Part shown: positions 1 through 33,929 of the stretch, piece after piece | Numbering within the stretch: position 1 is the first letter of the stretch | Layout: each line of letters begins with the position of its first letter | NCBI GenBank assembly: GCA_036171035.1 | Contig: JAVHQG010000317.1 | Coordinates: forward strand, 1 to 33,929 | Direction: 5' to 3' | Length of the DNA: 33,929 nucleotides | Source of the DNA: Bacteroidales bacterium | GTDB taxonomy: Bacteria > Bacteroidota > Bacteroidia > Bacteroidales > GWF2-35-48 | Position numbers and translations under genes: made by a program | Notes under the pieces: generated by a model | Seen by the model: only the letters and a program-made list of their open reading frames with translations | Told to the model about the DNA's origin: nothing | Databases searched by the model: none

Positions 1-37
1 TTATTTTAATTATCTGGTTGTCAGATGTTATTTTTTA

Positions 38-162
38 GCTTGGCGGTAACGGACGGTCCTCGTGCAGGCTTACGTTTGGAGTACATTAGACCTATGCGCA
101 TAGGCGAAGCCTTAGCGTTTAAATAAGCGGAAAATGAAGCTTGCACGATGTTGCCAACTGGC
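38..162 (-). mobile_element. attC-like cassette recombination site (complete, imperfect palindrome)
   Basis: Read in gene direction: GCCAGTTGGCAAC...GTTACCGCCAAGC. A 12-bp stem (60-71 TCGTGCAGGCTT with 137-148 AAGCTTGCACGA) has one G.T pair on the + strand, and there is a central perfect palindrome CCTATGCGCATAGG (91-104). Lies about 100 nt downstream of the antitoxin stop. Confidence 0.65.
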
Positions 163-261
163 GCTTTGTAATCGACTATTTGAATTTTATAAAAAGTAGC
201 AATATGTAGTCTTAAAAACTCAACTACATAATTGGAGATTAAATTATCAGTATTGAATATT

Positions 262-537
262 TTACAGGGTAATCTGAATCCTATTATCAGTATAATTATG
301 AATTAAAACACTTATTAGAGATTGATAAGAAAGTCCCACTTCTATAGCCTTAACTTTTAATTTTACAATTTCCTTTTCAGTTAATTTAATACTTATTTGT
401 TTTGTTCTAGCAAAAGTATTCAGAGCTGACTTTTTCCCAATAAGAATTTCGTCCTTCGCATCTTTACTTTTCTTAAGCAACCCTGTTTCAAACGCTGATA
501 ATATTTCATTTTCTTCTTCAGAATATTTCTTTTTCAT
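262..537 (-). CDS. CopG/BrnA-like antitoxin (ribbon-helix-helix C-terminus)
   Basis: 91 aa. C-terminal ISIKL...LKVKAIEVGLSYQSLISVLIH resembles RHH antitoxins (G-x-x-YQ-S/T-LI). Starts 2 nt after the toxin stop. Confidence 0.8.
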   Translation of the reverse strand: MKKKYSEEENEILSAFETGLLKKSKDAKDEILIGKKSALNTFARTKQISIKLTEKEIVKLKVKAIEVGLSYQSLISVLIHNYTDNRIQITL

Positions 538-539
538 AA

Positions 540-815
540 TTAATCCTCCTTTAAATATTTTTTTGTTGCTTTTCTACTTGGTATAATAGTTTTTAAAAAA
601 AATTCCGTTTCTGTTTCAATAAATGGAATAAGATAAATATACTCATTATAACTAACTGCATAAATCTTTTGTCCTGGATATTTGCTCTGATTCGGATGTT
701 CATAAACATCAATAATTGAATCATTACAAATTGCTAAAACAATTTCTTCAAAAGAAATATTTCGGGTTTTCTTTAACTCTTCATTTTTATCAGTATTCCA
801 ATTATAGTATTTCAT
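540..815 (-). CDS. BrnT-like type II toxin (putative ribonuclease)
   Basis: 91 aa. N-terminal W-N-x-x-K-N-x-x-L-K-x-x-R-x-I-S-F-E-E and C-terminal LKTIIPSRKATK. Toxin-before-antitoxin order as in brnTA. Confidence 0.8.
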   Translation of the reverse strand: MKYYNWNTDKNEELKKTRNISFEEIVLAICNDSIIDVYEHPNQSKYPGQKIYAVSYNEYIYLIPFIETETEFFLKTIIPSRKATKKYLKED

Positions 816-857
816 CTATTATGTTATTACTAACATTTCTCACTTCATTTTTATATT

Positions 858-904
858 AATCCCGAAGGGATTTAATTTGAATAACCACTGGTAAAACCAG
901 TGGT
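858..904. repeat. REP-like tandem hairpins
   Basis: AATCCC-GAA-GGGATT (858-872) and ACCACTGGT-AAA-ACCAGTGGT (884-904): both perfect stems with 3-nt loops, GC-rich against an AT-rich background. Confidence 0.55.
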
Positions 905-941
905 ACAAAACGCAAGATATAACTAGTTCTTGTAAGAAAAC

Positions 942-1042
942 TCAGTGTCAGATAAGAAAATGTCAAGAATGAGGCTTTTGTAAATGACTGTTTTCAAAAC
1001 GAGAGTAACGAAATTATTGGCGTTTTCTTGCTGACACTAAAT
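942..1042 (-). mobile_element. MITE-like small element, short copy
   Basis: Imperfect terminal inverted repeats AGTGTCAGATAAGAAAATG (944-962) and CGTTTTCTTGCTGACACT (1021-1038). Blocks 1006-1042 (37 nt) and 975-1000 (26 nt) are exact reverse complements of 33421-33457 and 33502-33527. Confidence 0.7.
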
Positions 1043-1048
1043 AGAATA

Positions 1049-1082
1049 CAAATTTAATAGAATTTCAGCATAAAAAAGCAAA
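1049..1082 (-). promoter_or_regulatory. Bacteroidota sigma-A-type promoter facing the TA pair
   Basis: Minus strand TTTG (1079-1082), N22, TAAATTTG (1049-1056). Spacer slightly longer than the usual 19-21 nt. Confidence 0.45.
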
Positions 1083-1254
1083 CTTTTTCTATTATTAATC
1101 CAATAAAACTATTGTCATTCATTAAACAGATTTGTATTACATAATTTTTTTTGCCTATTATATTGATACTTTATATATATGGCTGTTTATCTACAAGTTA
1201 TATCTAATATTTTTCAGTAATTATTAAAATATCAAAAGAATTGTGCTACACGCA

Positions 1255-1269
1255 ATGTTATGCACTGGC
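1255..1269 (-). mobile_element. attC-like proximal half-site (R''-type box), apparently truncated site
   Basis: Minus strand GCCAGTGCATAACAT, 11/15 identical and in register with GCCAGTTGGCAACAT at 148-162. Lies 34 nt after the ATPase stop. No partner stem found by eye. Confidence 0.6.
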
Positions 1270-1303
1270 AATTTTCAATAACATTATTATTATTAATTTG
1301 TAT

Positions 1304-2506
1304 TTACTTTAATAACCAATCAACAACATTTAATTTTTGAATGCCATCAATATTTGTATTATCAAAATCCATTGTTAAGAGATATTTTGGATAATTGTCT
1401 TTTATATTTTTAAATGCCGAAATCTCTCTTTTGAATGTATTTTCGTCATTAACAGTAAAGGCAACCTGATAATATTCACGTTCATTATTTGTCTTTTGGA
1501 CTACAAAGTCAATCTCTTTATCATTGTGTTTCCCGACATAAACCTTACCTCCACGTCTATATAATTCAAAATAGATAACGTTTTCAAGCTTATGCCCTAA
1601 ATCTGTATCGTATTTATTTGTTGTATTAATATTTCTTAAACCTAAATCTACAACATAATATTTTTCATTTGTTGATAGTAATTCTCTGCCCTTTATGTCA
1701 TAGCGTGGAGCTGCATACAGAATATATGATTGGGTAAAATAATCTAAATATTTAATTATCGTGTTATGTGATAGTTTCTTTTGTGATTTCTTATTAAGTT
1801 CTGCTGCAATATTAGTTGGAGAAACATAAGACCCTACAGAATCAAATAAAAAGCTAATAATACGATGAAGATTGGAAATATTTCTCAATTTATATCGTTG
1901 AGCAATGTCTTTAATAACAACTGTGTCATAAATGGATTGAAGATAATCCTTAACAAGTTCTTCATTTTTTTGAGAAAGAGTTACAGCTTCAGGAAAACTA
2001 CTCTCATTGATATATTTGCGAAAAAGGCGATCTGTGTTTTTTTCTTTTTTATTAGCTAAAACATATTCTTTAAATGAATATGGTTGAATATTAATTGCAA
2101 TATATCTACCTGTCAAAAGTGTAGCTAACTCGCTTGATAATAAAAATGCATTAGAACCGGTTATGTACAAATCAATATTCTTTTTCCTAAATAAACTATT
2201 AATGAGTTTTTCAAAATCATTAATCAGTTGTACTTCATCTATAAAGATATAATATTTTTTGCTGGTTTTTACTTTTTTTATGATTTCATCATATAATGCA
2301 GTCCAGCTAGTAAAATTTATGTTTTCTCGCTCCTCAAAATTTAGAAAAATTATATTTCTTGAAGAAATGCCATCAGATAATAATTCAGCTTTAAAGGCTT
2401 CTAAAAGTGTTGATTTTCCACTCCTTCTTATTCCAGTAATGACTTTTATTAAGTTTTGGTTTTTGAGTTGCCTTAATTTGTTTAAATAGATTTCTCGCTG
2501 TATCAT
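1304..2506 (-). CDS. AAA_14-family ATPase with C-terminal DUF4143 domain
   Basis: Walker A GIRRSGKS, Walker B FIDEVQ, ITGSNAFLLSSELATLLTGRY, KYYVVDLGLR, LENVIYFEL, EIDFV...YYQV. Confidence 0.9.
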   Translation of the reverse strand: MIQREIYLNKLRQLKNQNLIKVITGIRRSGKSTLLEAFKAELLSDGISSRNIIFLNFEERENINFTSWTALYDEIIKKVKTSKKYYIFIDEVQLINDFEKLINSLFRKKNIDLYITGSNAFLLSSELATLLTGRYIAINIQPYSFKEYVLANKKEKNTDRLFRKYINESSFPEAVTLSQKNEELVKDYLQSIYDTVVIKDIAQRYKLRNISNLHRIISFLFDSVGSYVSPTNIAAELNKKSQKKLSHNTIIKYLDYFTQSYILYAAPRYDIKGRELLSTNEKYYVVDLGLRNINTTNKYDTDLGHKLENVIYFELYRRGGKVYVGKHNDKEIDFVVQKTNNEREYYQVAFTVNDENTFKREISAFKNIKDNYPKYLLTMDFDNTNIDGIQKLNVVDWLLK

Positions 2507-2519
2507 AATTTTTTTTCGA

Positions 2520-2550
2520 CAAAGTTAATTATTATTGACGAAAAATCAAA
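2520..2550 (-). promoter_or_regulatory. Bacteroidota sigma-A-type promoter of the ATPase gene
   Basis: Minus strand TTTG (2547-2550), N19, TAACTTTG (2520-2527), just upstream of the ATG at 2506. Confidence 0.7.
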
Positions 2551-2580
2551 TTTTTATATATTTTGGTCATTATGGGATTT

Positions 2581-2593
2581 GCTTGTGCATAAC
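2581..2593 (-). mobile_element. R'-type core box, putative cassette entry junction
   Basis: Minus strand GTTATGCACAAGC, same frame as GTTACCGCCAAGC at 38-50 (9/13 identical). Its first 9 nt are the exact inverted repeat of 1257-1265. Confidence 0.6.
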
Positions 2594-2639
2594 TAATGGG
2601 TATGTTCATTTGAAGAAATTGTATTTTTTTACAAAAACA

Positions 2640-2669
2640 AAAAAGGCTATCCGAAAGGATAGCCTTTTT
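2640..2669 (-). terminator. Rho-independent terminator (potentially bidirectional)
   Basis: AAAAAGGCTATCC-GAAA-GGATAGCCTTTTT perfect stem, 18 nt downstream of the lipoprotein stop. Confidence 0.9.
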
Positions 2670-2687
2670 ACGTAAAGCTTTGAAAGC

Positions 2688-3413
2688 TTATTTTTTCATT
2701 TCAAATGTGTATGTAATATCATTTGAAGGAGAATCTGAATCAGTTCCGGTACTTGTTGATGATGTGCTTCCTGAAGTCCATGTGTTTGTTGAAGTTGAAC
2801 TACCAGTGCTTGAATTTATCCTTTTAAGGGTAAGTTCTTTATGAGAAAGTCTGTAAACATAATAGTCACCTGATTTGAAGAAAGAACCATTAGGGATTGT
2901 AACAACCAATTGATCTTTATGTTTGTTTGATTCTGTCCACATCCAATTTCCAACACCTGTATTTGTTCCATCTACTTTCCACGTAGTAATAGATGTACTT
3001 GTACCAGATTTGTCATTTAGAATTCCTTTTTCAGTAAATGCAATTGCTCCATGTTCCTGAAATTCGATTTCATGTGAAGCACTTGAATAAACTGATGTGT
3101 CACCAGTTGTTGTTGTTGTGCTACCTGATGTTTGACTCCTTACCCAACTTTCAGTATAAGTAGAACCATCAAATTTATAGGTCCATGTTCTCTTATCTGC
3201 AGAAGAAGTTGTTGTAGATCCTGAAGTGCTTGTTGAAGTTGTTGATGTAACTGATGTGCCTTCAACTGTTTTCAAAGCCCATTTTTGCATTAATCTGCCA
3301 TCTCTTGAACGTAAAGAAAGAAATGGATCTTTTTCGCCTTTTTTACAACCACTGAAAAAAGGGACAACTGTGGCAATTGCCAACAACATAATAACTACTT
3401 TCATTTTTCTCAT
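2688..3413 (-). CDS. Ser/Thr-rich putative lipoprotein of unknown function
   Basis: ATG at 3413 gives MRKMKVVIMLLAIATVVPFFSG-C (signal peptidase II pattern) followed by KKGEKDPFLSLRSR. Three TSGST-containing low-complexity stretches. Confidence 0.8.
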   Translation of the reverse strand: MRKMKVVIMLLAIATVVPFFSGCKKGEKDPFLSLRSRDGRLMQKWALKTVEGTSVTSTTSTSTSGSTTTSSADKRTWTYKFDGSTYTESWVRSQTSGSTTTTTGDTSVYSSASHEIEFQEHGAIAFTEKGILNDKSGTSTSITTWKVDGTNTGVGNWMWTESNKHKDQLVVTIPNGSFFKSGDYYVYRLSHKELTLKRINSSTGSSTSTNTWTSGSTSSTSTGTDSDSPSNDITYTFEMKK

Positions 3414-3476
3414 AAAACTAAATTTTAAATTAAACAATAAATTACATATTAAATTTCTGTAAGACTAAATTTGTGC

Positions 3477-3509
3477 CAAAATTATATAAATTTTTTATAT
3501 TTTTACAAA
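3477..3509 (-). promoter_or_regulatory. Bacteroidota sigma-A-type promoter of the lipoprotein gene
   Basis: Minus strand TTTG (3506-3509), N21, TAATTTTG (3477-3484). Confidence 0.55.
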
Positions 3510-3686
3510 AAAAAATGGAAAATGCCGTTGAAACACATGTTTACAATTAATGATCAGTATTTAATATATCAACAACATTTACAATTTTGAAATAACACCA
3601 AGCATACACATAACATACAAAACACCCTTATTCGATTTGTAAAAATATTTTTTTGTAATTTTCTATCCACTTAAAAAAATGAAAAA

Positions 3687-4142
3687 ATGAAGGAATTTAA
3701 TACTTTTCAAGACATACTTGATTTTGCAATAGACAACGAACAGGAAGCGGTTGAGTTTTATACAAAACTTGCAGAAATGGCAAAATCCGATGAGATGAAA
3801 AAAATCTTTACGGAATATGCCGGAGAAGAAATTTCACATAAAGCTAAACTTATTAATATTAAAGAAAGTGGGATAATTACTGTGTCAACAGAAAAAGTAA
3901 CAGATCTAAAAATTGCAGATTATTTGGTAACTACAAAAGCTTCATCAGATATTAGTTATCAGGATGCACTGATTTTGGCTATGAGTAAAGAAAAAGCAGC
4001 ATTTAAACTTTACACTGCATTGGCTAATCGCACTGATTCTAATGATTTAAAAAATCTTTTTCTATCATTAGCATCTGAAGAAAGTAAGCATAAACTGCAA
4101 TTTGAAATAGAATTTGATGAATATGTTTTACGTGAGAATTAG
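3687..4142 (+). CDS. Rubrerythrin/ferritin-like diiron protein (no rubredoxin domain)
   Basis: Two E-x6-Y...EExxH repeats: EQEAVEFY...EEISH and EKAAFKLY...EESKH. Confidence 0.9.
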   Translation: MKEFNTFQDILDFAIDNEQEAVEFYTKLAEMAKSDEMKKIFTEYAGEEISHKAKLINIKESGIITVSTEKVTDLKIADYLVTTKASSDISYQDALILAMSKEKAAFKLYTALANRTDSNDLKNLFLSLASEESKHKLQFEIEFDEYVLREN

Positions 4143-4154
4143 TCTTTTTCTTAC

Positions 4155-4730
4155 ATGGACAGTATTCTTATTTTAGATAATTACGATTCATTTACCTATA
4201 ATCTTTTACACTCGGTACAGAAATATACAACAGGGCAGGTTGTTGTTGCCAGAAACGATAAAATAACCATTGAAGAAGTTGGTAAATATAATCAGATAAT
4301 TTTATCTCCCGGGTCAGGTATTCCGGCAAATGCAGGCATTCTTGAAGAAGTAATCAGGTGTTATGCTCCAACTAAAAAAATATTAGGAATCTGTCTCGGT
4401 ATGCAGGCAATCGCAGAGGTTTTTGGGGCATCACTCACAAATCTTGAAAAAGTCTATCACGGCATTGCTACTCCGGTTAACATTACAGATGGTTCAGAAA
4501 TATTATTTAAAAATATTCCTTTACATTTTAATGCCGGTCGCTATCATTCCTGGGTTGTATCAAGAAATAATTTACCTAAATGTTTGAATATAACATGTGA
4601 AGATGTAAATAATAATATCATGGCTATTTCACATGCTACATATAATGTAAAAGGCGTGCAGTTTCATCCTGAATCAATTTTAACTGAACATGGTGATGCC
4701 ATCATCTCAAATTGGATTAGCCTGTTATAA
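4155..4730 (+). CDS. trpG: Anthranilate/aminodeoxychorismate synthase component II (class I glutamine amidotransferase)
   Basis: LDNYDSFTYNL, ILSPGSG, LGICLGMQAI (Cys nucleophile), RYHSW, GVQFHPES. Cannot be told from pabA by eye. Confidence 0.88.
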   Translation: MDSILILDNYDSFTYNLLHSVQKYTTGQVVVARNDKITIEEVGKYNQIILSPGSGIPANAGILEEVIRCYAPTKKILGICLGMQAIAEVFGASLTNLEKVYHGIATPVNITDGSEILFKNIPLHFNAGRYHSWVVSRNNLPKCLNITCEDVNNNIMAISHATYNVKGVQFHPESILTEHGDAIISNWISLL

Positions 4731-4876
4731 TACCACTTTTGCTATTCATATACCTTTCTCAAGTCTATAGAGCAATACAAACTATTCTACCCTCAAAAAA
4801 TACACTGATTTATGGATGAAATGTTTATTTTCGCATTTTTTATAAATTCCTTTGTTCGATTTAATAATTATTGGAT

Positions 4877-5587
4877 ATGAAAATTCGTGATGTAATCTTC
4901 TTTATTAGCTTAATTTCCCTATTTGTTCCTTTCTTCTTATTTCAAGATGTATTTAATTTTTATGACACATTCAATAAAGAACATCCACTCATCACCAGTT
5001 TTATTAAATTCGCTGTTCTTGCTACTTCAGGCGAGTGCATTGGCTTACGAATAAAAGCCGGTGTATATAATCAAAAAGGATTTGGTATTATTCCAAGAGC
5101 AATTGTGTGGGGATTTTTGGGTATAGCGATTCAAATGGCCTTTGTGATTTTCTCATCAGGAGTTCCTGTCTTTTTTACAAAAATTCTTGATTTACCATGG
5201 GCAATGGACTTCATGGATAAACAGAAAGTTGCAACAATGAGTTTTGGTTCTAAGCTATTGTTGGCATTTTCTATCAGTGCAGCTTTAAATCTGATTTTTG
5301 CTCCGGTAATGATGACTTTTCACAAAATCACCGACACACATATCATAAAGAATGGTGGCACTTTAGCCGGATTTTTCACGCCTATTCATTTTCATGAAAT
5401 TTTTAAAAACCTAAATTGGGAAGTACAATGGAACTTTGTTTTCAAGAGAACCATTCCATTTTTTTGGATTCCAATGCACACAATAACATTTATGCTCCCC
5501 TCTGAATATCGCATACTTTTTGCGGCACTATTAGGTATTGCTCTTGGTGTCATCTTAGCAGTTGCAAATCAAAGTGGGAAGAAATAG
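4877..5587 (+). CDS. Integral membrane protein, Mpv17/PMP22-like
   Basis: Several hydrophobic helices. C-terminal FFWIPMHTITFMLPSEYRILFA resembles the W-x-P-x-Q/H-x-I-N/T-F segment of Mpv17/PMP22 proteins. ATG at 4877 preferred to TTG at 4871. Confidence 0.7.
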   Translation: MKIRDVIFFISLISLFVPFFLFQDVFNFYDTFNKEHPLITSFIKFAVLATSGECIGLRIKAGVYNQKGFGIIPRAIVWGFLGIAIQMAFVIFSSGVPVFFTKILDLPWAMDFMDKQKVATMSFGSKLLLAFSISAALNLIFAPVMMTFHKITDTHIIKNGGTLAGFFTPIHFHEIFKNLNWEVQWNFVFKRTIPFFWIPMHTITFMLPSEYRILFAALLGIALGVILAVANQSGKK

Positions 5588-5612
5588 CTTTATCTTTATT
5601 AATAAAATATCA

Positions 5613-6653
5613 ATGAGAACATTTCAATGGATTATTTGTGTATTTCTAATGCTAAAGTTGAATTTGCTTTGCGTTCATGCAAGCAGTATGGGAGTCATTG
5701 CAGATTCTGCAAAGAAAGAAAAAACAGGGAAAGTTTTTGGTGCCATTTATGGAGGATTCTACAGTAATATTTTAACCAATTACACTGCACCAAAAACGGC
5801 ATTTGAAGTAAAAACAGGTATCATTGGATATCAAAATCAATTTGCCGAAAATGTTGATGCCACAATAATGCTTGATGTGAATAAGACGACACGCGACATC
5901 AAACAAAAATTTGATACAGCCACAATAACTTTTACCGAAGGGAATAACTACACATTTTATTTAAAACAGGCAGATATTCATTGGAAAATCAACTCAATGT
6001 TTGAATTAAGTTTAGGACAATTGCTCTCCTCTCAATTCCTGCTAACACAAGATAAATGGTGGAATCATCGTTATATGTATTACACCTTTCAAGAGACGTA
6101 TAAATACGGCTCTCCGGCAGATTTTGGCGCACGGGTAAAATGGATTCCTCTTAAAAAAATTGCAGTATCAATTTGCGCTATTAATGGCGATGGACCGGCT
6201 CGCTGGCAAGACAATGACTCAAGATTTGCGTATTCCGCAGACATTGAATATAGGAGTAAAGATAGTCTGGTTTTGCGAGTATATGCTGATTATCGCGAGC
6301 CTATTGGAATAGATAAAACACTAAAGCCACAATCAGTATTTAATGCTTTTGCCGGTTATATTTTTAAACAATTTAAATTTGGGGTTGAGGGCAGCTACGT
6401 ATATCAAGCTAACTTCACAAAAAAAGATGCCATTGGCACATCTGCATATGTGATTTATAAATTTCTGAAAAAATTTGAAGCTATTTGTCGCTACGACTAT
6501 TATCAAGATATCGCTACTTTTAATGAGAATCACTTCTTCCTTGCAGGCATACAATATGAGCCGGCTAAAAATTTTTTTCTTTCAATGAATTATCGTGAAC
6601 TTTGGCCTATTAAAACGGCTCAGATTTATGTGAATTTTGGTGCACGATTTTAA
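5613..6653 (+). CDS. Outer-membrane beta-barrel protein, porin-like
   Basis: ATG at 5613 gives a signal peptide. Alternating aromatic beta-strand pattern, LKQADIHW and ELSLGQ segments, terminal YVNFGARF (beta-signal ending in Phe). Confidence 0.75.
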   Translation: MRTFQWIICVFLMLKLNLLCVHASSMGVIADSAKKEKTGKVFGAIYGGFYSNILTNYTAPKTAFEVKTGIIGYQNQFAENVDATIMLDVNKTTRDIKQKFDTATITFTEGNNYTFYLKQADIHWKINSMFELSLGQLLSSQFLLTQDKWWNHRYMYYTFQETYKYGSPADFGARVKWIPLKKIAVSICAINGDGPARWQDNDSRFAYSADIEYRSKDSLVLRVYADYREPIGIDKTLKPQSVFNAFAGYIFKQFKFGVEGSYVYQANFTKKDAIGTSAYVIYKFLKKFEAICRYDYYQDIATFNENHFFLAGIQYEPAKNFFLSMNYRELWPIKTAQIYVNFGARF

Positions 6654-6658
6654 TTCTA

Positions 6659-7969
6659 TCAATGATTTTCCTTGAATGCGTTTAATCTTTGTGCCAAAAC
6701 CTCGAATTGGTTTCTTTGAATCAACGACACACATGCTCTGATTCCTTCTGTTCTCTCACTTCCAGTTATAGAGAGCGAAATTGCGCTGATACCATAATAA
6801 AGTAATTCTTTAAGCAACTCATCTCCTGTAAATCCGGGATATGAAACGGTGAAATAAAATCCATCTCCGACAGGTTCATCAATATCTTTATCATAAACTA
6901 TATGAAAACCGTTATCGAGAAACATCTTTTTCAATATTTTTGCACGTTCACCATATTCTCTTATTTCTTTTACAAAATCAAAAGCGCCATCGTTTACGGC
7001 TTTCAAAATTGCAGCCACACCATACTGTGCAGCATGTGAAGTCCCTGCTGTTGTGGCATATACAGTACCAAGAACTAACGAATGTCCAAATTCTGAATAG
7101 GAATAATATTTCAATAAATCATCATGCTCTGAAGCGTATAAAATATCAGATATGGCAAGCATTGCAACACGTTCTCCTGCATAACTAAATGACTTCGATG
7201 TAGAAATCATTAGTATAAAATTATTTGTATATTTTGCAACCGTTGGCTGATATGGTGGCACACCTGGTTTAGATAAATCTTTTCTAAAATCCATTGCAAA
7301 ATAAGCTAAATCTTCAGCAACAACAACGTCATATTTAGTTGCCAATTCGCCTATTATTTGAAGCTCCTCTTCATTAAAGCAAACCCACGATGGATTATTA
7401 GGATTGGAATATAAAATCACAGAAATGTTGCCTTTCTCAAGATACGACTCGAGCTTAGACTTTAATTTAGCTCCTCTGTAATTATATACATCAAATGATT
7501 CCTGATTTAATCCAATCATCTTAACCAATTGCTTATGAACAGGAAAGCCTGGATCAATAAATAAAATGGTATCTTTTTTTGCATTCATTCTACCGGCAAC
7601 CATAAATATTGCATATGCGGCATTGATGGACCCAACAGTTGGAATGCAACACAAATGAGAAACTTCTACCTCCAAAAAGTTCTTAATAAATCGTGATGTT
7701 TCTTTTTTTAGTGCCGGCAAGCCATCAATGTCAGGATAAATGGCAGCTACACCTGCATCAAGTGCTGCTTTTTCAGCCTCAATTGCAATTTTTGGTGTTG
7801 GCAACCCGGGTATGCCCATTTCCATACGAATAAACCGCTGACCACTTTCTTCTTCAATGGTGTTGATAATGCGTTTTATCTCTCTTATTGAGGCTTTCCC
7901 AATATGCTTGATACTTATTTCGCTTAATATTTTATCTATAATCTTACTGTTTATTGGTGTGGCATTCAT
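6659..7969 (-). CDS. PLP-dependent aminotransferase, class I/II
   Basis: YSNPNNP, EDLAY, STSKSFSYAGERVA (PLP lysine), C-terminal GIRAC. Confidence 0.92.
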   Translation of the reverse strand: MNATPINSKIIDKILSEISIKHIGKASIREIKRIINTIEEESGQRFIRMEMGIPGLPTPKIAIEAEKAALDAGVAAIYPDIDGLPALKKETSRFIKNFLEVEVSHLCCIPTVGSINAAYAIFMVAGRMNAKKDTILFIDPGFPVHKQLVKMIGLNQESFDVYNYRGAKLKSKLESYLEKGNISVILYSNPNNPSWVCFNEEELQIIGELATKYDVVVAEDLAYFAMDFRKDLSKPGVPPYQPTVAKYTNNFILMISTSKSFSYAGERVAMLAISDILYASEHDDLLKYYSYSEFGHSLVLGTVYATTAGTSHAAQYGVAAILKAVNDGAFDFVKEIREYGERAKILKKMFLDNGFHIVYDKDIDEPVGDGFYFTVSYPGFTGDELLKELLYYGISAISLSITGSERTEGIRACVSLIQRNQFEVLAQRLNAFKENH

Positions 7970-7994
7970 AGTTTTATTTTTTATTTTTTGAATT

Positions 7995-10517
7995 TTAACA
8001 TTCGTTTATTTTAACTTTCCTGCCTGCTGTAAACGACAATTTATTTGTCCCTTTTACAATGTCATTAGGTGAAACAGCCATCAGTGCAGAAATCCAAATA
8101 TCTTTGGGGATTGCACTAAATGGGGCGATGGTTGACAATAATCCTAGCACAACAACATTCGCCGTTTTTCCTGTTACATCACCTAATTCATATGCAATTT
8201 TATTGGCATCGATTTTAATTATTTTATAATCTTTTAATACCTCGAAAATCTTAACAATATCAGGGTAGTCAGTCTTTTTAGCATTTGATGGTAATGCAGA
8301 AAAATTATTAAAAATTATCGTACCATTAGGTTTTAAAAGATCAAGGAATCCAGGTCTCAATACTTCGCTCACCTCCATTACAATAAGCACATCCACTGAG
8401 CCTGGTGCTAAAACAGGAGAGAAAACCTTACCACAACTAAATGTTGAAATAACAGATCCTCCTAATTGAGCCATGCCGTGAGTATCGCCTTTAATAATAT
8501 TATCATCAGCATATGGCGTTCTTAAAACCACTTCAGACAACACCTTTCCGAAAAATAGATTCCCCTGACCACCAATGCCCCTAATAGCAAGCCTTAGCGA
8601 TTCTTGTAAAGTGTTTTTATCAATTTGTGGAAGATTTATCTCTTCGATTTTTTCAAAATTTGGTAATCTTATTTTTACAGATTCGTTATCTTCCATATTT
8701 ACAATGGCTCCAAATGGGCATCGTTGTTGACAAACAGGAGAGCTACCGGCACAAAAAGAACAAAGATTTGTAAAATTTGGTTTTTTATTTTCATCTGATT
8801 CTATTCCAGGACAGATATTGCATTTTGTACATCTTCTGCAAATTTCGTAATCATGTTTTATTTTGCGGATTTTATTTTTATTTTCTACTTCATGAATGCA
8901 TGCCCCCTCTAATATCATTGTTGTAAAAACACCTTTTTTAGCTAATTCTAACGATTCAATTAATACAGCTTCGACTTCCTTTAAATTATACGAATCAACA
9001 ACAATCAATCGTCCTCCTTCTGCTTCTACTGCACGTTTTAAAATAAATGTGTTAGGCTGTCCTGCAAGGTTTACATTACTGCTTGGAGCAGGTTGTCCAC
9101 CAGTCATTGCTGTTATTGAATTATCTAATATCACTTTTATTCCAGCGGTGTGCCTGAATATTGCATTTCTGGTTGCATCAAGACCACTGTGGCACTCGCA
9201 TGAGTCGCCTATGATGCTGATGGTTTTTGCAGCATATTCCGGTCGCGACAAAACAAAACCTTGTCTCAAATTATCTGATGCACCCATGCAGCACACTGTA
9301 TCTAAAGCATTTAAAAAGAATAAAAGCGTTGAGCAACCAATATCCCCAAATGCAGCAAATATCTTTTTTTGTTTCTTTAATTTATCAACACTTAAAGCAA
9401 AGGCTTTATAAGGGCAACCCGGACAAATAGATGGAGGTCTGCTTAATGAATTAAGTTCTATTTTCTTTTTTAATGATGAAAAATTAAAATCGAGATGTTT
9501 TGACAGATTTTCTAATACAAGTTCAGGTGTCCAGTCTGTTATCACGCTATCCTCGTCCTTACCTATCACAGGGATTGATAGTAGTCTGATCTTATTCTCA
9601 ATATATCTGTCGCCGTCCTCAAATACAAATATTTTTCCTGTTATTTTTGAAGCGAAGTTTTTAATCGAATCATTCGGCAATGGATATGTCATACCCAATG
9701 AGAGGATGGATGGTTTTCTTTTGATATTATCTAATGCTTCCCTAACAATTATCTCACTTTCACCAGATACTATTATTCCCCAATCTTCAACATTATTCTC
9801 TTCATTTACCAATTCAGATTTTTCAAGCCATTTTCTAATATTTGGTATTCGTTCTTGTGTTGCATAATTATAATTTATGCGTGCAATTCCAGGCAGAAGC
9901 ATCCATGAATGAAGTTTTTCTGGCAGTTCTCTTCGTATAACAATCCTTGGTTCTTGTGTTACAACAAGGGCTTCAGAGTGAGCTAATATCCCGGAAACAA
10001 GTACAGCCACCGGAGTTCTGAATTTTCTACTTATATCAGCAGCACGCCATGCTGATTGGTACAAATCCTGATGATTTCTTGGTTCAATTACAGGTATTCT
10101 ACAAGAGTCGAAAAAATATCTTACATCAATTACATGCTGTGTACTGGAAGGAACATAATCGGTAGCAGCATAAATAACCAAAGCACCAGCTTCTGCCGTA
10201 TAGAATGCAGAAGTGGAAATTACATCGCCTGCTTGAAAAACCCCTGGTATTTTCATTGTTACAACAACATCTGAACCTGCAATTGCATGTCCAACGGCTA
10301 CTCCAACAGCCACAGCTTCATTCACTGACCAGCCTACAACCATCTTATTTTGTACATGTTTTAAGCATTTATCTATTACTTCGGTGCTTGGTGTGCCCGG
10401 ATACCCATCTGCTGCATGATAGCCTGCATGCACCACTCCCAATGCAAATGCTTCGTTTCCTTGAAGAATAAATTTACTTCCTGCTTTAGATTCTACAATA
10501 TCATTGAATTGCGACAT
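7995..10517 (-). CDS. iorA: Indolepyruvate:ferredoxin oxidoreductase, alpha-beta fusion (IorA-IorB)
   Basis: LQGNEA, GYPGTPSTE, SVNE, RPPSICPGCP, GDIGC, TPP motif GDS...LDNSITAMTGGQP, two 4Fe-4S motifs, then IorB-like GIGGQG...HGMAQLGGSV...ANVVVLG in the same frame. Confidence 0.88.
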   Translation of the reverse strand: MSQFNDIVESKAGSKFILQGNEAFALGVVHAGYHAADGYPGTPSTEVIDKCLKHVQNKMVVGWSVNEAVAVGVAVGHAIAGSDVVVTMKIPGVFQAGDVISTSAFYTAEAGALVIYAATDYVPSSTQHVIDVRYFFDSCRIPVIEPRNHQDLYQSAWRAADISRKFRTPVAVLVSGILAHSEALVVTQEPRIVIRRELPEKLHSWMLLPGIARINYNYATQERIPNIRKWLEKSELVNEENNVEDWGIIVSGESEIIVREALDNIKRKPSILSLGMTYPLPNDSIKNFASKITGKIFVFEDGDRYIENKIRLLSIPVIGKDEDSVITDWTPELVLENLSKHLDFNFSSLKKKIELNSLSRPPSICPGCPYKAFALSVDKLKKQKKIFAAFGDIGCSTLLFFLNALDTVCCMGASDNLRQGFVLSRPEYAAKTISIIGDSCECHSGLDATRNAIFRHTAGIKVILDNSITAMTGGQPAPSSNVNLAGQPNTFILKRAVEAEGGRLIVVDSYNLKEVEAVLIESLELAKKGVFTTMILEGACIHEVENKNKIRKIKHDYEICRRCTKCNICPGIESDENKKPNFTNLCSFCAGSSPVCQQRCPFGAIVNMEDNESVKIRLPNFEKIEEINLPQIDKNTLQESLRLAIRGIGGQGNLFFGKVLSEVVLRTPYADDNIIKGDTHGMAQLGGSVISTFSCGKVFSPVLAPGSVDVLIVMEVSEVLRPGFLDLLKPNGTIIFNNFSALPSNAKKTDYPDIVKIFEVLKDYKIIKIDANKIAYELGDVTGKTANVVVLGLLSTIAPFSAIPKDIWISALMAVSPNDIVKGTNKLSFTAGRKVKINEC

Positions 10518-10548
10518 GTAACTTTTCTCCTTTATTTAGTTTTAAATT

Positions 10549-12606
10549 TTACTTTTCGATTCTTATTCTTGCATCAACTGCTACTACTTTATCTCTTTTC
10601 CCTAGTAACGGATTTAAATCCATTTCAAGAATTTCCGGCGCTACGCTTACAAGAGCTGATAATCTAATTAATATATCAGAAAAAATATCTTCATTAACAC
10701 CTTCTTGACCTCTTACTCCCTTAATGATTCCATAGCTTTTAAGCGATCTGATCATACGTGTAGCTTCTTCTTTACACAATGGTGCGAGTCCATAATTAAC
10801 ATCTTTTAAAACCTCAATAAATATACCACCTAACCCACATAAAATTGTATGACCAAATTTGTCTTCTTTTTTCGCTCCAGCAAATAATTCTATACCTGAT
10901 AACATAGGCTGAATTAGAATAGCAAACGTGTCTTTTATTTTCATCATTCTTTCAAATTCAGAAGCCACTTTTTGAGCATCTAAAACATTTAGCACAACAC
11001 CGCCTACATCCGATTTGTGAACAGGTCCAACAACTTTCATTACCACCGGAAAACCTAATCTTCCGGCAGCCACAATCGCATCTTCTTTATTATCAACAAC
11101 AGCTTCTCCTGCTCTTGGAATACCTACTGCATCAAGCAATGCTTGTACATCCATAGGTAATAAATAGCCATTACCGGATTTATCAATAATCTCTCGTACT
11201 TTTTTTATTTCAATTTTAGGTAATTCAATTTTTTCTTTGACGGGATTAGATGTATTATAAATTTTTACCAAGCCATTGCCTAATGCCACTTCGTCGGGGA
11301 AATTTATTCGCCCTAATGAAAGAAAATCTTCTATCTCGTTTTTTGCATTTATAATAGATGGCAAAACCGGATAAATTGGTTTTTTACATGTCTTCATTTT
11401 TTCATCTAGCAGCCTGTAAACATCAAATACTTCAAACAATCCCGGATTTCCAAATATTACAATCATTGCATCAATTATTGTAAATTCGTTCTCGCAATAA
11501 TCAATAATTTTCCCTAATTGTTCGGCTGTGCCGGTTGCTAAAAAATCAATAGGGTTGTTAACCGATGAACCTGGATATAAATGTTCAAGCAAGTCTTTAG
11601 CTTTTTCCCCTTCAATATGTGGAATTTCGAGCCCTCCGTTTGATAATGAATCAGTAAGCATAACTGCAGGGCCACCAGCATGTGTGATAATTGCTATGTT
11701 TTTTCCCGTTAATTTTTTATGTAAAAAAATAGATGCAACAGTAGTCAACTCATCTCTTCCAAAGCATCGTACAATGCCCGCTTTACGAAACAATGCATCA
11801 ATAGCAACATCTGGTGTAGCAAGGGCACCTGTATGCGAAGAAGCAGCTCGGCTTCCAGCTTTTGAAGAACCTGATTTTATAGCAGCAATTTTACACCCTT
11901 TTCTAACAAGTGAAGCTGCATGTTTCAGCAGCATTCCGGGATCTTTAACATTTTCAATATACATCAGTTTAACCGATGAGCTATATTTAGGATCGTAGCT
12001 TTCGTCTAAATATTTTAACACTTCTTCAACTCCCATTTGTGCTGAATTTCCAACAGAATAGACGCTTGAAAATGTAAGTCCTTTTGGTATTCCTGATTCC
12101 ATGATAAACACAGCTGTTGCTCCTGAACCAGAAATCAAATCGCATCCTTTTGGGTCAAGTTTTGGAATTGGTGTTGTAAAAACACCACTGTAGTTCGGAT
12201 TTAAAAACCCAATGCAATTAGGACCTATCAGGCAGGCATCAACAGAATTAATAATTTCAACAATATGCTTTTCTAGCTTTGCCCCATCTTTATTTTCCTC
12301 ACTAAAACCAGCTGAAAGAATAATAAATGCTCGTGTGTTCTTCTGCCGGGCTAAAATATCGACTGCTTCTATGCAATATTTTGCAGCAATAGCAATAATG
12401 GCCAAGTCAACTTGAGGTAATTCACTTACCGATGTATATGTTTTTACGCCCTGAACATCAGCTTCTTTGGGATTTACCACAAATAAATCACCTTTAAAAT
12501 GGCCATCTTTTAAATTCAATAAAACCTTGCCTCCAGGTTTACTTATATTATTGGATCCACCTACTATTACTATGCTCTTTGGATTTATCAATTGAGTTGT
12601 TATCAT
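10549..12606 (-). CDS. ADP-forming acyl-CoA synthetase (acetate--CoA ligase family, alpha-beta fusion)
   Basis: CoA-binding N-terminus, IGPNCIG, AASSHTGAL (phospho-His), ATP-grasp GFPVVMKV...HKSDVGGV, EMDLNPL...AVDARI. No GNAT domain. Confidence 0.92.
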   Translation of the reverse strand: MITTQLINPKSIVIVGGSNNISKPGGKVLLNLKDGHFKGDLFVVNPKEADVQGVKTYTSVSELPQVDLAIIAIAAKYCIEAVDILARQKNTRAFIILSAGFSEENKDGAKLEKHIVEIINSVDACLIGPNCIGFLNPNYSGVFTTPIPKLDPKGCDLISGSGATAVFIMESGIPKGLTFSSVYSVGNSAQMGVEEVLKYLDESYDPKYSSSVKLMYIENVKDPGMLLKHAASLVRKGCKIAAIKSGSSKAGSRAASSHTGALATPDVAIDALFRKAGIVRCFGRDELTTVASIFLHKKLTGKNIAIITHAGGPAVMLTDSLSNGGLEIPHIEGEKAKDLLEHLYPGSSVNNPIDFLATGTAEQLGKIIDYCENEFTIIDAMIVIFGNPGLFEVFDVYRLLDEKMKTCKKPIYPVLPSIINAKNEIEDFLSLGRINFPDEVALGNGLVKIYNTSNPVKEKIELPKIEIKKVREIIDKSGNGYLLPMDVQALLDAVGIPRAGEAVVDNKEDAIVAAGRLGFPVVMKVVGPVHKSDVGGVVLNVLDAQKVASEFERMMKIKDTFAILIQPMLSGIELFAGAKKEDKFGHTILCGLGGIFIEVLKDVNYGLAPLCKEEATRMIRSLKSYGIIKGVRGQEGVNEDIFSDILIRLSALVSVAPEILEMDLNPLLGKRDKVVAVDARIRIEK

Positions 12607-12806
12607 ATAAAATAAATAATAAATATTTATAAATATTAATCATAAAATAAAAATACAGGAAATAAATGCTTTGGAATGAAAGCAAAAGATTATGCAAGAG
12701 AAATAAAGTAGTCTCTATTCTTAATGTTTCTATATAAGAATTTTACAGATATGCGGTATTTGAATAGCCTAAACATTACAAAATAATATACTTATATAAG
12801 TTATTA

Positions 12807-12838
12807 CAAACTTAAACGTTCTAAATGAAACATACAAA
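12807..12838 (-). promoter_or_regulatory. Bacteroidota sigma-A-type promoter of the acyl-CoA synthetase/ior/aminotransferase operon
   Basis: Minus strand TTTG (12835-12838), N20, TAAGTTTG (12807-12814). Implies a leader of about 190 nt. Confidence 0.6.
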
Positions 12839-12889
12839 ATAATATGGTGAATTTTTAACACATATGATAAAATTTATTTCAAAAAAGTA

Positions 12890-12928
12890 AAAAAACAAAA
12901 TAGGCTGAAAGATTACCTCCATCAGCCC
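12890..12928 (-). terminator. Rho-independent terminator after eno
   Basis: Minus strand GGGCTGA...TCAGCCT stem (12903-12908 with 12922-12927) followed by ATTTTGTTTTTT. Confidence 0.7.
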
Positions 12929-12953
12929 ATTTTAAAATATTATATCAAGAAAT

Positions 12954-14282
<1,329 letters not shown>

Positions 14283-14293
14283 CTAAAATAAAT

Positions 14294-14328
14294 AAAAAAA
14301 AAGGACAAAGTAAAACTTTATCCCTTTT
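14294..14328 (-). terminator. Rho-independent terminator after rplQ
   Basis: Minus strand GGGATAAAG-TTTTA-CTTTGTCCT followed by a long T run. Confidence 0.75.
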
Positions 14329-14349
14329 GTTAAATATGTTTTTTAAATG

Positions 14350-14949
14350 CTACTCTGCACTTTCATCTTTCTTTTTCTTTGGAGCTTTCACCTTTGTAGT
14401 ATCAGTTGAATCAGCAGTCTTTTTAACTCTTGGAGTTTTAGCCTTTGTAACTTTTTTAACTTCTTCAACACCCGTATTTTCTATTATTGTAGCATCGGTC
14501 ACTACTTCTTTTTTCTTTGCAGCAGATCTTCTGCGTCTAGTTGATTTTTCTTTAACATCAGCCTTTTTAGTAGTTGCAGCTAGCATATTTTCATTATAAT
14601 CAACAAGCTCAATGATGCACATATCCGAATTATCTCCCATTCTATTACCAATTCGTAAAATTCTAGTATAACCACCTGGTCTATTGGCAACTTTAAGTGC
14701 GATTTCTCTATACAATTCAATTACAGCTTCTTTGTTTTTCAAATAACTAAAAACTATTCTTCTTGAATGTGTCGAATCGTCTTTCGATCTTGTAATAAGT
14801 GGTTCAACATATTTCTTCAACTCTTTTGCTTTTGCAACAGTTGTTTCAATTCTCTTATGTAATAATAGAGATGTAGCAATATTTGCAAGCATTGCTTTTC
14901 TATGGGGACTAGTTCTTCCTAAATGATTTACTGTATTACCGTGTCTCAT
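14350..14949 (-). CDS. rplQ: 50S ribosomal protein L17 with Lys/Thr-rich C-terminal extension
   Basis: MRHG...HRKAMLAN...[11 protein letters not shown]...RPGGYTRI; last gene of the alpha operon. Confidence 0.98.
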
Positions 14950-14954
14950 TGTTT

Positions 14955-14989
14955 ATTTACGATTTACGATTTAGATTTTTAGATTTAGA
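14955..14989. repeat. Degenerate heptamer array (5 units)
   Basis: ATTTACG ATTTACG ATTTAGA TTTTTAG ATTTAGA, ending 5 nt before the rplQ ATG. Confidence 0.75.
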
Positions 14990-15028
14990 AATAAAATTCT
15001 TAATCCAATTTTGCTAAATTCTTATTTA

Positions 15029-16021
15029 TTATTCTTTATCTAATTTATATTTTAAAATATCCATCCCAAATGTCAAATTCATTGACTGTAGAAGTTCTTC
15101 CAATTCTGTAAGAGATTTTTTTCCAAAATTTCTAAACTTTAAAAGATCATTTTTATTAAAAGTACATAAATCACCTAAAGTTTCAACGTCTGCTGCTTTT
15201 AAGCAATTCAGTGCTCTCACTGAAAGATCCATATCAACTAACTTAGTTTTTAAAAGTTGGCGCATATGAAGAACTTCTTCATCAAACTCTTCATTTTCAT
15301 AACTTTCATCTGTATCCAATGTAATCTTTTCATCAGAAAACAACATGAAATGATAAATTAAAATTTTAGCTGCTTCTTTTAAAGCATCTTTAGGGTGAAT
15401 AGAACCATCAGTTTTAATTTCCATTACTAACTTTTCATAGTCAGTTTTTTGTTCAACCCTTATGTTCTCAATTTGATAATTTACATTTTTAATTGGAGTA
15501 AAAATGGAACTAATAGGAATAACTCCAAATTCGGCTTCCAATAATCTGTTTTCTTCAGATGCAACATATCCCCTACCTTTACTTATGTTTATCTCCATTT
15601 GTAATTTCACCTTTGAATCAAGGTGACAAATAATTAGTTCGGGATTTAAAATTTTAAACCCAATAAGAAATTTCCCTATATCACCAGCAGTAAATGTTTC
15701 GTGTCCTGCAATATTAATCGTAGCTTTTTCATTATCAACTCCGTCAATCTGCCTTTTAAATCGGACTTGTTTTAAGTTCAAAACAATTTCTGTAACATCC
15801 TCTACAACACCTTTTATTGTTGAGAATTCTTGCTCAACACCTTCTATTTTTATAGAGACAATTGCATACCCTTCAAGTGATGAAAGAAGAATTCTTCTTA
15901 ATGCATTCCCAACAGTAATGGCGTAACCAGGTTCAAGAGGACGAAATTCAAACTTCCCATACTGTTCGTCAGCCTCAACCATTACAACTTTGTCAGGTTT
16001 CTGAAATGCTAATATTGCCAT
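15029..16021 (-). CDS. rpoA: RNA polymerase subunit alpha
   Basis: [51 protein letters not shown]. Confidence 0.99.
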
Positions 16022-16025
16022 ATTT

Positions 16026-16053
16026 ATTTACGTTTTACGTTTTAAATTTTACA
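16026..16053. repeat. Degenerate heptamer array (4 units)
   Basis: ATTTACG TTTTACG TTTTAAA TTTTACA, ending 4 nt before the rpoA ATG. Confidence 0.7.
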
Positions 16054-16084
16054 AAAGAAATCTAGAATTAAAAGAAGTATTTCT

Positions 16085-16690
16085 TTATTTGGAATATAAT
16101 TCAACAATAAGTTGTTCTTTGATGTTTTCTGGAATTTCTTCTCTTGCCGGCATATTCATAAACTTACCTGAAAGTAAGCTACCGTCCCATTCTAACCATG
16201 AATATCTATTTCCTCTCCCTTCGAGAGAACTCGTAATTACTTCTAAAGATCTAGATCTTTCCCTCACAGCTACTATATCTCCAGCTTTTAATAATGATGA
16301 TGAAACATTTAAAACTTTTCCATTCACGGTTATATGCCGATGAGACACAAGTTGCCTAGCGGCATCTCTTGTTGGTGCAATGCCAAGTCTAAAAACAACA
16401 TTATCTAACCTTGATTCTAAAAATTGAAGTAAAACTTCGCCTGTAATACCTTTTTTACTAGCTGCTTTTTTAAATAAGTTAGAAAACTGCTTTTCAAGTA
16501 CACCATAAGTATATTTTACTTTTTGTTTTTCTTTTAACTGAACTCCATAAATAGAAGTTTTTTTCCGTTTTGCAGATGCCCCATGAAATCCGGGAGGATT
16601 GCTACCCTTATCAAATCTTTTATCTGGTCCGTAAATAGCTTCTCCAAATCTTCTAGCTATTCTTGTCTTTGGTCCAATGTATCTTGCCAT
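16085..16690 (-). CDS. rpsD: 30S ribosomal protein S4 (no Zn motif)
   Basis: [37 protein letters not shown]. Confidence 0.99.
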
Positions 16691-16692
16691 TT

Positions 16693-16748
16693 TTTTAAAT
16701 TTTAAAATTTGAATTATTAAATTTTGAATAGATTACTAATAATTCAAA
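16693..16748. repeat. Heptamer array plus 12-bp inverted repeat between rpsK and rpsD
   Basis: TTTTAAA TTTTAAA ATTTGAA TTATTAA ATTTTGA (16693-16727). TTTGAATTATTA (16708-16719) pairs with TAATAATTCAAA (16737-16748). Confidence 0.6.
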
Positions 16749-16772
16749 ATTTACAATAATAATAAATAATTT

Positions 16773-17162
16773 TTATACTCTTCTTCTTTTAGGAGCTCTG
16801 CAACCATTGTGTGGAAGTGGAGTAACATCAACGATTTCCGTAACTTCTATACCACTATTGTTAATTGTTCGGATTGCAGATTCTCTACCAGAGCCTGGAC
16901 CTTTAACAAATACCTTAACTTTACGTAAACCTTGGTCAAAAGCTACCTTAGAGCAATCTTCAGCTGATACTTGAGCAGCATAAGGAGTATTTTTCTTTGA
17001 TCCTCTAAATCCTTTTTTTCCTGATGAAGACCAAGATATTACTTGTCCTTCTGAATTTGTCAGTGTAACAATAATATTATTAAACGATGAATGGATATGA
17101 GCCTGCCCCATTGGCTCAACTTTAACAACTTTTTTCTTTGTGACTTTTGCCTTTTTTGCCAT
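16773..17162 (-). CDS. rpsK: 30S ribosomal protein S11
   Basis: [36 protein letters not shown]. Start set at ATG 17162. Confidence 0.99.
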
Positions 17163-17175
17163 AACTAACAATTAA

Positions 17176-17553
17176 TTATTTAGTAGCTTTCTTTTTATTT
17201 GCAACTGTTTTCTTTTTTCCTCTCCTTGTTCTTGCATTTGTTCTTGTCCGTTGTCCCCTTACAGGCAACCCAAGCCGATGCCTTACACCTCTGTAGCAAT
17301 TCACATCAAGAAGTCTCTTAATGCTTAACTGGGTTTGCGAGCGAAGCTCTCCTTCCAAAGTACAAGTTGCAGTGATTGTTGCACGAATAGCAGACATATG
17401 CTCATCCGTCCAATCTTTCACTTTTATTTCCTTGTCAACACCGGACTGTTTTAAAATTCTAACAGCAGTGCTTCTGCCTATCCCGAAGATATAGGTTAGT
17501 GCGATTTCGCCTCTTTTATTATCAGGAATATCTACACCTGCGATTCTAGCCAT
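17176..17553 (-). CDS. rpsM: 30S ribosomal protein S13
   Basis: [27 protein letters not shown]. Confidence 0.99.
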
Positions 17554-17584
17554 ATTACGATCAATTGTTAAATATTAATTAAAC

Positions 17585-17701
17585 TTAATTTTGACGCATT
17601 TTGTATTTCGGATTCTTTTTATTGATCACATACAATCGTCCATTTCTTCTGACAATTTTACAATCAGGAGTACGCTTCTTTATTGAAGTTTTTACTTTCA
17701 T
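17585..17701 (-). CDS. rpmJ: 50S ribosomal protein L36, Zn-free type (not in ORF track)
   Basis: Translated by hand: [38 protein letters not shown] (38 aa). Lies between infA and rpsM. Confidence 0.97.
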
Positions 17702-17702
17702 C

Positions 17703-17921
17703 TTATTTATATCTAAATGTTATTCTTCCTTTTGTTAAATCATACGGAGACATTTCAATTCGAACTTTATCTCCAGTTAATATTTTAATATAGTGCATTC
17801 TCATTTTACCCGATATATGAGCTGTAATAATGTGACCATTCTCTAACTGTACCCTAAACATTGCATTAGATAATGCCTCTATAATCTGTCCATCTTGCTC
17901 AATTGAAGCCTGTTTCGCCAT
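17703..17921 (-). CDS. infA: Translation initiation factor IF-1
   Basis: [28 protein letters not shown]. Confidence 0.99.
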
Positions 17922-17922
17922 T

Positions 17923-18702
17923 CTACTTTTTTTTGTTCAGTTCAGTTTCTATATATTCGAATGTTGACAAAATATCAGCATCTGTACTAGTAATTGCTAC
18001 ACTATGCTCAAAATGAGCTGATGGTTTCTTATCGATAGTTGTAACTGTCCACCCATCTGATTCATATCGTACCTCTTTTTTACCAACATTTATCATTGGC
18101 TCAATCGCAATTACAAGCCCTCTTTGAATTTTTAAACCAGACCCTCTTTTCCCATAATTAGGAACTTCAGGTTTTTCATGCAAATTTTTACCTACCCCAT
18201 GTCCAACTAATTCTCTGACAACAGAGAGTCCATTTTTCTGTGCGTATTGTTGTATATTATAACCAATATCTCCAATTCTATTTCCTTCTTTTGCTTGAGC
18301 AATTCCAAGATATAAACTTTCTTTTGTAATTTTTAAAAGATGTTTTTTCTCTTCATCTATTTCCCCAACAGAAAAGGTATATGCTGAATCTCCATGAAAG
18401 CCATTCATAAATACTCCACAATCTACAGAAACAATGTCTCCTTCCTGTAAAACATATGAAGAAGGTATTCCATGAACAACTTGCGAATTTACAGAAATAC
18501 ATACCGATTTTGGATATCCATTATAATGAAGAAACCCGGGTATTCCACCATTATCTCTAATGAATTCATCGGCTCTATCATTAATTGTTAGAGTAGTAAT
18601 ACCCGGAACAATTAATTTAGAAATTTCAGCAAGCGTTTTTGATACAAGCTGATTGCTTAATCTAAGCAATTCTATTTCATCATTTGTTTTATAAAAAACC
18701 AT
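17923..18702 (-). CDS. map: Methionine aminopeptidase type I
   Basis: VVHGIP, VDCG...GDSA, GHGVG..LHE, AIEPM, AHFEHS. Confidence 0.98.
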
Positions 18703-18712
18703 CAAAGAACGT

Positions 18713-18747
18713 TTATTGAATTTACGAATTGGAATTTACGATTTAAT
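18713..18747. repeat. Degenerate heptamer array (5 units)
   Basis: TTATTGA ATTTACG AATTGGA ATTTACG ATTTAAT upstream of map; pairs imperfectly with ATTCCTTTTCTAAATTC near 18763-18780. Confidence 0.65.
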
Positions 18748-18789
18748 AATTTTATCATTTTTTATTCCTTTTCTAAATTCATTATTAAT

Positions 18790-20130
18790 TTACATGGCAG
18801 TAGCTCCGGCAGTTCTTCCTTTTATTCTGCCTGTTTTCATTAAACCGTCATAGTGGCGCATTAATAAATGGCTTTCTATCTGTTGTAATGTGTCTAAAAC
18901 AACACCTACCAAGATAAGTAAAGATGTTCCACCATAAAAATGAGCAAATTGATTATTTATGCCAATAATTTGTGCAAATGCAGGTAAAATTGCTACCAAT
19001 GCTAAAAAAATAGAACCAGGCAAAGTTATTCGAGACATAACTGTATCGAGAAACTCAACTGTTTTACGACCAGGTTTAATACCAGGAATAAACCCACCAT
19101 TTTTCTTCATATCCTCTGCCATTTGTGTTGGATTTACAATAATAGCAGTATAAAAATAAGTAAAGAGAACAATTAGTAGTCCAAAAATAAAATTATATAA
19201 AAAACCTGTTGAATCAGCAATAGATGCAGCGAAACCTGTTAAAGTATCTGATTGAGAAAAGCCAACCAACATGATAGGGATAAACATAAGAGCTTGAGCA
19301 AAAATAATTGGCATAACACCAGCAGCATTAACTTTTAAAGGTATGTACTGTCTAACACCTCCATATTGTTTGTTCCCAACTATTCTCTTTGCGTACTGTA
19401 CAGGAATTTTTCTTGTTGCTTGAACCAATGCAATAGTGCCAATAATAACAACAAGCAAAACAACAATTTCAGCAAGGAACATCACTAAACCTCCTCCTTG
19501 TTCTTCTAGTCTAGAAACAAATTCAGCAGTAATTGCAAACGGTAACCTCGCTACAATTCCAATCATGATAATCATTGATATACCATTTCCGATTCCTTTA
19601 TCAGTTATTTTTTCGCCAAGCCACATTACAAATATAGTTCCTGTTATAAGGATTAATACTGTTGAAAACCAAAAAACACCACCCTGCATAACAAACGCAC
19701 TTTCAGGCAATTGTGACTTTAAATTTGCAATATATCCAGGTGCTTGCAGTGCACAAATAATTACAGTAAGATAACGAGTAATCTGATTAATTTTTTTTCT
19801 TCCACTTTCACCTTCTTTTTGCATTCTTTGAAAATATGGAATTGCAATACCAAGTAGCTGCATAACAATAGAAGCTGAAATATAAGGCATAATTCCAAGT
19901 GCAAAAATAGATGCATTTGAAAAAGCACCACCAGAAAACATATCAAGTAAGCCCATAATCCCACCTGCCGTTTGTTTTTCAAGACCCTGTAGTTGTGATG
20001 GATCTATGCCTGGAATAACAACAAATGAACCTAATCTATATATAAGAATGAATCCCAAAGTTGTTAAAATCCTTGATCTTAATTCTTCAATTTTATAAAT
20101 GTTTTTTAATGTCTCGAAAAATTTTCTCAT
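18790..20130 (-). CDS. secY: Preprotein translocase subunit SecY
   Basis: SIFALGIMPYISASI, GIGNGIS, AGVMPIIFA, FIPGIKPG, GGTSLLILVGV. Confidence 0.99.
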   Translation of the reverse strand: MRKFFETLKNIYKIEELRSRILTTLGFILIYRLGSFVVIPGIDPSQLQGLEKQTAGGIMGLLDMFSGGAFSNASIFALGIMPYISASIVMQLLGIAIPYFQRMQKEGESGRKKINQITRYLTVIICALQAPGYIANLKSQLPESAFVMQGGVFWFSTVLILITGTIFVMWLGEKITDKGIGNGISMIIMIGIVARLPFAITAEFVSRLEEQGGGLVMFLAEIVVLLVVIIGTIALVQATRKIPVQYAKRIVGNKQYGGVRQYIPLKVNAAGVMPIIFAQALMFIPIMLVGFSQSDTLTGFAASIADSTGFLYNFIFGLLIVLFTYFYTAIIVNPTQMAEDMKKNGGFIPGIKPGRKTVEFLDTVMSRITLPGSIFLALVAILPAFAQIIGINNQFAHFYGGTSLLILVGVVLDTLQQIESHLLMRHYDGLMKTGRIKGRTAGATAM

Positions 20131-20135
20131 TAAGC

Positions 20136-20585
20136 TTATAGTTTTATAACTGTGCCTTCTAATGCTTCAATTGACTGTTTTGCTGAATTTGAAAAAGCAT
20201 GCGCTTTTACTTCTAGTTTCAGGGTTAAAGTACCGTTGCCAAGTATTTTAACAAGGTCTTTTTTTGAAACCATGCCAAATTCATATAAAATTTGAGGGTC
20301 AATAGCGGTTAAACTATTTTTTTCAGCCAACATCTGAATATCTTTCAAATTAATGGCCTTATATTCAACTCTATTTGGATTTTTAAAACCAAACTTTGGA
20401 GATGTTCTTTGAATAGGCATCTGCCCTCCCTGATGACCAATTTTTTTATGATATCCCGAACGAGATTGAGCTCCCTTATTGCCTCTTGTGGAAGTACCCC
20501 CTTTTCCGGATCCAGTTCCTCTGCCTAATCTTTTTTTCTCGTTTTTAACAGAGCCTCCCGCCGGAGTTAAATGACTTAAATTCAT
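20136..20585 (-). CDS. rplO: 50S ribosomal protein L15
   Basis: RLGRGTGSGKG, KGAQSRSG, PKFGF, VKILGNG. Confidence 0.98.
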   Translation of the reverse strand: MNLSHLTPAGGSVKNEKKRLGRGTGSGKGGTSTRGNKGAQSRSGYHKKIGHQGGQMPIQRTSPKFGFKNPNRVEYKAINLKDIQMLAEKNSLTAIDPQILYEFGMVSKKDLVKILGNGTLTLKLEVKAHAFSNSAKQSIEALEGTVIKL

Positions 20586-20591
20586 ATCAAA

Positions 20592-20774
20592 TTATTTAAT
20601 ATCTTCAATTACTACTAAATGATTTACCTTATTTATCATTCCATTTATTTGGTTTGATTTTTCTTTTTCAACAGTTTTGTTTATTCTTCCTAAACCAAGA
20701 GCTTTCAGTGTGTCCCTCTGTCTTTTTGAACACCCAATTTTGCTTCTAACTTGAGTTACTTTTACCTTAGCCAT
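20592..20774 (-). CDS. rpmD: 50S ribosomal protein L30
   Basis: TQVRSKIG...TLKALGL; position in spc operon. Confidence 0.97.
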   Translation of the reverse strand: MAKVKVTQVRSKIGCSKRQRDTLKALGLGRINKTVEKEKSNQINGMINKVNHLVVIEDIK

Positions 20775-20777
20775 ATA

Positions 20778-21299
20778 TTATCCATTAAAAACTTTTTCCA
20801 TAGAAATTCCACGATTAAGAGCCACCGTATATGGATCCCTTAATTCCATCAACGCAACCATTGTTGCTTTTACTAAATTATGAGGATTAGATGAACCTTT
20901 TGATTTTGCTAGCACATCTGTAATGCCAACACTTTCCAGTACTGCACGCATTGCCCCACCAGCCTTAACGCCGGTACCATGGGATGCAGGCTTAATAAAT
21001 ACTTGTGCACCTCCATATTTCGAGAGTTGTTCGTGAGGAATAGTACCTTTTAAAATATTAATTTTTATAAGACTTTTTTTCGCATCCTCTACACCTTTTG
21101 CAATAGCTGTTGTTACTTCATTTGCTTTACCCAAACCATAACCAACTACTCCGTTTTCGTTTCCCACTACTACTATGGCCGAAAAACTAAAGGTTCTGCC
21201 TCCCTTTGTAACTTTAGTAACACGCTGGATACTAACCAAACGATCTTTTAACTCTAGATCACTTGTTTTAACTTTCCTTATACTTGTATTTGCTGTCAT
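20778..21299 (-). CDS. rpsE: 30S ribosomal protein S5
   Basis: [27 protein letters not shown]. Confidence 0.99.
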
Positions 21300-21303
21300 A
21301 TTT

Positions 21304-21663
21304 TTAAAATTTTAAACCTCCTTGTCTTGCAGCATCCGCTAATGATTTCACGCGACCATGATATAGATAACCGCCTCTATCAAAAGTAATTGTTGTAATT
21401 CCTTTTTCAATAGCCTTTTGTGCTATTAATTTTCCAACAAGAGCAGCCTGTTCAAGTTTTTTAATACCTTTATTTTCACTAATTTCTTTACAGAGTGATG
21501 ATGCGGAGACCAAAGTTGTCCCGGTATTATCATCAACAAGCTGAACAGAAATTTGTTTATTACTTCTAAAAACAGTCATACGTGGCTTTTCAATGTTTCC
21601 AGAAATAAGCTTCCTTATCCTTTTTTTTATTCTTTCTCTTCTTTCTAATTTTGTTAATGCCAT
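21304..21663 (-). CDS. rplR: 50S ribosomal protein L18
   Basis: [22 protein letters not shown]. Confidence 0.99.
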
Positions 21664-21681
21664 TGTAATGAAATTTTAATA

Positions 21682-22236
21682 TTATTTAGCACTTGCTGAT
21701 TTACCTGATTTTCTCCTGAGAATTTCTCCTACAAACTTAATACCTTTACCTTTATACGGTTCAGGTGGTCTTAATGAACGAATTTTAGCAGCCACATGAC
21801 CTATTAATTGTTTATCATTGCTTTTCAACGTAATAATTGGATTGGCTCTCTTTTCTTGTTTTGCCGAAACTTGTATTTCAACAGGTAATTCAAATAATAT
21901 ATTATGTGAATATCCTAAAGCAAGCTCTAAAACTTGTCCTTTAACCTCAGCCTTATACCCAACACCTACTAATTCCTGTTCTTTTGTATAACCGGTAGAA
22001 ACTCCAATAATCATATTATTTATAAGAGACCTATAAAGACCATGCAATGATTTTTGTTGCTTTGATTCATTTGATCTTGCAAGAATCACTTTATTATCTT
22101 CAACCTTTACTTTTATTTCCTTACTTATTGTTTGTGTAAGTTCTCCTAATGGACCTTTTACAACTACCTTATCATCGGTGATATTTAATACAACACCTTT
22201 TGGTATTTCAATGGGTAATTTTCCTATTCGTGACAT
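21682..22236 (-). CDS. rplF: 50S ribosomal protein L6
   Basis: MSRIGKLPI (ATG 22236), GVGYKA, RPPEPYKGKGI. Confidence 0.99.
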   Translation of the reverse strand: MSRIGKLPIEIPKGVVLNITDDKVVVKGPLGELTQTISKEIKVKVEDNKVILARSNESKQQKSLHGLYRSLINNMIIGVSTGYTKEQELVGVGYKAEVKGQVLELALGYSHNILFELPVEIQVSAKQEKRANPIITLKSNDKQLIGHVAAKIRSLRPPEPYKGKGIKFVGEILRRKSGKSASAK

Positions 22237-22251
22237 CTTCAATCAAATTAT

Positions 22252-22653
22252 TTAGTGTACATAACATAATACTTCACCACCAATATTTTTAACTCTTGCT
22301 TCTTTATCTGTAATAACACCTTGTGATGTAGATAAAATAGCAATCCCTAAACCATTTAATATTCTAGGTATTGTGGCTACTCCACTATAATTTCTAAGAC
22401 CAGGGCGGCTAACCCTACGAAGTAACTTGATAGCCGGAGTTTTAGAAACTGGATGATATTTAAGCGCGATCTTAATAATTCCTTGTCTTTGATTTTCGCC
22501 ATCTTCGAATTTATAATTCAAAATATAGCCTTTTTCAAATAAGACTTTTGTTATTTCCTTTTTTAAATTCGATGAAGGAATTTCTACAATTTTATGTTTT
22601 GCCTTTATAGCATTACGTAATCTAGTCAGATAATCTGAAATTGGATCTGTCAT
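22252..22653 (-). CDS. rpsH: 30S ribosomal protein S8
   Basis: DPISDYLTRLRNA, VSRPGLR, GLGIAILSTSQG. Confidence 0.99.
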   Translation of the reverse strand: MTDPISDYLTRLRNAIKAKHKIVEIPSSNLKKEITKVLFEKGYILNYKFEDGENQRQGIIKIALKYHPVSKTPAIKLLRRVSRPGLRNYSGVATIPRILNGLGIAILSTSQGVITDKEARVKNIGGEVLCYVH

Positions 22654-22672
22654 TTTAATTATTATTATTTTA

Positions 22673-22942
22673 TTACCAACTTGCTTTTTTAATTCCTGGA
22701 ATTAATCCATTAGAAGCCATTTCTCTAAATGCTATTCTACTAATACCAAACTGTCTCATATATCCTTTTGGTCTGCCAGATAGTTTACATCTGTTATGCA
22801 ACCTTACAGGAGAAGAATTACGAGGTAAAAGTGAAAGCGTTGAATAATCGCCTTTTGCTTTTAATTCAGCTCTTTTAGCTTCATATTTTTTTACTAATTT
22901 TACTCTTTTAACTTCACGAGCTTTCAATGATTCTTTTGCCAT
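22673..22942 (-). CDS. rpsN: 30S ribosomal protein S14 (89 aa, Zn-free type)
   Basis: [23 protein letters not shown]. Confidence 0.99.
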
Positions 22943-22945
22943 GTG

Positions 22946-23506
22946 TTAATTCTTTTTTATGTTTTTAAACGGCATTCCAAATTCCCTAAGGAGTGCATAC
23001 CCTTCTTCATCTGATTTTGCATTCGTAACAAATGTGATATTCATACCCATCATTTTATGAATTTTATCAATATCAATTTCAGGGAAAATAATTTGTTCCG
23101 TTATGCCGAGTGTATAATTTCCACGACCATCAAATTTATGATTAATACCTCTGAAATCACGTATACGTGGTAATGAAACGCTTATTAATCTTTCAAGGAA
23201 TTCATACATTCTCTCTTTTCTAAGTGTAACTTTCACACCGATTGCAACGCCTTTTCTGAGTTTAAAGTTCGAAATATCTTTTTTCGAAACTGTAGAAACA
23301 GGCTTTTGTCCTGTTATGATTCCAAGTTCAGTCAATGCAACTTCTATTATTTTTTTATCAGCAATTGCTTGACCAACTCCTTGATTTATAATAATTTTAT
23401 CAAGTCTTGGAACTTGCATTACAGACGAGTAATTAAACTCTTTCTTTAAAGCAGCTACAATTTCCTCTTCGTACTTTTTTTTAAGTGTTGGCTTATAGTT
23501 ATTCAT
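22946..23506 (-). CDS. rplE: 50S ribosomal protein L5
   Basis: [31 protein letters not shown]. Confidence 0.99.
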
Positions 23507-23829
23507 TATTTTATCTCCTCACCTGATTTTTTGGAATATCTGACTAATTTATTATTCTCATTCAATTTTCTACCCACTCTTGTTGGCTTTCCTGTTGCAG
23601 GCTCAACAATCATAAGATTTGAAACGTGAATTGCAGCTTCTTTTTTAACAATGCCACCTTGTGGTTGAGCTGCATTGGGTTTGGTGTGCTTAGAAACAAG
23701 ATTTACACCTTCAACAATTGCCTTATCCGTTTTAGTCAATACTTCTAAAACTTTGCCCTGTTGTGTTTTGGAGTCACCTGTCAATACACGTACAGTATCT
23801 CCTTTTTTTATGTTAAACTTTTTATTCAT
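23506..23829 (-). CDS. rplX: 50S ribosomal protein L24
   Basis: [20 protein letters not shown]; stop overlaps rplE start (TAATG). Confidence 0.99.
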
Positions 23830-23841
23830 AACAAATTATAC

Positions 23842-24210
23842 TTATAAAACCTCTGGGGCTAGTGAAACAATTTTCATATACTGTTTTTCTCTTAACTCCC
23901 TTGCAACAGGACCGAATATACGTGTACCTCTGATTTCATCTGTAGCATTTAACAAAACTACCGCATTATCGTCAAAACGGATATAAGATCCATCAGCTCT
24001 TTTAATTTCTTTTTTTGTTCTTACTACAACAGCTTTAGTAACTGAACCTTTTTTTACTTCACTTGCAGGAAGAGCAGATTTCACAGCAACAATTATTTTA
24101 TCGCCAACTCGGGCATATCTTTTTCCGGTACCTCCGAGTACCCTGATGCAGAGTACTTCTTTTGCACCACTATTATCGGCTACAATGAGCCGTGTTTCTT
24201 GTTGTATCAT
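23842..24210 (-). CDS. rplN: 50S ribosomal protein L14
   Basis: [33 protein letters not shown]. Confidence 0.99.
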
Positions 24211-24212
24211 TA

Positions 24213-24470
24213 TTATTTAGCTTTTTCAATAATTTCGATTAATCTCCAATTCTTCAATTTACTTAAAGGTCGAACTTCCATAACTTTAACCTTATCTCCA
24301 ACACCGCAAGCATTTTGTTCGTCATGAACATAAAGTCTTTTCGTCTTGTTAATAAATTTTCCATATTTAGGGTGTTTTACTCTTCGTTTAACTGTAACTA
24401 CAATTGTTCTTTCCATTTTTGTACTTACAACAACACCTATTTTTTCTTTTCTAAAATTTCTTGTTTCCAT
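24213..24470 (-). CDS. rpsQ: 30S ribosomal protein S17
   Basis: [19 protein letters not shown]. Confidence 0.99.
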
Positions 24471-24483
24471 TATAATAAGACTC

Positions 24484-24678
24484 TTATTTGCTTAATTCAC
24501 GTATCCTTAATTCTGTTTTTAACTTTGCAATTAACTTGCGAGTTTTTTGAATTTTCATTGGATTTTCCAACGGTGACACAGCATGATTGAATTTCAAACG
24601 CACTAAAATAGTATCCGTATCGTCAATCCTTTCCTTTAATTCAGGAGTAGATAATTCCTTAATTTCTGCAGTTTTCAT
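24484..24678 (-). CDS. rpmC: 50S ribosomal protein L29
   Basis: LENPMKI...IAKLKTEL; position in S10 operon. Confidence 0.97.
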
Positions 24679-24684
24679 TTTATA

Positions 24685-25119
24685 CTATATTATAGTTTCT
24701 GTATAATCATAATCTGGTCTTACACAAAATTTTGTGAGAATAGGCAATTTTTGTGCAGCAAGCCTTAATGCTTCTTTTGCAACAGCGATAGGAACACCGT
24801 CTGCTTCAAAGAGCATGCGTCCGGGAGTAACTCTGGCAACAAACATTTCCGGAGCACCTTTCCCTTTACCCATACGAACTTCTGCGGGTTTTTTAGTAAT
24901 TGGTTTATCTGGAAATATTCGAATCCAAATTTGTCCTTCACGTTTCATACATCGCGATAGTGCTTGACGAGCAGCTTCAATTTGTCTTGCAGTCATCCAA
25001 CATGTATCCAAAGATTTAATGCCAAAAGAGCCGAATGCAAGTGAACTCCCCTTATAGGAATTACCCTTCATTTTTCCTTTTTGCTGCTTTCTATATTTTT
25101 GTTTTTTTGGCTGTAACAT
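24685..25119 (-). CDS. rplP: 50S ribosomal protein L16
   Basis: [28 protein letters not shown]. Confidence 0.99.
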
Positions 25120-25141
25120 CCTGATAAATCTTATAAAATTA

Positions 25142-25849
25142 TTATCTTCTTTCTTTTTTCTTCTTGTTCATTATATTTTTGGATTTTACTTCCTTACTCC
25201 CAATATTTGGAGAAAGATCGCGTTTTCCATAAACTTCACCTTTGCAAATCCATACTTTCACCCCAAGAAGACCAACTTTTGTAAGTGCTTCTGCATTAAA
25301 ATAATCAATATCAGCTCTTAACGTATGAAGAGGAGTTCTACCTTCTTTCAACATTTCAGATCTGGCCATTTCAGCTCCATTAAGACGGCCTGAAATGTTA
25401 ACTTTTATACCTTCTGCACCCATTCTCATAGTTGAAGCTATAGCCATTTTAATTGCTCTTCTATATGCTATTTTCCCTTCAACCTGCCGCGCAATATTGT
25501 TAGCAACAAGTACTGCATCAAGTTCTGGACGTTTAATTTCAAATATATTAATTTGAACTTCTTTATTCGTAAGTTTTTTTATTTCCTCTTTTAATTTGTC
25601 AACTTCTTGGCCACCTTTACCAATGATAACACCAGGGCGTGCAGTATTTACAGTAATTGTTATGAGCTTCAAAGATCGCTCAATAATTATTCTAGAAATA
25701 CTGGCTTTTGCAAGACGTGCATTAAGATATTTTCTAATCCTAGTGTCTTCGACAAGTTTGTCACCATAAAATCTACCACCATACCAATTGGAATCCCATC
25801 CATTTATGATTCCTAATCTGTTTGCAATAGGGTTTGTTTTTTGTCCCAT
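25142..25849 (-). CDS. rpsC: 30S ribosomal protein S3
   Basis: [39 protein letters not shown]. Confidence 0.99.
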
Positions 25850-25853
25850 CTAT

Positions 25854-26267
25854 CTATTCTGTTTGTGATTCGTTAATTTTACTATCTAATACCAAAGTTA
25901 CATGATTTGATCTTTTTCTAACCCGATATCCTCTTCCTTGTGGAGCAGGACGCAATCTTTTCAACATTCTTGCTGAATCAACAAAGATCTCTTTAATAAA
26001 AACATTGCTATCTTCAATTCTAATTCCTTCATTTTTTAACTGCCAATTTGCAATCGCAGACAATAATAATTTTTCAAGTCTTTGTGAAGCTTCTTTTGGA
26101 TTATACTTCAAAATACCAAGTGCTTTGTTTATTTCAACATTTCTAATAAGATCTGCAACCAGTCTCATTTTTCTTGGAGAAGTAGGACAATTACGTAAAA
26201 TCGCAAATGAAACCTCCTTCAATTTTTCTTTTCGTTTTTCGGCGCTGATTCTTTTTCTTGCTCCCAT
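25854..26267 (-). CDS. rplV: 50S ribosomal protein L22
   Basis: [28 protein letters not shown]. Confidence 0.99.
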
Positions 26268-26282
26268 TTTTTTAAAATTTTA

Positions 26283-26561
26283 TTATTTCGCCTCTGATTT
26301 TTTACTTCCTGAATGTCCTCTAAAAGTACGTGTTGGTGCAAATTCTCCTAATTTATGACCAACCATATTTTCAGTAACATAAACAGGTATAAATTTATTT
26401 CCATTATGAACAGCTATTGTATGTCCAACAAAATCTGGTGAAATCATTGAACGACGAGCCCACGTTTTAATAACTGTTTTCTTTTTGGAATTATTCATCA
26501 TGAAAACTTTTTTCTCAAGTTTCACATCAATAAAAGGTCCTTTTTTCAGCGATCTGCTCAT
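26283..26561 (-). CDS. rpsS: 30S ribosomal protein S19
   Basis: [22 protein letters not shown]. Confidence 0.99.
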
Positions 26562-26583
26562 ATTATTTTTTTAAAAATATTCT

Positions 26584-27408
26584 TTACTTCTTTCTTCTTT
26601 CCATTATATACTTATTGGACTCCTTTTTAGGTTTTCTTGTTTTATAACCTTTGGCCAGTAATCCTTTTCTTGACCTAGGATGTCCACCTGATGCACGACC
26701 TTCACCTCCACCCATTGGATGATCTACTGGGTTCATTGCAACACCTCTATTTCTAGGTCTTCTTCCTAGCCATCTTGTACGACCAGCTTTCCCTGATTTT
26801 TCAAGTGCATGATCGCCATTAGAAACGCTTCCTATAGTTGCTTTACAAGATACAAGAACTTTTCTCAACTCGCCTGAAGGCATTTTAAGTATTGCAAATT
26901 TCCCTTCTCTAGACGTTAATTGAGCGAACGACCCTGCACTTCTTGCAATAATTGAACCTTGACCAGGTCTTTGTTCAATATTATGGATAATTGTTCCGAG
27001 AGGAATATCCGAAAGGAATAAAGCATTTCCAACTTCAGGGGGCACATTTGCACCAGAATTTAAAATCTGACCAACTTTTATTCCCGCAGGAGCAACTATA
27101 TATCTTTTTTCTCCGTCAGCATAAACCAAGAGAGCAATTCTAGCTGTCCTATTCGGATCATATTCAACAGATTTAACAGTTGCAGGTACACCATCTTTGT
27201 TACGAAGGAAGTCGATGATTCTATAACTTCTTTTATGACCGCCGCCTAAATACCTCATAGTCATTTTGCCGGAATGATTCCTTCCGCCTGACCTTTTTAT
27301 TGAAACAACTAATGACTTTTCAGGAGTTGATTTTGTAATCTCTTCAAAAGCACTTATTGTTCTGTATCTCTGACCGGGGGTAACCGGATTTAATTTTCTA
27401 ACTGCCAT
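26584..27408 (-). CDS. rplB: 50S ribosomal protein L2
   Basis: [26 protein letters not shown]. Confidence 0.99.
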
Positions 27409-27413
27409 TTTAT

Positions 27414-27704
27414 TTAAATATTGCTAAAGAAATCTATTTTATCACCTGTAGCTAATGTTACAATAGCTTTTTTATAAGCATTTGTTTTTCCAATTACAAA
27501 TCCGGTTTTTGTATATCTACTTTTAACTTTACCGGCATATCTCATTGTATTAACATCCTGAACAGACACTCCATACATATCCTGTAAGGCTTTTTTTATT
27601 TGCAGTTTATTTGCTGTTTTTTCAACAACTACTGCATAGCGATTCAACTTTTCTCCCTGAATCGTCATTTTTTCTGTAACTATAGGTCTTATTAAAATGC
27701 TCAT
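27414..27704 (-). CDS. rplW: 50S ribosomal protein L23
   Basis: [22 protein letters not shown]. Confidence 0.99.
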
Positions 27705-27706
27705 TG

Positions 27707-28339
27707 CTATATAATTCCAAAGGTTTTCTCTAAAACATTAATTGAACTCTCTACAAATAACAAAGTTGAATGGTTAAGAATATCGTAAGTGCTTAATTCT
27801 GAAACTGTTACAACTTTAGAATCCTGTAAATTTCGAGAGGACAAATATATACTATTATTTGGTTCTGCTAATATAAAGAGCAACTTTTTATTACTAATTT
27901 GCAACTTATTTTTTAAAGTGATGAAATCCTTTGTTTTAGGTCGTTCCATATTGAAATCTTCAAGAACGATAATCTCGTTATTTCTAGCTTTGTATGTTAA
28001 GGCTGATTTTCTTGCAAGTTGTTTTACCTTTTTATTTAACTTGAAACTATAATCTCTCGGTCTAGGACCAAAAACTCTAGCACCACCAACAAAAAGAGGG
28101 GATTTAATACTTCCAGAACGAGCACCGCCAGTGCCTTTTTGTCTTTTAAGTTTTCTAGTGCTACCCGAAACTTCAGATTTTTCTTTTGTTTTGTGAGTAC
28201 CTTGACGATTGTTTGCCATATATTGCTTAACATCAAGGTATATCGCATGATCATTAGGTTCTACACTAAAAATTGACTCATTGAGTTGTACTCTTTTTCC
28301 CGAGTCGCTTCCTGTTTGATTAAATATAGATAATTCCAT
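27707..28339 (-). CDS. rplD: 50S ribosomal protein L4
   Basis: [24 protein letters not shown]. Confidence 0.99.
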
Positions 28340-28956
28340 TACTTTTTTATAATTAAAAATGAACCAATAGCTCCAGGTACAGCCCCTTTAACCAATAACA
28401 GGTTATTTTCAGGCATAACTTTCACAAGTCTCAAACTTAATAATTTTATATTTTCTCCACCTGTTCGTCCTGCCATTCTCATACCTTTCATAACTCTAGA
28501 TGGCCAAGATGAAGCACCCAAAGATCCAGGATGTCTAAGTCTATTTGCCTGACCATGAGTAGCACCGCCAACACCAGAAAAGCCATATCTTTTTACAACA
28601 CCTTGAAAACCTTTTCCTTTTGATTTCCCAATAACATCAACGAATTCTCCTTCAGTAAAAATATCAACAGTTATCTTATCTCCAAGTTTGACATCTGTCT
28701 CAAATGGATTAAATTCAAAAAGCTTTGCTTTTGGTAAAGTTTGTGCTTTTTTAAAATGTCCGATCAATGGTTTATTTGAATGTTTTTCTTTAACATCTCC
28801 AAAACCTAACTGTACTGACATATAACCATCCTTTTCATTCGTTTTAATCTGTGTTACGACACAAGGACCAGCTTCGATTACTGTGCATGGAATTAATTTT
28901 CCATCTTCATTATAGATAGAAGTCATTCCTACTTTTTTCCCAATAATACCTGACAT
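28339..28956 (-). CDS. rplC: 50S ribosomal protein L3
   Basis: [28 protein letters not shown]; stop overlaps rplD start. Confidence 0.99.
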
Positions 28957-28963
28957 GATATTT

Positions 28964-29026
28964 ATTTACTATTTAGAATTTACATTTTTTAATTTAAAAT
29001 TTTAAGAAAAAAAATCCTTAAAATTT
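28964..29026. repeat. Heptamer array (6 units) plus 10-bp inverted repeat between rpsJ and rplC
   Basis: ATTTACT ATTTAGA ATTTACA TTTTTTA ATTTAAA ATTTTAA (28964-29005). AAATTTTAAG (28997-29006) pairs with CTTAAAATTT (29017-29026). Confidence 0.7.
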
Positions 29027-29330
29027 ATACTTTTATTTCCACTTCTACTCCACTTGGTAGTTCTAGTTTCATCAGCGCATCAATAGTGTTTGCTGTTGTA
29101 CTGTATATATCAAGCATTCTCTTATAAGAGGATAGCTCAAATTGTTCTCTTGCTTTCTTATTAACGAAGGGAGATCTTAATACTGTAAAAATTCTTTTAT
29201 GAGTTGGCAATGGAATTGGACCACTTACAACTGCACCTGTAGATTTTACAGTTTTTACGATTTTTTCAGCTGATTTATCAACCAAACTGTGATCGTAAGA
29301 TTTTAATTTAATCCTTATTTTCTGACTCAT
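29025..29330 (-). CDS. rpsJ: 30S ribosomal protein S10
   Basis: [22 protein letters not shown]. Confidence 0.99.
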
Positions 29331-29343
29331 ATTGATGTATTAG

Positions 29344-31440
29344 CTAAAATCTATATAAAAGTGAGTGAAAAATTTTATCTGCAATAGTTTCTGATACTCT
29401 TTCAAAGTTTGCAACTTCCATTGTTGATGTTGCTCTTCCAGACGATATTGTTCTTAATACTGTAACATAACCAAAAGTTTCAGCCAAAGGTAATAAAGCA
29501 TTAATGATTCTTAATTTACCTCTTGAATCCATACCTAAAATCTGACCTCTTCTTCTGTTAATATCTGCAACAATGTCGCCCATATATTCTTCCGGCGTTT
29601 CAATTTCAGTTTTCATTATTGGTTCCAGTAAAACAGGTTCCCCTTTTCTTGTTGCTTCCTTAAATGCAATTTTTGCTGCAATTTCGAAAGATAGGGCATC
29701 AGAATCAACAGGATGTGTTGCTCCATCAATTAAGGTAACTTTTAGACTTTCCATTGGATAACCACCTAAAGGTCCATTTGACAATGCTTCTCTAAATCCT
29801 TTTTCAATAGCTACGATATACTCTTTAGGCAAAGCACCGCCTTTTATTTCATTTTTAAAAATAAGACCAATTACCCCTTTTGCAGTTGGTTCTATTCTTA
29901 CAGAAATATCAGCAAATTTACCTTTTCCTCCCGTTTGTTTTTTAAATACTTCACGGTGTTCAACAACTTTTGTGATAGCTTCTCTATAAGCAACTTGAGG
30001 AGTTCCATGGTTGCATTGAACATTGAACTCTCGGTTTAATCTATCAATTAAGATTTCCAAATGAAGTTCTCCCATACCACTCATCAACGTTTGACCTGTA
30101 TTTTCGTCTATGTTAACTGTAAAAGTTGGGTCTTCTTCTGTTAATTTGGCTAAAGCGTTATTTAATTTATCGAAATCTGCTTGTGTTACGGGTTCGATTG
30201 CTATCCCTAATACTGGTAAAGGAAAGCTGATTGATTCCAGTAAAATAGGTTGTTTTTCATCAGCTAAAGTATCACCTGTGTGAACGTCTTTACAACCTAC
30301 AACAGCACAAATATCACCAGCTTCAATCACTTCTTTCGGAATCTGCTTATTTGCATGCATTTGAAAAAGTCTAGACACTCTTTCTTTTTTACCAGTACGG
30401 ACATTATAAACATAACTTCCCTCATGAATTGATCCTGAATAAACCCGAAGAAAAGACAAGCGACCTACAAATGGGTCTGTTGCGATTTTAAAGACGAGTC
30501 CTGCAAATGGATCTGAAACTGATGGATTTCTAATTATTTTCTTATCGGTTTTAGGGTCAGTACCGAATACAGCTCCTACATCCATTGGGCTTGGGAGCAA
30601 ACAAGTAATATAATCTAGAAGTTTCTGAATGCCCTTATTTTTTGCTGACGCACCACATAAAACAGGTATAATGTTTTGTTTTATTGTAGCTTTTCTTGCG
30701 ACGGTTAAAAATTCATCGACTGTGATTTTTGAACGATCGTCGAGAAATTTCTCCATAATTGCATCATCTGTTTCAATAACTGCTTCAACTAATTTCTCGC
30801 GCCATTCTTCTGTAATTTCTTTTAGTTCAGCAGGTATTTCACTTTCATGATATTGAACGCCGAAGTCATCATCTGACCAAGTAATAGCTTTTCTAGTTAT
30901 TAAATCAACAACTCCCTTAAAATCATCTTCCACGCCAATTGGAATTTGGAAAGGAATTGGATTTGCACCTAATCTATGTTCTATTTGATGTACTACACTA
31001 TAAAAATCTGCACCAGAACGATCCATTTTATTAACAAATACGATTCTTGGTACATTGTACTTATCAGCTTGTCTCCAAACTGTTTCTGATTGAGGCTGTA
31101 CACCGCCCACAGCACAAAAAATGGCAACTGCTCCATCGAGTACTCTCAAAGATCGTTCAACTTCAACAGTGAAATCGACATGCCCCGGAGTATCTATAAT
31201 ATTTATTTTATATAGATTATTATTCCAATTCCAAAAAGTAGTAGTAGCAGCCGAAGTAATGGTAATTCCTCTTTCCTGTTCTTGAATCATCCAATCCATT
31301 GTAGCAGTACCATCATCAACTTCTCCAATTTTATGATTGATGCCAGTATAATATAAAATACGTTCAGTAGTAGTAGTCTTACCTGCATCAATGTGTGCCA
31401 TGATACCGATATTTCTAGTATATGTTAAATCTGAACTCAT
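29344..31440 (-). CDS. fusA: Elongation factor G (str-operon copy, somewhat divergent)
   Basis: [48 protein letters not shown]. Start set at ATG 31440. Confidence 0.97.
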
Positions 31441-31463
31441 TATATTATAATACAATATTTTGG

Positions 31464-31940
31464 TTAAAATCTAAAATGTGAAAACGCTTTATTTGCATCA
31501 GCCATTCTGTGAGTATCTTCTTTCTTTTTGTATGCTCCACCTTCTTCATTATATGCAGCCATGATTTCAGCAGCAAGTTTTTCTTTCATGCTTCTGCCGC
31601 CTCTTGATCGTGCATATTTGATAAGCCATTTATTGCTTACAGATACTCTTCTATCTGCCCTTAATTCAGTTGGAACCTGAAATGTAGCACCTCCGATTCT
31701 TCGGCTTTTAACTTCAACTGCAGGTGTGACATTTTGTAGTGCTTTTTTCCAAATTTCAAGAGGGCTAATTTCCTTGTCTTTCATTTTTTCTGCAACGATT
31801 GCGAGAGCATCATAAAACACAGTAAATGAAATACTTTTTTTACCTTTTAACATCAGGTCATTTACAAACCTTGTTACCAAAACATCATTAAATTTTGGAT
31901 CCGGTAACAATAATTTCCGTTTGGCTTTAGCTTTTCTCAT
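31464..31940 (-). CDS. rpsG: 30S ribosomal protein S7
   Basis: [28 protein letters not shown]. Confidence 0.99.
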
Positions 31941-31971
31941 ATGATTGTATTCTTGAAATTTTAATTTTTAA

Positions 31972-32379
31972 TTATTTCTTTTTTGCTGGTGCTGGTGTTC
32001 CCTTTCCAGCTTTTGGTCTTTTAGCACCATATTTTGAACGACGTTGTCTTCTCCCTTCAACTCCAGAAGTATCAAGCGCACCTCTTATAATATGATAACG
32101 CACCCCAGGTAAATCTTTTACTCTACCACCTCTAATCATTACAATTGAATGCTCTTGAAGGTTATGACCTTCTCCAGGGATATAGGCTGTTACTTCGATT
32201 CCGTTTGTTAACTTTACCCTAGCTACTTTTCTCATAGCGGAATTCGGTTTCTTTGGCGTTGTGGTATAAACCCTTGTGCAAACGCCTCTTCTTTGTGGAC
32301 AGGAATTCAAAGCCGGAGCTTTGCTCTTAAATGTAAGTTCATTTCTCCCTTTTCTCACTAACTGCTGAATTGTAGGCAT
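31972..32379 (-). CDS. rpsL: 30S ribosomal protein S12
   Basis: [29 protein letters not shown]. Confidence 0.99.
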
Positions 32380-32425
32380 ATTAAGACTTTTTCTTATTTT
32401 TATTACTTTTTATTTAAACGGGTTG

Positions 32426-32456
32426 CAAAGGTATTGCTTAAATTTAAAAAAACAAT
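32426..32456 (-). promoter_or_regulatory. Promoter of the str-S10 superoperon
   Basis: Minus strand ATTG (32453-32456), N19, TACCTTTG (32426-32433), 46 nt upstream of rpsL. Confidence 0.75.
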
Positions 32457-32577
32457 AGAGTTTTTAAATATTTTTTATTTTTTTTCACAAATTATTAACA
32501 GCACGAATTGCATCGAATCCTATGGCAACAAAGGGCTTTTTTTAATTAACTAATAATCAATTATTTATATATATATA

Positions 32578-33354
32578 TTATTTTTTTGATGAAGCCAAGC
32601 GAAAGCCATTAGCATTTGTACGAAAAGATGGATAAAAACGATAACGGGTTGTGACCCGGCAATCAAAAGATTGGTTATACCATGATCCACCACGCAAAAT
32701 CTTATCTTTTCCGGAAATCGGACCAGAAGGATCTTTTTCTGGTGAATTGGCAAAATAATCAAATCCATAAAAGTCGCTGCACCATTCCCAAACATTCCCA
32801 CTCATATCATAAAGACCAAGTTCATTAGGCTGTTTAAGACCTGTCTGATGAGTTTTCTGATCCTTTTTAAGACCAAACCAAGCAACATCAGATGCATTAT
32901 TGCTTCCACTAAATCGATATCCATTACTTTTATTTCCTCCACGAGCAGCGAACTCCCATTCAGCCTCAGTAGGTATGCGAAACTGGATATCTGACTTCTC
33001 ATTTATTTTTTTAATAAAAAGCTGAACATCCTGCCAAGAAACCCCATCAACCGGACAATTTTCACATTCTTCATCATAGCTGGGATTGGTTCCCATAATT
33101 TGTTTCCATTCTTTCAAGGTTACTTCATATTTACATAGGTAGAAATCGCTAACAGTTACTTTATGAGGGGGCTGTTCATCGGCAGTACAACCCTTGCAGG
33201 AAACATTTGGATCTGTTTGTCCCATTGTGAAAGTTCCACCATTAATAAGAATTAAATTTTTTTTAATTTGAGAACGTACATCCTGACCAAAGACAATAGA
33301 TGTTGATATCAGTATCATGCAAAAACAAAACAATATGGAATAAAAAAAATTCAA
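32578..33354 (-). CDS. Secreted FGE-sulfatase (SUMF1/EgtB/PvdO-family) domain protein
   Basis: Signal peptide ending VFG-Q; GGTFTMG, KYEVT, RIPTEAEWEFAARGG, NELGLYDMSGNVWEWC, RGGSW, GFRL. Start codon uncertain (TTG). Confidence 0.9.
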   Translation of the reverse strand: MNFFYSILFCFCMILISTSIVFGQDVRSQIKKNLILINGGTFTMGQTDPNVSCKGCTADEQPPHKVTVSDFYLCKYEVTLKEWKQIMGTNPSYDEECENCPVDGVSWQDVQLFIKKINEKSDIQFRIPTEAEWEFAARGGNKSNGYRFSGSNNASDVAWFGLKKDQKTHQTGLKQPNELGLYDMSGNVWEWCSDFYGFDYFANSPEKDPSGPISGKDKILRGGSWYNQSFDCRVTTRYRFYPSFRTNANGFRLASSKK

Positions 33355-33393
33355 CTTTTGAACAAAAACGGCAGATGTACAATTTTTTTATTG

Positions 33394-33401
33394 CAAAGAT
33401 A
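33394..33401 (-). promoter_or_regulatory. -7 promoter element of the FGE-domain gene
   Basis: Minus strand TATCTTTG. The expected -33 position coincides with the edge of the MITE-like element. Confidence 0.55.
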
Positions 33402-33420
33402 AAACTTAATTCATAAAAAC

Positions 33421-33640
33421 ATTTAGTGTCAGCAAGAAAACGCCAATAATTTCGTTAAACAACCCACAAGCTCGCTCATACTGTTACTAGCAGTATGCCG
33501 GGTTTTGAAAACAGTCATTTACAAAAGTAAACTCCTTAATTTCAAAACATCGAAAGCCTTGAACACGAACATTATTCACTAATATTTTATTTTTTATGTG
33601 TTCATGAGATCGCTTCGCTAAATTATGAATCAGACACTGA
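33421..33640 (+). mobile_element. MITE-like small element, long copy
   Basis: Begins ATTTAGTGTCAGCAAGAAAACG and ends ATCAGACACTGA (11/12 match to the reverse complement of 942-953). Shares exact 37-nt and 26-nt blocks with 942-1042. Confidence 0.7.
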
Positions 33641-33929
33641 CTTTATGGACATACACTAACTAGAGAATTTACCGAATTATTTTAGTGGCTGAATCGAAAA
33701 ATTTGCCCATGACCAAGTATTTTCAGGCGTACCCTTTTAAACCGATATTTTTTTGTATCCTAATAAAACACAGGATTGCGGTTATTTGCAGATTTTCATA
33801 TAGGATCAAACTTTTGAATGAAATTGACAATACATTGAAAAAAAATATGGAATGATAATCATTTTTGATCATTTTAACCATGAGGGAAAGGTTTACATAA
33901 GTCACAAAGAAGTTTATTTTAATTTTTAT

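Follow-up and report, generated by a model that had tools for sequence, protein, structure and literature searches.

Integrons are well-known gene-capture devices of Proteobacteria, and the sedentary chromosomal integrons, e.g. those with the Vibrio cholerae repeats, consist of long co-oriented arrays of mostly promoterless genes with species-specific attC sites. The dif modules of Acinetobacter plasmids and the dif-integrating phages use 28-bp double-stranded dif-like sites in alternating orientation, and REP/BIME and REPIN-RAYT elements are hairpin repeats positioned after genes, where the gene between two copies is not carried along. According to the definitions given in PMC4889954, the conserved triplets of attC sites are AAC in the 5' box and GTT in the 3' box, and a CALIN is a set made up of two or more attC sites that share a strand, are less than 4 kb from each other and lack an integrase in their vicinity; most CALIN are described there as being without nearby intI remains. 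CALIN and SALIN thus denote attC clusters or single attC sites without an integron integrase (PMC4889954; bioRxiv 10.1101/2022.09.11.507474). For complete Bacteroidetes genomes, PMC9024848 gives one full integron only as reported by 2022. We found no paper describing the repeat reported here or attC arrays in Bacteroidia, though supplements may list such matches.

The window (the whole stretch of DNA that was analysed, 33,929 nt from a Bacteroidales genome) carries at positions 38-2613 what is probably the eroded margin of an integron-type gene-cassette array in the chromosome, and we describe it as a CALIN-type array remnant with a new family of attC-like sites (Table 1). As in Vibrio cholerae-type arrays, a ~120-nt palindrome of one family follows each gene, its ends carry AAC and GTT, the start of a cassette pairs with its own end, and toxin-antitoxin (TA) pairs and defence genes are among the cargo. 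In contrast to these arrays, the hosts are uncultured Bacteroidota in which no IntI was found; AAC is separated by ~1 nt from the first stem arm and the second arm by 5 nt from GTT; box position 11 is almost always mismatched (1% agreement); and much of the cargo is T9SS-sorted, some of the proteins being over 1300 aa long. With CALIN and SALIN the family shares same-strand sites less than 4 kb apart without an integrase, single copies on long contigs and a junction between cassette and ordinary DNA, as at 2593. It differs from CALIN in that these are defined by matches to the IntegronFinder attC model, whereas the sites here were recognized by the covariance model R1 and a family HMM, and in that IntI is missing from whole genomes, not just from the neighbourhood of the sites.

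Table 1. Features of the cassette region at the left end of the window
Feature	Position	Strand	Remarks
GTTATGCACAAGC (solo 3'-type box R', GTTATGCAC-AA-GC)	2593-2581	-	start of ATPase cassette; family frame GTTA-N4-CAA; without hairpin element upstream
400-aa predicted ATPase gene (AAA_14 + DUF4143)	1304..2506	-	Pfam AAA_14 115 bits, DUF4143 65 bits
GCCAGTGCATAACAT	1269-1255	-	begins 34 nt past ATPase stop (1306-1304)
Truncated attC-like site of ATPase cassette	1225..1271	-	5' box GCCAGTGCATAAC, first stem arm and T-rich stretch kept
High-copy dispersed repeat (MITE- or REP-like), inserted	829..1035	.	between ATPase site and TA genes; outside cassette system
BrnT-like toxin gene, 91 aa	540..815	-	Pfam BrnT_toxin 27.6 bits, E 3.7e-6; under gathering score 34.5
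BrnA/ribbon-helix-helix-like antitoxin gene, 91 aa	262..537	-	Pfam RHH_10 19.8 bits; NCBIfam BrnA 21.2 bits, under cut-off
Complete attC-like element	38..164	-	R1 109 bits, E 2e-24; independent HMM 161-53, E 1.8e-21
GCCAGTTGGCAACAT	162-148	-	motif of complete site
Complete element, 5' box	162-150	-	AAC at 152-150
Complete element, first stem arm	147-137	-	
Complete element, conserved centre	125-84	-	
Complete element, second arm	71-61	-	
Complete element, spacer	60-51	-	CCGT duplicated relative to closest copy
Complete element, 3' box	50-38	-	GTT at 50-48; opens next cassette
GTTACCGCCAAGC	50-38	-	motif of complete site

The sites form a family of ~120-nt imperfect palindromes that occur directly after ORFs in co-oriented arrays. 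At E <= 1e-4, R1 detects 7 copies in the MAG to which the window belongs; by this model, 6 of 61 genomes of the order carry the repeat, the congeneric genome G002 having at least 53 copies, and nhmmer returned 308 matches in 196 of 198 public loci (metagenome contigs). Copies are present in at least 11 genomes from several families of the order, all of them fragmented MAGs. On the G002 loci and on C247, another contig of the window's own genome, every copy on a contig lies on the same strand (maps of 12 loci), and the ORFs between copies are mostly on this strand as well, with their stop codons 1-15 nt before the copy. Sites situated 3' of a co-oriented ORF with a short spacer were thus found at the 12 loci and also in the window, where the spacers between stop codon and site measure 34 nt (ATPase) and 97 nt (TA pair). 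C247 has full sites at 2947 and 4007 and fits the CALIN definition; single copies were also found on long contigs.

The layout of a family site comprises a 5' box with TAAC as its last bases, a first arm, a centre (...AACGCTAG...ATGCGCGTAGGTCTAAGGT...), a second arm, a 5-nt spacer and a 3' box starting with GTTA. Of the 308 family matches, 272 have AAC and 282 have GTT where it is expected, the remainder being cut off or without the triplet. The two arms form a covarying stem of 11 pairs: 73.7% of the cells are paired, compared with 58.6% after shuffling (a level reached in 0 of 500 shuffles), double-sided changes amount to 71 cells versus 31.7 in shuffles and are seen in 9 pairs, and controls with a slid stem are only 20-45% paired. 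A 3-by-2-nt internal loop lies between two helices, and the loop of ~60 nt is conserved in sequence, as in single-species arrays. The family accordingly has the L-stem with unpaired bases and compensatory changes, and the loop of 20-100 nt, by which membership among attC sites was judged.

The decisive signature of integrons, namely that the start of a cassette pairs with the 5' box at its own end, holds for this family. Full complementarity between the six bases that follow GTT in one site and the six that precede AAC in its neighbour was observed for 62 of 71 distinct adjacent pairs (15 of 21 pairs in an earlier, smaller set). As controls, the same comparison within single sites gave 10 of 198, and 2.3% were complementary among 16,129 combinations. 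Resolved by position, pairing is 92-100% at positions 1-9, 37% at position 10, 1% at position 11 and 55-75% at positions 12-14; positions 10-11 are most often AA/TG (24 of 71 pairs), a dinucleotide pair that is also found in the ATPase cassette of the window. An initial annotation of the window, made from its sequence alone, had read the boxes as ends of integron-type cassettes and had predicted end-to-end complementarity across other genes; both are borne out by these adjacent pairs.

The four motifs from which that annotation started are present where it had placed them, all on the - strand, and so are the three genes that it had described as co-oriented. The motifs alone are weak, because one of their two frames occurs at chance frequency: GTTA-N4-CAAGC is not enriched in the own genome (20 copies versus ~19 estimated from base composition). 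GCCAGT-N4-AACAT has 2 copies in the 2.88 Mb (both strands), both inside the window. The real support for the boxes of the window comes from family members outside it, in which the frames recur: among 127 distinct 3' boxes of the family, 14 contain GTTA-N4-CAAGC and 61 contain GTTA-N4-CAA, and among 127 distinct 5' boxes, 15 contain GCCAG-N4-TAAC.

The ends of the ATPase cassette obey the boundary rule (GTTATGCAC-AA-GCAA vs GTTATGCAC-TG-GCAA). Positions 2593-2581 and 1269-1257 are complementary in 9 of 9 bases, then show the family's usual AA/TG mismatch and pair again in 4 of 4 bases (GCAA); the complementarity of the two gene ends, noticed before the family was found, thus follows the family rule including its 2-nt mismatch. 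As GTTATGCAC has 22 copies in the own genome (both strands), its placement by chance in the ~90-nt leader of a gene whose 3' flank carries the complement is unlikely (roughly 4e-4 by our own estimate). Of the 3' site only the first ~45 nt are left, without centre, second arm or 3' box. This fragment (1269-1225) matches the independent family HMM, which was built from 33 members with the window's own copy left out, at HMM positions 3-46 (nhmmer, E 0.0081), and R1 with an E of 0.16 as its third-best match in the window; the fragment and the complete element (161-53) are the only two places in the window at which the HMM reaches E < 0.01.

At 2598..2613 (-), the motif AAATGAACATACCCAT agrees by eye in 15 of 16 bases with the 5'-box flank of an element in another genome (AAATGAACATGCCCATAAC in G001:C169), and motifs of this type occur only once in the own genome. 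As judged from this resemblance, it may be left over from an older site. Position 2593 is a candidate attI- or attG-type junction.

The complete element behind the TA pair is 93% identical to a copy in the congeneric genome (G002:C114:139-245). In its predicted fold, the 5' box pairs with the 3' box and arm with arm; the fold energy of 30-175 is no more stable than that of shuffles (z -0.31 and -0.44), and fold energy alone is therefore uninformative. A blastn-short search of 1-300 against the own genome gave no copies among the best 80 matches listed, since the family is too divergent for this method, and an Rfam scan of 1-4000 (E <= 1) gave nothing at 38-164 and weak sub-threshold matches elsewhere. 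The TA pair has its full 3' site without a matching 5' boundary: the expected cassette start, GTTGCCAAC, is absent from 1-3000, and the cassette fails the boundary rule because its start is missing. The third element of C247 has GTTGCCAACAAGG as its 3' box; at 2.3% chance matches per pair, its match to the expected TA start may be a coincidence. No repeat element was found beside the TA homologues in G001 and G002, nor beside the closest relative of the ATPase (78% identical, in G036, a genome in which no element was found at all), so these homologues provide no intact version of the window's sites.

By blastn, the dispersed repeat between the two cassettes has hundreds of matches in the own MAG, most of which are situated at contig ends, and run X4 has one contig in which 828 is joined to 1036. 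The array within the window comprises a complete site (164-38) and a fragment of 45 nt (1269-1225), situated 1.1 kb apart on the - strand, and a solo box. Of the cassette array in the initial annotation, the boxes stand as cassette ends, but the array is decayed, with a fragmentary site, an absent TA start and an inserted repeat. It had also been proposed that the array continues on the left; the last 3' box starts a further cassette, and contigs of four runs extending 418 to 466 nt past base 1 hint at such a continuation. These contigs show no joint at cassette boundaries, and contigs cannot show rare excision products.

The same cassette occurs in different contexts. Among 86 cassette pairs with at least 90% identity, both flanks differ in 5, and the upstream flank differs in 61 that were compared upstream only (no downstream flank), most of which represent one ~212-nt ORF-less cassette; some of the cassettes in different contexts are 99% identical. 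The earlier proposal of mobile cassettes moved by a tyrosine recombinase encoded elsewhere is supported by these near-identical cassettes in different neighbourhoods, but not in its second part, as no integron integrase over the cut-off was found in 11 repeat-carrying genomes and no tyrosine recombinase in the 874 kb around copies. The cargo of the arrays comprises TA pairs, which are frequent here as had been expected, restriction-modification and other defence genes, many T9SS-sorted proteins and unknowns, and these kinds of cargo are typical of chromosomal integrons.

These cassettes most likely move in the following manner: The unit would be one gene or gene pair followed by the ~120-nt imperfect palindrome, which would act as attC, and we infer a folded single strand as the substrate, an exact cut, a circle and an enzyme. 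Two sites would recombine site-specifically, with the crossover within GTTA and, by analogy with integrons, between G and TT, and the cassette would be excised as a circle, in which its first ~9 bases would pair with those preceding its own AAC and thereby re-form a complete hairpin site; the circle may then re-insert elsewhere. In the window, the loss of the ATPase 3' site after ~45 nt would most simply be explained by one deletion that also took the start of the next cassette. The dispersed repeat would have landed in the gap after this deletion, whereas the BrnT/BrnA-like pair has kept its intact 3' site, whose 3' box opens a further cassette past the end of the contig. Most likely, an unassembled, lost or divergent integrase is the enzyme; the genomes searched did not yield it.

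The search for this enzyme covered genomes as well as loci. None of the 11 repeat-carrying genomes has a match to TIGR02249 (integron integrase) over the cut-off, and the best matches in them lack the model stretch 183-240. No tyrosine recombinase was found by tblastn in 204 loci (874 kb, ~300 copies), except in six loci fetched for their recombinase, and PF00589 is present in 0 of 237 representative ORFs near copies. Scans of the own genome with TIGR02249 and PF00589 gave no match on the window's contig, in agreement with the initial statement that the window has no integrase, and no intI with the IntI-specific domain was found beside an array, as it is in a complete integron. Among 401 genomes of the order, 8 have a canonical IntI (G324, G333, G133, G214, G252, G387, G026, G171), also on short contigs; the genomes found with IntI and those found with the repeat do not overlap. 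The canonical integrons of the same order resemble the arrays in that sites on G324:C68 have CTAAC...GTTAG ends beside the integrase, and differ from them in their IntI (326-493 bits over the whole model), in their ~54-nt sites without a conserved centre, and in the absence of the repeat (0 of 5 genomes tested).

Three candidates were rejected: (i) recombinase loci as partners of the arrays, as R1 gave only E >= 0.18 on four such loci; (ii) a XerA-like recombinase of 476-533 aa, whose family is present in 32 of 61 genomes and therefore does not track the repeat, which is not next to arrays, and whose closest relatives are encoded by genomes that lack the repeat; (iii) HUH transposases, which are present in all 5 genomes tested and hence not specific.

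It appears unlikely that an ancestral integron has lost its integrase and left the arrays behind as dead relics (CALIN), with nothing moving today in these lineages. This would agree with the lack of an integrase in any genome or locus searched, with the truncated and interrupted sites of the window and with the lack of nearby intI remains that PMC4889954 describes for most CALIN; the copies of one family in at least 11 genomes from several families of the order, the almost intact boundary rule and the 99% identity of some cassettes in different contexts are, however, hard to sustain unless some member of the community still has a working enzyme.

We consider it quite improbable that the same cassettes and hairpin sites are served by an enzyme other than IntI (Xer-type or other), in a system of independent origin working like an integron. 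The absence of IntI over the cut-off from 11 of 11 repeat-carrying genomes, when it is detectable elsewhere in the order even on short contigs, its non-overlap with the repeat and a box spacing unlike textbook attC would all fit such an enzyme, and the rule being intact in 62 of 71 pairs together with the 99% identical cassettes argues for recent activity. Xer recombinases moreover integrate folded single-stranded phage DNA, and Xer-dependent modules are likewise small gene modules, often TA pairs, with short recombinase sites at their ends and no dedicated integrase; the sites here, in contrast, are 120-nt hairpins in direct orientation. The searches gave no candidate, the sole distinctive recombinase being the XerA-like one rejected above, and MAGs or short contigs can lose one gene next to a repeat array.

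An ordinary intergenic element (REP/MITE-like, terminator or small RNA) that moves no genes, with the ATPase boxes arising by chance, is very improbable: the position always directly past stop codons, the conserved centre, unusual for attC sites, the far more abundant dispersed repeat and the HUH transposase genes in these genomes, and one motif frame at chance frequency would be compatible with it, and hairpin repeats behind genes are common to REP/BIME and REPIN-RAYT, but in those the far side of a copy does not pair with the near side of its successor, the copies here are clustered, co-oriented and linked by complementarity rather than single, scattered and unrelated, no Rfam family matches the element, and both the pairing between successive copies across 200-9000 nt of unrelated cargo and the identical cassettes in different contexts would be left unexplained.

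In uncultured Bacteroidia, a distinct attC-like family thus builds arrays of dozens of cassettes, and their cargo suggests a role in the variation of surface and secreted proteins and in phage defence. A more far-reaching prospect, which we regard as improbable, is that uncultured groundwater Bacteroidia have rule-obeying arrays run by a non-IntI recombinase, which would be a second, independently evolved hairpin-site system stocking T9SS proteins, defence genes and TA pairs. For the integron-type cassettes favoured here, the covariance model R1 and the checkable boundary rule are tools to find further ones in metagenomes, and the absence of an integron integrase from 11 repeat-carrying genomes makes the question raised by CALIN, namely the agent of their movement and the origin of new cassettes, directly testable.

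The four short motifs and three co-oriented genes that the initial annotation had singled out at the left end of the window are present on the minus strand (Table). In the genome to which the window belongs as the entire contig C317 (2.88 Mb, 384 contigs, G+C 33.8%), GCCAGT-N4-AACAT occurs twice, both times in the window, and GTTA-N4-CAAGC occurs 20 times, approximately the base-composition expectation by our own estimate. The window motifs are thus real, yet uncompelling on their own.

Table. Motifs and open reading frames at the left end of the window
Feature	Position	Strand	Source
GTTATGCACAAGC	2593-2581	-	window sequence
GCCAGTGCATAACAT	1269-1255	-	window sequence
GCCAGTTGGCAACAT	162-148	-	window sequence
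GTTACCGCCAAGC	50-38	-	window sequence
ATPase ORF	1304-2506	-	ORF map of window
Two small ORFs	540-815 and 262-537	-	ORF map of window

A DNA search of relatives revealed that positions 53-161, the body of an imperfect palindrome, are 93% identical to G002:C114:139-245 (G002 being another genome of the order), compared with just 75-83% in the surrounding coding DNA; a weaker copy lies in G001:C169, and a motif scan added four own-genome copies (C47, C142 and two on C247). Seven aligned copies share a 5′ part (...YTAAC-A-YCG...), a centre (...AACGCTAG...ATGCGNGTAGGTCTAAGGT...AAAC...) and a 3′ part (...RACC-GTTAG...), and their flanking stems vary from copy to copy. R1, a covariance model built on these copies, detects 7 copies in the own genome at E <= 1e-4 (10 at E <= 1) and is positive in 6 of 61 genomes of the order (own genome 7, G001 2, G002 53, G011 2, G044 5, G047 1). 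A pattern scan found 52 stretches in public genome contigs, nearly all in uncultured Bacteroidetes, Bacteroidales or Bacteroidia MAG records, and at least 177 in metagenome contigs; R1 did not confirm the one match from a Bdellovibrionaceae record. The element has no counterpart among Rfam families. On G002:C114, a 60-nt tandem repeat directly follows the element, with a stretch of degenerate GCAACAAG-type short repeats upstream of it (both in L015 1-125 and 560-760). Recurrent sequences, such as tcgcaactaaatatgcacgaaacc and aaaacc.caacctattgcgggcac, immediately precede the matched GTTA starts in the left flanks of loci L097, L140, L125, L123, L052, L070 and L067; they look like 3′ ends of further attC-like subfamilies undetected by our model.

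The first bases of a cassette had been predicted to pair with that cassette's own terminal box, and this holds for most adjacent sites of the family. The test compared six bases after the GTT of one site with those before the AAC of the next, the same site serving as control. In the own and G002 loci, 15 of 21 adjacent pairs were complementary at all six bases, compared with 1 of 27 sites paired with themselves and 4.3% of 903 other pairs. Among 198 public loci (308 element hits), full complementarity was found in 62 of 71 distinct adjacent pairs, with 5 more at five of six, compared with 10 of 198 self-pairings and 2.3% of all 16,129 combinations. The box pairing comprises 9 bp, a fixed mismatch and a few extra pairs: agreement is 92-100% at positions 1-9, 37% at position 10, 1% at position 11 and 55-75% at positions 12-14, the commonest mismatch dinucleotide pair being AA versus TG (24/71 pairs). 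This interrupted helix explains the frames noticed initially, since one of its sides reads GTTA-N4-C-AA-GC and the other is the complement of GC-CA-G-N4-TAAC. The second stem of the element is maintained by compensatory change: 73.7% of its cells are paired versus 58.6% in shuffles (0/500 as high) and 20-45% in slid controls, and 71 cells are changed on both sides versus 31.7 in shuffles.

The copies in G002 follow one another on one strand of short contigs, and many of these contigs end within a copy. ORFs between the copies lie on the same strand; their stop codons precede the next copy by 1-15 nt, and their starts often fall within 30-150 nt of the preceding copy. Own contig C247 has the order 961-aa ORF, copy, DUF6922 and AbiEii pair, copy. 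The cargo, taken as genes between copies or on copy-bearing contigs, includes toxin-antitoxin (TA) pairs (AbiEii/DUF6922, Gp49/HTH, PIN), Zeta and Fic toxins, GmrSD and type I and type II restriction-modification genes, caspase-like proteases, numerous ORFs without a Pfam match and numerous proteins with a type IX secretion sorting domain, which also confirm the phylum. Array-bearing contigs further carry an RVT_1 reverse transcriptase, an IS110-family transposase and DDE transposases (L041 330-1625, L042 3335-4360, L050 6980-8311, L122 196-1413). The public loci yielded 110 cassettes, which form 86 near-identical pairs (>= 90% identity over >= 80% of length). Both neighbours differ in 5 of these pairs and are the same in 5, and a flank is absent on one or both sides in 15; in 61, the upstream neighbour differs, a comparison that covers the upstream side alone and that reflects fewer independent events than the count suggests, because many of these pairs are a single ~212-nt ORF-less cassette.

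The window itself holds no more than a worn remnant of such an array. An HMM of 33 family members, excluding the window copy, matches 161-53 (E 1.8e-21) and 1269-1225 (E 0.0081, model positions 3-46); no other match is better than E 4.3. The second of these, the site of the ATPase gene, is a genuine 5′ fragment that retains the box, the first arm and the T-rich stretch and has lost the centre, the second arm and the 3′ box. Its 5′ box predicts the start GTTATGCAC-(mismatch)-GCAA, and the actual sequence at 2593 is GTTATGCAC-AA-GCAA; GTTATGCAC occurs 22 times in the genome. The same core pair encloses unrelated cargo in a metagenome cassette (L140). The full site at 164-38 follows a BrnT/BrnA-like pair, which matches its profiles weakly, with scores under the curated cut-offs, and GTTGCCAAC, the start predicted by its 5′ box, is absent from the window. 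On C247, a third element (L021 11122-11243) ends in GTTGCCAACAAGG, the cassette start expected from the 5′ box at 164-38, an agreement that may be coincidence with chance matches at 2.3% per pair.

In the simplest history, a single deletion would have begun midway through the ATPase site and reached into the TA-cassette leader, and the dispersed repeat at 829-1035 (also 33421-33527) would have inserted afterwards. This insertion is polymorphic, as 828 directly adjoins 1036 in one contig of run X4. Most of the repeat's hundreds of blastn matches in the own MAG lie at contig ends, and the repeat is thus probably the cause of the fragmented assembly. Other families of the order carry its module 975-1046 at 80-90% identity. 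Each of the five genomes tested (own genome G000 as well as G001, G002, G011 and G044) has HUH (Y1) transposase genes, with 2-10 matches per genome, the best own-genome match (G000:C276:8166-8522) containing two in-frame stops; these transposases and the dispersed repeat may represent a RAYT/REPIN-type pair.

Upstream of 2593, no element was found, the sole features there being a stretch of 16 nt and the terminator that belongs to a lipoprotein-like gene. This stretch (2598-2613, AAATGAACATACCCAT), just upstream of the ATPase cassette start, matches the 5′-box flank of the G001:C169 element at 15 of 16 bases (also L016 1598-1618). At the 2593 junction the cassette may have entered ordinary DNA in the manner described for integron cassettes, which insert at attG sites of GWT consensus (bioRxiv 10.1101/2022.09.11.507474). 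At the other end, the 3′ box at 50-38 opens a further cassette to the left, where contigs of four runs extend 418-466 nt past base 1 and are broken inside the element at 111-115.

The integron-integrase (IntI) model TIGR02249 (cut-off 265 bits) is able to detect IntI in this order, as 8 of 401 genomes exceed the cut-off with full-length matches. The cut-off was not reached in the own genome, G001, G002, G011, G044, G047 or five more repeat-carrying genomes, where the best matches were 378-533-aa XerA-like recombinases (NF040815) with an N-terminal extension. These align to model positions ~2-183 and ~238-315, not to the intervening stretch, where the IntI-specific domain lies. Of 61 genomes of the order, 32 contain the XerA-like family; the closest relatives occur in genomes that lack the repeat, and no member adjoins an array in the loci examined. 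Four of the XerA-like genes (L024 488-1918, L022 335-1936, L023 217-1677, L025 114-1049), whose products measure 476-533 aa and have a long N-terminal extension, mostly lie <= 2 kb from a contig end; the one in G001 is truncated. Searched by tblastn with three XerA-like recombinases, the 204 loci around copies (874 kb) gave no match, even at E 5, outside six recombinase-fetched loci. PF00589 was likewise absent from the 237 ORFs scanned with Pfam, out of 295 representatives (180-595 aa; the scanned set omits the 43 longest and 15 of an element-free locus). Conversely, R1 had no match in the five IntI genomes searched with it, nor within IntI loci, so that the genomes found with IntI and those found with the repeat do not overlap. 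Beside one such integrase (G324:C68, L239 1452-2396, 493 bits), ~54-nt CTAAC...GTTAG repeats occur at L239 67-120 and 1081-1134. All genomes being MAGs, in which a gene beside a repeat array is easily lost, the missing integrase is not proven absence; that the system runs without IntI has a real but minority chance.

By criteria drawn from PMC4889954, the element shows all sequence-level features of attC sites that could be checked: it carries the AAC and GTT triplets, both of its stems contain unpaired bases, its loop falls in the 20-100 nt range, it obeys the boundary rule and it lies after co-oriented ORFs. It differs from textbook attC in its spacing (~1 nt between AAC and the first arm, 5 nt on the opposite side) and its conserved centre. 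Conserved attC sites are usual within one chromosomal array. With no IntI found, the arrays do not qualify as complete integrons; they fit the idea of CALIN (attC clusters lacking an integrase) and SALIN. Integrons are listed for Bacteroidota in PMC8618304 and PMC9668308, and In0 and a single complete integron, that of Salinibacter ruber, are all that PMC9024848 reports for complete genomes. Literature searches outside supplements gave no description of the element. The integron-like cassettes proposed initially are thus supported by independent family-level evidence, and the window holds only a worn remnant. The element appears to represent a new attC-like family, with CALIN-type arrays in uncultured Bacteroidia.
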